DNA of 64,000 nt from an uncultured cyanobacterium. GTDB lineage: Bacteria > Cyanobacteriota > Cyanobacteriia > Cyanobacteriales > CAWCAG01. The stretch lies in contig CAWCAG010000005.1 of NCBI GenBank assembly GCA_963793425.1, forward strand, positions 1,504,001 to 1,568,000, given 5' to 3'. Made by a program: the position numbers and the translations under genes. The notes below the pieces were generated by a model. That model searched no databases and was not told the DNA's origin. It saw only the letters and a program-made list of their open reading frames with translations. Shown in pieces: positions 1 to 64,000 of this stretch (position 1 is its first letter; each line of letters opens with the position of its first letter).

Positions 1-796
1 CTGAAGAGTCAGATTTCATATCTAAAAGTTGTTCGTAAGCTTGTTTTTCCAGTTCTCTATTATGGGAATCAGTCACAATATGTTCAAATCCATGAGGTAT
101 AAGGTTACGTTTTTCTTCTGCTTCAATCTTCTTCAGTCGGCAGAGAATATTAAAAGCTTCTTCGTTAGCGTAGTATTCTCCTAGCATTTCTGTAGTTACG
201 AACCTAGCCATCCAATCTGTGAAGGAATGGTAGGATGTTTCTAGTAATGGTAGGAGTCGAGTTTTCTGCTCTCCAGAAATAAATTCCCAGTTTCCTGAAT
301 ATAAAAGAGAAAGGAGATGCCATGAGCCGTTTGAGGTTAAAAAACGCTTTTCTTGCAGGAATTGAATAACTAGATTAAAGTACTTATTGGGAAAATAACT
401 TAGTCCGGCAATTGCTGTAGAGATTGCACTAGCACACTCTTCCATTTGCATTTCTTCCCCAGATTCAATTGCTTGCTCAATAGCTTCACCGAGTAATTCG
501 GGAGAAATTTTTTCCAGGGCATCATAGGCAGTGAGAATTACAGAGTCAACTTTCTCTGATTTATGAAAAGATAAATCTTCTCGACTAACCTGGGAAAGCA
601 TGACAAAATACCATCCTCCTCCTAAGTCAAGGAACTTTTGTTGCTTGACAAGACTGGCTAAAAAATCAAGGTCTTCTGAACTAAAGTCAGTTCCTTCTGA
701 CATTAAGTTTCTGAGAGTATAAAAACATTTCCTAAGTTTTTTAGAGTTACCTTCAGTAATAGCTTGCTGAACTGTTATTTTGATTTGTTTGATCAT
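1..796 (-). CDS. Hypothetical alpha-helical protein, candidate immunity protein (3'-truncated by window edge; absent from ORF track)
   Basis: Manual translation from ATG at 796 (AAAGGA just upstream) is open to base 1: MIKQIKITVQQAITEGNSKKLRKCFYTLRN...LDMKSDSS. Starts 53 nt after the stop of the toxin-like gene, same strand. Confidence 0.75.
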   Translation of the reverse strand, partial: MIKQIKITVQQAITEGNSKKLRKCFYTLRNLMSEGTDFSSEDLDFLASLVKQQKFLDLGGGWYFVMLSQVSREDLSFHKSEKVDSVILTAYDALEKISPELLGEAIEQAIESGEEMQMEECASAISTAIAGLSYFPNKYFNLVIQFLQEKRFLTSNGSWHLLSLLYSGNWEFISGEQKTRLLPLLETSYHSFTDWMARFVTTEMLGEYYANEEAFNILCRLKKIEAEEKRNLIPHGFEHIVTDSHNRELEKQAYEQLLDMKSDSS

Positions 797-849
797 CAGT
801 TCCTTTAAAACAATTGAAATTTTTCTTGAAGCTCTCTACTTAGTTGGAT

Positions 850-1953
850 TTAATGAGCTTGTCGCCTATTGTCAATCAAACTTATTCCTAGATAGGCGGC
901 AATTGCGGACAGTGCGGCCCAGCCCCAAGCAGGAAGTGTGACACCAACTCCTATAATGATAGCCGCAGCAGTTATAACTACTCCAGCTTGAACGGCCCAT
1001 GGAGGTAGTCTAAACCAAAGACGAACATCTTCTGACTTAAATGCCTGTCGAATATCTTCAGGTAACTGGCCGCACTTTTTAAGATAATTGCCTTTATGCT
1101 TTTCTAAAGCTCTCCTATGCTCTTCTATCTTACTTCGGTGACCTCTTCTACTCTCTCTGGGTTTTTTGTGGTCATTTGGCGTAGTTTCAGGCAAATTGTG
1201 TTGATCATCTGCTAAAGCCTGTATACGTTCTTTTATTTCTCTTATATGATTACGCATTTTTTTTAAAAGATCTGCACATTCTTTTTCCGTGCCTCTTTCT
1301 TTGTCGTTACTTGACTTGACTACAGAATCTATATCTGTTTCATTAGTCAATTTTTGGGATTGAGAAACCTCTTTAGCGTTTATTAAACTTTGCTCTCCCC
1401 TTTGCCCTGTTTCCTGAACAGCAAAAGAATTAGTCTGTTCTCTTCTTAGCTGCACCATAGGAGTCAACTCCTGTGCATAATCACCTTGGTAAATAAAGCC
1501 ATCTTGCCCTACCCTCTCATTATCATGTAAGAATCCATCTAAAGCTTTACCTTCGGTGACCTCTCCTTGACGCTGCAAAGAAGTTGAAGGTTTTTCCTTT
1601 TCTGCCTCACAAACCTCACACTGACGCATCACACTTGGCCCGACTTCTCCTTGAGAAGAATTAATCTCTTCTACTACTTGGCTAGCGACAGAATCTGCTT
1701 CTTGTTCATACTTATCTCCCGCCTCCCCGACATTTAACTTTGCTTGGACTCCTGGAGGAGAGGTTGAAGAAAAATCAAACATATGGTCGCCCAGACGTTC
1801 AGCATTCTTCCTAGCAATTTCCATCTCTTCTAAGGTTTGCCCCTTTGGTTGTTGCTGTGGCATCCCTGGCTCACGTTTTTGTTGTAGATTGGGATTTTGT
1901 GAAGCTTTAGATGGTTGAAAACTAGGCTTTTTGGTCCGTTTATAACTTCCCAT
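850..1953 (-). CDS. Polymorphic toxin-like protein: DUF4157/eCIS-effector-type N-terminus, basic helical C-terminal domain, hydrophobic tail
   Basis: VQAKLNVGEAGDKYEQEADSVASQVV motif typical of the N-terminus of DUF4157 proteins; AQELTPMVQ resembles a decayed AHELTHVVQ; C-terminal C...D.HNLP...SRRGH...C domain, then a long hydrophobic stretch. Confidence 0.55.
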   Translation of the reverse strand: MGSYKRTKKPSFQPSKASQNPNLQQKREPGMPQQQPKGQTLEEMEIARKNAERLGDHMFDFSSTSPPGVQAKLNVGEAGDKYEQEADSVASQVVEEINSSQGEVGPSVMRQCEVCEAEKEKPSTSLQRQGEVTEGKALDGFLHDNERVGQDGFIYQGDYAQELTPMVQLRREQTNSFAVQETGQRGEQSLINAKEVSQSQKLTNETDIDSVVKSSNDKERGTEKECADLLKKMRNHIREIKERIQALADDQHNLPETTPNDHKKPRESRRGHRSKIEEHRRALEKHKGNYLKKCGQLPEDIRQAFKSEDVRLWFRLPPWAVQAGVVITAAAIIIGVGVTLPAWGWAALSAIAAYLGISLIDNRRQAH

Positions 1954-2101
1954 GATTACCCTTTAGATGGTTAGTGAAATATTGCTCTAGATGTTGAACT
2001 TGGATCTTGATTTGGAGAGATTGTTAATACTTTACCACCTAGAACTAATACTGTTCCGGTGTTCCCCAACACGTAGCGCTATATTTATAGCCTTATTTTT
2101 T

Positions 2102-3088
2102 CTACCTCATATTAGAGAAATGTTGAAAGCCTTGGGAGATGCTTAAAATTTCTGAGGGATAAACTTCATTGCTATCTCTTAACTCAACCTCTTTCCTATC
2201 AGTTATTTCCCCAATAATCGCTGCCCCAGCATCCAACTTACTGAGCAACTCTTCAGCCTTTTGCTTTGGTAAACAAAGTACTAACTCAAAATCTTCACCC
2301 CCATACAAAGCGCAATTTAAAGCCTGTTGAGGCGAAACCAACTTTAATAAAGTTTGGGGATAAGTAATCAGATTACGGTCAAGTTTTGCTCCCACCTGGC
2401 TACAATTACAAATTTGTATCACTGCATCGGCTAAACCATCGCTACTATCCATCCCAGTAACAGGAAATTGTAGCCATGGTAGGATATCTAAGCGAGGCTG
2501 AGGTCTTTGGTGAAAAGCGATTAATTCCTTCTTTTCCTCTTCGGTAAGTTGTTGACCTAACTCTGGATTAAGCAATAGTTCTAACCCTGCTTTTGAGCCA
2601 CCATGAAAACCTGTCACCATGATGACATCTCCTGGTTTAGCGGTATGGCGACGGATAACTTGCTGGGGTGAAACCTGACCTAAAGCAGTGATGGAAATAG
2701 TAGTTACTGAAGAGCGACAAATATCACCACCGAGAATTACTGTTTCATATTCCCTTAAACAACTGCTAATTCCTTCATAAAGCTTTTTCACCCAACTAAC
2801 AGGGACTTCTCCAGGTAAACTCAAACCAACAGTAATACCTAGAGGAGTTGCCCCCATCGCAGCTAAATCCGATAAGTTAGCTGCGGTTGAGCGCCAACCA
2901 ACATCTTCGGCGCTGGTAGTAGAATCGCTAAAATGAACCCCCTCAACCAAGACATCAGTGGTGATGACTACCGATTGATTATCTTTTACTGCTACAACAG
3001 CCCCATCATCGCCAATAATCTCTTGGGGACAGAATTGTTGTAGAAGTTTCAGCAATCGGTGTTCACCAATTTCTTGAACAGTCTCCAC
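2102..3088 (-). CDS. thiL: Thiamine-monophosphate kinase
   Basis: IGDDGAV, TTDVLVEGVHF, NLSDLAAMGA, GGD, DSSDGL, GGEDFEL motifs. Confidence 0.95.
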   Translation of the reverse strand: METVQEIGEHRLLKLLQQFCPQEIIGDDGAVVAVKDNQSVVITTDVLVEGVHFSDSTTSAEDVGWRSTAANLSDLAAMGATPLGITVGLSLPGEVPVSWVKKLYEGISSCLREYETVILGGDICRSSVTTISITALGQVSPQQVIRRHTAKPGDVIMVTGFHGGSKAGLELLLNPELGQQLTEEEKKELIAFHQRPQPRLDILPWLQFPVTGMDSSDGLADAVIQICNCSQVGAKLDRNLITYPQTLLKLVSPQQALNCALYGGEDFELVLCLPKQKAEELLSKLDAGAAIIGEITDRKEVELRDSNEVYPSEILSISQGFQHFSNMR

Positions 3089-3089
3089 T

Positions 3090-4223
3090 TTAGCTTTTAA
3101 CTAGATTATCTAAACCTTCTACTACTTTAGCCGAGATAATTTCATCTCCTGCCCTAAGTTGTTCCAATACTTCTTTCCCTTCTACTGTATAGCCAAAAAC
3201 TGCATAACGACCGTCTAAAAGATTTAAGCCAGCCGGGGCAAGGGCGGGTTCAAATAAGAAAAAGAAAAATTGAGAAGAGCCGCCATTGGGTTCATTACCA
3301 GGGCGTGCCATGCCTAATGCCCCATAAGCAGAAATAGGCAACACAGTTTCTTCGCGATATAAACCAAGTTCTTCTAAAGTATTACCATAGATAGGCTCTA
3401 ATTCACTTCTAATTTTAATTTCTAAAGGAATAGCTCGATATTCTCCTGTTTGAGGATCTATGTAACCTTCTTCTACTCCTTCTGGATCTCCTGTTTGCAG
3501 AATATAATTATCTTCAGCACGGATAAATGGTAAGCCGTTGTAAAAACCTTTTTCGACTAGATCAACAAAATTTCCGGCGGTGACTGGAGAGTTATAACCA
3601 TCTACCACTAAAACTAAGTTCCCTTTATTCGTCTCCATTTCTACGGTGGCACGACCTTTTAGTTGAGGCAAGTTGGCATATTCAGTAGGAACTTCAAAAG
3701 GAAATTCCTCAACCATAAACCGTTCTAAATCAGTTATTTGCGCTAATATTTCTCGCCGCAATGTCCAAACTTCTTCCTTATCCTGTGCATCCACAGCTTC
3801 ACGAAGTTGACTAACTTCATCTTTCATTTGAGCTAGTAAGGATTCTGCTTGGGGTTGATACTGATTAGGAATACTCGCTAAAATTTTGTCGCTACTCCCT
3901 AAATATCGGGAAGCTTCTTTCACATCTCGACTAATAGGACTCCAACGCTTGCCTCGTAACTCATTGGCAATATCTTCTAAACTCTGTTGTAATTTCCTAA
4001 TGGTGTTGTTTTCAATCGGTAAGGCATAGCGCAAAATGGCTGTAGGGTCAGTAATGGCATTGCCTTGGGGCAATCTACTCTGGCGGTAAGAAGTTTCCTC
4101 CTCACCAAAATCCCACCAAGCACCACTTAATCCCACTGACAGACTAATCATAAGGAGTGCAACTATACTGGTTTTAAGCAAACCTTGCCATTGCTTACTT
4201 AAAAAAGTTTCTCTAAGTTTCAT
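3090..4223 (-). CDS. Cyclophilin-type peptidyl-prolyl isomerase (CYP38/TLP40-like)
   Basis: Signal peptide, helical bundle (LRYALPI), cyclophilin domain (PVTAGNFVDLV, QTGDP, GSSQFFFFL, LDGRYAVFGY). Confidence 0.9.
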   Translation of the reverse strand: MKLRETFLSKQWQGLLKTSIVALLMISLSVGLSGAWWDFGEEETSYRQSRLPQGNAITDPTAILRYALPIENNTIRKLQQSLEDIANELRGKRWSPISRDVKEASRYLGSSDKILASIPNQYQPQAESLLAQMKDEVSQLREAVDAQDKEEVWTLRREILAQITDLERFMVEEFPFEVPTEYANLPQLKGRATVEMETNKGNLVLVVDGYNSPVTAGNFVDLVEKGFYNGLPFIRAEDNYILQTGDPEGVEEGYIDPQTGEYRAIPLEIKIRSELEPIYGNTLEELGLYREETVLPISAYGALGMARPGNEPNGGSSQFFFFLFEPALAPAGLNLLDGRYAVFGYTVEGKEVLEQLRAGDEIISAKVVEGLDNLVKS

Positions 4224-4312
4224 AAATCTCTAAGTTATTAATTTAATGCAGATTGACTACCAGTTTTTATCTTCCCATTTGGGGAAGAGTGGGACAAGGG
4301 GAAATAGAAAAG

Positions 4313-5488
4313 TCAAGACTTAGAGAATAAAATACATCCTCCCGTCAGAGCGATAGCCGCAGCCGTATAAAAAACCCAGGTTATGTCTCCAATACCAAGA
4401 ATTGGTCCCAAGAGGATGGGACTAAGAAATTGACCAAAAAAACTGGCTCCGGTTCCTGTGGCGAGGACGCTTCCTTGTAGTTTTTGGGGTGCTAAATTGG
4501 CTAAGGAGTTGTAGATATTGGGAATAACTAATCCTAGCCCCACACCAAAAAAGATCGCTACAAGAAGTAGAGCAAGATAATCTTGAAACAGAGGAATAAT
4601 TGCTAACATTGCTGCCATGAGGGTAAAACCTATCGCAGTAGAGCGATCGCGACCAATTTTTTGAGCAAGGGGTTGAACACCAAAAGCGGAGATTAAAGCC
4701 GCACCAAGTGATTCACAAGCTAGCAACAAGCCATTTAAAGTGGGGGTAGTATTAATGGTTTGTTTGAGGTAAAGGGGCAAATAAATAAACACAGCATACA
4801 TAACTATTGAAGCCAGACATAAACCTACTAAAAGTCGCCAAAAAGCTGGGTGGCGCAATAGCTTCTTGAGAGTGCTACCAACATCAGGTACAGCATGAGT
4901 TTTGCTATGGCTACGGGATTCAGTTGGGGCAATAATCCAAGCTATTAGAAAAGCTAAAGGCAAACCGACTCCATATAAACAAAAAGCCCAGCGCCAGTTC
5001 CATGAGCCTAACCAACCCCCCAGTAAAGGGCAAATAATGCCAGCAATGGTTAAAGTGGCTGTGGCATAACCAATCGCTTGGGAACGTGCTTCCCCTTCAT
5101 ATTCTTGCCCCAACCAACCCAAACTACCAGCAGCAATACCGCCGCTGGCAGCACCTAACAAGGCTCTTGTCGCTAGTAAAGGCCAAAAGTCTGTCATGAA
5201 AGCACCTGCACAGCCGAAAATGCTGTAGAGAGCTAAAGAAGGGATTAACACTTTAGAAGGAGTGAGTTGATCGGTTAATATCCCCAAGGGCAAACAGAAT
5301 AAAGCCAGGGTTAGGCAATGAATACTTACTAAATTCCCCACTAAAATGGGGTTGAGATTTAACTGTTGTGCTAATTCTGGCAAGATTGGTGCTAATACTC
5401 CTCCTGCCATAGTAATCAACGAACCAGCCAGCAAGACTAAAGGCAGTCTTAAATTTTCCTGCCCCATGATTTTGCGATCGCTTAACAT
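4313..5488 (-). CDS. MFS transporter (drug/metabolite exporter-like)
   Basis: About 12 hydrophobic segments; RALLG, PLLGGWL..WNWRWAF motifs; divergent from the Rieske gene. Confidence 0.9.
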   Translation of the reverse strand: MLSDRKIMGQENLRLPLVLLAGSLITMAGGVLAPILPELAQQLNLNPILVGNLVSIHCLTLALFCLPLGILTDQLTPSKVLIPSLALYSIFGCAGAFMTDFWPLLATRALLGAASGGIAAGSLGWLGQEYEGEARSQAIGYATATLTIAGIICPLLGGWLGSWNWRWAFCLYGVGLPLAFLIAWIIAPTESRSHSKTHAVPDVGSTLKKLLRHPAFWRLLVGLCLASIVMYAVFIYLPLYLKQTINTTPTLNGLLLACESLGAALISAFGVQPLAQKIGRDRSTAIGFTLMAAMLAIIPLFQDYLALLLVAIFFGVGLGLVIPNIYNSLANLAPQKLQGSVLATGTGASFFGQFLSPILLGPILGIGDITWVFYTAAAIALTGGCILFSKS

Positions 5489-5582
5489 CTAAGATTCTCG
5501 AAAAAATAAACAGCTAAATATAAAAACAATGATCAAACTTATTTTCTAGTAAAAGCCCTAGATTATCGCTTTTCGCTATATT

Positions 5583-5598
5583 TGTGACAGTTATTACA
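5583..5598. promoter_or_regulatory. Possible CRP/NtcA-family operator in the MFS/Rieske divergent region
   Basis: TGTGA-cagtta-TTACA: one mismatch to TGTGA-N6-TCACA and one to GTA-N8-TAC. Confidence 0.3.
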
Positions 5599-5701
5599 TT
5601 GATGCGGGCCTAAACTTATTGGCTACGATAGTTGCTTGGTCTGGTATTATGCGACTCTAAATAAATTGTCACCAACTATTCTTTAAGATTAGGAGTTACG
5701 C

Positions 5702-6805
5702 ATGAAACTGGCTCCCACCTTACAAAGCCAGAATGTTCAGAATAGAGTCCGTGAAATTGGGATTAACCCCAACTACTGGTATCCTGTGGCTTGGAGTCAC
5801 GAACTTAAAGCCACAGAAATTTTTCGTGCTGTGATTTGGCAACAGGGAATCGCGGTTTATCGTGATGACCAAGGAAAAGTCCATGCCTTAGAAGATGCTT
5901 GTCCCCATAAAGGTGTAGCCCTTCATAATGGGGCTGTCCATGGTAATAACCTTGTTTGCCCCTATCATGGTTGGGAATTTGCTGAAGACGGGAAATGTGT
6001 AAAAATTCCTTACTTGCCCCCAGAACAAAAATTGCCCTGCGCCCAAGCCCGTAGCTATCCAACTTTAGACAAATATGGCATTATTTGGGTTTTTCCTGGG
6101 GAAGCTAGTTTAGCTGCCCAATCTCAGCCCCCAGAAGTGCCAGAGTATAGTGATCCTCAATTAATTGCAATTCCTATACCAGCTCATTTCCAAGCCCATT
6201 TTTCCATCTGTAATGAGAATACTATGGATGTGTTCCATGGTTTCTTGCACCAGGATATACAAGGTTGGTTTGATCCTGTCTTACTTAATTTGCAACAAAG
6301 TTCAGGGGAAGTAGAGGCCGATTATCAAATTTCTTATCGCGGCTTTCTCTCCAAAATTCTCGGACTGAGTAACCAAGCTAATCAAGTTACCACCAAAAAT
6401 ATCTCTATTCGTTATCGTTATCCCCACTACTACAGTTCCTTAGAAGGGGTTTCTTCTATGTATCTAATGCGTTTACCTGTGGGGCCACAAGAAACCCGTT
6501 CCTTTTCCCTATTATTTTTAAAGTTGCCCTTACCTCAATGGCTAATTGCTAAATTCAAACCCTTACTCAGTAAATTTATTTGGCGCTTTTTACTTAAAAA
6601 ATTCCTGCTTCAAGATATTGCCATGATTGAAAGCGAACAAAAAAACTATCTTGCTAATCCCCAAAGAAAATATGTAGAAATAAATCCTGCTATTATTGCT
6701 CTTCAACGGCTAATTATCCGGCAATATGAAAAATTTGTGCAACAATCTAGTCAATCGTCTCCTAATCTCAATGGGAATAGTAATGACTCGGTATCTTTAA
6801 ACTGA
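5702..6805 (+). CDS. Rieske non-heme iron oxygenase (alpha subunit)
   Basis: CPHKG...CPYHGW Rieske motif; ENTMDVFHGFLH mononuclear iron motif; distal Asp in LLQDIAMIE. Confidence 0.9.
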   Translation: MKLAPTLQSQNVQNRVREIGINPNYWYPVAWSHELKATEIFRAVIWQQGIAVYRDDQGKVHALEDACPHKGVALHNGAVHGNNLVCPYHGWEFAEDGKCVKIPYLPPEQKLPCAQARSYPTLDKYGIIWVFPGEASLAAQSQPPEVPEYSDPQLIAIPIPAHFQAHFSICNENTMDVFHGFLHQDIQGWFDPVLLNLQQSSGEVEADYQISYRGFLSKILGLSNQANQVTTKNISIRYRYPHYYSSLEGVSSMYLMRLPVGPQETRSFSLLFLKLPLPQWLIAKFKPLLSKFIWRFLLKKFLLQDIAMIESEQKNYLANPQRKYVEINPAIIALQRLIIRQYEKFVQQSSQSSPNLNGNSNDSVSLN

Positions 6806-6963
6806 GTATAATGCTCAGAAACTTGCTCTTGGGCAAATCAGTCTTAGAGATAGTCATTTGTTAGTTCTTGGATGTAGAGGAGAAATTAGGTGCTAGAACC
6901 CGCAGCATCATTGCAAGCAGAGCCAAGAGGCTATTTAGGAAAAGGTCACCAGGAGTAGAAGAA

Positions 6964-8253
6964 GTGCAAGTTGTCAAAGATTATATGCAAGGCCTCCATG
7001 AAAGTGGGCTTTATCCCGATAAATTTATCTGCCATCACAAAAAAGGTAACTTAGTTGAAATTGAAGAAGAAAAGAGCGGTAAATTAAGGACGGTTTTGAC
7101 CTTCTGTACTAATGATGTTCTGGGTTTAGTACAATCAGAAGCTGTTAGGCAAGCGGCCGTTGATGCCATTTATCAATACGGCACTTCCAATAGTTCTTGT
7201 TCTGTATTGAGTGGTCGTATTGACCTCCACAGACAGCTAGAACAGGAAATTTCTGATTTTAAACATCTACCCCATACCCACCTGTTTCTCAATGCTTGGA
7301 TGGCAATGCAAGCGTTGATGGATGGATTTTGTCATCTGGCTGCTAGGGTTCCTGGTTTTAAACATACCCGCGAAACTCTGATTCTTACCGATGTACTTAA
7401 CCACGGTTGCATCGTTTCTGCTGTAATTAATGCCGGAACTCGTTCTGGTAAGGTATATGGTCATAGCCCCAGGGTTAGGGTTAAGCCCTATCGTCATTGT
7501 GATGTACAAGATTTAGCCCGGAAACTACGTCGCTATGCCCGTCCTGATGATCGTATTTTGGTAGTTTCTGATGCGGTATTTTCTATGGATGGAGATATCG
7601 CCCCCTTACCGGAGATGATTGAGGTTTTAGCTGATTATCCTGGTAGTGTGATTGTCATGGATGAGGCACACGCTAGCGGGGCAATTGGAGCTACGGGAAG
7701 GGGCATTTATGAGCATTTTGGTATCTTACCCCAACAGGTTATCGAAAAAGGGGTAGTACCTTTAATCATGACGACTTTTTCTAAGTTTGCGGCTTCGGCT
7801 GGGGCCGCTATTAGTAGTCATGTTAGTGAATTGATTGATTTGTTAGATGTTTGCCCTACTTCCATTGGTACTATTTCCTTGCCACCACCCACAACAGCAG
7901 CAGCTTTAGCAAGTATTCGTCAAGTCCGTTCCCAACCCCAACTTGTGGCTACCCTCCAGGAAAATACCCGTTACTTGCGATCTCATCTGTTGGAAAATGA
8001 TTTTGCGGCCATCGGAGAAACTAATGTGATTCCTGTCCTCCTGCCAGAAGAATTAAATCCCAAAGAATTTGCCACCCATCTCATGGAAAAACATGGTATT
8101 TGGGTATCTCCCATTTGGTTTATTGCCAAGCCTCGCCTCCGGATCACCGCTAATGCCCTCCATACCCAAGAAGAAATGGATCGTTTAGTAGAAGCTTTAA
8201 TTGCTACTAGAGAAGCGTTGTATAAACCGACAGCTAGAACAATCAGTGCCTAA
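6964..8253 (+). CDS. PLP-dependent alpha-oxoamine synthase family enzyme (serine palmitoyltransferase/BioF-like, divergent)
   Basis: TNDVLGL, DVLNH, FSMDGD, DEAH, TTFSK (PLP lysine), LRIT. Start placed at GTG 6964 with AGGAG at 6951-6955; the track starts at TTG 6868. Confidence 0.85.
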   Translation: MQVVKDYMQGLHESGLYPDKFICHHKKGNLVEIEEEKSGKLRTVLTFCTNDVLGLVQSEAVRQAAVDAIYQYGTSNSSCSVLSGRIDLHRQLEQEISDFKHLPHTHLFLNAWMAMQALMDGFCHLAARVPGFKHTRETLILTDVLNHGCIVSAVINAGTRSGKVYGHSPRVRVKPYRHCDVQDLARKLRRYARPDDRILVVSDAVFSMDGDIAPLPEMIEVLADYPGSVIVMDEAHASGAIGATGRGIYEHFGILPQQVIEKGVVPLIMTTFSKFAASAGAAISSHVSELIDLLDVCPTSIGTISLPPPTTAAALASIRQVRSQPQLVATLQENTRYLRSHLLENDFAAIGETNVIPVLLPEELNPKEFATHLMEKHGIWVSPIWFIAKPRLRITANALHTQEEMDRLVEALIATREALYKPTARTISA

Positions 8254-8265
8254 TAAAAATCCAGG

Positions 8266-9402
8266 ATGAGCGAAACAAATTTCAAAATTAAAGCTGTTGT
8301 TAACCCAGCAGACAGAGAAATGTTCTTAGATGTACCAGCTAGGGTGTATGCAAATGACCCTAACTGGGTTCCTCCTATTCGTAGCCGTATTGCCAAGCAG
8401 TTAGCTTTGTCGGTTAGTAATCCTTTTTTGGAGTATGGCAAATTTCAACAATTTATTGCTTTGAGGGAGGGGAAACCTGTCGGCAGAATTGTTGCGGCTA
8501 TTAACAACCGGTTAATAGAAAAGACAGGGGAATCAATTGGTTTATTTGGTTACTTTGAATGTATTGAAGAATTTCCTATTGCCCAAGGATTATTAGATGT
8601 TGCGGCACAGTGGTTGGGCGATCGCAATATAAACCTACTCAGGGGGCCAATTGATTTATCTACTCACAATAACTGTTTGTGCTTAATTGAAGGGTTTGAT
8701 TCTCCTCCTTTAATCATGACAGCTTATAACCCCGCCTATTACCCCCAGTTTTTTGAACAAGCAGGTTTACATAAAGCCAAGGATGCCTATGCCTACAATA
8801 TGCCTTTAGAACAGTTCGTACCGGAAAAGTACGTCAAGTCCTATCGCATTGCTTGTAAGTCAGGTGTAAACTTCCGCCCTGTTCATACCAAAGGGGCAGA
8901 ATTTGAACAGGATTGCCGTAGTATCTATCAATTATTCACTAAAACTTTTGCTGATAACTGGAGTTCTACCCCCCGTAGCGAGGAAGAATTTTTTGAAGAA
9001 GCAAAGGAGTTACAACCGTTAATAGACCCAGATATTTTTCCAATCGCTGAATATGAAGGGGAAATGGTAGGTTTTCTCATGGCTATACCAGATTATAATA
9101 TTCCCCTCAAACAAGTTAATGGCAAGCTCAATTGGCTTGGTATTCTCAAATTTCTTTGGTATCGTCGTCAAATTGATCAAGCGAGGGTAATTGTTATTTG
9201 TTCTTTACCAGAACATCGTCGTAAGCTAATTCCTCTAGCTTTGATGTATTTGTCTTTGCAGGGGGGCATAAAAAAAGGGAAGCCTTACAAACAAACAGAT
9301 TCATCTTGGGTTTGGGAAGATAATCTTCCTTCTCGCAAGATAATTGAAGCCAGTGGCAGTTATTTATATAAGAAGTATCGTATGTATGAAAAGGAATTAT
9401 AA
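8266..9402 (+). CDS. Double-GNAT protein of the YghO / bacterial ceramide synthase (bCerS) family
   Basis: Y.NDPNWVPP, NPF, GRIVA, GLFGYFECI, LRGP, EGFD.PP.IM..YNP.YY, G..KAKD, F.DNW, IPDYN, SWVWEDN motifs; starts 12 nt after the SPT-like gene. Confidence 0.8.
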   Translation: MSETNFKIKAVVNPADREMFLDVPARVYANDPNWVPPIRSRIAKQLALSVSNPFLEYGKFQQFIALREGKPVGRIVAAINNRLIEKTGESIGLFGYFECIEEFPIAQGLLDVAAQWLGDRNINLLRGPIDLSTHNNCLCLIEGFDSPPLIMTAYNPAYYPQFFEQAGLHKAKDAYAYNMPLEQFVPEKYVKSYRIACKSGVNFRPVHTKGAEFEQDCRSIYQLFTKTFADNWSSTPRSEEEFFEEAKELQPLIDPDIFPIAEYEGEMVGFLMAIPDYNIPLKQVNGKLNWLGILKFLWYRRQIDQARVIVICSLPEHRRKLIPLALMYLSLQGGIKKGKPYKQTDSSWVWEDNLPSRKIIEASGSYLYKKYRMYEKEL

Positions 9403-9426
9403 GCTAAAACGCCTTTATTGATACCA

Positions 9427-9458
9427 AATGTTTAATGTTTAATGTTTAATGATCAATG
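9427..9458. repeat. Heptameric STRR tract (AATGTTT)3 plus degenerate copies
   Basis: Read directly. Confidence 0.8.
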
Positions 9459-9464
9459 AGATAA

Positions 9465-10781
9465 GTGTTTATTGTTCTTAAATTATTAAGATTACTTTTA
9501 GCTATTGCTATTGTTGCCCTTGCCTTACTTTATAGAATGCCTTTTTGGGCAAATTGGCGTAGTGATTCTTTTTTGGGAATAGTTATAGTTGGTTTGGCGT
9601 TGCTTGTTTCAGAAACTTTTGCTTATCGGCGCAACTATACTATCACAAGAACTATTCTCAGTTCTGCCATTTTACTAGTAACAAGTTTGAGCTTGTGCCT
9701 CACTTTGGGGATAGAAACTAAATTTTATTTTGTCAAGCAAGCAGTATTAAATACACCAACATCACGCTTAGAATCTTTAGGAAAACATTTTGTAGTTGGC
9801 TATAGAGACTTAGGAGAAGTTAAGCAATTAGTTGAGAAAAAAGCCGTTAGTGGTATTTTCCTGACTAGCAGAAATATCAAAGGCAGAACTAAAGAAGCTA
9901 TTGCCCAAGAAATAAAAACCTTACAAACTATACGTCAAAAGCAAGGTTTATCTCCTTTATGGGTAGCAGTAGATCAAGAAGGAGGAATTGTTTCTCGTTT
10001 ATCTCCTCCTTTAACTCTTTTACCACCTTTAGCTGAAGTTGTCGAAAATACTAAAAATATTGCTGAGCGAGAAACTGAAGTAATTAAATATGCCACCATT
10101 CATGGTCAGGAATTAGCTGCTTTAGGAGTTAATCTTAACTTTGCTCCGGTAGTGGATCTCAACTATGGCATAATTAATCCTCAAGATAAATATTCCCGCA
10201 TTTATCAACGTGCGATCGCTCTTGATGAAAAAACAGTTAGTCAAGTAGCTTTGTGGTACTGTCAAACCTTAGAAGAATTTCAAGTTAGTTGCACTCTCAA
10301 GCATTTTCCTGGCTTAGGAAGTATTGCCGTAGATACTCATTTAAACAACGCAGAATTAACAACCACGGTAGAAAAATTAACTCAGCAAGATTGGCTTCCT
10401 TTTCAGGAAGTTGCCAGCAAATCTTCTGCTTTCACGATGTTAGGTCATGTCAAATTAACCGCAGTAGATTCTGAAAATCCTGTTTCTTTTTCCGAGAAAG
10501 TTGTTAAAGGTATAATTAGGGAAAAGTGGCAAAATCAGGGTATCTTAATCACAGATGATTTTAGTATGAATCCTGTTTCTCTTAGTCCGGATGGGGTAGA
10601 AGGTGCAACGCTTAAAGCGATTAATGGGGGAGTGGATTTAATTTTAATTTCTTTTGATCAAGATTTATTTTATCCGGCTATATTAGGTTTATTAAAAGCT
10701 CAAAAAGTAGGGGAACTAGAAAAATCAATGTTGAAAATAAGCAATCAAAGACTAACTAAAAATCAACCAAATAAATTTTAA
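9465..10781 (+). CDS. Membrane-anchored GH3 glycoside hydrolase (NagZ-like beta-N-acetylhexosaminidase)
   Basis: Three N-terminal hydrophobic segments; VDQEGG.V.RL, NFAPVVD, KHFPGLGxxxxDTH, ITDDFSM. Confidence 0.85.
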   Translation: MFIVLKLLRLLLAIAIVALALLYRMPFWANWRSDSFLGIVIVGLALLVSETFAYRRNYTITRTILSSAILLVTSLSLCLTLGIETKFYFVKQAVLNTPTSRLESLGKHFVVGYRDLGEVKQLVEKKAVSGIFLTSRNIKGRTKEAIAQEIKTLQTIRQKQGLSPLWVAVDQEGGIVSRLSPPLTLLPPLAEVVENTKNIAERETEVIKYATIHGQELAALGVNLNFAPVVDLNYGIINPQDKYSRIYQRAIALDEKTVSQVALWYCQTLEEFQVSCTLKHFPGLGSIAVDTHLNNAELTTTVEKLTQQDWLPFQEVASKSSAFTMLGHVKLTAVDSENPVSFSEKVVKGIIREKWQNQGILITDDFSMNPVSLSPDGVEGATLKAINGGVDLILISFDQDLFYPAILGLLKAQKVGELEKSMLKISNQRLTKNQPNKF

Positions 10782-10824
10782 TTCTAACTCATTCCTTGTT
10801 ACTTAAATTCGGGGGAATAATTCC

Positions 10825-11979
10825 ATTTCTTTATTAGATCCTCGCCAAGACTTTGCCCTTTGGGGAGTATTATTATTAGCTGCAACCATCGGTCTGTGGG
10901 CAGAAAGAACTCCTTGGGGAAGTAAAATCTCTAGTCCGATTATCACCATCACTATTACTTTTTTATTATCTAATTTTAGAATTATCCCTGCTGAAGCGCC
11001 TTCTTATCAAGTAGTCTGGTCTTACTTCGTTCCTTTAGCAATTCCTTTACTACTATTTCAAGCTAACTTAATTTTTATTATGCGCCAAGTAGGGCCTATC
11101 CTAGTTGCTTACATTATTGGTGCATTAGGAACTATCTTAGGTACAGTAATTGCCTATTATTTGTTACCTTTAGGGGAATCTGGTTGGCAATTAGCGGCTG
11201 TTTTCTGTGCTACTTATATTGGTGGTTTCGTTAACTTTGCTGCCACAGCGGAAACAGTCGGTTTACGCTCTGAGGACTTACTAAGTGCTGGGGTAGCTGT
11301 TAATAACTTATTAATGAGTATCTATTTTATAATTCTGTTTGCTTTACCATCTGTTGGGTGGTTACAACGCTTCTTTCCTAGCCAAGTTAATTATAAAACC
11401 TCCTCTTCTATACCCTTAGATCCGGCACTATCTATAGATAGAGAAAGGTTGCGACTATTAGATATTAGTGAGTCTTTGGCTATCAGCGCGATTATCTGTG
11501 CTTTAGGTTATGGCTTAGCTAACAAATTGGGCATACCTAGCAGTAAAATTCTCTTCATAACTGTTTTAATTTTGATTTTAGCTACCTTGTTTCCCACCTA
11601 CATTGGCTCAATTAAAGGAGCAGAAAAAATCGGTGTCCTTTTGATGCAAGTTTTTTTCGCCACTATAGGAGCTAGCGCTAATATTGAAATAGTTCTGCGT
11701 GTCGGACCACTCCTTTTTGTTTTTGCTGCCATAATCCTTGCTGTTCATTTAATAGTTTTGTTATTAGGAGGTTGGCTACTCAAACTCAAGCTATCTGAAT
11801 TGGCTATAGCTTCAAACGCCAATACAGGTGGCCCCACAACAGCTGCGGCTATGGCTGCGGCAAAGAGATGGCCGAAGCTAGTGACTCCAGCTATTTTGTG
11901 CGGGACATTGGGTTACGGGACAGCAACTTTTATTGGTGTAGTTTTGGGAAAGTTTCTGGGGGGGAAAGAGTTATTTTGA
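10825..11979 (+). CDS. DUF819-family membrane protein (frame extends upstream of the track ORF; probable ATT start)
   Basis: ATYIGGFVNF, IASNANTGGPTTAAAMA, GTLGY motifs; in-frame upstream region encodes WAERTPWGSK, LSNFRIIP, VPLAIPLLLF. Confidence 0.75.
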   Translation: MSLLDPRQDFALWGVLLLAATIGLWAERTPWGSKISSPIITITITFLLSNFRIIPAEAPSYQVVWSYFVPLAIPLLLFQANLIFIMRQVGPILVAYIIGALGTILGTVIAYYLLPLGESGWQLAAVFCATYIGGFVNFAATAETVGLRSEDLLSAGVAVNNLLMSIYFIILFALPSVGWLQRFFPSQVNYKTSSSIPLDPALSIDRERLRLLDISESLAISAIICALGYGLANKLGIPSSKILFITVLILILATLFPTYIGSIKGAEKIGVLLMQVFFATIGASANIEIVLRVGPLLFVFAAIILAVHLIVLLLGGWLLKLKLSELAIASNANTGGPTTAAAMAAAKRWPKLVTPAILCGTLGYGTATFIGVVLGKFLGGKELF

Positions 11980-12161
11980 TTACTAATTACTTAACTGGCA
12001 GAGTTGGAATTACTATGTTTTGTGACTGAATTCAGGAGAAATGTAGAGAAAGAATATCTTCTCGGTAAGACGGTAAAACTTATTTAAGTTTTTAATTTTT
12101 ATTAGCTAAAGCTTTCCTACGAGCAGCAGCGATCGCCTTCCAGTTAGAATTGTTCTAAATT

Positions 12162-12198
12162 GGAATACCCGTACCTTCTAGGTCGGGGAGGATGTCAA
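12162..12198 (+). mobile_element. Solitary IS200/IS605-family right-end remnant
   Basis: GGAATACCCGTACCTTCTAGGTCGGGGAGGATGTCAA: imperfect subterminal hairpin followed by GGAGGATGTCAA, resembling tnpB-element right ends. Confidence 0.6.
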
Positions 12199-12203
12199 AT
12201 TGA

Positions 12204-13436
12204 TCAGCCCCTCAAAAATAGCAAAGCTGATTGCAGTAAGCCAATTACAAAGCCGAGGATGCCCCCTAAATTAACGATGGCTTGTAATTCGTTTTTCACA
12301 ATACCTTGAACAGCTACTTCTAATTCTTGAGCAGAGGTTGATTCTACTTTGTCAGTGATTAGTTGATCTATGGAGAGGATGGGAATAATTTGGGCAATAA
12401 TTTTTTCTAAGTCTTCTTCTAAATAGCGTTCTAGAATTAGAGCCAATTCTTGACTAACTACTTCTAAAGAAGTATTGACAGCCTCAGAACTACGTAACCG
12501 ATTAATAATTAAGACGGATATCTTTTGCCAATCTACTGATTCCCCTAAATCTTGTAAAAACTCAGTACCCTTTTCTTGAACATAACTACGTACAGTTTCC
12601 CGGATGGTTTTCCTTAGTTGTCTGACGGTGGAAACAGGAAGATTTTGTAAAGAGAAGCTTTGTAGCCAAAACTGAAGGCGATCGCGCACTTCCAAAGATA
12701 AAATGAGTTCTTCGAGGCGAGCATTAGCGGCTTCCTTTTCTTCAATACAAAATAAGCGCAGGCGAGTCAAACTATTGCGTAAACCAAAGAGATTGGCAAA
12801 TACCCAATAAGTGCCACTAGATTTTTCCCGGAAACCTTCATCGATGATGGCAATATTGCGGTCGGTTAAGAAATCAATAATTGCTTGTCGTAGTAAGTCT
12901 GGGGGTAGGACGGTTTTGAGTAACCAGTTAGAAAGTTTTCTCGCTTGCAGAGGACGAAGCTGAAAATCCAAAAGAACTTTATCGAATATTTGATTGATCT
13001 GTACTTCTAGGAAGTCTTCGCTTCGCGCCCAAACTTTGAGCAGGCGGGGTAAGGATTGTCCTACTAAGTCTTGAAGTACGTTAGCAAGAACTTTAGCAGT
13101 TTTCTGTTCTTTGTCTGCTTGGACTTGTTCCAGGGACAGTTGTAGTAGCCAGAGAATGACACCTTTAACTCTTTCGGTTTTGAGTAGCCGCTTAGCGAGG
13201 TTTTGCAGTTCATTGGGGGTGAGTAAAGAACCCATGATAGTATCAGAAACCCTTTTGGCTAAGCGGCTTTGATTGCGAGGGATTAAACCTGGTGTGAAAG
13301 GGAGGCGCTTTTTCCCTAAGTAAATAGCCTTGTAAGGACGAAAGAGCATTTTGATGGCTAAATCATTAGTGAAATAGCCAATAAGACCTCCCGCGATGGG
13401 AGGTAAGAAGATAAACCAAAAATTAGATAGAGCCAA
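12204..13436 (-). CDS. DUF445 family protein
   Basis: [25 protein letters not shown]-terminal [17 protein letters not shown]. Confidence 0.9.
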
Positions 13437-13526
13437 CGTTAAATATTAAACAACATTCAAGAAAAATAATGATGAGGAGAACCAGCTATCTTAGCTAGGC
13501 TATTCCTAACTCACTTATCATTTATT

Positions 13527-14222
13527 TTACGCTTTCTCTAGAACTAAGATTCCCATTGTTCCTCCAGCAAGGGGAAAATGGATAGCTTTGACAAATCCTG
13601 CTTCTAGGGCTAAGCTAACTTGCTTTTCTCCTTTGGGGAACCGTTCTACACTAGGGGCGATGTAAGCGTATTCTTCAGTTACACCAAAGTGTTGGGCTGT
13701 GGGGACGACAATATTTTCTAAGTACCAGCTTTGGAATAGCTGCATGAAGGGTTGGCTAGGTTGGTGAAAGTCGAGGATAGCCGCTTTGCTACTAGGTTTT
13801 AGGATACGGAATAGTTCTTTTAAGCAAAGGGGAATGTTGGTGACGTTACGCAAGCCGTAACCGATGGTGGCGCAGTTGAAATAGTTATCCTCAAAGGGTA
13901 AATTGAGGGCATCTCCTTCAATCCAGGTGATGGGAAGGTTGGGGGAGTTTTCTTTGGCCACAGCTAATAAGTCAGCAGAAAAGTCAAGACCGATTGTTTC
14001 CCCTGGAGAACCTATTTTTTTAGCTAATAAGCGAGTTAAATCCCCGCTGCCACAACAAATATCTAAACCCCTATCCCCTGGTTGAGGTTCTACCCATTTT
14101 ACTGTCATCAGTTTCCAAATTCTGTGTTGCCCAAGGCTTAACCAATCGTTCATCTGGTCGTATACTGGGGCAATACGGTTAAAGATGGTTTGGATTTCGG
14201 AGGCGGTGGTTTGGTTTGGCAT
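13527..14222 (-). CDS. ubiE: Demethylmenaquinone/phylloquinone methyltransferase (UbiE/MenG)
   Basis: FNRIAPVYDQMND.LSLGQHR.WK, LDICCGSGD, GDALNLPF, GYGLRNV. Confidence 0.9.
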   Translation of the reverse strand: MPNQTTASEIQTIFNRIAPVYDQMNDWLSLGQHRIWKLMTVKWVEPQPGDRGLDICCGSGDLTRLLAKKIGSPGETIGLDFSADLLAVAKENSPNLPITWIEGDALNLPFEDNYFNCATIGYGLRNVTNIPLCLKELFRILKPSSKAAILDFHQPSQPFMQLFQSWYLENIVVPTAQHFGVTEEYAYIAPSVERFPKGEKQVSLALEAGFVKAIHFPLAGGTMGILVLEKA

Positions 14223-14335
14223 TTTGCTAATTTACATTTATTACTTATCATTAAACATTGATCATTTACTGCGTCACCTTTTCTGCACTTACGGGTGATA
14301 AATTTTGAAAAGTTGCTGGTGTTTTTACGGGATTT

Positions 14336-14561
14336 TGCGCGGCAGGGTAGGTCACAGAATGGCATTTAAGTTAAAAATGGCTGAAAGCAGCTTGGAGAGA
14401 GAGTTTCAGGAGGTTTTGTTTTTGGGAGTGCCGCGCACCTTATACAGCAAGGGTTTCAGCGTTTTGACCTTGTTTTTTAGGGTCGGTTATGATAACTTTA
14501 TAGGTGTGCCGCGCAAATGTACTTTGAAAACTAAATACATTAAGGGTTTCAAACTACCGCA
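14336..14561 (+). promoter_or_regulatory. CRISPR leader with sigma70-like promoter
   Basis: TTGACC (14464-14469), 18 nt, TATGAT (14488-14493); GTGCCGCGCA at 14428 and 14506 with an inverted copy at 14336; AAGGGTTTCA at 14449 and 14542. Confidence 0.7.
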
Positions 14562-17483
14562 GTTGCAATTTCTCTTAATCCCTATTAGGGATTGAAACAT
14601 AATGCAATTCCTCAGCCAACTCAAAGGCGAGAGTTGCAACTTCTCTTAATCCCTATTAGGGATTGAAACTGCGGCATAAACTGCCACAAGCGAGAGAGTA
14701 TATTAGTTGCAACTTCTCTTAATCCCTATTAGGGATTGAAACTAAACAGACAAACAATCACCCACAACTTAATTGAGAGTTGCAATTTCTCTTAATCCCT
14801 ATTAGGGATTGAAACAAATTTATATTATTTTTTAATAATGGCAGTAATTTATGTTGCAATTTCTCTTAATCCCTATTAGGGATTGAAACAACTAAATAAT
14901 ATACTGGAGGTTACTAGAGTAAGTCTCAGCGTTGCAATTTCTCTTAATCCCTATTAGGGATTGAAACAAAATAAGTGTAAATCTATACATAAAATACATT
15001 TAGTTGCAATTTCTCTTAATCCCTATTAGGGATTGAAACTCCACTCATCTTTTAAAGTTTTGATTTTGTCGTGTTGCAATTTCTCTTAATCCCTATTAGG
15101 GATTGAAACGCCTGAGAAAGAAAAGGAAAATATTAGTACATCTTTCGTTGCAATTTCTCTTAATCCCTATTAGGGATTGAAACTTTATATTTTGGGCCAA
15201 GATTATGCCCTTATTTCCTCTCGTTGCAATTTCTCTTAATCCCTATTAGGGATTGAAACGCCAATATTCCTGCAAACCAAGACTTTTATAAATTCCTTGT
15301 TGCAATTTCTCTTAATCCCTATTAGGGATTGAAACAGCCGAACAGTCAACACTAGGTTTGGGGGCATTGATGTTGCAATTTCTCTTAATCCCTATTAGGG
15401 ATTGAAACTTGTTTCCGTCCTCCCTGGCAAGCAACCATCTCTTGTTGCAATTTCTCTTAATCCCTATTAGGGATTGAAACAAATACATTGATTGATTTAC
15501 GGTTAAGTAGGGGTGTTGCAATTTCTCTTAATCCCTATTAGGGATTGAAACTATGGCAGAAAACAGGCTAAGTGGAAGACGCAGCTTCAGGTTGCAATTT
15601 CTCTTAATCCCTATTAGGGATTGAAACTAGCTTGCTGACTATGGGAGTAAATGATACAATGTTGCAATTTCTCTTAATCCCTATTAGGGATTGAAACATA
15701 GAAGATTTGGGAACCTATCAGGGGAAAGTTTGTTGTTGCAATTTCTCTTAATCCCTATTAGGGATTGAAACACTTCTTTGTGGGCTAGGAGCGGTTGTCA
15801 GCCGCGTTGCAATTTCTCTTAATCCCTATTAGGGATTGAAACGGCGGAGCAATCAACGGTAGGTTTGGGAGCATCGAGTTGCAATTTCTCTTAATCCCTA
15901 TTAGGGATTGAAACTTGCTTTTTTTCTGCTTCTAATATTCAATCTGAAGTTGCAATTTCTCTTAATCCCTATTAGGGATTGAAACATTTGGCAAAACTTC
16001 CTCTGAATTCATTACTGATTTTGATAGTTGCAATTTCTCTTAATCCCTATTAGGGATTGAAACAGTTACAGACTACCAGAGGGCCGGACTCTCCGGGTTG
16101 CAATTTCTCTTAATCCCTATTAGGGATTGAAACACATTAAAGGACGTTCTAATGATTTCAAATAATGTTGCAATTTCTCTTAATCCCTATTAGGGATTGA
16201 AACGAATAATTTGTTTCTGTATAAGAAAAACTGCTTGGTTGCAATTTCTCTTAATCCCTATTAGGGATTGAAACCGTTACATCATTTTTGTAACCTTTGT
16301 TTGATTGTTTATTGGTTGCAATTTCTCTTAATCCCTATTAGGGATTGAAACAAGCCCCATAATGTAAAGACACATTTCTTCAAAATGTTGCAATTTCTCT
16401 TAATCCCTATTAGGGATTGAAACAACGCGATACGGTACAATCTCCCGCTCTGGGGGGTTGCAATTTCTCTTAATCCCTATTAGGGATTGAAACACCGATG
16501 CCTACCTAGATGCTAATCTCTCCCTCGCTCGTTGCAATTTCTCTTAATCCCTATTAGGGATTGAAACCTCTCCATCCTTGCAAGTGTTTAAGATACCCTA
16601 AGGGGTCGTTGCAATTTCTCTTAATCCCTATTAGGGATTGAAACCAAGATATGAGTGCTGACCCAACAGATGGTAGTCAAGTTGCAATTTCTCTTAATCC
16701 CTATTAGGGATTGAAACTGCATCCTTTTATTGATTCTCATTCCTCTTGTAAGTTGCAACTTCTCTTAATCCCTATTAGGGATTGAAACCCAGCCTCTCCG
16801 GTTGCTAAGGTTGTTAGGGATGTGTTGCAATTTCTCTTAATCCCTATTAGGGATTGAAACGTTGTTTGTGACGAGCTGGCTGTTTTTTCTGCTGCTGTTG
16901 CAATTTCTCTTAATCCCTATTAGGGATTGAAACATGGCTTGTATGCGATCAAGATATTGATTGCCGCCGTTGCAATTTCTCTTAATCCCTATTAGGGATT
17001 GAAACGTTTTCCAGTCAATTAAAGATAGTTGTCCCACCTGTTGCAATTTCTCTTAATCCCTATTAGGGATTGAAACTTTGCCTTGGAACTCCTTTACTTC
17101 TTTTTCCGTAGTTTTTTTGTTGCAATTTCTCTTAATCCCTATTAGGGATTGAAACTGAAAAGGAAATTCTTGCCTATCTAGAGAAAGGTTGCAATTTCTC
17201 TTAATCCCTATTAGGGATTGAAACTCTCAAAAAAGCGAATAAAGCTAGGAAAGTCCCCGTTGCAACTTCTCTTAATCCCTATTAGGGATTGAAACATTTC
17301 TGATGAGCTCTGCTTAGATATCCTGCTAGCAGTTGCAACTTCTCTTAATCCCTATTAGGGATTGAAATGCCGTTGGGCAAAGCGTTGCAGAATCGCGATC
17401 GCAACTTGCAATTTCTGTTAATACCTATAAGGAATTGAAAGGCGATTCCAATAAAAACTTAACAAGAAAGCGAGTTGCAACTT
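14562..17483 (+). CRISPR. CRISPR array, 37-bp repeat GTTGCAATTTCTCTTAATCCCTATTAGGGATTGAAAC (probably type I-D associated), 40 spacers
   Basis: 39 near-identical repeats, one degenerate (17405-17441) and one truncated (17474-17483); spacers 32-42 nt; hairpin AATCCC-TATTA-GGGATT; ATTGAAAC 3' handle; decay at the right end fixes orientation. No cas gene in window. Confidence 0.98.
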
Positions 17484-17768
17484 TAACTCACCACTAATTT
17501 ATACTTCGCAGCAAAAATATTAAACTTTAAGATTATTTCTTTTATCTTTTGTGATAATATGTTTTAAGGGGAAATAGATGCTGCCATCAAAAAAATCGAG
17601 TCTATTCCCATTATCTAAAATAATTTTACCTTGTCAAGGAAAATAAAAGTCAAAGCTTAAAATAACTTAACTTTCGTTGCTAAATTGCTAATCATTCATC
17701 CTATCTCCCCAACTCCCCATCTCTCCAAAAGCAGACTAAAATAAAGCTTACAATTAAGGCAAAAGAGC

Positions 17769-19130
17769 ATGAACTTACCAATAGTTGCTGTCATTGGCCG
17801 ACCCAATGTCGGTAAATCAACCTTGGTTAACCGCATTGCTAGCACCAGCAACGCAATCGTACACGACGAACCAGGCATAACCCGCGATCGCATCTATCAA
17901 CCAGCTTTTTGGCAAGACCGGGAATTTCTGGTGGTAGACACAGGAGGGTTGGTTTTTGATGATGATACAGAATTCCTCCCTTTAATTAGGGAACAAGCCT
18001 TCGCAGCCCTAACAGAAGCCAGTGTAGGAATTTTTGTAGTTGATGGACAAATGGGACCAACTGCTGGAGACATGGAAATTGCTGATTGGTTACGACAGCA
18101 AAGTGTACCGATTATGTTGGCTGTTAATAAGTGTGAATCTATTGACCAAGGAATTGTTCAAGCGGCCCAGTTTTGGGAACTGGGTTTAGGGGAACCCTAC
18201 CCCGTATCAGGGATTCATGGTAGTGGTACAGGAGAGTTCCTTGATAAATTGATCACTTATCTTCCTCAGCACGATATTCTGCCTGATAACCAAGAAATTA
18301 AAGTTGCTATAGTTGGTCGCCCTAATGTGGGCAAGTCTAGCTTACTTAATGCTTTCACCGGGGAATCTCGTTCTATTGTTAGTCCTATTTCTGGTACAAC
18401 CCGCGATGCCATTGATATGGTTGTGGAAAGAGAAGGAAAAATTTATCGTTTAATTGATACGGCGGGTATTCGTAAGAAGAAAAACGTTGATTATGGGGCG
18501 GAGTTTTTTGGTATTAATCGGGCTTTTAAAGCTATTCGCCGTGCGGATGTAGTTTTGATTGTTATTGATGCGGTGGATGGGATTACAGAACAAGATCAAA
18601 AACTAGCGAATCGTGTTATAGAAGAAGGAAGGGCAGCGGTTATTGTTGTTAATAAATGGGATGCGGTAGATAAAGATTCTTATACCATTTATGACTATAA
18701 AAAACACGTTGACGACCGTTTTTATTTCTTAACTTGGGCAGACAAGATTTTTGTTAGCGCCTTGACAGGACAGCGGGTGGAAAAAATACTTGATTTAGTG
18801 GATACTGCCGCAGAAGAGCATTCTCGTCGAGTTAGTACTTCGGTAATTAATGAAGTAATTCAAGAAGCAATTACTTGGCACTCTGCCCCCACTACCCGCC
18901 AAGGAAAACAAGGCAAAGTTTATTATGGTACACAAGTTAGAACTCAGCCACCGACTATTACCCTATTTGTGAATGATCCTAAACGTTTTACCGAAAATTA
19001 TCGCCGTTATATGGAACGTCAATTCAGAATTTCTTTAGGCTTCACTGGCACTCCTATGCGTTTATTATGGCGAGGCAAAAAGGTTCGTGATGTGGAAAAC
19101 AGAGGAGCAAATCGCGCTGTTAAAGTTTAG
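17769..19130 (+). CDS. der: Ribosome biogenesis GTPase Der (EngA)
   Basis: Two G domains (GRPNVGKS twice, DTGG/DTAG, NKCE/NKWD) plus KH-like tail. Confidence 0.97.
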
Positions 19131-19142
19131 GAATTCTCAACC

Positions 19143-20129
19143 ATGGATTTATTGCGATCGCTGCCTATTGGTCTTTATTTAGAACAACCTGTAACTTGGT
19201 TACATAATCTAGATCCTAGGGTTAAGCTAGCTTGGTTAATGAGTTTTTTAATTACCCCTATTTTAGCTAATCCTTTTTGGCGTTTAGGTTTAACGGCACT
19301 ACTAATTTTACTAACTATTTCTGCTGCCATTCCCCTAAGAGTTTGGCGACAGCAAATGGGTTGGTTATTGACCCTTTGTTTATTTATTTTTGTCATTACT
19401 TGTATTACTCCTGATGGTTTGGCTGTTGAACATACTAACCGCCTTCCTACCCAGGAATTAACTTTTCCTGCCTCAACTACCCCAGAAAAAGGAGCTGATA
19501 ATCCTTGGTATAATCCTTGGGGCTGGGGACAAAACAAAGTTCAGGAAAAAGCGCCGCAAATCTCTAACAAACCTGATAGTTATCGCTATGTTATTTTTGA
19601 AAAAGGTAGGGTAAAAATAACCCGACGCTCTCTGGATTTAGGCATTAGGGTTAGTACAATCTTCTTCACTTTAATTTATAGTACTAACCTTTATCTTTTA
19701 ACTACTGCCCCGGAAGAAATTACGGCGGGTTTAGAAGATTTGATGCTTCCTTTGCGACGCTTTAAAATACCTGTAACTGAAATTGCTCTAACTTTAACTC
19801 TTTCTTTACGCTTCATTCCTTTAGTATTAGAAGAAGTACAAAATTTAGTCCGTTCTATTCGTACTAGAGCTATTAACTGGAAAAAGTTAGGTATCCGCAA
19901 AAGTTTACAAGTTTGGTTAATGGTGACCGAAAAACTTTTAGAAAACCTGCTTTTACGAGCAGAACAAATTGCAATCGCCATGAATATACGCGGCTTTACC
20001 ACCCCCAATACCCACCGTGTTATTTGGCATCAATTACGCTTAAGCTGGAGAGATTGGTTAACTTTAGCTGGTTTGTTCTTTTTCTGGAGTGCTAGGTTTA
20101 TTTGGGGAGGGATGAACATTTATCATTGA
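19143..20129 (+). CDS. ecfT: ECF transporter transmembrane component T (CbiQ/Ycf92-like)
   Basis: LHNLDPRVKL, LTTAPEEI, LSLRFIP, AM.IRGF. Confidence 0.85.
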   Translation: MDLLRSLPIGLYLEQPVTWLHNLDPRVKLAWLMSFLITPILANPFWRLGLTALLILLTISAAIPLRVWRQQMGWLLTLCLFIFVITCITPDGLAVEHTNRLPTQELTFPASTTPEKGADNPWYNPWGWGQNKVQEKAPQISNKPDSYRYVIFEKGRVKITRRSLDLGIRVSTIFFTLIYSTNLYLLTTAPEEITAGLEDLMLPLRRFKIPVTEIALTLTLSLRFIPLVLEEVQNLVRSIRTRAINWKKLGIRKSLQVWLMVTEKLLENLLLRAEQIAIAMNIRGFTTPNTHRVIWHQLRLSWRDWLTLAGLFFFWSARFIWGGMNIYH

Positions 20130-20193
20130 ACATTCATCATTTATCAGTGAAGAAAAGCTTTTAATGATTCCTTGGTAAAACTTTTCTTAACCT

Positions 20194-21111
20194 ATGAACA
20201 TGAATAGTGATTATCAATTTAACTATTATTTTCAAGGGCCTTGCGACGCAACTCCTGTTCTTTTCCTCCATGGCTTTATGGGGAATAGTCAAGTTTTTCA
20301 AGCTGCTATTTCTCTGCTTAAAGACCAGTTTTTTTGTTTAGCAGTTGATTTACCCGGCCATGGAAAAACTCAAGTTTTAGGAGAAGATGAAAGCTATTCC
20401 ATGGCTAATACGGCTTTAGGTTTAAAAAGCTTGTTAAGTGAATTAAATCTCAAACAGGCTTATGTAGTTGGTTATTCTATGGGAGGAAGATTAGCTTTAT
20501 ATCTGGCGCTCAACTTTCCTCAATATTTTCCTAAAGTAGTTTTAGAATCAGCTTCTCCGGGTTTACAATCTTCCTCGGCAAGGAAGGAGAGAATTAAACG
20601 CGATCGCCAGTTAGCAGAGGAGTTGGTTGAAGGAGATTTCGCGGAGTTTATAACTCGTTGGTATCAAAATCCTTTATTTAATTCTTTAATCAGACAGCCC
20701 AAATTTCCGCAATTAAGGGCCATGAGATTAGAGAATAATCCCCTCGAACTAGCTAAATCTCTACAATATTTAGGTACAGGAACTCAACCTTCTTTATGGT
20801 CACAACTTTCTAAGCATAATAACCCTTTACTCTTATTAGTAGGAGAGGGCAATCACAAGTTCAGAAATATTAATCAAAAAATGGCTAACCTTTGTCCTAC
20901 AGCCCAACTAAAAATAGTTCCTAACTGCGGTCATAACATTCATTTGGAGAATCTTGAGTTCTTTGTTGACAGCGTTGCTAAGTTTTTTGCTAATAGAAGC
21001 GTGGAAAAGTGGAAACAAAGCGACAACAACCAAGTAACTGAAAAATGCTCCCCAGCTCCCCAGCTCCCCAGCTCCCCATCATTCCCAAGAATCCAAATCA
21101 AGAGCCTTTGA
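20194..21111 (+). CDS. menH: SHCHC synthase (alpha/beta hydrolase)
   Basis: FLHGFMG, DLPGHG, GYSMGGR, LESASPG, GTGTQPSLW, GHNIHLE. Confidence 0.88.
   Translation: MNMNSDYQFNYYFQGPCDATPVLFLHGFMGNSQVFQAAISLLKDQFFCLAVDLPGHGKTQVLGEDESYSMANTALGLKSLLSELNLKQAYVVGYSMGGRLALYLALNFPQYFPKVVLESASPGLQSSSARKERIKRDRQLAEELVEGDFAEFITRWYQNPLFNSLIRQPKFPQLRAMRLENNPLELAKSLQYLGTGTQPSLWSQLSKHNNPLLLLVGEGNHKFRNINQKMANLCPTAQLKIVPNCGHNIHLENLEFFVDSVAKFFANRSVEKWKQSDNNQVTEKCSPAPQLPSSPSFPRIQIKSL
21047..21078. repeat. Tandem octamer (GCTCCCCA)4
   Basis: Read directly; lies in the menH C-terminal extension. Confidence 0.85.
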
Positions 21112-21450
21112 ACCTCCCCTTTCTAACTGTTGTAAAACCTTGCCCAACTGAGTCCAAATTAGCCAGCCAATTAATATAGTTAAAAACAGAGAAAGTCCGT
21201 AGGATAACCAGGGTTCAAAGCCAAAAATTTCTACTCCCGCAGCAAGAAAGATACAAATTCCTGCACATATACCCAAATAGGGCAAAAATAACTGAAAACC
21301 TTGTAAATCAGCTAAAGTATTACTCTTACGATCCTTTGACCATTGTTGTACTTTTTCTTTGAGAGTGCTTTCAAAAGCGACACCGCTAGTCATGCCAGCA
21401 AATAAACCGAAAACAAGTAAAAAATAAGGCGGTTCAGGAAAAAAGTACAT
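21079..21450 (-). CDS. Small membrane protein (hypothetical)
   Basis: 123 aa, three hydrophobic segments, directly downstream of the ABC1 kinase. Confidence 0.75.
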   Translation of the reverse strand: MYFFPEPPYFLLVFGLFAGMTSGVAFESTLKEKVQQWSKDRKSNTLADLQGFQLFLPYLGICAGICIFLAAGVEIFGFEPWLSYGLSLFLTILIGWLIWTQLGKVLQQLERGGSKALDLDSWE

Positions 21451-21482
21451 AGATTATGATCTTTAAATTAGTTTTTCTGGCT

Positions 21483-23183
21483 TTACTTCACTGCTGTAGG
21501 AATTAAAGCTGTCACTCTCTCGGCTGAGATCTCTCTCAAAGCACTTAGAGCAACATTAAATAATTTACCCGGTTTTAGGTCATCTTTGACTAAATTCCAC
21601 AACCTCTGCACTTCTTTGGTGTGGAGTTGATCATCTTCTACTAAGGCTAGTATAAGTTGATCTCTCAAGTAACGCCCTTCTTCAGACATGAGGTATTGTA
21701 ACCCTAGTTGTGCTGTGGGTAGAAGATCGAATTGATGATCAGAACGGGCGATCGCAATCATATTTTCTAAACGTTCCCATTGAAATTTCCCATCTTTCAA
21801 TAAAACTTCTACTAACCTACGTCTCAAGCCTGGAGAATTTCCGGTTAGTAGCTGGCGAGAGACATAGGGATAGGCAACCTCGACAATTTTAAAGTTAGGG
21901 TCTAAACTGAGGGCTAGGCCCTCTTGAGTAACCAGGGAACGAATAATTAGAGCGAATTTAGCTGGAACCCGGAAGGGATACTCATACATCAACTGAGAAA
22001 AATCATCAGTGATCGTTTTGAAGTTGAAGTCTCCTACACTTTCTCCTATGGCATTGCCCAACACCCTCTCTAAAGCAGGGACAATAGGTAGAATATCAAT
22101 ATCAGGAGTTAAGAAGCCTAGTTGGACATAATCTTGAGCTAAAGCGTAGTAGTCTTTATTAATAAGGTGAACTACTGAAATAGCTAAGGTTTCTTTGGTG
22201 ACTTCATCTAATTGATCCATCATGCCGAAGTCAATGAAAGCCATGCGCCCATCGTAGGTGGCGAAGAGGTTTCCGGGATGAGGATCAGCATGGAAGAAAC
22301 CATGTTCCAATAATTGGCGTAAGCCAGAAGTAACACCAATTTTAATAAAACTTTGGGGATCTAAACCCGCCGCTTCAATTTTGGCAATGTCCGTCAACTT
22401 AAAGCCGTCAATCCACTCTAAAGTCAAGACGCGGGTATTGGTATAACGCCAATAAATGGCAGGAACTTTAACATCTGGATCATCAGCAAAATTAGTAGCA
22501 AACTTCTCGCCATTACGGGCTTCGTTGATGTAGTCAATTTCTTCAAACAGTTTCTTACCAAACTCATCCACAACTAAGTTGAGATCATGACCTAAGTTGA
22601 GGGGTAATAAAGGCGCGAACCAACTCGCTGCCCAACGCATAATGTAGAGGTCAAGGGTTAAAGTAGGTAAAAGATTTGGTCTTTGTACCTTAATAGCAAC
22701 TTTTTCTCCTGTATGCAAAACGCCGCGATAAACCTGTGCTAAACTCGCTGCCGCCACAGGATGAGGAGATATTTCCCGATAAGCTTCGGCGACGCTACGT
22801 CCTAATTCTGATTCGATTTGGGCAAAGGCAATCTCGTTAGGAAAAGGAGGTAACTGATCTTGCAGTTTAATTAACTCTTCTAAAAAATCTTTACGAATTA
22901 AGTCTGGTCTGGTAGAAAGGGCTTGACCTACCTTAATAAAAGTCGGCCCTAAATCTGTGAGGATGTGTCGTAGTTGAATTGCTCTTTTATATTTATGCTT
23001 CTCTTCTTTGCCAAACCATTTATCCCATTGAAGACCAAAAACAAATCGACCGAAAAGCCAGATAACAGTTAAAGTTCGCCAGATCACTAACCAAGGTCGA
23101 TAACGATATTTCTGGGCTATTTCTTGAGCATTATAGCGTTGGCGCTGTTGTTGTTGAGAAGAAACTGTTTGATATTGACTCAC
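21483..23183 (-). CDS. AarF/ABC1/UbiB atypical kinase
   Basis: LGPTFIKVGQALSTRPD, AAASLAQVY, VAIKVQRP, FFHADPHPGN, IDFGM. Confidence 0.93.
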   Translation of the reverse strand: MSQYQTVSSQQQQRQRYNAQEIAQKYRYRPWLVIWRTLTVIWLFGRFVFGLQWDKWFGKEEKHKYKRAIQLRHILTDLGPTFIKVGQALSTRPDLIRKDFLEELIKLQDQLPPFPNEIAFAQIESELGRSVAEAYREISPHPVAAASLAQVYRGVLHTGEKVAIKVQRPNLLPTLTLDLYIMRWAASWFAPLLPLNLGHDLNLVVDEFGKKLFEEIDYINEARNGEKFATNFADDPDVKVPAIYWRYTNTRVLTLEWIDGFKLTDIAKIEAAGLDPQSFIKIGVTSGLRQLLEHGFFHADPHPGNLFATYDGRMAFIDFGMMDQLDEVTKETLAISVVHLINKDYYALAQDYVQLGFLTPDIDILPIVPALERVLGNAIGESVGDFNFKTITDDFSQLMYEYPFRVPAKFALIIRSLVTQEGLALSLDPNFKIVEVAYPYVSRQLLTGNSPGLRRRLVEVLLKDGKFQWERLENMIAIARSDHQFDLLPTAQLGLQYLMSEEGRYLRDQLILALVEDDQLHTKEVQRLWNLVKDDLKPGKLFNVALSALREISAERVTALIPTAVK

Positions 23184-23386
23184 GAATCTTCTGGAGCCTC
23201 TCTTTTAAACAATATTTAATGAAATTTTACTTTTAGTATACAAGATTTAGTATACAAAATTACACAATTCTGCTATCAGAGTGAAATAATCCCAATAGCA
23301 TGATGCTATAACTGCATACGTTACTGAGCTTTTACTCACTTCCCAGTCGGCTTTCTCATTTGTGAATATAGACGCTACAATAGGTA

Positions 23387-23400
23387 AATACCTTTGTACT
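23387..23400. promoter_or_regulatory. Imperfect cyanobacterial LexA box upstream of recA
   Basis: Reverse strand AGTACAAAGGTATT vs consensus RGTAC-NNN-DGTWCB (one mismatch). Confidence 0.45.
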
Positions 23401-23566
23401 AATATATTCTTGTTTCTAAACTGCGAGACTGCTACCAATATCCGAGGAATGTTTACAATAAAAAAAGGTTTTCCTAGATAAATAGCTTCAGTAAGATTAA
23501 ATACAAAGTAACTAGTTTCAGTTTTTTAAAAAAAGTAAAAATTAACTAACACTTCTTGAGGCGCTA

Positions 23567-24700
23567 ATGGCTGCGACAACAATCACCAACAACTCCGACA
23601 AGGAAAAAGCACTCAGCTTAGTATTACAGCAAATTGAGCGTAACTTTGGCAAAGGTTCAATTATGCGCTTAGGAGATGCTACCCGTATGAGGGTAGAAAC
23701 AACTTCTAGCGGCGCATTAACTTTGGATCTAGCCCTTGGTGGCGGTTTACCCAAAGGAAGAGTTATTGAAATTTATGGACCGGAAAGTGCGGGTAAAACA
23801 ACCTTAGCCCTCCATGCCTTAGCAGAGGTACAAAAATCTGGTGGGGTAGCTGCTTTTGTTGATGCAGAACACGCCCTTGATCCTGTCTACTCTGCGGCTT
23901 TGGGAGTAGATATTGAAAACTTGTTGGTTTCTCAACCGGATACAGGAGAATCTGCTTTAGAAATTGTTGATCAACTAGTACGTTCTTCGGCAGTAGATAT
24001 TGTTGTTATCGATTCGGTTGCCGCTTTGGTTCCCCGTGCAGAAATTGAAGGGGAAATGGGAGATACTCAAGTCGGTTTGCAAGCTCGTTTAATGAGTAAG
24101 GCACTACGGAAAATTGCTGGTAATATTAGTAAGTCTGGTTGTAGCGTTATTTTCCTCAACCAACTACGACAAAAAATTGGTATCACCTATGGCAGTCCTG
24201 ATGTGACCACAGGAGGTAATGCCCTCAAGTTTTATGCTTCTGTGCGTTTAGATATTCGTCGCATACAGACCCTGAAAAGAGGCACTGAAGGGGATTATGG
24301 CATTCGGGCAAAAGTTAAGGTAGCCAAAAACAAGGTTGCCCCTCCTTTCCGCATTGCTGAGTTTGATATCATTTTTGGTCAAGGTATTTCTAGTGTTGGC
24401 TGTCTTTTGGATTTAGCAGAACAAACTGATGTGGTGGTACGCAAAGGTGCTTGGTATAGCTACAAAGGCGAGAATATTGCTCAAGGGCGCGATAATGCTG
24501 TTAAACACCTAGAAGATAATCCTGAAATTGCTTTGGAAGTGGAGCAACAGGTACGGGAGAAATTAGACATGGGGGCAGTGGTTTCTGCTAATTCTGTTAA
24601 ACCTTTAGAAACCGAATCTAGTTCGGAGACAAATGGTTCTGCTTCTGCTGGCAAAAGATCCAGGAAGTCTAAGAAGTCTGAGACAGATTCTGAGGAGTAA
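23567..24700 (+). CDS. recA: Recombinase A
   Basis: [53 protein letters not shown]. Confidence 0.99.
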
Positions 24701-24709
24701 TTATTAATT

Positions 24710-24801
24710 GCTAGTGGCTAGTGGCTAGTGGCTAGTTGTTTGAGGGCGGGTTTATTTAGTTTGAGGTTGATCTCGAAATTTGAATTGAAACCCGCCCCTA
24801 C
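24710..24801. repeat. STRR (GCTAGTG)3-4 followed by a REP-like inverted repeat
   Basis: GGGCGGGTTT (24744-24753) ... AAACCCGCCC-CTAC (24788-24801); the GTAG/CTAC foot is typical of RAYT-type REPs. Confidence 0.7.
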
Positions 24802-24868
24802 GAAACCTATACCTCTTTGCATATTCAGCAAAAAATAATATCCATTCTGAAGAAACTACAATTAATTT

Positions 24869-24882
24869 AGAACGTTTGTACT
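24869..24882. promoter_or_regulatory. LexA-box-like palindrome upstream of the 347-aa gene
   Basis: AGAAC-GTTT-GTACT. Confidence 0.5.
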
Positions 24883-25140
24883 GGAAAATTTTGTTAAAAC
24901 GGTAAAAAAGAGCAATAACACCCTTGAAAAATCGCTTTTAAGGACGCACCTTTTCCACCTCATACATAATATCATGTCGAGGGAGAAAAATGCAATAGGT
25001 CATAAAAATGATAGCTAATCTGCCACTTTCAACCAACAACTGTACACCTTGCTATTTCCATAGACATCAGTTATCACTGATCATTGTAAGGCTTGCCTTT
25101 GCCGCAGGCATTATTGATAACTGATCATTGATAGCTTTTC

Positions 25141-26184
25141 ATGGTTCAAACTTCTCCTTCCCCTAATGAAATTGCCGAAGCCTTAGAAACCCCTGTAGAC
25201 TTTAGCTTTGACCTTCCTGACCCAGAAGACGAAGAAATTGAAGAATTTGATTTTCAACAGCAATTAGATATTGCTTGGAAGGTTTGCGAACGCTTTGATT
25301 TGCAAACTGATATTTGGCGAGGGAGAATTTTACGTTCTATACGCGATCGCGAGAAGAAAGGCGGCGAAGGGAGAGGGGAAGGTTTCATTAATTGGTTGAA
25401 GCAACGGGAATTTACCAAAAGCCAGGCCTACTCTTTAATTCAATTAGCTAATAGTGCCGATACCCTTTTGGAAGAAGGACAACTTGATCCTGAAGCAATT
25501 AATAATTTCAGTAAGCGGGCTTTTGTAGAGACAGCGAAATCTGCTCCGGAAGTGCAGAAGTTAGTTAGCGAAGCCGCCCAACAAGGGGAACATATTACCC
25601 GGCGAGAGGTTAAGCAACTTTCTGATCAATGGACAGCTATGAGTTCCGATTTGCTACCGGAGGAAGTGAAGGAGAAAGCCGCCGAAGGTTCTCTTCCTCC
25701 CCGTCATCTCGCTCCCTTGGTTAAGGAGATGGAAAAGTTACCGGATTTGCATCTTAAGGAGATTCAAAGAGAAATTGCTGCTAATCCAGAGGTGGATACA
25801 GTAAAAACCTTAACTACCGATGCCCGTAACTTAGCTAAATATCTTGATGCCGCAGCACAGGTACAAACCTTAAATAGAGCTTCTTTAGATTTGGAGTTAG
25901 CTTTGGAGGAAGCGTTGCGTTTAGATTGCTTAAACACAGCCGCAGACTTAGTTAAACAAGCCACCAACTTAGAACAAACCGTAGCCAAATTATTTACTAC
26001 CTGGAAGCGTTTAGGCAACCTTGCAGACCGTTTATATGTAGATACTGGGGCAAGTAACCCTCACCTGCGATCGCTCCTTACTTGTCTAGAAACTTTGACT
26101 AATGAAGTGATTGAGGTGCATTTAGATGATGCTGGGGATAATATAGTACGGCTGCGGGTTATGGATGAGTCTGGTCAAAAGTAA
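25141..26184 (+). CDS. Hypothetical helical protein, DUF3102-like N-terminal region
   Basis: 347-aa ORF; GRIL..IR...GEGFINWLKQREFTKSQAYSLIQLA segment. Confidence 0.7.
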   Translation: MVQTSPSPNEIAEALETPVDFSFDLPDPEDEEIEEFDFQQQLDIAWKVCERFDLQTDIWRGRILRSIRDREKKGGEGRGEGFINWLKQREFTKSQAYSLIQLANSADTLLEEGQLDPEAINNFSKRAFVETAKSAPEVQKLVSEAAQQGEHITRREVKQLSDQWTAMSSDLLPEEVKEKAAEGSLPPRHLAPLVKEMEKLPDLHLKEIQREIAANPEVDTVKTLTTDARNLAKYLDAAAQVQTLNRASLDLELALEEALRLDCLNTAADLVKQATNLEQTVAKLFTTWKRLGNLADRLYVDTGASNPHLRSLLTCLETLTNEVIEVHLDDAGDNIVRLRVMDESGQK

Positions 26185-26297
26185 CAAGTAATAAGTTTGG
26201 ACAGGATATAGTAAGGGAGATGGGGGGAAATTAAAGTCCGTTACCGATGAGAATGAAGGGCGACCAATAATAGGGATGATTAAGACCACTAACAAAA

Positions 26298-26360
26298 GTA
26301 GGGTGGGCAAAAGAAGGTCACAGTAAAAATTAGTTGGTAACCCAATTATCTTTGCCCACC
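26298..26360. repeat. REP-like inverted repeat
   Basis: Starts GTAG; GGTGGGCAAA (26302-26311) ... TTTGCCCACC (26351-26360); another half-site at 26430-26439. Confidence 0.65.
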
Positions 26361-26465
26361 ATTAGTTAATAAGCTACTTCATGGCAGAGCGATTGCCAGA
26401 AATCCAGCTTATTAACCTTAGTAAGATAAGGTGGGCAAACATAGGTGAATTTTTGATGCTTGTTA

Positions 26466-26614
26466 TATCCCAAATCCTGTTTAAATAGCATAAGTTATCG
26501 GTGAGGGTAGGGAGTAGGGTTGGCGCACTTCCTTGCCGTAGGCTACAGGCAGTAGGGTTTGAAAACTTTTTCGGTGAATTTTGTATTTGGTTTTTAATAA
26601 CCGGATTTGGTATA
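26466..26614. mobile_element. MITE-like element (about 149 bp, TA ends)
   Basis: TIRs TATCCCAAATCCTGTT / AACCGGATTTGGTATA (14/16 complementary); no coding capacity. Confidence 0.6.
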
Positions 26615-26619
26615 AGTAA

Positions 26620-26693
26620 TGGCTCAAGGCAGATTTGAACTGCCGACCTTGGGCTTATGAGTCCCCTGCTCTAACCAACTGAGCTACTGAGCC
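26620..26693 (-). tRNA. trnM: tRNA-Met(CAT), probably elongator; CCA not encoded
   Basis: GGCTCAGTAGCTCAGTTGGTTAGAGCAGGGGACTCATAAGCCCAAGGTCGGCAGTTCAAATCTGCCTTGAGCCA folds as a cloverleaf; paired first base pair. Confidence 0.93.
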
Positions 26694-26763
26694 GTAATAT
26701 TAACAACAGTTTTTGATTCTAACATAAGAAGGGCTTTTCTTTCCAATCTTTCCAATTTTTTGC

Positions 26764-26804
26764 AAAAAAAAAGGGGGAGTCCTAAGACTCCCCCTTTCTT
26801 TTTT
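26764..26804. terminator. Intrinsic terminator after the LysM/M23 gene (bidirectional shape)
   Basis: A9-GGGGGAGTC-CTAA-GACTCCCCC-T-rich tail. Confidence 0.85.
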
Positions 26805-26828
26805 AGCTATTTTAGCTATTAAGTTAAA

Positions 26829-29084
26829 TTAGCGTTTCTGTAAGTAAGCCATTGGGTTAACAGCACTCTTACCACCAGGATGAACTTCAAAGTGTAAGTG
26901 AGGTCCTGTACTATATCCAGTACTACCCATATCAGAAATATGCTGACCTTGTTCCACTTTTTGTCCGCTTCTGACCACAACGCGGCTATTGTGACCATAG
27001 CGAGTCATCGTCCCATCGGGGTGACGAATTTCTACTAAGTTACCATAACCACCAGAGTTCCAGCCGGCTGTAATAACTTCTCCAGGACCGGAAGCAACAA
27101 TAGGAGTTCCAGTTGGAGCAGCAATATCAATACCTTTGTGCATTCTTCCCCAGCGCATACCGTAACCGGAAGTGAGAACACCCTTAGCCGGCCAGCTATG
27201 GCGACCATTCCAAAGATCAGGACTATCAGGAAGATACTCATCTGGTGCGGCTAGAGGAGGTAAGTCAGGGCTGACCACCTCTCCCACTGGAGGCTTAAGC
27301 AAGGAATTGTAAGTATCAGCCGGAGCAGGGGCTACTGCCACAGTTTTTGGTTCTTCGGCAACGACTGTTTCCTCTTCTTCTTGAACAGGAAGTGTTACTG
27401 GTATAGAAATAGCTGCATTAGCATTAGGCTTTTGAACAGATATTGGGCTGAGGGAATTAGCTGTAGGTGCTGTTACTTCAACTTTTTCTGTTTTCTCAGT
27501 AGAAGTTGGTACTGGTATGGAGCTAATATCACTCAGAATCGGCTTTTGAACAGGCTGCCTACTAATAACATTTTCCCGCAGATCCTGTACCTCTACCACT
27601 AAAACTTGACCATTGCTACGGTCTGTTTGCCACTCAGTATTAATCTGTGCAGCAACTTCAGTTCTAGAAGAAGTCTCAGCAGAAGCGACAAGAGTATTAA
27701 CTTGCTGCTGAGGTTGGTATTGAGCTTGTAGCCTGACAATATCTTGCTGTAGGGGAGACTGGTTTACCTCCACCTCTTCTACAGTATCTTCTGGTTTGTT
27801 GCTAGTCACTCCAGGAAGAGTATTAACAGCGACTGTACTATTATCAAGGCTCTGGCGAGCGCTCCGAGCAATTTGAGGATTGGGAATAGTTATTGCTTGG
27901 TTAATAACTATTCGGTTCGGGTTATCAAGTTGATTAGCCTCAACTAACTCTGTTAAACTTAAACCATACTGGCGAGCAATTTCGTCAACGGTTTCTCCTG
28001 GCCTAACACGATGCACTTTTGTTGCTTCTGTTGCTACGGTTACCGGGGGAACAACTACCGGAGTTTCTGTAGCTACTTCCGACTCAGCTTCTGGCTGTGC
28101 TTGAGGTGTAGGAACTGGAATTGCAACAGGAACTTGGCTAGCGGCTTCTGGTTGTACCGTAACTGAATTTTCTGGCTGGGGTACGGGAATAATTACTGAT
28201 TGTGGCTCTTGGAGAGTAGATGGTGAAGCGGCTATTTGAGGAGCCTTAATTTGCTCAGTTGGCTCTTGGTCTGTCTGTAGCTTAGCTAAACTATCTTTTA
28301 GCTTGCCCTGCTCCTGCTTAAGGTTTTCTAGGGCTGTTTCTTGTTTGTTTTTCAGTAAAGTATCTACTTCACCAGGGATAGTTACTAATTCACCTTCAGC
28401 AACAGAGGATTCAATTTCTTCAGACTCTATTCCATAGTCTTGAGATAAAGAGGCTACTGTTTCGCTAGCTTCTACCTGATGAACAATACCGTTGGTTTCA
28501 GGAATATCTAAGCTCTGCCCTACAGAAAGGTTAGAAGTAGGAGCAATTTGATTAGAAGCAGCTATTGCTTCAGGAGTTACTTGATATGCTTTAGATATTT
28601 GCCAGAGAGTTTCCCCGGATTTAACTTCATGGTGATGATAGCTTTGGGGAACCTTCGCGATTTCTTGCTCCGACTCTATTTCAAGAGTAGGTTGGACAAC
28701 AAAATCTTGGCTTTCTACTAAAGCTTCTTCTGTTTCTTCCACAACAGAGAGGTTTTCTACCTCTTCTTGGGTAGAAACAGCCGCAGTTTCCCAATCTGGT
28801 GTGGTTGAGCCGCTATCTACTTCTTCTGGTGTAGATAGTGTGTCAGCCAAAGAGGATTCAGCAGCTACTGCTTCATCACTTTGACCAGGTAGCAATACAC
28901 CTGTTGCGCCCATGGAAATGGCTAAACCAATCATGGCAGCAGAGGTGAAAGCTCGGCGGTTACCTTCATTAGAAACAAGGGTGTCTTCAGTAAGAACTTT
29001 TTGAGAGAGATTGGCCAAATCTCCTAAAGAGTCTACTGGACAGGGATTAGTAGGTTTAGCCTTCTGGGTAAACAAGCGTTTCAA
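26829..29084 (-). CDS. LysM / M23 peptidoglycan endopeptidase (NlpD-like)
   Basis: LysM repeats (HEVKSGETLWQIS, HRVRPGETVDEIA); M23 HKGID and HLHFE; TTG start with AGGAGG. Confidence 0.92.
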   Translation of the reverse strand: MKRLFTQKAKPTNPCPVDSLGDLANLSQKVLTEDTLVSNEGNRRAFTSAAMIGLAISMGATGVLLPGQSDEAVAAESSLADTLSTPEEVDSGSTTPDWETAAVSTQEEVENLSVVEETEEALVESQDFVVQPTLEIESEQEIAKVPQSYHHHEVKSGETLWQISKAYQVTPEAIAASNQIAPTSNLSVGQSLDIPETNGIVHQVEASETVASLSQDYGIESEEIESSVAEGELVTIPGEVDTLLKNKQETALENLKQEQGKLKDSLAKLQTDQEPTEQIKAPQIAASPSTLQEPQSVIIPVPQPENSVTVQPEAASQVPVAIPVPTPQAQPEAESEVATETPVVVPPVTVATEATKVHRVRPGETVDEIARQYGLSLTELVEANQLDNPNRIVINQAITIPNPQIARSARQSLDNSTVAVNTLPGVTSNKPEDTVEEVEVNQSPLQQDIVRLQAQYQPQQQVNTLVASAETSSRTEVAAQINTEWQTDRSNGQVLVVEVQDLRENVISRQPVQKPILSDISSIPVPTSTEKTEKVEVTAPTANSLSPISVQKPNANAAISIPVTLPVQEEEETVVAEEPKTVAVAPAPADTYNSLLKPPVGEVVSPDLPPLAAPDEYLPDSPDLWNGRHSWPAKGVLTSGYGMRWGRMHKGIDIAAPTGTPIVASGPGEVITAGWNSGGYGNLVEIRHPDGTMTRYGHNSRVVVRSGQKVEQGQHISDMGSTGYSTGPHLHFEVHPGGKSAVNPMAYLQKR

Positions 29085-30016
29085 AAACGACCTCCTAAGT
29101 TGTGTGACGAGCGCTTAACTGTCCGGTGTGGGATGATGCTTTTATCTAATTCGATAGAGATAAATTGCATCCGGAAGTGATGTTAATCACTGACTGTAAA
29201 TATACATTGAGTAAGGCACAAGGGAAAGATTACCCTGGTTTTTGAATTTCGACAAGTGTTGGTTAGGAAATTAATTTCTTTCGCCTAGTGCTTTTGTTAG
29301 TAGACCCTATGAAAGGTGACAGTTTTAAACGCTTTAATTAATTTGATGTTTACGGTGTTTCCTGGTTGATTTTAAGTATTCACTAGCTAATAGTTCTAGA
29401 AATTAGTGTATGAGACTACATACCCCTTTAAACAATATAGCTCCGGAACAAAACTTAAACTCAAAGGTCAATAATAGCAGTTACTAGTTAAAAGACAACA
29501 AATTGGCTAGTTCAGTAACAAGGGAAAGATTTAGATACAGTTAGCTACGAAATACCCTACTGATGGTTGTATTAAATGACTTACTTTCTGTAGCTAGAGA
29601 CAGTTCAAATCCTTGTCTGGCTTGGAGTCAGTGTTAAGCAAATAAGCTGCTTAAATATCTACTTAACCTTCCTGTAATGATGACAAAAATTTATCTCCTA
29701 AGTTCCTCAACTTAAGCTAGGTTTCATAGATATTTCTTATCGGAAAAGCTGTATTTAGTATTCTATATAACTGATAAGTCAGATGATTAGAGTTTCTAAA
29801 CTCTTGGATAACAAATCTTAAGGGGATAATTTGTCAGCAGCAGAGAAACTAATCCTAGTTTCACTTTCCTCTTAACTTAGGGGCATTAGCTATATATGAA
29901 TAGATATAGATGAAGCCCTACTTAATACAGTTCTAAAAACGGTATATGCCCTCTTTGCTAGGTGCATTTGGATATAGAGAGATAAGAATACTAAGAAGTT
30001 ATATAGATAAAGATTG

Positions 30017-30475
30017 TTAACTACAGCCCAATTGTCGGCGTGCTTCAAACAACCCCACAGCAGCACTAACGGAAAGATTTAAACTACGTACTTTCGGTTG
30101 ACTCATCGGTATGAAAACCATTGTTTGGCAAATTTCCATGACGGTTTGAGGTAAACCCTGAGTTTCGCTGCCAAACAACAACCAGTCACTGGCTTGAAAG
30201 CTAAAATCTGTATAGCTTTGGACTCCGCGTACACTAAAGCCAATTAATCTTCCTCCCACTTTTTGTTGGAATGCCAGAAATGCTTCCCAGTCTTGATGTT
30301 GGTGTAATTTGACATGAGGCCAGTAATCTAAACCAGCTCGCTTGAGATAGCGATCGCTAATTTCAAAGCCCAAAGGTGCAACTAAATGAAGTTCTGTCCC
30401 TGTAGCAGCACAAGTGCGAGCAATATTGCCAGTATTGGGGGGGATTTGGGGGTTGACAAGCACAAGTTTTGGCAT
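30017..30475 (-). CDS. trmL: tRNA (cytidine/uridine-34-2'-O)-methyltransferase
   Basis: PQIPPNTGNIARTC, KRAGLDYW, FGSETQGLP, RSLNLS. Confidence 0.93.
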   Translation of the reverse strand: MPKLVLVNPQIPPNTGNIARTCAATGTELHLVAPLGFEISDRYLKRAGLDYWPHVKLHQHQDWEAFLAFQQKVGGRLIGFSVRGVQSYTDFSFQASDWLLFGSETQGLPQTVMEICQTMVFIPMSQPKVRSLNLSVSAAVGLFEARRQLGCS

Positions 30476-30728
30476 AATCTTCTTAAGACGCACCTATTCG
30501 TTTTTCTTAGCCATAGCATCACTCTTTAGATAGTACTTTATTCTCTCTTAAGATTGATTTTATCTAAAACATTCCTTATTTCTTAAGGAAACATATAGTT
30601 TTTTTTTATAGGTATGTTTGTAAGTGGATTGATTAGAATTTCATGACTTTGAAAAAGGTGTTAAACGATTACTGATTAGTATTGAACATGGAGTCTATAA
30701 GCTTTACTGTCAGAGACTTAGCTCAAAA

Positions 30729-31868
30729 TCAAGCCACCAGAAGCTGACAGAGTTTATCTTCCAATTCATGTTCTTGTTGAGCCATTTCTTGGCTACCTTT
30801 AGCTAGTATTTGTGAAATAGTTTTTCCTTGGTTGTATTGTTTCAACCATTGCTGGGCAGTGTTACCTTCTCGGAAAATTTTCTTTAAGGGAGAGAGAAAA
30901 CAGCTATAACCATTTTTCTTCGCAACAGGCCAGACTTGTTGATAAATTTGTTCCAGCCACTCTTGGGCCAAAATCGGTTGACCATCTTGCCAGTGGTGTA
31001 GCTGGGCTTCAAGACTATTAACGGCTACGGCTTGTTCATTAGCATTAGTTAAAACGATTAACTCTTCTGGAGAAAACTTACTACTCACTAAAGGATCAAG
31101 ACTAGGGTCAGAGAACATTTGTTTTAAACGCGCTTCCAACAAAGCCATAACTGCTAGTAAAGCGAGAGGATCTACCATTAAGTCGCAAATCCTCAATTCT
31201 AAACGATTAAGGTTATAAGGACGGCGATCACCATTTGGTCTTACAGATGACCAAAGATGGCGAACATTTCGCATTGTTCCTGCTGATAATTGTTCTTCAG
31301 TCCACCGGATGAAGTGAGAGTGACTTTCAAACAAAGGTACGTGGGCAGGAGTTTGAGGGAAGGTATGCCAGCGTGTGGAATGGTAACCTGTCGCTTTACC
31401 TCCCAAAAAAGGAGAAGAAGCGCTCAAAGCCAGGTAAAGAGGTGCTTCAACTCTAATTAACCGACAGGCCTTCATTAATAATTCTGGGTCGTCAATACCG
31501 ACATTAATATGGATGCTGGCCGTAACAACCGTTGTGCCGTAGGTTTTTTCGATGTAGCTATGATAAGGATTTTTTGGATCAGAACGATAAAAGCGGCTAG
31601 TATCTCCTAAAGATAAAGTACTACCGGGAATTAAAGTATAGTTACCTAACTTTTTTAAATAATTTCTCAGATTTTGTCGCGGACGTACCAAGGCGCAAAG
31701 CAAGCGATCATAACAATATAAAGGTGCGGTAGTATATTCCACATTACGACTGTCTGGTTCCCGTACAAAGCCTTGTAAGTCGGCAACAATACGGTCTGAT
31801 AGACCGACAATTTCTCCTTGAGGAGTGCCGGTATACATTTCAACTTCAAAGCCTTTGGATAGTAGCAC
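30729..31868 (-). CDS. gshA: Glutamate--cysteine ligase, cyanobacterial type
   Basis: KGFEVEMYTG, EPDSRNVEY, ASIHINVG, LSASSPF, HLWSSVRPNG, RLELRICD. Confidence 0.92.
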   Translation of the reverse strand: MLLSKGFEVEMYTGTPQGEIVGLSDRIVADLQGFVREPDSRNVEYTTAPLYCYDRLLCALVRPRQNLRNYLKKLGNYTLIPGSTLSLGDTSRFYRSDPKNPYHSYIEKTYGTTVVTASIHINVGIDDPELLMKACRLIRVEAPLYLALSASSPFLGGKATGYHSTRWHTFPQTPAHVPLFESHSHFIRWTEEQLSAGTMRNVRHLWSSVRPNGDRRPYNLNRLELRICDLMVDPLALLAVMALLEARLKQMFSDPSLDPLVSSKFSPEELIVLTNANEQAVAVNSLEAQLHHWQDGQPILAQEWLEQIYQQVWPVAKKNGYSCFLSPLKKIFREGNTAQQWLKQYNQGKTISQILAKGSQEMAQQEHELEDKLCQLLVA

Positions 31869-32055
31869 GATATTTTCACCTGATGAACTAAAGACGGCCA
31901 GCAGTCTACAAAGAAATTTTCAAAGGGCAGCTAGTCCACTCTCTAAGTCTAGACTACTAAAGATCATTCCCGTTTGTCCTTTGCCTAAAGTGAGAAAGCT
32001 TGTCGGGAACAGATTGATTTTTTACATCTGAAGTTAGATAGAACTAGGTAAGGTT

Positions 32056-33159
32056 ATGGGAGTTAGTTTAAGAATTTTCCAGGATATGAGCATTAATATT
32101 AGCTATCTATCTATCATGACATGGGCAGTACCGATTGCTTTGATTGTTGTTGGGGCATTAGCTGGCATTATTTTTGAGAAAATAATTCTCAAGAAGATGG
32201 TGGCAATTACTCGCAGGACTACTTCAAAAATCGATGACCGATTGTTCCTTTCTTTACGAGGTATCGGTTTAATTTGGTTCTTTTTGGCTGGTCTTTATGG
32301 TGCAGTTTTGTTTAGTAAGCTGAACGCGGATAGTGCGGCTTTTCTTGAAAAAATACTTTTAGTCGTTATTACTTATTCTTTCGCTTTATTTGCTTCTAGA
32401 GTGATTGTTGTTGTCATTAGTTTGTTGTTGAAGAAGTTTCCTAGTATACCTACTTCTCTAACTTCTAATTTAGTGAGAATTATCATTTTTGGTTTCACAA
32501 CCTTAGTTGTTTTACAAAATTTAGGTATTGATATTACCACAATAATTACTACTCTAGGGATTGGTGGTTTAGCAGTAGCTTTGGCACTACAAGATACTCT
32601 ATCAAATTTATTTGCTGGCTTTTATATCACTTTATCTGGACAAGTAAGGACAGGAGATTATATTAAGCTGGAAACTAGTCAAGAAGGCTATGTAATTGAT
32701 ATTAGTTGGCGTAACACTACAGTTAAAGAGTTACCCGATAATCTAGTAATTATCCCCAACTCTAAGTTGGCTTCAGCTATTTTTACTAACTACCATTTAC
32801 CTGCCAAAAATATCACCCTAACTTTTTCTTTGGGAGTTAGTTACGAAAGCGACTTAGAGAAAGTGGAAAGAGTAACAATTGAAGTGGCAAATGAAGTGAT
32901 GACAGAAGTTTGTCAAATCAAAACTGATTTTGAGCCGTTTATTTTATACGAAACATTTAATGATTTTAGTATTGATTTCACGGTATTTTTGCGAGTTAAT
33001 GAATTTTTAGAAAAACGCACAGTTAGGCATGAATTTATTAAAAGATTGCACCGTCGCTATAACGAAGAAGGAATAAACATTCCTTTTCCCATCCGCGATG
33101 TGAATTTTACTCCCCACAACGGTAAAGGGGTTAAGGAAGTCATAAGTAATAATTTGTAA
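32056..33159 (+). CDS. mscS: MscS-family mechanosensitive channel
   Basis: GIGGLAVALALQDTLSNLFAG, GDYI, IIPNSKL, GINIPFP; start codon uncertain. Confidence 0.9.
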   Translation: MGVSLRIFQDMSINISYLSIMTWAVPIALIVVGALAGIIFEKIILKKMVAITRRTTSKIDDRLFLSLRGIGLIWFFLAGLYGAVLFSKLNADSAAFLEKILLVVITYSFALFASRVIVVVISLLLKKFPSIPTSLTSNLVRIIIFGFTTLVVLQNLGIDITTIITTLGIGGLAVALALQDTLSNLFAGFYITLSGQVRTGDYIKLETSQEGYVIDISWRNTTVKELPDNLVIIPNSKLASAIFTNYHLPAKNITLTFSLGVSYESDLEKVERVTIEVANEVMTEVCQIKTDFEPFILYETFNDFSIDFTVFLRVNEFLEKRTVRHEFIKRLHRRYNEEGINIPFPIRDVNFTPHNGKGVKEVISNNL

Positions 33160-33191
33160 AGTCTTTTCGTTCCCTTGTTGCAAAAAAAATA

Positions 33192-33234
33192 AGCGGACAA
33201 GATTTAATCTTATCCGCTCAAATTTCTCTTTTTC
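33192..33234 (+). terminator. Hairpin after mscS
   Basis: AGCGGACAAGATT / AATCTTATCCGCT followed by a T-rich tract. Confidence 0.55.
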
Positions 33235-33468
33235 ATAAAGTGAATCATGCTTAGCAATCTAGTACTAGTTAATTTCGCTAGTGGATGTTCTAGGAAAAAC
33301 TTGTGTGATTGCCGCAGCAGTATTTTGAATTATTGCTAATTCAGACCTGATTTTACTTAACAAGACAAGAGAGTGAGGATGTAATCACTAATTTAGCCAA
33401 GTAGTGAGGTAAATACTTGGTCAAATTACTCGGATGAACCAACATTAACACTGAGAAAACTAGACTTT

Positions 33469-33482
33469 GTACAATTTGCTAC
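33469..33482. promoter_or_regulatory. Possible NtcA site upstream of the porin
   Basis: GTA-caatttgc-TAC; no well-spaced -10 box seen. Confidence 0.25.
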
Positions 33483-33591
33483 CATTCTCTACATATAAAC
33501 GTTGATTGTCAGAGCATTTTTATATTACAAAAAAAGTAAAAAAACTGAGTTATCATCTATCAAGTGTGTTTAAGTGTGAGGAAAGTCAACC

Positions 33592-35253
33592 GTGTACAAA
33601 CTACTATGGCAATCGCTTTTAGTTAGTCCGGCCCTGTTTGGATTAGCATTGGCAGCTAACGCTGCGGAAAACTCTGTCAGCAGTGAATATAACCAACAAG
33701 AAATTACGGATACTGAAGTATCTCCGGAACTAAATTTTGCAGCATCCGAAGAAACTTCCATTGCTCAGTCTGATACCAGTGAAATGATTGAGCAAATCAA
33801 TGAATACAGTGGCGATCGCAATGCCCTTGATCAAGTAACCAGCGTTAATCAGCTTTCTGATATCGATCCATTTTGGTTCAGCGCTGTACAAAAAATGGTT
33901 GACAAATACGGCTGTATTGTTGGCTATCCCGACGGAACTTTCAAAGGACAAAGAAATATTACCCGCTACGAATTTGCAGCAGCAGTTAGCCGTTGTATGG
34001 AGTGGGTTGAAGAAAACATTGGTAGTGTAGATGGTACTGATTTAGCTACTCTACGCCGCTTAGTAGAAGAGTTTGAAACTGAACTTGCTGTATTAGGAGC
34101 CAGGGTTGATGACTTAGAAGGGCGTGTTGCTTTTGTTGAGGATAATCAATTCTCCACCACAACCAAGTTGTCTGGTGAAGTTATTATGCAAGTATCCGAT
34201 GAATTTGGCGGCACTGCGGATAACAACACTGTTTTTCAAGATAGGGTTCGTTTAACCCTCAATACTAGCTTCACTGGGCAAGATACCCTAGTTACCCGTT
34301 TAGCGGCTGGAAACGGTTCTGCTTATGGTGTTGATGGCAGCAGTGAAGGAACTTTAAGCGTTGCTACTTTTGTTCCTGGTGGCGGTGGTAACAATGTCCA
34401 AATGGACTGGTTAGCTTATTACTTCCCCTTCGGACAGTCTCAAGTGTACATCGCTGGTTTTAATGGTATTCATAGCGATTATGTTAATACCATTAACCCC
34501 TACTTTGAAGACTATGACGGTGGTAATGGCGCTTTGACAGCCTTCGCTTCAGAAAGCCCCATTTATCGCATCGGTTTTGGCTCCGGTGCAGGTGTTAACT
34601 TTGGAGTTGGCCCCGCCACCCTAACCTTGGGTTACTTAGCTGCGGAGGGAGAAAGCCCTGGTTTAGGTCAAGGTTTGTTTAATGGTGACTATGCAGGCTT
34701 GGCACAGCTAGATTTTAACCTGGGCGACAAACTAGGTATTGGTGTCACCTACGTCAACAGCTACAATGCTTCGGGTGGAATATTTTCTGGTGTAACAGGT
34801 TCCTTCGGTGCTAATAACCCTGCTGGTTCACTGGTAGGCACTACTTTCTCTTCATCTCCTGCGGTTGTTAACGCCTATGGTGTAGAAGCTGCTTTCCAAC
34901 TCGCTGACACAATTTCTATCAGTGGTTATGGTATGTACGCTGATGTCATTGATGTCCTCAACGCTGCTGGAGACAACGAAGTTTGGAGTTATGGTGGCGG
35001 TATTGCCTTTGCTGATCTTGGTAAAGAAGGAAATCTTTTAGGCATCTTTGCTGGGGCGCAACCTTATGCCGGAAGCCTTAATGCTACTGTAACCAGTAAT
35101 GATATTCCTCTCCATGTGGAAGGTTTCTACAAGTACCAGGTAAATGACAACATTTCCATTACTCCTGGTGTAGTTTGGGTGACAAACCCCAACCAAAGTG
35201 AAGCTAATTCCGATCTCTTCATCGGTACTCTTAGAACCACCTTTACTTTCTAA
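33592..35253 (+). CDS. Cyanobacterial SLH-domain outer-membrane porin (SomA/OprB type)
   Basis: Signal peptide; QVTSVNQLSD, YGCIVGYPDG, TRYEFAA, QFSTTTKLSGEV; terminal LRTTFTF. Confidence 0.93.
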   Translation: MYKLLWQSLLVSPALFGLALAANAAENSVSSEYNQQEITDTEVSPELNFAASEETSIAQSDTSEMIEQINEYSGDRNALDQVTSVNQLSDIDPFWFSAVQKMVDKYGCIVGYPDGTFKGQRNITRYEFAAAVSRCMEWVEENIGSVDGTDLATLRRLVEEFETELAVLGARVDDLEGRVAFVEDNQFSTTTKLSGEVIMQVSDEFGGTADNNTVFQDRVRLTLNTSFTGQDTLVTRLAAGNGSAYGVDGSSEGTLSVATFVPGGGGNNVQMDWLAYYFPFGQSQVYIAGFNGIHSDYVNTINPYFEDYDGGNGALTAFASESPIYRIGFGSGAGVNFGVGPATLTLGYLAAEGESPGLGQGLFNGDYAGLAQLDFNLGDKLGIGVTYVNSYNASGGIFSGVTGSFGANNPAGSLVGTTFSSSPAVVNAYGVEAAFQLADTISISGYGMYADVIDVLNAAGDNEVWSYGGGIAFADLGKEGNLLGIFAGAQPYAGSLNATVTSNDIPLHVEGFYKYQVNDNISITPGVVWVTNPNQSEANSDLFIGTLRTTFTF

Positions 35254-35286
35254 AAGAGTTGGTTTAGATAATTAGATTTTGCTCGC

Positions 35287-35315
35287 AAAAGCCCTGTGTA
35301 TGCAGGGCTTTTTTT
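35287..35315 (+). terminator. Intrinsic terminator after the porin
   Basis: AAAAGCCCTG...CAGGGC-T7. Confidence 0.85.
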
Positions 35316-35327
35316 GTCTGCTAGCCA

Positions 35328-36242
35328 CTAAAGTTTATACTGCTGGAATACTTCAGTCGCTGCCTTATGTAACAAAGAATGGCGATAAATCAATCCGGAC
35401 ATATTCTGGGAATAACCACCACCTATCACACAAGCAACAGGATATCCTGCACTGATACAAGTAGTTAAAACTTGCATTTCTCGCCGATAAATTCCCATAT
35501 CTGTGAGGGCTAACTTCCCCAATCTATCTTCTACATGAGTATCTACCCCGGCATCATAAATAATTAAATCTGGTTGCACTTTTGCCAATAACTCAGGTAA
35601 ATGTTGAGCCAAAATTTGTAAGTAACTCTCATCATCTAAACCCATAGGCAAAGGTATATCTAAATCGCTGCTTTGTTTATGATGAGGAAAGTTAGCTTCG
35701 CAGTGCATCGAAAAAGTAAATACCCTGGGGTCGTCCTGAAAAATATAAGCAGTACCGTCTCCTTGGTGTACATCTAAATCGACAATTAAAACTTTATTTA
35801 CTAATCCCAATTTCTGTAAAACTCGCGCGGCGATCGCTAAATCATTAAAAATACAAAACCCTGAACCATAGCTAGGAAAAGCATGGTGTGTCCCACCAAC
35901 TGTATTACAAGCTAAACCTCTTTTTAAAGCTAGCTGTGCGGTTAATATTGTCCCCCCAACTGCTGTACAAGTACGATTTGCTAATTCCAGACTCCAAGGT
36001 AGCCCGATGCGCCTCTGGGCTTTGGGTTCTAAATTTCCTGAACAGTAAGCTGCAACGTAATCAGGAGTATGTACTAATTTTAGCCATTCCTGAGATGCCG
36101 GTTCGGGAGTTTCTATTTGCGATCGCTTAACAATCTTTTTCGCCAGTAGGTATTGATATAAGCCCCCAAACTTCGGCATCGGAAAGCGATGTCCTTCTGG
36201 TAAAGGGGCAACATAATGGGGATGATGTATAACAGGCAGCAT
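35328..36242 (-). CDS. Histone deacetylase family protein
   Basis: HRFPMPKF, GGTHHA, GFCIFND, DLDVHQGDGT, AGVD, GGGY. Confidence 0.93.
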   Translation of the reverse strand: MLPVIHHPHYVAPLPEGHRFPMPKFGGLYQYLLAKKIVKRSQIETPEPASQEWLKLVHTPDYVAAYCSGNLEPKAQRRIGLPWSLELANRTCTAVGGTILTAQLALKRGLACNTVGGTHHAFPSYGSGFCIFNDLAIAARVLQKLGLVNKVLIVDLDVHQGDGTAYIFQDDPRVFTFSMHCEANFPHHKQSSDLDIPLPMGLDDESYLQILAQHLPELLAKVQPDLIIYDAGVDTHVEDRLGKLALTDMGIYRREMQVLTTCISAGYPVACVIGGGYSQNMSGLIYRHSLLHKAATEVFQQYKL

Positions 36243-36294
36243 TTATTCAGTTATAGATAAGCAAATGATGCCTACAATTAGTGGCAAACCGTTC

Positions 36295-36867
36295 TTAATC
36301 AGGAAGAGCAAATCCTGTACGAGGATCGCGGATATATAAACCTAGTACCAAAGAGTTCATCACTGTATCCCAAACAGGGATTAACTTTTCTGCTTCATCA
36401 GCCCAATAATCAAAAGTAATCAAGCATTGAACTCCTGAACCCAAACCAATGCAGATACGAGAGTAGGCTTCTCGATCTTCTTGAGGATCAATAAACTTAA
36501 TTTGAGTCCAGACAACGCGGGCGGTTTGACGCTTTAGCTGAACAATGTCTCCTCGTTCAATAACATCGCGGCTTTCATCCTTAATCACCTTTTTCAAAAG
36601 GGGAACTAGAGGAAATTCCTTCCAGTTACCGGGGGGCAAAAGGTTGAAAGAAGCTTCTAAGCGACAATTATCATCAGGGGGTTTACCATCTAAGAAGCGA
36701 AATGATTTTTCATCTGGTTCAAAATGCCAATCATGGGGAACATCAAAGCGTAACGCCCCTCTTCCTGCGACAAAAATCCGATTTCCTGGTTGCGATTGCC
36801 AGCGATGGTTTTCTTCTAGCTCCAGAGTTTCTTTGATCCACCGACTTTTTTTCTTACGTTTAGACAC
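36295..36867 (-). CDS. Hypothetical protein
   Basis: 190-aa ORF (GTG start), co-oriented with the HDAC gene. Confidence 0.7.
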   Translation of the reverse strand: MSKRKKKSRWIKETLELEENHRWQSQPGNRIFVAGRGALRFDVPHDWHFEPDEKSFRFLDGKPPDDNCRLEASFNLLPPGNWKEFPLVPLLKKVIKDESRDVIERGDIVQLKRQTARVVWTQIKFIDPQEDREAYSRICIGLGSGVQCLITFDYWADEAEKLIPVWDTVMNSLVLGLYIRDPRTGFALPD

Positions 36868-36998
36868 GGCTGCCCTAATTTTGACCTACTTTGCTTATTT
36901 TAGAGCTTACTCAGAAAAACAGGAAAGAGAGAAGAGGAAAAGCTATGTACCTCATGTGGCTTAGAATTACTATAAGTGTTCAGCATTAAACTCAATTG

Positions 36999-37175
36999 AT
37001 GAAAAAGCACCACTTCAATATTGATAGAGTTCAAGAGCCGATTATTCAAGCCCCACCTGATATTAAGAAGTTAATCGAGGGAGTTTTAGCTTTAGAAAAA
37101 GAGCGACTCCACCAAAAAGTACCGCGCAATATTAATGAAGATATTCTCAAAATAATTAAAGACGTTGTGCAATGA
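36999..37175 (+). CDS. 58-aa small protein coupled to the SMC-like ATPase (absent from ORF track)
   Basis: MKKHHFNIDRVQEPIIQAPPDIKKLIEGVLALEKERLHQKVPRNINEDILKIIKDVVQ; its stop overlaps the next start (ATGA at 37172-37175). Confidence 0.75.
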   Translation: MKKHHFNIDRVQEPIIQAPPDIKKLIEGVLALEKERLHQKVPRNINEDILKIIKDVVQ

Positions 37176-39235
37176 TCTTAACATCAATTAGGTTGTGTAA
37201 TTTTCGCCAATTTTATGGCAAAACTCCGGAAATGCAACTTTCAGCCGGGGAACATAACACTACTATATTTCACGGCAATAATGGTTCCGGTAAGACCACC
37301 TTGCTCAATGCTTTCACCTGGGCTTTATATGAACAATTTACCGCTGCTTTTGCCTCTCCACAACAGTTAATTAATAAAAGAGCAATTACTGAAGCTGATT
37401 TTGGTCGTTCTGTAGATTGTTGGGTAGAAGTAATGTTTGAGCATGAACATAAACGCTATCAAGTAAAACGCCAATGTTATGCCCACAATACAGGGGAAAA
37501 AATCAACTACAGCGATACAAAATGTTTTATGCAAATTGCTGGGGATGATGGGCGTTGGTATCCGCCTTTAGAACAACCGGAAGATGTTATTGGCAGAATT
37601 TTGCCCGTTAGTTTACATCACTATTTCTTCTTTGATGGTGAACGCATTGATCGCTTTTTTCGTCAGGATGGTAAAAGTAGTGTTGCTGAAGATACTAAGG
37701 AGTTGATTGGGGTTAAGGTCTTAGATCGGGCTATTGAGCATTTAAAAAAAGCTAAACGCAAACTGCAACAAGAACTGCAATCTGTTGGTGATTTAGAAAT
37801 AAAGCAACTTTTACAAGCACAAAGCAAGTTAGAAAACCAAAGCGATCGCCTCGAAACTAGACAAGGAGAAATAGAGACTAAATTAGCTCAGCAAGAAGAG
37901 TTTAAACAAGCTATTAATAAGCAGCTTTTAGAGTTAAGCGGTGCAGTAGAGTTGCAAAATCAGCGAGAGCAATTAGAGGAAAGAGAAAAGTCTCTACGCC
38001 ATACTTTAGTGGAGAAACAAGAAAGTCTGAAAAAAATTATCTCTACTAATGGTTATACGGTTTTCTTAGAGCAGCTATTAAGGCAATCAAGTTCTATTAT
38101 TGGCACAATGCGAGGTAAGGGAGAGTTACCGACAGGAATTAAAAAACAATTTGTTCAGGAATTATTAGAGCAACATCGTTGTATTTGTGGTGGAGAACTT
38201 TTAAAAGGAAGTGAAACTCGTAAAGAAGTAGAAACTTGGCTCGATAAAGCAGGAGTTGCTGATGTCGAAGAAGCGGCCATTCGCTTAGAAACCCAAGCAG
38301 GAGAAATGGAACAGAGAATTCCTCAATTTTGGCAAGAAGTTGATCTCCGGCAAGCTAATATTGAGCAAGCCAGGACAGAATTAGGGCAGATTGATGAGCA
38401 GTTATTTACTATTAGTAAAAAGCTAAGAAATTATCCTGATCATAATATCCAAAAGTTGCAAAAGGATTTAGAAGCAACAGAAAAGCTGATTGAACAATTA
38501 ACTTTAGAAAAAGGAGGTAATCAACAGCTATTAGTTAGCTTCAACCAAGAAAACGCAGCTAAACAAAAGCAAATAGCTAAACAAAAGCTTAAAGAAGAAA
38601 AGCAATTTATTGCTCAACGCCGAATCACTGCTACCCAAGAAGCCATAGACAGAATTATGGAAGTAAAAAGACGCTTAGAAAAGCAATTTCGTCGTTCTTT
38701 AGAACAAAGAGTTCAAGAAATATTCAATTCTATTTCCTTCACTCCTTACATACCCAGATTAAGCCATGACTATGAATTATCCTTAATAGAAAACACTTCC
38801 GGTAAAGCAATTCAAGTGGCCGCTTCTACAGGAGAAAATCAGATTCTGAGTCTTTCTTTTATAAGCGGAGTTATTGATAGAGTTAGGGAATGGAGTTATC
38901 AAAATACTCTCATGGGACCTGATAGTAGTACTTTCCCCATTGTCATGGACTCACCTTTTGGTAGCTTAGATGAAATTTACCGTCGCCAAGTAGCAACCTC
39001 TATTCCTAAACTAGCTAATCAACTCATAGTTTTAGTAACCAAAACTCAATGGCGAGGAGAAGTAGCAGAGGAAATGGAGAACTATATTGGACAAGAATAT
39101 GTCTTAGTTTATAACTCTCCTAAATCAGATTGCCAAGCAGATCAAATAGAAATTGCTGGACAAACTTATCCTCTGATACAACGTAGTAATAATGGCTTTG
39201 AATATACAGAAATTATTCCTGTGCAAAGGAATTAG
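37172..39235 (+). CDS. SMC/Rad50-like ABC ATPase with CxC hook (DndD-like)
   Basis: Walker A GNNGSGKT, YFFFDGE, coiled coil with CICG, ASTGE signature, Walker B PIVMDSPFGSLD. Confidence 0.85.
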   Translation: MILTSIRLCNFRQFYGKTPEMQLSAGEHNTTIFHGNNGSGKTTLLNAFTWALYEQFTAAFASPQQLINKRAITEADFGRSVDCWVEVMFEHEHKRYQVKRQCYAHNTGEKINYSDTKCFMQIAGDDGRWYPPLEQPEDVIGRILPVSLHHYFFFDGERIDRFFRQDGKSSVAEDTKELIGVKVLDRAIEHLKKAKRKLQQELQSVGDLEIKQLLQAQSKLENQSDRLETRQGEIETKLAQQEEFKQAINKQLLELSGAVELQNQREQLEEREKSLRHTLVEKQESLKKIISTNGYTVFLEQLLRQSSSIIGTMRGKGELPTGIKKQFVQELLEQHRCICGGELLKGSETRKEVETWLDKAGVADVEEAAIRLETQAGEMEQRIPQFWQEVDLRQANIEQARTELGQIDEQLFTISKKLRNYPDHNIQKLQKDLEATEKLIEQLTLEKGGNQQLLVSFNQENAAKQKQIAKQKLKEEKQFIAQRRITATQEAIDRIMEVKRRLEKQFRRSLEQRVQEIFNSISFTPYIPRLSHDYELSLIENTSGKAIQVAASTGENQILSLSFISGVIDRVREWSYQNTLMGPDSSTFPIVMDSPFGSLDEIYRRQVATSIPKLANQLIVLVTKTQWRGEVAEEMENYIGQEYVLVYNSPKSDCQADQIEIAGQTYPLIQRSNNGFEYTEIIPVQRN

Positions 39236-39515
39236 TTACTTCCCTGCGGTCATAATTATTACTTCTTTTACCAGGACGTTCCTTAGCCTTATTAACCCTT
39301 AATTCTCTGTTCATCCATTCTGCACCATCCAATGCTTCTATAGCTTTTGATTCTTCTTCTTCTGAGGCAAAATCTACAAAACCAAAACCGCGCATACGAC
39401 CAGTTTCTCGGTCAGTTGGAATTGCAACTCGCTTGACACTGCCGTAATCAGAAAAGATATATTTAACATCGTCTTCTGTTACGCTGTAGGGTAAGTTACC
39501 GATATAAATTGACAT
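39213..39515 (-). CDS. RRM RNA-binding protein (Rbp family)
   Basis: SIYIGNL (RNP2), RGFGFV (RNP1), LRVNKA. Confidence 0.93.
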   Translation of the reverse strand: MSIYIGNLPYSVTEDDVKYIFSDYGSVKRVAIPTDRETGRMRGFGFVDFASEEEESKAIEALDGAEWMNRELRVNKAKERPGKRSNNYDRREVTNSFAQE

Positions 39516-39770
39516 GAATTCTTTACAAGCAATCGAGCGAAAGGGACAAAGATTATTTCTCAGTTAGGAGTCGAAGTATTAACAAAATTACCAATACTTG
39601 TAATTACCTAATCTTCTTGTAAATTAACACAAATAAAAAATCAAGGAAACTACTTAGAAAAAAGTTCGGCCATTATGCTTAATTTTTACGACAAATGTAG
39701 TAAGTAAAAGGCTATCTATTTAACTCAAATTAACTAGATTAATCATTAAATTTGCTTAAGAATAATATCT

Positions 39771-41696
39771 ATGGTGAAAAGTTCAATACTTTTACAATCT
39801 AGTTTTCTCTCTTTAACTTTGACAAGTATTTTTCTCTCTTCAAAGGTAACTGCTTTTCCTGATAGCCAAAACCATTGGGCGGCCGAATGTATCAAAGTGA
39901 TGTCAGAGAGGAACTTAGTTACAGGCTACCCAGATGGCAGTTTCCGCCCCCAAGGAACTATCACTAGAACCGAGTTTGCGGTGTTAATGTTGAATGCTTT
40001 TCCTAATGCCCCCATCAAAAGAAATAAAACTACTTTCCGGGATGTACCGAGTAATTACTGGGGTTTTCAAGCTATTCAAAATGCCTACCAAAGAGCATTT
40101 TTCACTGGCTATCCTGGAGGTATTTTTCAGCCTAACCAACCTATTCCTAGAGTTCAAGCAATTGCTGTTTTAGCTGATGCTATAGATTACCCCAAACCTA
40201 GCAATGCTAATAGTATTTTGAACCAGTACTATCAAGATGCGGCACAAATTCCTAGCTATGCCCATTCTGTCATAGCTGCTGCATCCCTAAACAATCTTGT
40301 AGTTAATTATCCCCAGGTTCATCGACTAAATCCTAATCTTAGGACTACAAGGGGAGAGGTGGCTGCTTTATTATGTCGCGGCTTGCATATAGATACTATT
40401 CCGCCTCAATATATTGCTGGTATTGTTGCCAAACCTCAGCAAGTACGCCCTTTGCCAGGAAAACTAAATAATGTTCCGGTTTTTAATAGTAATAGTCCTG
40501 AATTAGTACGTACAGAAGGTATCCTCCTTTCTACCTTTCCTCCTACAAATAAAAGCTATCCTAATGCCCATCTTAACTATGCCTTTCAAGGACGTTTTGA
40601 TATCTTTTCTCACCACATTGCTAGGGCAGAAACTGCTTCTCAAACCCATCCTTTATATCAAGGTATTCTGCTTCATAACCCAAGCAACCAAGCTATTACT
40701 GTGGAAATTTTGCAAGCAGCAAGTTATTTAAGTAATCCCGATGCACCTTTTGTTTCCTTACCTGATTTAGCAGATAATTCCCAAGGAGATGTTTTTTCTG
40801 GCCCAGGAGGTAGAGTTATGGGAGATATTTTACGAGGGGTTCGTCAAAGAGAATTTCCTGAGCAAATTACTATCCCCCCAACAGAAAGCAGAATCTTATT
40901 AAACCAAGCAATTCCTGTTAACCGCGCTCCGGCTTCTAACGGACGTTCAACTATGATTAGGCTGCGTAGTAATGGTATAATTCATGTTGCTAATTTAGCG
41001 AAAAAAGCTCCTCGTAATAACAACGGAACTTACCGCCCTCCTACCTTAAGTGAATGGGAACAAATGGTCACAACAGCAGATTTGGCTGGGCCAAGAGATA
41101 GTATACCTACTCCCCTCAATCCTCCTAAACATCCTACAGTTTTTGGTCGGGTAGCCGGTGTATCTCAAGGTTCTCAGTGGAAAGGAAGAATCACAGATGA
41201 AAATGCTAGTAATCTTGCTATTCCTACTCCAGGAAACAGAATTTCTTTTGTACTAGGAACTCTCCATTTAATTACTTTAGGAACGGGACAAATTCAAAGC
41301 GCACCAATGCTTGAACGTTATGCCGATACAGCTTATTTTGCTCATAGTAATTATGGAGTAGAATACAACTTAGTTCTACCTTTAAAAAATAATACTAATC
41401 AACAACAAATAATAAATATATCTTTGCAAACTCCTGTTAAAGACGAAGGAGATACAGAAAGATTATTATTCACTAATCCTCAAGATGAAAGAATATTTTT
41501 CCGGGGTACAGTTAAAGTAACTCATCAAAATGAAGCTAGTTATGTTCATTTAGTACAAAGAAGAGGACAGCAAGGAGAACCTTTATTAACTTTAAATCTA
41601 CTTCCTAATGAAACCAAGGAGGTGCAAGTAGATTTTATTTATCCTCCTGATGTTACCCCGCCTCAAGTTTTGACTATTAAAACTTTATCTCATTAA
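39771..41696 (+). CDS. SLH-repeat + DUF3370-like secreted protein
   Basis: Signal peptide, three SLH repeats (GYPDGSFRP, GYPGGIFQP, TRGEVAA); VFNSNSPE, NYGVEY, YPPDVTPPQVLTI. Confidence 0.8.
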   Translation: MVKSSILLQSSFLSLTLTSIFLSSKVTAFPDSQNHWAAECIKVMSERNLVTGYPDGSFRPQGTITRTEFAVLMLNAFPNAPIKRNKTTFRDVPSNYWGFQAIQNAYQRAFFTGYPGGIFQPNQPIPRVQAIAVLADAIDYPKPSNANSILNQYYQDAAQIPSYAHSVIAAASLNNLVVNYPQVHRLNPNLRTTRGEVAALLCRGLHIDTIPPQYIAGIVAKPQQVRPLPGKLNNVPVFNSNSPELVRTEGILLSTFPPTNKSYPNAHLNYAFQGRFDIFSHHIARAETASQTHPLYQGILLHNPSNQAITVEILQAASYLSNPDAPFVSLPDLADNSQGDVFSGPGGRVMGDILRGVRQREFPEQITIPPTESRILLNQAIPVNRAPASNGRSTMIRLRSNGIIHVANLAKKAPRNNNGTYRPPTLSEWEQMVTTADLAGPRDSIPTPLNPPKHPTVFGRVAGVSQGSQWKGRITDENASNLAIPTPGNRISFVLGTLHLITLGTGQIQSAPMLERYADTAYFAHSNYGVEYNLVLPLKNNTNQQQIINISLQTPVKDEGDTERLLFTNPQDERIFFRGTVKVTHQNEASYVHLVQRRGQQGEPLLTLNLLPNETKEVQVDFIYPPDVTPPQVLTIKTLSH

Positions 41697-42010
41697 AGTC
41701 ACCAAAACCATAAATAGCTTTTGTGAATATAGAGAATGCTTAGTCTGACTTGAGATAGATAAAAAATACTCAAGAATAAAAACTTACTACTTAAAAAGTC
41801 ATAATAATATTTCTCTAGACGGAAGATAGTTAATCAAACCTTAACTTATAATGAATTGTTAAAGCCCGTCTACATTTTTTAGAAAATTGAAGATTCTCTA
41901 TAAATGTTTTTAGATAGGCTGAGTTGAGAAAAATAGATATTCTATTACATAGCTAATAAAATATCTATTTTTCAAATGCTTTTCAAGTAAGTCTGAGGAG
42001 TCATAAAAGA

Positions 42011-42814
42011 ATGTCCCAATTAATTAAAAATACTTTACTCTGGCGCAATTTACGTAAAGGTGCGCTAGCTTTCGCTTTAGTAGGTTTACTTCTTCCTGCT
42101 GCTTGTACCGACACTGAAACAGTAGAGGAAGCAGAAATAGAAGAACAAGAAGAAGAAAACGTTACCGCAGAAGACGTTACCGAGAATACAGGGGATCTTA
42201 TTGGTCAAACTGTAACCGTTAGAAGCGACGTTGAAGCTGTTGGGGAACAGAGTTTCCTCATGAGTGATGAAAAACTATTTAGCGGCGAAACGATTTTAGT
42301 TATTAATGCCACAGGGGAAATTTTTACAGTTCCCACCGATGGTACAGAAGTTCAGGTGACTGGGGAAGTTAGGGAGTTTATTTTAGCAGATATAGAAGAA
42401 GAATTTGCTGACTTTGAGTGGAACCCAGAAGTTTACGAAGATTATGAAAAAAAAGCGGTTATCATCGCTGAATCTCTCGCCGAAGCGCCAGATACAGATG
42501 AATTAACTGATAACCCTGAAGAATATTATGGAGAAGTTGTAGCAGTACAAGGGGATGTTGAAGAGGTTCTTAGTGACAATACTTTTGTAACTGATGATGG
42601 CTTACTTGTGGTTGTTTTAGAGACGGAAGGAGTCTTGACAGAAGGAGAAGAGGTAGCAATGACAGGGGAACTTAAGGAGTTTGTCGTTGCTGATATAGAA
42701 AAAGACTATGATCTAACCTGGGATTTAGATGTTAAAGAAAAAATTGAAGCCGAGTATGAAACTAAACCAGTGTTGATTGCTAAGAAAGTTTATCCTTCTG
42801 CGGTAGAAGAGTAA
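42011..42814 (+). CDS. Highly acidic lipoprotein with two internal repeats
   Basis: Lipobox-like LPAAC; duplicated G..V.V..DVE ... V..TGE..EF..ADIE ... YE.K unit; GAGGAG SD. Confidence 0.75.
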   Translation: MSQLIKNTLLWRNLRKGALAFALVGLLLPAACTDTETVEEAEIEEQEEENVTAEDVTENTGDLIGQTVTVRSDVEAVGEQSFLMSDEKLFSGETILVINATGEIFTVPTDGTEVQVTGEVREFILADIEEEFADFEWNPEVYEDYEKKAVIIAESLAEAPDTDELTDNPEEYYGEVVAVQGDVEEVLSDNTFVTDDGLLVVVLETEGVLTEGEEVAMTGELKEFVVADIEKDYDLTWDLDVKEKIEAEYETKPVLIAKKVYPSAVEE

Positions 42815-42830
42815 CCTGCCATAAATAATT

Positions 42831-42880
42831 AATCAAAAGCGGGGATACGATATTAATATTGCGTCCCCGCTTTTTGATTT
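42831..42880. terminator. Bidirectional terminator between the lipoprotein gene and cphA
   Basis: AATCAAAAGCGGGGA...TCCCCGCTTTTTGATT. Confidence 0.8.
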
Positions 42881-42882
42881 GA

Positions 42883-45531
42883 CTAAACTTCTACAGGTTG
42901 AGAAGCATTACTTTCTACAGATTCCCTTTCTTTAATTAAAGCGATCGCCCCACCAACGCTTTCTGGCAAAATCACCACTAAACCCCCTTCTGTCACCTTA
43001 TCTAAGCCCACTTTAATGGCTTCAGCTTCATTGAGAATTGTCAAACAATCAGAATCAGGTTTCTTGGCGCGAATTCCTTTCACAATCAAATCAGCTACTT
43101 CACCCCGCCCCCTGCCCCTAGTATCTTCATCTTCTTTAACAATAATCTGATCAAAAAACTCTGCTGAGAGTTCCCCCAAGGCGATTAAGTCTTCATCTCG
43201 GCGATCTCCAGGGCCACCCACTACCCCTATACATTCTCCTTCCCAGTTACAGACAAAACTTCCTAAAGCAGCATAACTCGCGGGGTTATGGGCATAATCT
43301 ATCAAAGCATGACCTTTCTCTAGGGTAAAGAGATTCATTCGACCGGGAGTTTGACCCACAGAAGGGGCAAAAGTTCTTACTCCTTGGCGAATAGATTCTA
43401 TTTCCACTCCTTGGGTATAAGCGGCTAAACAAGCAGCTAAGGCGTTAGCAATCATAAAAGGAGCCATTCCCCCCATAGTAATGGGAATATTAGCTGCCCG
43501 TTCAATATGTACAGTCCAGTCTCCAGAAAGGAGAGAGAGGTAGCCATTTTCATAAATAGCAGCCAAGCCCCCTTCTTTTGTATGCTCCTGTACCAAAGGG
43601 TTGTTGGGGTTCATGGAAAAATAAGCTACCTTCGCTTCCACCTGTCCCGCCATATCTGCTACTAAAGGGTCATCGGCGTTGAGAATAGCATAACCTTCCG
43701 GTCGTACCGCTTCTACCACCACGCTTTTAAGGCGGGCTAATTGTTCTATGGTATCAATATCTCCAATACCCAAATGATCTGCGGCGACATTTAAAACTAA
43801 ACCAATATCACAAAATTCAAAAGCTAAGCCGGAACGCAAGATCCCCCCACGGGCCGTTTCTAACACCGCCACCTCAACAGTAGGGTCTTTAAGAATCACC
43901 AGAGCGCTTTGAGGCCCTGTGGTATCCCCTTTTTCCACTAAATGCCCATCAATATAAATACCATCGGTGGTGGTGTAACCAACTACCTGCCCCGTTTGGC
44001 CATAGATATGGGCAATGAGACGGGTTGTAGTGGTTTTACCGTTAGTACCAGTGATAGAAATGATGGGAATACGGCTAGGAGTTCCTTTAGGAAAAAGCAT
44101 CTCCAAAACCGGGGCCGCCACATTGCGAGGCAAACCCTTACTAGGAGAAACGTGCATCCTAAACCCAGGGGCCGCGTTAACCTCAACCACAACCCCAGAT
44201 ACTTCTCTTAAAGGTTTGGTGATATCTGGGGTAACCACATCTATCCCGGCAATATCTAAGCCAATTACCTTCGCAACCCTTTCTGCTAGCCAAATATTCT
44301 CAGGATGAATATCATCGGTACGATCTACAGCAATACCACCAGTGCTTAAATTAGCGGTGGCTCTAAGATAAACAATCTTTCCTGGCTCTAAGATCGTATC
44401 AAGGTTATAGCCTTGGCGCTGTAAAACATCCGTAGCGGTTTTATCTAAAGTTATCCTAGTCAGAACATTATCATGACCATCCCCTCTATCGGGATCACGG
44501 TTGGTTTGGTCAATCAGTTGTTGAATAGTTAACTCACCATCACCAATTACATGGGCAGGGACTCGCTCTGCTACCGCCACAAGCTTACCATCAATGAGCA
44601 AAATACGATGGTCGCTACCCCGGTAAAAACGCTCGACAATTACCCCACGAGTCTTAGCTTCTTGGCTAGCAAAATCGTAAGCTTGTTCTGCTTCTGACCA
44701 ATCTTTAATATCAATGGTGATACCTCTACCGTGATTGCCATCAAGAGGCTTAATCACAATGGGATAACCCCCTAAATCTTCAACGGCTTCTTCGAGTTCA
44801 TTGAAGTAAGAAATAACCGTGCCGTTGGGTACAGGAATGCCGGCATCCCTCAAGATAGTTTTAGTTCCTTCCTTATCACAAGCTAGTTCTACCCCTAAGA
44901 TACTGGAATAGTCACTTAAGGTCGCTTGAATACGTTTTTGGTGGACTCCGTAACCTAATTGCAGCATGGCACGGGCGTTAAGGCGAAGCCAGGGAATTTT
45001 GCGGGCTTCGGCTTCCCTAACAATAGTTTCTGTACTAGGGCCGAGGGCAGAACTTTTAGCGAGATTTTCCAGATCGTCTAAATCTTGATCTAGCTCTCTA
45101 GCGGGATAAGTCCCTGCATTAATGATACTTTGACACAATCTCACGGCGGCTCTACCTGCGTAGCGCCCTGCTTGTTCATCAAGATATTCAAAAACGACTT
45201 GATAAACTCCTGATGTACCCGTTTCCCTGGTACGACCAAAACCCACAGGCATACCTGCTAGTTCTTGCAGTTCGAGGGCTACGTGTTCGATGATGTGACC
45301 CATCATCGTTCCTTCTTGAACTCTACTGAGGAATCCTCCTCGACAGCCTGGAGAACAGTGATGTTCTACCAAACTAGGTAATACTTCAATAAGTCCTTCG
45401 TAGAAGCCCTGAATTTGATTAGAAGGCTTCTCCGCAAGCTCTTCTAAGTCTAAGCGGAGGATGATTAATTTATGCCGTCGAATGCTCCAATAATTGGGGC
45501 CGCGTAAGGTCTGGGTTTTCAGAATTCTCAT
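42883..45531 (-). CDS. cphA: Cyanophycin synthetase
   Basis: MRILKTQTLRGPNYWSIRR start (ATG 45531); ATP-grasp KPLDGNHGRG, EVNAAPGFRMH; Mur-ligase ITGTNGKTT, DYAHNP. Confidence 0.97.
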   Translation of the reverse strand: MRILKTQTLRGPNYWSIRRHKLIILRLDLEELAEKPSNQIQGFYEGLIEVLPSLVEHHCSPGCRGGFLSRVQEGTMMGHIIEHVALELQELAGMPVGFGRTRETGTSGVYQVVFEYLDEQAGRYAGRAAVRLCQSIINAGTYPARELDQDLDDLENLAKSSALGPSTETIVREAEARKIPWLRLNARAMLQLGYGVHQKRIQATLSDYSSILGVELACDKEGTKTILRDAGIPVPNGTVISYFNELEEAVEDLGGYPIVIKPLDGNHGRGITIDIKDWSEAEQAYDFASQEAKTRGVIVERFYRGSDHRILLIDGKLVAVAERVPAHVIGDGELTIQQLIDQTNRDPDRGDGHDNVLTRITLDKTATDVLQRQGYNLDTILEPGKIVYLRATANLSTGGIAVDRTDDIHPENIWLAERVAKVIGLDIAGIDVVTPDITKPLREVSGVVVEVNAAPGFRMHVSPSKGLPRNVAAPVLEMLFPKGTPSRIPIISITGTNGKTTTTRLIAHIYGQTGQVVGYTTTDGIYIDGHLVEKGDTTGPQSALVILKDPTVEVAVLETARGGILRSGLAFEFCDIGLVLNVAADHLGIGDIDTIEQLARLKSVVVEAVRPEGYAILNADDPLVADMAGQVEAKVAYFSMNPNNPLVQEHTKEGGLAAIYENGYLSLLSGDWTVHIERAANIPITMGGMAPFMIANALAACLAAYTQGVEIESIRQGVRTFAPSVGQTPGRMNLFTLEKGHALIDYAHNPASYAALGSFVCNWEGECIGVVGGPGDRRDEDLIALGELSAEFFDQIIVKEDEDTRGRGRGEVADLIVKGIRAKKPDSDCLTILNEAEAIKVGLDKVTEGGLVVILPESVGGAIALIKERESVESNASQPVEV

Positions 45532-45752
45532 AATGATTGTAAAGTCGGACTTCGGAAGCACCAAGAAGCCATATGTTATATCATAAGTTTCTCGCTTCAA
45601 AAAGCAATTAAACTGTTACTGATGAACGGTTTTTCAGTTATCAGTGTGAGGGCAGCCTATTTTTAAGATGTTAAGGGAGATTATTAGTCATTAGGCCACC
45701 CTAGATTATCAGTCGGGGGAATGAAAATGTAAACCTGCTGAGGATAGTAGTT

Positions 45753-46619
45753 TTAATCAGAAGACATGATTTGGCGAGATTCAACTTGATAGCGATCGCC
45801 ATGACAGAGAATGTGCAGACGTAAGTTATGAATATTAAGGGGATCAGCAGTCCCCACCTTACTTTGGTTGGTATAAGATAAGCACAAGGGATCTACGATG
45901 GTTACTGTTCCCTTACCAATAACCCGTAATATTCCATCTTTTTCAAAAACAGCACAAGTATCTTCATCAATACCGATTCCTAAAAGATTAGGGTACATAG
46001 CAACAGCGCTAAGCAAGCGGGCCATGCGATTGCGATTGTGAAAATGTTGATCAACAATCACATCGGGGATCATGCTCAACCCTGTTGCCATATCTACTAA
46101 AGAGCGATTAGGAGACTCGCCACTGCCCCCTCCAGCAATCATACGATGCCCCATAACCGCAGCTCCCGCACTGGTTCCAGCCAAGGTTACTTCCCCTAGC
46201 TGAACTCTTTGACGTACTCGTTCGGCGATGGGAGTATCAGCCAACAAACCGCAGAGTCTAAGCTGATCTCCTCCGGTCATAAAAACCCCGGTACACTCTT
46301 CAATATATTCTTTGTAGCTGCGGTCATCTCCTTGTTGGCGATCGCGGATATCCAAGACTTTTATTTGTTTGGCTCCCATATCTTCAAAGATACGTTCGTA
46401 GCGACCACCTGTGAGGGCTGGTTCCCTAGAAGCTGAGGGAATAATAGCGATTATGGACTCCGAACCACCTGCCCGCTTAAAAAAGTGGTGAAGAATTTCT
46501 CGCCCATGGACTTTATCTTCTGCCCCACCAATCACCAAGATGGCAGTTTTTGTTGATAGAGGCATCTTGGTTTCTGACATTTGAGACTCCAGTTGCAACA
46601 TAAGCTGGCTTTTTAACAT
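45753..46619 (-). CDS. cphB: Cyanophycinase
   Basis: IGGAEDK, TGGDQLRL, GTSAGA, DQHF, GIDEDT; upstream of cphA; start may be 46601. Confidence 0.96.
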   Translation of the reverse strand: MLKSQLMLQLESQMSETKMPLSTKTAILVIGGAEDKVHGREILHHFFKRAGGSESIIAIIPSASREPALTGGRYERIFEDMGAKQIKVLDIRDRQQGDDRSYKEYIEECTGVFMTGGDQLRLCGLLADTPIAERVRQRVQLGEVTLAGTSAGAAVMGHRMIAGGGSGESPNRSLVDMATGLSMIPDVIVDQHFHNRNRMARLLSAVAMYPNLLGIGIDEDTCAVFEKDGILRVIGKGTVTIVDPLCLSYTNQSKVGTADPLNIHNLRLHILCHGDRYQVESRQIMSSD

Positions 46620-46813
46620 AGGGAAAATTAATATTCATTTTTGCTGGCTTACCCGGTGTTTTTGCAAGCAAACACTAGATAAATTAAAAGAAAAGCAATA
46701 ACTGATAACCAAGCTAGGTAGTAGAAATAAAGATTATATGATGATGACAATACTTGGGACAATAGGTATCCTTAAGTGTTAAAGCTTTTAACCGTAATAT
46801 TTCCATAACTACT

Positions 46814-47503
46814 GTGCGAATTGATGTTATCACTTTGTTTCCTGACTTTTTCTCTTCACCTTTGAGTTCGAGTTTGCTAGGTAAAGCTTTGGCAAAGCAG
46901 ATTGCTACTGTTTATTTACACAATCCGAGGGATTTTACTACAGATAAACATAGAAGGGTAGATGATGAACCCTACGGTGGTGGCGTTGGTATGTTGCTTA
47001 AGCCAGAGCCTATTTTTGCGGCTGTGGAATCTTTGCCTGTATTACCTAAACGCGACATTATCTTGCTGACACCCCAAGGTCAACCCCTAAAGCAAAAGTT
47101 GTTGCAAGAATTAGCAACAGATTATGCACAATTGGTATTGCTCTGTGGTCACTATGAGGGAGTGGATGAACGGGTTCGTAATTTGGTGAGGCGGGAGGTA
47201 TCTTTAGGGGATTTTGTGCTTACTTGCGGGGAGATCCCTGCTTTAGCTTTGATTAATGGAGTTGTGCGGCTATTACCAGGGACTGTTGGTAAGGAAGAAT
47301 CCCTGAAAGCAGAAAGTTTTGAGGAGGGTTTGCTAGATTATCCTCAATATACTAGACCTGCTGTTTTTCGAGGCTGGGAAGTGCCAGAGGTACTACGTTC
47401 AGGAAACCATCAAAAAATCGCTCGTTGGCGCAAAGAAGAGCAAATCAAAAGAACAAAAGAACGCCGTCCTGATTTGTGGGAGGATGGGAAGCTGGGGAGC
47501 TAG
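46814..47503 (+). CDS. trmD: tRNA (guanine37-N1)-methyltransferase
   Basis: VDDEPYGGGVGM, CGHYEGVDER, SLGDFVL, YPQYTRP, SGNH. Confidence 0.97.
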   Translation: MRIDVITLFPDFFSSPLSSSLLGKALAKQIATVYLHNPRDFTTDKHRRVDDEPYGGGVGMLLKPEPIFAAVESLPVLPKRDIILLTPQGQPLKQKLLQELATDYAQLVLLCGHYEGVDERVRNLVRREVSLGDFVLTCGEIPALALINGVVRLLPGTVGKEESLKAESFEEGLLDYPQYTRPAVFRGWEVPEVLRSGNHQKIARWRKEEQIKRTKERRPDLWEDGKLGS

Positions 47504-47532
47504 GGAGAAAACTATTAGCCATTAGCATTAAA

Positions 47533-48261
47533 TCAGTTTGCTACTGCCACCTTAAGCATTTCCTCTGGAGTGAGGTTGTGGTGAACCACCTTACCATCAA
47601 GAAACCAGACGATACGTTGGGTTAAACGGGCTACTTCCGGCTCGTGTGTGACCATGATAACAGTCATGCCGCTATTGTTTAACTCAGCGAAGATATCCAT
47701 TACTTCGCGGGTGGTGTGGGAATCTAAAGCCCCTGTGGGTTCATCGGCGAGAAGGATAACAGGTTGGTTAACGATGGCACGGGCGATCGCAACTCTTTGT
47801 TGTTGCCCGCCGGAGAGTTGGTTGGGTTTATTATTGAGGCGACTTGATAAACCCACCCTAGTTAAGGCAACTATGGCGCGATCACGCCTTTCTTGGCTAG
47901 AAACTCCAGCATATAACATCGGTAAGATGACATTATCTAAAGCTGTCATTTGAGGTAAGAGATGAAATTGTTGGAAGACAAAGCCAATTTTGAGGTTACG
48001 GATTTTAGCTAACTCTGATTCTGGCAAAATGGAAACATCAAGATTATCAAGATGGTAACTTCCTGAAGTGGGGCGATCTAAACAACCAATGGTGTTCATG
48101 GCCGTAGATTTTCCGGAACCAGAAGCCCCCATTATTGAGCAATATTCCCCCCTTTCTACTGTTAAATTAACTTCAGAAAGAGCGCGCACTTCAGCGTTAC
48201 CGCTACCGTAAATTTTAGAAATATTCTCTAAACGAACAATCTTTTTCTTTTCATTTAACAT
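47533..48261 (-). CDS. ABC transporter ATP-binding protein (LolD/MacB-like), no adjacent permease
   Basis: GASGSGKS, LSGGQQQR, LADEPTGALD, VTHE. Confidence 0.92.
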   Translation of the reverse strand: MLNEKKKIVRLENISKIYGSGNAEVRALSEVNLTVERGEYCSIMGASGSGKSTAMNTIGCLDRPTSGSYHLDNLDVSILPESELAKIRNLKIGFVFQQFHLLPQMTALDNVILPMLYAGVSSQERRDRAIVALTRVGLSSRLNNKPNQLSGGQQQRVAIARAIVNQPVILLADEPTGALDSHTTREVMDIFAELNNSGMTVIMVTHEPEVARLTQRIVWFLDGKVVHHNLTPEEMLKVAVAN

Positions 48262-48297
48262 TTAAGGAGTGGGGAGTAGGGAGCTGGGGAGAAAACT

Positions 48298-48332
48298 ATT
48301 AGCAATTAGCAATTAGCAATTAGCAACTAGCG
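48298..48332. repeat. STRR (ATTAGCA)4 plus degenerate copy
   Basis: Read directly. Confidence 0.85.
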
Positions 48333-48333
48333 A

Positions 48334-49791
48334 TTAACCATTTTCCAATTCTTGTAGCAAATCTTCAGCAATTTGATACCATTGTTCACGGTACTGTCTA
48401 TCTTTCTCTTCTCCAGTTAAAGTATAATCTTTTAATTGCGGGTTTTGAGAGTAAAAAGTTTCGTTAACTTGGTCGTAGAAAGCTTTCTCTTCAATATCAA
48501 TCTTGTTAAGACGACTAATAATTTTTGCTTGCCTTTCTTGTTCTGTTGAACTGACATTTTCATCTGGCTGGGTGGGCAAAGATTCTTCTTGAGTAGTAGA
48601 AGCAAAAGGCCAGGGAATGAGGGCGAATACTTGTTTAATGCCCCAAGTACCAAGACTAATTAGTAAGGCAATGCCAATGCCGAAAGAGATAATTTTTAAT
48701 ACTCCCTCACTACCCAGATTTTTGTTTAAAGCATTGCTTCCTCCTTGATTAATTTGGCGAAAAGAAGTTAAAGAAGTTAGCATCGTCTTTAAAGGGCGGG
48801 CTGGGGCAACAACCACAGTACGAAGCTTGGAAACAGCTTGATTGAAAACGCCATGATTATGATTGCTAGAAGCAGCAGGAGAAATAGTAGTTGGTGCAGC
48901 AGTTGTTGGAGCCTGGTAAGTTTTTTGCTGGGGTAAAGAACCAGGGGTATTGTTATTTCTTAAAGCTTCTAAAGCTTCTTCTGCTGAGGAATAGCGATCG
49001 CGAGGGCGATAGGCTAACATTTTAGTTAGAAATTCTCGGAAACCAGCGCTAACATTAATAGTTTGTAAGTTCCAAGTAGCATTGGCACTTTCGTAAAGAT
49101 CCTCAGGTTCTCGGTTAGTTAAAAGTACTAATATGGTTGCCCCCAAAGCATAGAGATCACTACTAGGAGAAATCTCACCAAACTGCATTTGTTCTTCTGG
49201 GGCATAACCATCTTTACCAATAATTGTTCCCAATGGCTGTTGATGATTAGCTGAACCAGCACTCATGGCTACCTGCTTAACAGAACCAAAATCAATCAAA
49301 ATTGGTAACTTATCTTTGCTGCGTAAAATAATGTTATCAGGAGAAATATCGCGATGAATGACATTTTGACGGTGGATATATTGCAACACCGGAAGCAGCT
49401 TAAACAGCAATTGAATCAGATCAGCTTCACTAAAGCGCTTACCGGCTTTTAAAAGTTGAGAGTAGGTTTGTCCTTCAATATAATCTTGCACCAAAAACAA
49501 AGATTCTTGCTTACCAATGTTTACCTTGAGCATTTCGCGGAAACAAGGTATTTGAGAATGATTAAGTTGGTAAAGCATTCCTGCTTCCCTCTCAAACAAT
49601 TCCTTAGCTTTATGCCATTCCTGACTATTCTGGACTTGAGGTACAAACTCTTTGAGGACACAAGACTCATGAAAACGATTCGTATTCTCTGCCAAATAAG
49701 TTCTGCCGAACCCTCCCTGTCCTAATTCCCGTACAATACAGTAACGATTCTCTATAATTGAGCCAGGACTAAGCGCAGAGGAAGTATACAT
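48334..49791 (-). CDS. Hanks-type Ser/Thr protein kinase with one TM helix
   Basis: LGQGGFGRTY, HRDISPDN, DFG, YAPEE, DLYALG. Confidence 0.93.
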   Translation of the reverse strand: MYTSSALSPGSIIENRYCIVRELGQGGFGRTYLAENTNRFHESCVLKEFVPQVQNSQEWHKAKELFEREAGMLYQLNHSQIPCFREMLKVNIGKQESLFLVQDYIEGQTYSQLLKAGKRFSEADLIQLLFKLLPVLQYIHRQNVIHRDISPDNIILRSKDKLPILIDFGSVKQVAMSAGSANHQQPLGTIIGKDGYAPEEQMQFGEISPSSDLYALGATILVLLTNREPEDLYESANATWNLQTINVSAGFREFLTKMLAYRPRDRYSSAEEALEALRNNNTPGSLPQQKTYQAPTTAAPTTISPAASSNHNHGVFNQAVSKLRTVVVAPARPLKTMLTSLTSFRQINQGGSNALNKNLGSEGVLKIISFGIGIALLISLGTWGIKQVFALIPWPFASTTQEESLPTQPDENVSSTEQERQAKIISRLNKIDIEEKAFYDQVNETFYSQNPQLKDYTLTGEEKDRQYREQWYQIAEDLLQELENG

Positions 49792-49978
49792 AAATTGACC
49801 TATATCTCTAGAAAAATAAAATTAAAAGCAAAAAGATGGGTTACAGGTTATTTTAACTAACTACATTATCCAACTCTAAATCTACGGATGCGGAAAAAAT
49901 AAGCTAGCAGTTGTTGAAAGCAGCTAGAGATGTAGCCAGGGCAAATAATAAATGATCAAATGTTAAATAATTAATGAT

Positions 49979-52198
49979 ATGAGTTCTTCCCAGCCTCCCA
50001 ATAAACCCCAAACTCAGATCGGCCAAATCTTTAGCCAAGCAACTCAAGTTTTCCAAAATGCCCTTGCTATTAAACCGGGGGCTAAGGTGGCAGAATTATG
50101 GGTACAAGAAGCTAATTCCCCAAAAGCCAAAGTACATAAATTACTAGGCGATCGCTACTTTTTAGGGCGCAGTTCTCAAGATGCAGATATTGTGGTTCCT
50201 AACCCGGTGGTTAGTAAGAAACATTTATCCTTAACTAGGGATAGTAAACGTCCCCGTAAGTTTATAATTCGAGATGAACATTCTACCAACGGCATTTATT
50301 TAGGCAGAAAGAGGCTAAAATCCTTACTGCTACGTCACGGTGATATTCTTACCTTGGGACCGCCGGAACTTAAAGATGCTGTTCGGGTTCAATTCCACAA
50401 CCCACCACCGTTAATTATTCTCATTGTACGCTACCTTCTCTATGGTATTGGGGGAGTTTCTGGTTTATTCGTGTTGTGGATTGCCATAGTTTGGGCAAAA
50501 TATCCCGTAGGTAGGATGCCCCCTGGGGTACAAGGACCAGTAATCGTTTATTCCAGGGAGAATGAACCTTTAAGGGAATTGCGTAATAATACTCACCAAG
50601 AATTAAAACTTTTAAAAGATTTTTCCCCTTATTTACCCAAAGCCTTACTCGCTTCAGAAGATAGCCGTTATCACTGGCACTTTGGGGTAGATCCTTTGGG
50701 GATTGCGGGGGCTTTGCGGAGAGGTTTTGGCGGAGGTAGTACCCTCACCCAACAGGTAGCCCGTAGTCTTTTCCCGGAAGTGGGGAGAGAGAATACCATC
50801 GGGCGTAAGATTCGGGAAATGATTGTCGCTTTTAAACTAGAAACTTTTTATAGTAAAGACAAAATTATTAGAACCTATTTAAACCGAGTTTATTTAGGGG
50901 TTGATAGTTATGGTTTTGAAGATGCGGCACAGTTTTACTTTGATAAATCAGCTAGGGATTTGGATATTTCCGAATCGGCAACCTTAGTAGCTATTTTACC
51001 AGCTCCGAATAGTTTTAATCCCGTCCAGGATTACGAAACTGCTATTAAGTTGCGTAACCGCATCATCACCCGCATGGCTGACCAAGGTAAAATTAGTGGT
51101 GAAGAAGCTTCCAGGGCTAGGCGATCGCGCATTGAAGTCAGTCCCGAAGCCAGGAGAATTTTAGGCAGCACCAAAGCACCTTATTTTTATGCCTATATTT
51201 TTACTGAATTAAGAGAACTATTAGGAGAAGATTTAGCGGAAGAAGGTAACTTCATTGTCCAAACTTCTTTAGATTTAGATGTGCAAGCCCAAGCTGACGG
51301 GGCTTTGCGTAACGGAGTTAATAATACCGGTTCTCGCTTGGGTTTTTCCCAGGGGGCCATCGTCACCCTCAACACTCGCAATGCGGAAATTGTCGCCATG
51401 ACTGGGGGAGTAGATTATGGTCAAAGTCAGTTCAACCGTGCTTTCCAAGCTCAACGTCAACCAGGTTCCACCTTCAAAGTCTTTGCTTACGCGGCAGCAA
51501 TTGAACAGGGCATTCCCCCCGGCAAAGCCTACTCCTGCGCCCCTTTAAACTGGCAAGGACAAGCCTACAAAGGCTGCGAACGGGTTGGAGGTGGTTCAGC
51601 AAATATGTATACAGGTTTGGCACAATCAGAAAATGCGATCGCCTTGCGTGTTGCCCAAGATGTAGGCTTAGATAAAACCATTGCTATGGCTAAGAAGTTA
51701 GGGATTAAATCCAAGCTAGTAGCAACCCCTGGCTTAGTTTTGGGGCAAAGTGAAGTCAATGTTTTAGAAATTACGGGGGCTTATGCAACCTTCGCCAACA
51801 ATGGAGTTTGGAATCGTCCCCACGGCATCCGTCGCGTCCTTGATAGCAGTGATTGTGAGGATTATAAGAACCCAGACACCTGTCGAGTAATTTACTCCTA
51901 TGATCAGGATAGCAGCCGGGGTGTTCAAGCTATTTCTACGGGGGTAGCTAACACCATGAATAGCCTGTTGCGAGGGGTTATTAGTGGTACAGGCAGCGCT
52001 GCAGCCATTGGTAAAGGAGAAGCGGGTAAAACCGGAACTACTAACCGCAATGTAGATATGTGGTTTATTGGTTATGTACCTGGCGCTCAGCTAGTAACAG
52101 GAGTATGGTTAGGTAATGACGAGATCATTGCTACTAGGGGCAGTAGCGCCCAAGCAGCGAGAATTTGGGCTAATTATATGGGGCAAATTACTCAATAA
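49979..52198 (+). CDS. FHA-domain class A penicillin-binding protein
   Basis: FHA (LGRS, VSKKH, STNG), TM, GT51 (EDSRY, GGSTLTQQ, RKIREM), transpeptidase STFK, SEN, KTGT. Confidence 0.92.
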   Translation: MSSSQPPNKPQTQIGQIFSQATQVFQNALAIKPGAKVAELWVQEANSPKAKVHKLLGDRYFLGRSSQDADIVVPNPVVSKKHLSLTRDSKRPRKFIIRDEHSTNGIYLGRKRLKSLLLRHGDILTLGPPELKDAVRVQFHNPPPLIILIVRYLLYGIGGVSGLFVLWIAIVWAKYPVGRMPPGVQGPVIVYSRENEPLRELRNNTHQELKLLKDFSPYLPKALLASEDSRYHWHFGVDPLGIAGALRRGFGGGSTLTQQVARSLFPEVGRENTIGRKIREMIVAFKLETFYSKDKIIRTYLNRVYLGVDSYGFEDAAQFYFDKSARDLDISESATLVAILPAPNSFNPVQDYETAIKLRNRIITRMADQGKISGEEASRARRSRIEVSPEARRILGSTKAPYFYAYIFTELRELLGEDLAEEGNFIVQTSLDLDVQAQADGALRNGVNNTGSRLGFSQGAIVTLNTRNAEIVAMTGGVDYGQSQFNRAFQAQRQPGSTFKVFAYAAAIEQGIPPGKAYSCAPLNWQGQAYKGCERVGGGSANMYTGLAQSENAIALRVAQDVGLDKTIAMAKKLGIKSKLVATPGLVLGQSEVNVLEITGAYATFANNGVWNRPHGIRRVLDSSDCEDYKNPDTCRVIYSYDQDSSRGVQAISTGVANTMNSLLRGVISGTGSAAAIGKGEAGKTGTTNRNVDMWFIGYVPGAQLVTGVWLGNDEIIATRGSSAQAARIWANYMGQITQ

Positions 52199-52261
52199 TG
52201 GGGAGGGAAAAAGCTTGTTTGAGAGAATATATCCTATTACTACGCAAGCCCAATGTTCTAT

Positions 52262-52846
52262 TCACTTTGCAGCTTTCTGAAAGCGACGTTTAACAAAGTA
52301 ACCTCCTAGCAAGAGTAAACCTCCCATTGCTGTGGGTTCAGGAACAGATTGAGCATCATTATCTTGGGGAAATTCTGCTTGATTTTGAGTGCAATCCGCA
52401 GCACTATTGACACCAGAGTTGCCGACTAAACCATCAGCATCTAAACAAGTCTTTGCACCACCTATACCTTCTACCTCAACTCCTAAATCAGCTTGCACGT
52501 CCGCTTCAACTAGATTGTCACCACCAATAGTAATTTCCCCTTCTAAGGAACCTTCTTTCTGGATTGCTTCTCCCAAGTTGTGCAAATCAGGGATTTCTAA
52601 GTCCTTAAGATCGTTCACTCCAACCTCAGTATAGGAATCTGTACCTAATCCTGCCAGGTTGTCTATTTCAGTGTCGCTGTTTTCCCCTAAAAAAGCATCA
52701 AGTCCGTCTTCAGTAGTAGCTCCTAAAGTAGCATCAACTGTGTTAGTTAGTGTTCCGCCTAATGAAGGAAATGCAGATACTGAAGGTGCAAACCCTGTAT
52801 TTAAAGCGGTAGTGGCGATTGCGGCGACGAAAAATAACTTGTTCAT
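52262..52846 (-). CDS. PEP-CTERM sorting domain protein
   Basis: Signal peptide, acidic low-complexity body, VPEP-TM-KRR terminus. Confidence 0.88.
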   Translation of the reverse strand: MNKLFFVAAIATTALNTGFAPSVSAFPSLGGTLTNTVDATLGATTEDGLDAFLGENSDTEIDNLAGLGTDSYTEVGVNDLKDLEIPDLHNLGEAIQKEGSLEGEITIGGDNLVEADVQADLGVEVEGIGGAKTCLDADGLVGNSGVNSAADCTQNQAEFPQDNDAQSVPEPTAMGGLLLLGGYFVKRRFQKAAK

Positions 52847-53281
52847 GACTTGCTCCTTTGTTTTGATTGATACTTTGTTTTTTAGCTATACCTCAGTATG
52901 AAATGCCTATGTTTGCCGTTAGGTGTGCGCGATGTTTGCGTTTATGTTTTACTTAAAGTTAATGTTTACGGAGACAACATTTTCTGATTTTTAGGGACAA
53001 TTGCAGGGTTTACCGGATCAATAGATTAGTTGTTGAGATTGATGGGGTGACGAGGAGAATAAGTAACGGCTGTTCACTGATAAATGTAGCCTAACGGCAA
53101 CGCTTACGCGAATAATGTTTAATGTTCAATGTTCAATATTTGAAGGATTTTTGCTAATAGTCCTAAAGTACTAACAGCAAATAGGACTTAGGAACTATTG
53201 AATTTAGGAACATTGCACCATGTCATTTGCTTTTGCGGTTGCCTAAGATGGAACAGTAAGCCATCAAAAGAGTACAACAAA

Positions 53282-53641
53282 ATGAAAAAGCCCTCAATTT
53301 TCCGCACTCTCTTTAGTTCTCTGCCTATTACTGCTGCTTTTGTTGTTACTATAGTTGCGGCCCCAGCTTTTGCAGTAACATTGCCGACTATAGATACTAA
53401 CGATACTACCTGGCAATTAAATGAAGTAGCTTTGGAAATTGATGTCAATATTGAAGGGTCGCCTGTACCTAATAATAGACCAAAGCCTAATCGTCCTGCA
53501 CCTAATAACAATCAATCAGCCCCTAATCGTCCTACTCCTAATAATAGACCAAAGCCTAATCGTCCTGCCCCCAATAACAATCAACCAGCCCCTAACAATA
53601 ATAGGCCTGTACCTAATCCTTCCCCTTCTAATAATAGTTAG
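53282..53641 (+). CDS. Small secreted Pro/Asn-rich repeat protein
   Basis: ATG 53282, signal peptide ending AFA; 23-aa unit PNNRPKPNRPAPNNNQ.AP duplicated with 69-nt period. Confidence 0.65.
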   Translation: MKKPSIFRTLFSSLPITAAFVVTIVAAPAFAVTLPTIDTNDTTWQLNEVALEIDVNIEGSPVPNNRPKPNRPAPNNNQSAPNRPTPNNRPKPNRPAPNNNQPAPNNNRPVPNPSPSNNS

Positions 53642-53802
53642 TACTTACGCTGATTCTTAAGCTAACATCTCCTAGAATTAAAAACAAAATCGATTCTCAT
53701 ACTGAAATCATTAATTGTTCCCTGTAGTCTACGACAACGCTACCCTAACCCTGTCCCCTCTTTTCCAGAAATGTCTAATATGAAATTTACCCCATCAGGG
53801 TG

Positions 53803-56019
53803 TCAATTTTGAGCCACTTTTCTACCTTGATTGTTACCTCGATTTACAAAGAATATTCTGGGCAGTAATAAGCTTTTAATCAAGAAAAATAAAGAAGCTA
53901 ACTCTCCTGGTGCTTTTTCAAATAACCATTGTCCTGGACGGCAAAATAACAGAGCAATTAATTGCCTTTCTTGTTCTAAGGAAAGATTAGTAAAGCTGAT
54001 TTGTAAGTCAGAAATATTGTTCTTTGATTGAATAGTTTTTACTTTACCTTGTAAAATCAAGTTTTCTTTGGTTATAGTTAAATTTGCAGAATCAATATCC
54101 TTGAGAAAATTACTATTTTGAGTTAACTTTATTTTTGCACCAATTTCTGAAATTGTCGTAGTTACTCCCGCAAAAACTTGACCTCCTGCTTCAATTTTAA
54201 CTACTCGCTGTAAGTCAAACCAAGGATAGGAGTTAGGTTGAGGAATATCGATTAAGGAAAAAATGGCTATCCCTAACAAGAAAAGATTGTAGGTACTCCA
54301 AAACCAAATTAAACCCAAACTGTTTCTTGCTTCAGTTGGTGATAGCCACAAACCAAAACTGCGTCCTAAAGCGAGCAAAGTACCGAGGAAAAGTAAAATT
54401 AAAGGAGTAGCTAATAACCAGTTTAAATGAGAGCGATCGCGGCGTATTCCTTTTGGTGTTACTTTGAATCCTTTAGAGAAGGGTTTGATTAGGGTTTGGA
54501 TGACAGTTATGGCTACAGGAAGGCAATAAACTACGTTAGCAAAATCTAGGGTAAGGGCAGAACGGGAATGGTTATTTAACCAGGAGAAAGCAGCTATGTT
54601 TAAGAGGTAATAAGGTAAGAAAAAATAAAGCAATTCGTTGATGGTTGCTTGAACGGGGATAATATTGAGAAAAGAGTAGAGTATGGGGAGGATTAAAAAA
54701 GCGGCACGGGAGATATTTGTAAACCAATAAAGCAAGCTTTCAAAGTTAGCTAATCTTTGGCGAAAGTTTAGTCCGGGAATGGTTAAAGGGTTGGCATCAA
54801 TAAAAAATGTTTGCAAAGTCCCCCTTGCCCAACGCAATCTTTGAGTCATTAACCCTTCGATATCTTCTGCGGCTAAGCCTGAACTTAGTTTTTCTGCTAA
54901 ATAAATGACTTGATAACCAGAAGCAGAGAGTTTAATACTGGTGGCATAATCTTCACTTAAAGATGCAGTTACGAAGCCGCCGATTGTTTCTAAATGAGTT
55001 CTTCTCACCAGAAAGGAACTACCATAACACATAGCAATATCAGCCCCATCGCGAATAGGTTGGTTATGGCGAGAAAAAAGTTCTTGATCGTGGGGAATAA
55101 TTGTTCCTAAACCTAAGTTGCGTCCTAAAGGTTCAAAGTTATAAAATTCTTGGTGAGTTTGTACTAAAGCAATGTTAACTTTTTGAAAGAAGCCGACAGT
55201 ACGGGTAAGAAAGTTTTGGGTGGGGATAAAATCTGCATCAAAAACAGCAATCAATTCTCCTTTGGTTTTGCCTAAAGCGTAGTTTAAGTTACCTGCTTTA
55301 GCATGAATGTTATTGGGTCGGGTGATATATTTGCAACCTAATTCCAAAGCCAATTGCGCCATTTCTGGGCGACGACTATCATCAAGGAGATAAACAGTTT
55401 TGTTGGGGTAATCTAAAATTTGGCAACCAATAATTGTCCGGCGTAAAACTTCAGTTGGTTCACTATAGGTAGGAATAAAAATATCTACCAAAGGAGTATA
55501 AAGACTATCTGCTACTGCCACCGCCATTCTATCTGCTTCTTTGTTCCTTACTTTGCGATGCAGTAAGAAAAAGAGTTGAATAGCAACCATAGCAATAATG
55601 ATTGCTTCTAAAGCTAATAAGCTGAAGCTGAAAATACCATTTAAAAGAGTATCTAAGTTAAGAGTAGACAAACTACGCCACAGCAAATAACGTACTGTAA
55701 CCGCCAGAATAATAGCCACAATAATCACCCGCGACCATTTTTGTGGTTGGGGTGAAACTTTCATCACTCCTTGGGCAATTCCAAACAAAATAATGGTGGG
55801 TAGAAATAAAGAATATTGCTGCTTAAAATTAGGAACTTCTAACCAAAAAGGGGGATTTTGTTGCCCTTGACTTAATTGTGTAAAAAAGTTAGTGATACTA
55901 CAGGTTTGAGGTAAACAAACTATAGTAATGGCACACCCAGCTAATATAACTACAAAAATTAGCCATCTCAACTTACTATGTCCAAAAATTATTTCTTTAC
56001 CCCATTTAGATACTGTCAT
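53803..56019 (-). CDS. bcsA: Cellulose synthase catalytic subunit-like GT2 with degenerate PilZ
   Basis: LDDS, AKAGNLN, FDAD, QTHQ, SED, QRLRW, FKVTPKG; multiple TM helices. Confidence 0.85.
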   Translation of the reverse strand: MTVSKWGKEIIFGHSKLRWLIFVVILAGCAITIVCLPQTCSITNFFTQLSQGQQNPPFWLEVPNFKQQYSLFLPTIILFGIAQGVMKVSPQPQKWSRVIIVAIILAVTVRYLLWRSLSTLNLDTLLNGIFSFSLLALEAIIIAMVAIQLFFLLHRKVRNKEADRMAVAVADSLYTPLVDIFIPTYSEPTEVLRRTIIGCQILDYPNKTVYLLDDSRRPEMAQLALELGCKYITRPNNIHAKAGNLNYALGKTKGELIAVFDADFIPTQNFLTRTVGFFQKVNIALVQTHQEFYNFEPLGRNLGLGTIIPHDQELFSRHNQPIRDGADIAMCYGSSFLVRRTHLETIGGFVTASLSEDYATSIKLSASGYQVIYLAEKLSSGLAAEDIEGLMTQRLRWARGTLQTFFIDANPLTIPGLNFRQRLANFESLLYWFTNISRAAFLILPILYSFLNIIPVQATINELLYFFLPYYLLNIAAFSWLNNHSRSALTLDFANVVYCLPVAITVIQTLIKPFSKGFKVTPKGIRRDRSHLNWLLATPLILLFLGTLLALGRSFGLWLSPTEARNSLGLIWFWSTYNLFLLGIAIFSLIDIPQPNSYPWFDLQRVVKIEAGGQVFAGVTTTISEIGAKIKLTQNSNFLKDIDSANLTITKENLILQGKVKTIQSKNNISDLQISFTNLSLEQERQLIALLFCRPGQWLFEKAPGELASLFFLIKSLLLPRIFFVNRGNNQGRKVAQN

Positions 56020-56366
56020 ACTTCCCTTTTATTAATGTCGCTTTTACCGTGACTTAGCTAAATGAGATTATCTCTAGGAATAATGAAGAAGTAGGGAAGA
56101 AACTTACCTAGCTTCTTTATCTACCAATAGTTAATGGTTGGAAACATCGAACTATGGTATCAGCCCTGAAATATTTCCCTGATTCCGTTACTATGACGAA
56201 GAAAAATGAATTTTTACTGAGTAAAACAGAAGAGTAAAGGGCAAAATTGCTAAGATAAACTATATCTCATCATTTTCTCTTTAAGTTCTCATTTGCTCCT
56301 AATTTAAACTTAGGGTTTTAGTTGAATAATTATTAATAGCAATAACGTTGTGATTAGGTATTTTTT

Positions 56367-56864
56367 ATGAACATCAGTAAAATCAATAAATTGGCGATCG
56401 CAGCTTGTCTAGGGATTTTCTTAGCAAGTTGTGCTACAGAAGCCCCAGAAGCCCCCCCGGAAGAAACTTCTGCTAGTCCGACAACAGAAGAAACAACTAC
56501 CCCAGCCTCCCCCAGTGAATTACAAGCAACTGCTTCGGGTAACTTTGTTGAAGCAGAACATCCCACCGCTGGTATAGCAACCATTGTTAATGAAGATGGT
56601 AAGAATTATTTGCAGTTTGATGAGAATTTTAAAAGCGATGACGGACCAGATTTGTTTGTTTTGCTACATAAATCAGAAGTCCCCGAAACCTACAAAGAAG
56701 AAGACTATGTTAGCCTCGGTGAGTTGCAAAGCACGAATGGGAGCCAACGCTACGAAATTCCTGATAGTGTCAACCTTGCAGACTATCAATCTACAGTAAT
56801 TTGGTGTCGCAAATTTGATGCCACATTCGGTTACGCAACCCTAGCTTCCGAACCAGCGGAATAG
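56367..56864 (+). CDS. DM13-domain lipoprotein
   Basis: LASC lipobox; GPDLFV.L, LGELQSTNGSQRYEIP, VIWCRKF..TFG.A.L. Confidence 0.88.
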   Translation: MNISKINKLAIAACLGIFLASCATEAPEAPPEETSASPTTEETTTPASPSELQATASGNFVEAEHPTAGIATIVNEDGKNYLQFDENFKSDDGPDLFVLLHKSEVPETYKEEDYVSLGELQSTNGSQRYEIPDSVNLADYQSTVIWCRKFDATFGYATLASEPAE

Positions 56865-56898
56865 CACTTTAGTTGTTAATGTTGCCAAAAATAAAACT

Positions 56899-57558
56899 AT
56901 GACTGCTTCAGACTTCCTTGCTTTAATTCATCCTGCCCTAGCTGTAATTTTAGTTTTCCCCCTCATTGGTATTGTGGTTAACTTTGCCTGGGCTACTCGC
57001 CAGCGTCGCCTGCAATTAGCAGAGGGCATCAAAAGCAAAATTCCCCCAGTAGTAGGAAAAGAACACGTTCAATTAGGACGGTGGTTAGCTAGTGCGGTGG
57101 TAATTTTGAGTTTAGTAGGGTTTGCCTACGCTATTGTTCTTAAAAACATTGTGGCGAATAATTTATGGAACAGTGATCCTTTCCAAACAGTCTTCCTTTT
57201 CCTCCTCTTCGCCCTCACCGTTGCTTCCTTAGTCTTTCTTTATCGGGCCAGACAGAAACTGTGGCGCGGTGTCTTTGCTACTTTAACAGGTATGGGCATC
57301 GTGATCCTAGGTTGCCAAGATGGAGTCTTTCGCCGCAGCGAGGAGTGGTATTGGTCACATTTTTATTTAGGCATCGCTGCCACTTTGTTAATGATTTTCT
57401 CTTTAGCAATTATCCAAGATATTTATCAAGATAAATCCTTAACTTGGCGTAGGGTTCACATTATCCTTAATAGCATTGCCCTACTATTTTTTGTTGGTCA
57501 AGGTTTTACTGGAGTAAGAGACTTGTTTGAAATTGGTTTTTACGCCAATGCAAAATAG
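56899..57558 (+). CDS. DUF4079-family membrane protein
   Basis: IHP, EHVQLGRW, SHFY, RRVHIILN, QGFTG.RDL; conserved His pattern; follows the DM13 gene. Confidence 0.75.
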   Translation: MTASDFLALIHPALAVILVFPLIGIVVNFAWATRQRRLQLAEGIKSKIPPVVGKEHVQLGRWLASAVVILSLVGFAYAIVLKNIVANNLWNSDPFQTVFLFLLFALTVASLVFLYRARQKLWRGVFATLTGMGIVILGCQDGVFRRSEEWYWSHFYLGIAATLLMIFSLAIIQDIYQDKSLTWRRVHIILNSIALLFFVGQGFTGVRDLFEIGFYANAK

Positions 57559-57679
57559 CTTTTTCAATGATCAATGTACGGCTTGCCGTTGCCGTTAGGC
57601 ATCAATGATCAAAGTAAGAGACAGAAAAGTTTTCTTTCCCTCTCACAGTCTCCCAGTCAATCTCAACAAGCCTGACAGC

Positions 57680-57735
57680 TTACTTATTACTTATTACTTA
57701 TTACTTATTACTTATTACTTATTACTTATTACTTA
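57680..57735. repeat. Perfect STRR (TTACTTA)8
   Basis: 56 nt; last unit contains the stop codon of the neighbouring minus-strand gene. Confidence 0.95.
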
Positions 57736-58253
57736 GCTTCTGCTTGTTCTACAGAACGATTACGAACCCCTAAAGTTAAGCGCAAAGTCTCTTTTTGAGG
57801 TAAAGACTTAACCACCTGTCTGTACACACTATAGTTAGTGGGCAAGGTAACATTATTTTCCCCATTTTGGTAAGTCATTTCATAACTAACTTGCCGCAAC
57901 AATTCTGGTCGATGGTGCTTTTCTTGAGATTTTGCTCGTTGTTCAATTTCATTTAAACTAGGTTTAGGTGGTACTTTGGGCCACCATAAACCTTGATCAT
58001 CCGGGGGAGTAAGAACCCCATCAGGTTTGTTACCATTAATGTTAAGTAAAGAGGCAGAAGCAAACTCTTCAAAACGCCTTTCTCGTTCACTTTGCCCCTG
58101 AAATTCAGGAGTATACTTAACTCGCCAGGTAAGCTGGGTTAAGGCTGTAGCTTGATATTCATTTGTGGTGATGCGGCTACAGCCAACAAAGGCAAAGCTA
58201 AGCATTAGCATTAGCCCGAAACTAAACAAACCAATTCGTCTTTTAAGTTTCAA
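57729..58253 (-). CDS. Hypothetical lipoprotein
   Basis: Signal peptide ending FVGC. Confidence 0.7.
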   Translation of the reverse strand: MKLKRRIGLFSFGLMLMLSFAFVGCSRITTNEYQATALTQLTWRVKYTPEFQGQSERERRFEEFASASLLNINGNKPDGVLTPPDDQGLWWPKVPPKPSLNEIEQRAKSQEKHHRPELLRQVSYEMTYQNGENNVTLPTNYSVYRQVVKSLPQKETLRLTLGVRNRSVEQAEAK

Positions 58254-58272
58254 CCTTTAACCCCTAAGCTAA

Positions 58273-58734
58273 TTAATCAGCCCATTCAATAGACCATTCA
58301 GAATTATTATCCCAGTTATAGCGCGATTCTTCTTCAATAATGACAGGACGTTCTTTAGCTTGGGAGATCCAGTTGATTATTTGTTCAAAAGAAGGAAGCA
58401 ATTTAACAATCGTCAGTTGTTCATTGACCCGTAAAATCTCTTCATAAAGGTCATTAGGCGAAACCTGCCCAAGTTTTTCGACACTATCTACTCCTGATGC
58501 CTCTAATAACTTCGAGTACTCCCCTCCTACCCCCTTAATTTGGATCAAGTCAGCTAAATGTAGCCAGCGAAAGATCATTCCTTCTTCAATTCCTGCGGCT
58601 TGAGATAATTCTCTTCTTCCTGCCACAGACTTACCTTTCTCTAGCAGTTCCTCTACAGTATTGATATTTGCCTTTTCTAGTTGACTAACATAAAAAGGAG
58701 TTATACCATCAATATCTTCAATCTGGTGTGCCAT
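58273..58734 (-). CDS. DUF4332 helix-hairpin-helix protein
   Basis: IEDIDGI, L.KANI.TVEELL, W..LADL..IKGVG.EY..LLEASGVDSV. Confidence 0.8.
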   Translation of the reverse strand: MAHQIEDIDGITPFYVSQLEKANINTVEELLEKGKSVAGRRELSQAAGIEEGMIFRWLHLADLIQIKGVGGEYSKLLEASGVDSVEKLGQVSPNDLYEEILRVNEQLTIVKLLPSFEQIINWISQAKERPVIIEEESRYNWDNNSEWSIEWAD

Positions 58735-58869
58735 TGCCTGTATGTAAAAAAATTTGCTTATTTATTTCTATTGTCAGGCTAAACGTTACCATTTGAACGA
58801 TTCGTTACCGTTAAGATACAAAATAATCTTTTTAAAACAGTTATTACTATTCCCTTTGGCAATAAACCG

Positions 58870-60507
58870 ATGACATCAACCCTTTTAAACAATCGCTATC
58901 GTCTCCTCAAACCTCTTGGTGAGGGTGGTTTTGGCAATACTTTTTTGGCTGAAGATACCCATATGCCCTCCGGAAGGCGTTGCGTAATTAAGCAACTTAA
59001 ACCCGTCACCAACGATCCTCAATACTATCAATTGGTTAAAGATCGCTTCGGCAGAGAAGCTGCTACCCTAGAAAAATTAGGTCAAGGTAACAACCAAATA
59101 CCTAACTTATATGCCTATTTTTCTGAGGCTGACCAGTTTTATTTAGTGCAAGAATGGATAGAAGGAGAGACTCTAACTAAGCTGGTTGAAAAACAAGGCA
59201 AGTTAGGAGAAAGCCAAGTCAAAGAACTTCTAACTAGTCTTTTACCTGTATTAGCTTATATTCACTCTCAGCGCATTGTTCACCGGGATATTAAACCAGA
59301 TAATATTATTATTCGTACTTTAGATAATCAACCGGTACTAATTGATTTTGGTGCAGTTAAAGAAGCCATGGGTACGGTGGTTAATTCTCAAGGTAATGCC
59401 ACCAATTCTATTGTGATTGGTACTCCTGGTTTCATGCCCAGTGAACAAGCTGCCGGAAGACCAGTTTATGCTAGTGATCTCTATGGTTTAGGGTTAGTGG
59501 CGGTTTATTGCTTGACCGGGAAAATGCCCCAAGAATTAGTTAACGATCCTCAAACCGGGGAACTACTTTGGCAAGAATACGCCCCTCAAATTAGCCCTCA
59601 ATTAGCTAGAGTACTCAACAAAGCAATCATGAGTCATCCTCGCGATCGCTTTAGTGATGCCCAAGAAATGTTAGCAGCGTTGCAAAGCAATCTTGATAAT
59701 GCCCCAACCATAGCCGTTGCCCCAGGAAATAGAAATCCTGTTTCCCAAGCAGAATTTTCTCCTACTGTGGCTGTTTCTGCCCCTTCTAGCCAAACAGTAA
59801 CTGTTCCGAAGAGAAAATCTGGTCTTGCTGGTAGCATTCTTCTCGGTAGCATCATCATGGCTGGTATAATTGGCGGTGCAGTGATGCTAGGTTTGAGGTT
59901 AAACAATGCTTCGGATACCACTAACCAAGAAACAGTTTCTTCTACGACAAACTCTTCTGAAGCTGATTCGACACAACAAACTCAAACTCAAAATATTCCC
60001 CCAGCCAGGGAAGAAACTACTAATCAACCAGATAATTCCTCCCCGCCTATTGCCAGTAACAATTCTCCCGTAACCGAAAAGCCACAACCAGAGAATACGC
60101 CTGATTTTGAAACGAACAATTCTCCAGTAACTGAAAAACCCCAACCAGAAGAAAAGGAAACTTCTCTTTCTCGTCCTACACCAAAACAAGCTGTATTAGA
60201 TTATTACAACAACTTGAATGATGGTAATTTACAAGCTGCTTGGCAACAATTACCAGAAGAGTTACAAAATAATCCTAGAGTACATCCACAAGGTTATTCT
60301 TCCTATGCCAATTGGTTCGGTACAGTAGATTTTGTAGATGTACAACAAGTCAAGGTGGCAGAAGAAAAAGGAGAAACGGCGAAGGTTGATGTACGCTTCA
60401 AATATAATATGAATAACGGCAAAGTTTCTAGTCAGAATTTGCGTTATTTCTTGATTTGGAATCCTGAAACAGAAAGTTGGCAGTTTGCACAAATTACTAA
60501 TAAATAA
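58870..60507 (+). CDS. Hanks-type Ser/Thr kinase with TM, low-complexity linker and C-terminal extracellular domain
   Basis: LGEGGFG, HRDIKPDN, DFG, GTPGFMPSEQ; NNSPVTEKPQPE occurs twice in the linker. Confidence 0.93.
   Translation: MTSTLLNNRYRLLKPLGEGGFGNTFLAEDTHMPSGRRCVIKQLKPVTNDPQYYQLVKDRFGREAATLEKLGQGNNQIPNLYAYFSEADQFYLVQEWIEGETLTKLVEKQGKLGESQVKELLTSLLPVLAYIHSQRIVHRDIKPDNIIIRTLDNQPVLIDFGAVKEAMGTVVNSQGNATNSIVIGTPGFMPSEQAAGRPVYASDLYGLGLVAVYCLTGKMPQELVNDPQTGELLWQEYAPQISPQLARVLNKAIMSHPRDRFSDAQEMLAALQSNLDNAPTIAVAPGNRNPVSQAEFSPTVAVSAPSSQTVTVPKRKSGLAGSILLGSIIMAGIIGGAVMLGLRLNNASDTTNQETVSSTTNSSEADSTQQTQTQNIPPAREETTNQPDNSSPPIASNNSPVTEKPQPENTPDFETNNSPVTEKPQPEEKETSLSRPTPKQAVLDYYNNLNDGNLQAAWQQLPEELQNNPRVHPQGYSSYANWFGTVDFVDVQQVKVAEEKGETAKVDVRFKYNMNNGKVSSQNLRYFLIWNPETESWQFAQITNK

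Positions 60508-64000: not shown

Follow-up and report, generated by a model that had tools for sequence, protein, structure and literature searches.

Does this stretch of cyanobacterial DNA encode a ceramide-like pathway, in a group whose membranes are taught as being built from four glycerolipids, MGDG, DGDG, SQDG and PG? In the literature searched, no cyanobacterial sphingolipid is described and no link between cyanobacteria and bCerS was found. The original prediction proposed such a pathway from a run of neighbouring genes in the window, by which we mean the whole 64,000-nucleotide stretch analysed (C5:1504001-1568000; coordinates given without the C5 prefix are window positions). Those genes, with Pfam domain calls for the window proteins, and two co-occurring genes encoded elsewhere on the contig are as follows.

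4313-5488, minus strand: MFS transporter, DHA1-like (MFS_1, 7.3e-54)
5489-5701, no strand: intergenic region between the divergent MFS and Rieske genes, with presumed promoters
5702-6805, plus strand: Rieske non-haem-iron oxygenase (Rieske, 7.1e-24; VanA_C, 1.6e-5)
6868-8253 (listed ORF), plus strand: alpha-oxoamine synthase (AOS) of a divergent clade (Aminotran_1_2, 1.1e-32)
8266-9402, plus strand: tandem-GNAT N-acyltransferase of the YghO/bCerS family (YghO homology; Acetyltransf_1, 2.8e-4)
9465-10781, plus strand: membrane GH3, NagZ-like (Glyco_hydro_3, 3.9e-48)
C5:1815659-1816609, outside the window: co-occurring extended SDR reductase (PF01370, 9.1e-41; 3Beta_HSD, 3e-35)
C5:1933028-1933501, outside the window: co-occurring small FA_hydroxylase-family protein (phyletic co-occurrence)

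The ORF list places the genes as first described, with the MFS divergent and opposite Rieske, AOS and GNAT, and the GNAT start does lie 12 nt past the AOS stop (gap 8254-8265). The AOS itself probably starts at the GTG at 6964, inside the listed ORF, because its cyanobacterial orthologues begin, in alignment, at residue 33 of that ORF and because this GTG is preceded by AGGAG; the true enzyme would then span 6964-8253 (429 aa). The intergenic region 5489-5701 gave no Rfam match at E<=0.1, and promoter-like sites over 4200-11200 were not in excess (18, versus 17.1 +/- 4.9 in shuffles). The membrane GH3, whose translation begins with about 90 hydrophobic residues, had been taken for a pathway member. 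It is a chance neighbour of the gene set, since it is found at 0 of 79 related loci (0/20 in one synteny set and 0/59 in a second set of named loci).

The acyltransferase, in contrast to the GH3, is what it was said to be, a YghO-type double GNAT. It aligns over its full length with E. coli K-12 YghO (27% identity over 376 columns, BLASTP E 7e-53) and with the Sphingomonas 'aca' protein (28%, E 2.5e-49), it is 30-33% identical to the GNATs of Streptomyces and Rubrobacter operons, and its family alignment matches YghO with an hhalign probability of 100 (E 1.2e-83); the Pfam Acetyltransf_1 match reaches only 2.8e-4 (21.6 bits, residues 219-294). The AlphaFold2 model (pLDDT 93.2, pTM 0.90) has tandem GNATs as its top Foldseek matches (2wpw, 7q3a and MshD; best 2wpw, E 1.5e-15, TM 0.59), and the protein is the sole YghO-type match in the whole genome. 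On this homology it belongs to the YghO/bCerS family, and we propose for it a role in N-acylation; known relatives use long acyl chains, as is established for bCerS. Membership of the bCerS clade proper is a more qualified matter. In a quick, unrooted tree of 39 rows, the cyanobacterial GNATs form a clade with two environmental sequences (support 99), and their sister is a clade (support 94) containing the E. coli, Sphingomonas, Roseomonas, Rubrobacter and Streptomyces proteins and fused forms; together, the cyanobacterial and sphingolipid-cluster clades split from the non-linked members (99). The window protein is therefore sister to the sphingolipid-cluster and Spt-fused clade, and not nested within it, a half-way result for the refuting condition set by the original prediction, a GNAT outside the bCerS clade. 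Moreover, the YghO family is not tied to one function, since in 10 non-photosynthetic relatives its genes stand without an AOS or SDR alongside.

For the synthase the original prediction fails: it was called SPT-like, and the tests run revealed no likeness to SPT beyond the shared fold. Against NCBIfam models with curated cut-offs it scores well below threshold for SPT (NF047600, 174.6 against 640; NF047599, 162.4 against 500; NF047603, 117.7 against 670). SPT-type queries from E. coli, Sphingomonas, Rubrobacter and Streptomyces retrieve BioF first from this genome, at 160-220 bits, with the window AOS in second place at 89-133 bits, and a 20-row tree puts the enzyme outside the SPT clade (7 rows, support 98/97), its stem measuring 2.98 changes per site. 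Model score, tree position and reciprocal hit thus all fail to identify it as a serine palmitoyltransferase. BioF is not supported either: of the curated models bioF scores highest, yet its 228.9 bits on TIGR00858 fall below the cut-off of 426.45 (Kbl, 195 against 460), while the true BioF encoded elsewhere in the same genome scores 465.6 bits. The best match of the window AOS is Rub_AOS of Rubrobacter (31% identity, 165 bits). Nesting inside the SPT clade is excluded by this tree; kinship with SPT is possible, in what is long-branch territory, and a topology that pairs the cyanobacterial AOS clade with the SPTs as sisters is not rejected by an AU test (p 0.263). The enzyme retains its catalytic His, Asp, His, Lys (the PLP-binding residue) and Arg (NH, DEAH, TFSK and RLR), aligned to Sphingomonas SPT residues that we take to be 159, 231, 234, 265 and 390. 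At the same time, Val stands in for the active-site Tyr in the motif N(N/D)Y(L/M)G, the G-S-R motif has lost its Arg, and the loop opposite PPATP of Sphingomonas SPT is 4 residues shorter. All three changes occur in all 4 cyanobacterial AOS aligned and in none of the 12 others, and the alignment indicates that the substrate loops of this enzyme are remodelled.

A ceramide pathway also needs its reductase, and here the prediction was half right. No CerR-like reductase or ACP lies in the window, as it stated; tblastn of four CerR-type queries and one AcpR query against the genome placed none inside. The set does not lack a reductase, however, for the extended SDR is encoded outside the window. 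This SDR, of the extended class and with an N-terminal NAD(P) site (VTGASGFTG), finds its best match in the Streptomyces protein Stm_SDR (31-34% identity, E about 1e-30) and is 23-28% identical to the CerR proteins of E. coli and Sphingomonas (E 1e-13 to 8e-17). With CerR of E. coli, Sphingomonas or Rubrobacter as query, other SDRs of the genome match better, and only the Streptomyces SDR query has it as best match, which marks it, at the level of sequence, as a distant CerR relative only. It lies directly downstream of the GNAT in most relatives and is encoded elsewhere in the present genome. The FA_hydroxylase-family protein (160-190 aa) is a sixth co-occurring gene, absent from the original prediction. 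Neither a genome tblastn with an AcpR query nor the survey of named loci located an AcpR or AasR partner near the cluster.

What binds these genes together is their distribution. Across the phylum (301 genomes sampled), AOS (70-80% identity), GNAT and SDR have orthologues in an identical set of 24 genomes; the FA_hydroxylase-family protein is present in 23 of these, the MFS (42-58% identity, E<=1e-78) in 22 and the Rieske oxygenase (56-64% identity) in 18, and none of the three occurs outside them. The assignment of the Rieske oxygenase and the divergent MFS to the gene set is thereby upheld, and the window holds four genes (MFS, Rieske, AOS and the bCerS-family acyltransferase) of a six-gene cyanobacterial system. 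Linkage recurs across named genera: AOS adjoins GNAT at 14/20 loci and 29/59 named loci, and SDR directly follows GNAT at 12/20 and 37/59. In other phyla, AOS and GNAT are even fused (Spt-GNAT fusion proteins P0171 and P0183), and co-occurrence, adjacency and fusion together support a functional tie between the two. The three enzymes also appear to have diverged as a unit. Across 80 named loci surveyed, a GNAT of the cyanobacterial type always comes with AOS and SDR of the same type, and the canonical type with Spt-type AOS and mostly CerR-type SDR; beside GNATs of at least 50% identity, AOS (35/35) and SDR (44/44) are of the window type, and beside GNATs of 31-40% identity, AOS is of the Spt type (15/15) and SDR of the CerR type (13/14).

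The two accessory proteins of the window can be characterized further. The Rieske oxygenase carries the motifs CPH...CPYH and ENTMDVFHGFLH, read from the translation, and it lies no more than about 2 kb from AOS in all 6 genomes with an unlinked GNAT and is present at 11 of the 14 examined loci where AOS adjoins GNAT. Since cyanobacteria widely carry a paralogue of 40% identity, the window protein represents a cluster-specific branch. Its closest PDB entries are SxtDIOX, SxtT and DdmC (E about 1e-22), and with these and with SdmA, the Methylococcus 4-beta-methylsterol monooxygenase, it shares a Rieske plus VanA_C-type domain and no beta subunit; it does not qualify by score as an SdmA sterol methyl oxidase, as its best NCBIfam result, for SdmA (NF052579), is 224.1 bits against a cut-off of 600. 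The MFS, of the DHA1 drug-exporter type with NorA as closest solved relative (E 9.5e-13), is divergent and adjoins the cluster at 12/20 loci. A dedicated transporter of this type suits a secreted small molecule as well as a membrane lipid.

The natural comparison is with the Spt-bCerS-CerR pathway, whose members are named in passages of PMC9386255 and PMC11087976 as CC_1162/CC_1154/CC_1164 in Caulobacter, spt/yghO/ECD_02852 in E. coli B and Swit_3900/3908/3897 in Sphingomonas; the Fig. 9 legend of the former (2022) lists 'aca: CC_1154, yghO ECD_02850, Swit_3908' as required for dihydroceramide synthesis. All three enzyme classes recur (AOS, tandem GNAT of the YghO type and extended SDR), with clear full-length homology for the GNAT (27-33% identity), and in both cases oxygenase genes adjoin the acyltransferase: in Sphingomonas the bCerS homologue has a fatty acid desaturase beside it, and in Roseomonas a protein of the sterol desaturase family. 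The cyanobacterial version differs in an AOS with altered substrate loops and a place outside the SPT clade, in an SDR that fails to pair with CerR as reciprocal best hit, in its accessories (Rieske, the 160-190-aa FA_hydroxylase and MFS) and in its host, an oxygenic phototroph. It also lacks AcpR, AasR and extra LptF/G; the annotated neighbours of yghO in E. coli FDN-24 are a fatty acyl-AMP ligase, an NAD(P) oxidoreductase, ACP, spt, lptG and lptF. Rubrobacter radiotolerans plasmid 1 and a plasmid of Streptomyces sp. NBC_01001 carry AOS-GNAT-SDR operons with overlapping genes, and thus the same order and tight coupling, but the AOS they encode shares 37-39% identity with E. coli Spt and falls inside the SPT clade, and they include no Rieske and no MFS. 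With BioF, Kbl and ALAS the synthase shares its fold and catalytic residues, whereas a bCerS-type GNAT and an SDR are foreign to biotin, threonine and haem metabolism.

Overall, we believe that this gene set is probably the Spt-bCerS-CerR pathway in a co-diverged form, with a ceramide-like, hydroxylated lipid as its product, perhaps built from an amino acid other than serine. The ceramide-like reading first proposed thus stands in respect of the GNAT family, the AOS-GNAT tie, the Rieske oxygenase and the MFS, and falls in respect of an SPT-like synthase and the GH3. The general pathway can be sketched as follows. AOS would join an amino acid, which may not be serine, to a fatty acyl thioester by condensation, giving a long-chain alpha-amino ketone; the tandem GNAT would N-acylate this product, and the co-occurring SDR would reduce its 3-keto group. 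The Rieske oxygenase and the small FA_hydroxylase-family protein, with electrons presumably from ferredoxin, would hydroxylate or desaturate the lipid, and the MFS, as exporter or flippase, would move it across the cytoplasmic membrane.

The same enzymes might instead, in the manner of CqsA and CAI-1, yield an N-acyl amino-ketone or amino-alcohol that diffuses and serves as a signal or as a secondary metabolite, exported by the MFS. We give this a modest chance. It would account for a dedicated NorA-like transporter in 22/24 genomes, for the remodelled AOS loops, for a Rieske oxygenase whose closest solved relatives act on small molecules, and for loci without the LptF/G copies, ACP and acyl-ACP synthetase of proteobacterial sphingolipid clusters. 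It sits poorly with an FA_hydroxylase-family membrane enzyme in 23/24 genomes, with DevA-like ABC ATPases and FtsX/MacB-type permeases beside the SDR (18/59 and 13/59 loci), with the long acyl chains used by the known relatives of the GNAT, and with AOS conservation of 70-80% across orders, which resembles a housekeeping envelope function and not a strain-specific metabolite. An ordinary ceramide pathway, in which L-serine and a palmitoyl thioester still give dihydroceramide and sequences alone have diverged, seems to us unlikely: enzyme classes and gene order do match the Rubrobacter and Streptomyces operons, the catalytic residues are all present and sisterhood of AOS to the SPT clade survives the AU test, yet the Val substitution, the lost Arg, the shortened loop and the length of the AOS stem all speak against unchanged chemistry. 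Very improbable is a scheme in which a polycyclic triterpenoid (hopanoid or sterol), decorated by AOS and GNAT, is the substrate of Rieske and SDR working as an SdmA/SdmB- or HpnA-like pair, for although the best models point that way (SdmA for the Rieske; HpnA, 195 bits, and SdmB, 134 bits, for the SDR), the scores are far under the cut-offs (368 for HpnA, 600 for SdmA and SdmB), the SDR tracks AOS and GNAT (24/24) and not Rieske (18/24), and no hopanoid or sterol genes were seen clustered in the 20 and 59 loci. That a spare BioF/Kbl happens to sit beside an acetyltransferase and an oxygenase, both generic and without relation to it, is scarcely credible, even with bioF and Kbl heading the curated families by score, given identical AOS, GNAT and SDR profiles in 301 genomes, their synteny across named genera and a true BioF elsewhere.

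Returning to the co-diverged ceramide-like pathway, its carriers probably make a sphingolipid-like lipid, because they encode a diverged three-enzyme ceramide pathway together with two oxygenases and a transporter. In its boldest form, which we advance only tentatively, many filamentous cyanobacterial lineages might make a new sphingolipid-analogue membrane lipid, by way of a re-tooled AOS that uses a non-serine amino acid or an unusual acyl donor, bCerS-type N-acylation, two oxygenations (Rieske and FA-hydroxylase) and flipping by the MFS; oxygenic phototrophs would then have a fifth lipid class beside MGDG, DGDG, SQDG and PG. About 8% of the genomes sampled from the phylum carry the conserved set, culturable strains among them, so that the question is open to direct testing; Allocoleopsis franciscana, Aliterella atlantica CENA595 and Baaleninema simplex PCC 7105 are candidate culturable carriers. 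Should the product prove real, it would offer a candidate biomarker for mats, crusts and sediments, and, because all three enzymes diverged together, a natural experiment in how the substrates of the Spt-bCerS-CerR triad are re-tuned.

A ceramide-type pathway, all of whose chemical steps we infer, is the best-supported reading of the gene cluster that includes the alpha-oxoamine synthase (AOS) and the neighboring tandem-GNAT acyltransferase (GNAT) of this cyanobacterium. The following genes were delineated in the window by ORF listing and translation, and Pfam and NCBIfam agree with the classes given:

4313-5488, minus strand: MFS transporter
5702-6805, plus strand: Rieske oxygenase
6868-8253, plus strand: AOS, as listed
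8266-9402, plus strand: 378-aa GNAT protein, starting 12 nt past the AOS stop
9465-10781, plus strand: GH3-domain protein with a hydrophobic N-terminus of ~90 residues

None of this set reaches the level of a curated family at the NCBIfam cut-offs; the Rieske oxygenase scores 224 bits against the SdmA model, for which the cut-off is 600. The cluster gave no Rfam match, and its sites resembling promoters or terminators do not exceed the frequency in shuffled sequence.

The acyltransferase is linked by homology to ceramide synthesis. By domain searches it is nearly anonymous, with a weak Pfam match to Acetyltransf_1 alone, nothing meaningful in NCBIfam even at E<=10, and nothing in a PDB sequence search at E<=1. 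AlphaFold2, run with 50 relatives, gave a confident model (pLDDT 93.2) that most resembles tandem-GNAT enzymes in structure. Over its full length the protein matches YghO of E. coli K-12 (27% identity, E 7e-53; profile comparison probability 100). It is as close to the corresponding Sphingomonas protein (28%, E 2.5e-49), and shares 33% and 30% identity with the GNATs of Rubrobacter and Streptomyces plasmid AOS-GNAT-SDR operons, respectively. For dihydroceramide synthesis, the gene of the acyl-CoA N-acyltransferase is given as yghO (ECD_02850), Caulobacter CC_1154 and Swit_3908 (PMC9386255), and through this published equivalence E. coli yghO served as our bCerS reference in place of the Caulobacter sequence. 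In E. coli FDN-24 the yghO locus is not interrupted by IS5, and its neighbors are genes for fatty acyl-AMP ligase, NAD(P) oxidoreductase and ACP, a gene annotated as spt, and additional lptG/lptF copies; E. coli K-12 has no spt. Thus, given the homology to YghO/bCerS and the tandem-GNAT model, the original prediction of a YghO-type double GNAT that is ceramide-synthase-like holds at the family level. No other YghO-type gene occurs in the genome, and the wider family numbers 6563 representatives at E<=0.001. Three of these proteins (P0171, P0183 and P0194) are single-polypeptide Spt-GNAT fusions whose AOS portion shares 39-43% identity with E. coli Spt. In two others (P0157 and P0207) an N-terminal PilZ domain is fused to the YghO/bCerS-family protein, a hint that some bacteria place a ceramide-synthase-like enzyme under c-di-GMP control. 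YghO-family genes also occur in ten genomes from further afield in the phylum (L078-L087), none with an orthologue of the cyanobacterial AOS, and no AOS or SDR gene adjoins them; some matches of this type in the phylum search lie in open frames of 580-1247 aa.

The synthase is more divergent. Its start is probably the GTG at 6964, giving a protein of 429 aa, since its orthologues begin at residue 33 of the listed ORF and this GTG is preceded by AGGAG. Against the NCBIfam models it scores 228.9 bits for bioF (cut-off 426), 195 for Kbl, and 175, 162 and 118 for three SPT models with cut-offs of 640, 500 and 670. A genuine BioF at another site of the same genome scores 465.6 bits, so the AOS is a paralogue with a different role. 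BLASTP identities to all synthases compared are 26-32%, with bit scores of 165 for the Rubrobacter operon AOS, 160 for its own genome's BioF, 130 for Kbl and 117 for E. coli Spt; BioF and Kbl are matched by E. coli Spt itself at 187-189 bits. Eight cyanobacterial AOS group together with 100/100 support in a maximum-likelihood tree of 20 rows; their stem measures 2.98 changes per site, and they fall outside an SPT clade supported at 98/97. A sister relationship of the two clades is not rejected by an AU test (p 0.263). On this phylogeny, a position nested within SPT is excluded, and the clade may be kin to SPT. In the alignment, the catalytic residues His, Asp, His, Lys and Arg are all kept. 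Val replaces the Tyr of the N(N/D)Y(L/M)G motif, the G-S-R motif has lost its Arg, and four residues are missing from the loop opposite PPATP of Sphingomonas SPT; these three changes occur in four of four cyanobacterial rows aligned and in none of 12 other AOS. Because the clade remains 70-80% identical across orders, we read these changes as an altered substrate or partner rather than decay.

The distribution of the genes across 301 genomes of the phylum, each searched with each protein, indicates which of them belong together. Orthologues of the GNAT (54-69% identity) occur in 24 genomes, its own included, and those of the AOS (70-80%) in the same 24; a third protein, an extended SDR reductase, has its orthologues in exactly this set. 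The MFS (22 genomes) and the Rieske oxygenase (18 genomes, 56-64% identity) are found entirely inside it. The Rieske gene lies within ~2 kb of the AOS gene in all six genomes in which the GNAT is elsewhere, and near it in 11 of 14 examined loci having adjacent AOS and GNAT genes. A Rieske paralogue of ~40% identity is widespread; this genome has a second Rieske oxygenase (contig C5, 674129-675157), 39% identical to that of the cluster, on a branch with members in many cyanobacteria lacking the cluster. In three related loci (L040:12101-13291, L041 and L042), an IS200/IS605-type TnpB gene sits between Rieske and MFS. The SDR gene is directly 3' of the GNAT gene in 12 of 20 orthologous loci by ORF clustering. 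A complete MFS-Rieske-AOS-GNAT-SDR locus (L108) is present in Aliterella atlantica CENA595, which is culturable, as are the carriers Allocoleopsis franciscana, Baaleninema simplex PCC 7105 and Leptolyngbya sp. JSC-1. A sixth gene encodes an FA_hydroxylase-family protein (PF04116) of 160-190 aa, and is present in two of the 20 orthologous loci and in 11 of 59 named loci from the best 80 of 582 relatives; its orthologue occurs in 23 of the 24 cluster-bearing genomes, with more distant relatives alone (51-55%) in five genomes outside them. In the present genome the layout is split: the SDR (C5:1815659-1816609, ~250 kb past the window, among unrelated genes) and the FA_hydroxylase (C5:1933028-1933501) are encoded away from the MFS-Rieske-AOS-GNAT group. 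The SDR has Epimerase/3Beta_HSD domains (Pfam) and scores 195, 134 and 119 bits for HpnA, SdmB and OleD, each under its cut-off. It is 23-28% identical to E. coli and Sphingomonas CerR and 31-34% (~1e-30) to the Streptomyces operon SDR, and is its genome's best match for one of four CerR-type queries; these similarities link it weakly to CerR.

Named genomes were scanned with P0130, the nearest non-cyanobacterial relative of the GNAT. The best 80 of 582 relatives, a sample that is not random, fall into two groups by identity to the window GNAT, with no locus at 41%-49%. At 50% or above are 59 loci from cyanobacteria, Coleofasciculus to Prochloron, and a few MAGs, and here the AOS (35 of 59) and SDR (44 of 59), where present, are all of the window type. 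At 31-40% are 21 loci from Acidobacteriota, Zixibacteria, Thermodesulfobacteriota, Cytophagia and others, in which the AOS (15 of 21) is always Spt-type and 13 of 14 SDRs are CerR-type. From this partition of partner types, we conclude that the AOS-GNAT-SDR triad has diverged as a unit. Non-cyanobacterial labels in the first group are single MAGs assigned to Gammaproteobacteria, Azospirillaceae and Sericytochromatia and two uncultured bacteria. The Gammaproteobacteria and Azospirillaceae MAGs (L140 and L146) carry cyanobacterial-type AOS, GNAT (identity ~50%) and SDR, which would reflect gene transfer from cyanobacteria or else faulty binning. An orphan AOS (L094:4944-6179) lies beside a TetR regulator and a MAC/perforin-domain gene on conjugative Bacteroides/Phocaeicola plasmids of ~44 kb.

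The membrane GH3 protein (9465-10781), originally listed with the pathway, does not belong to it: its gene is present in none of 79 related loci (0/20 orthologous and 0/59 named, the latter from the best 80 of 582 relatives). The same counts apply to the following DUF819 gene, and by this comparison both are chance neighbors. The GH3 protein is NagZ-like (156 bits, cut-off 207), and its gene begins 62 nt 3' of the GNAT gene with no terminator-like site seen in the gap; the two may be co-transcribed accidentally. The DUF819 ORF (10804-11979) is listed from ATG 11080, and the Pfam profile is matched from position 79 on only; the frame is open upstream to ~10804 with plausible membrane sequence containing no ATG, GTG or TTG, pointing to either a non-canonical start or a truncated gene. 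A plant-type GH3 acyl-amido synthetase, weakly OlsH-like (100 bits), was likewise rejected as a core component, this genome having no copy; it is found beside or beyond the MFS in 4/20 orthologous and 8/59 named loci, the latter from the best 80 of 582 relatives (for example L034:13397-15091 and L096:2378-4096, beyond the MFS).

The main rival to a ceramide-type lipid is an N-acyl amino-alcohol released as a signal, since the MFS is of the drug-exporter type and the cluster lacks the carrier-protein machinery that proteobacterial clusters have. In the literature searched, no paper describes a cyanobacterial sphingolipid or ties cyanobacteria to bCerS, and in one of the two papers containing both terms cyanobacteria appear once, in the reference list; the phylum lists of the 2022 bCerS paper and of the Black Sea study may name cyanobacteria. 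Under the ceramide-type reading, the AOS would form a long-chain amino-ketone, which the bCerS-type GNAT would then N-acylate. Acylation is argued to precede reduction in Caulobacter (PMC11087976), and in the same order the SDR would reduce the ketone after N-acylation. The Rieske and FA_hydroxylase enzymes would oxygenate the lipid, much as, in Sphingomonas and Roseomonas clusters, desaturase or hydroxylase genes adjoin the bCerS homologue, and the MFS would finally move it.
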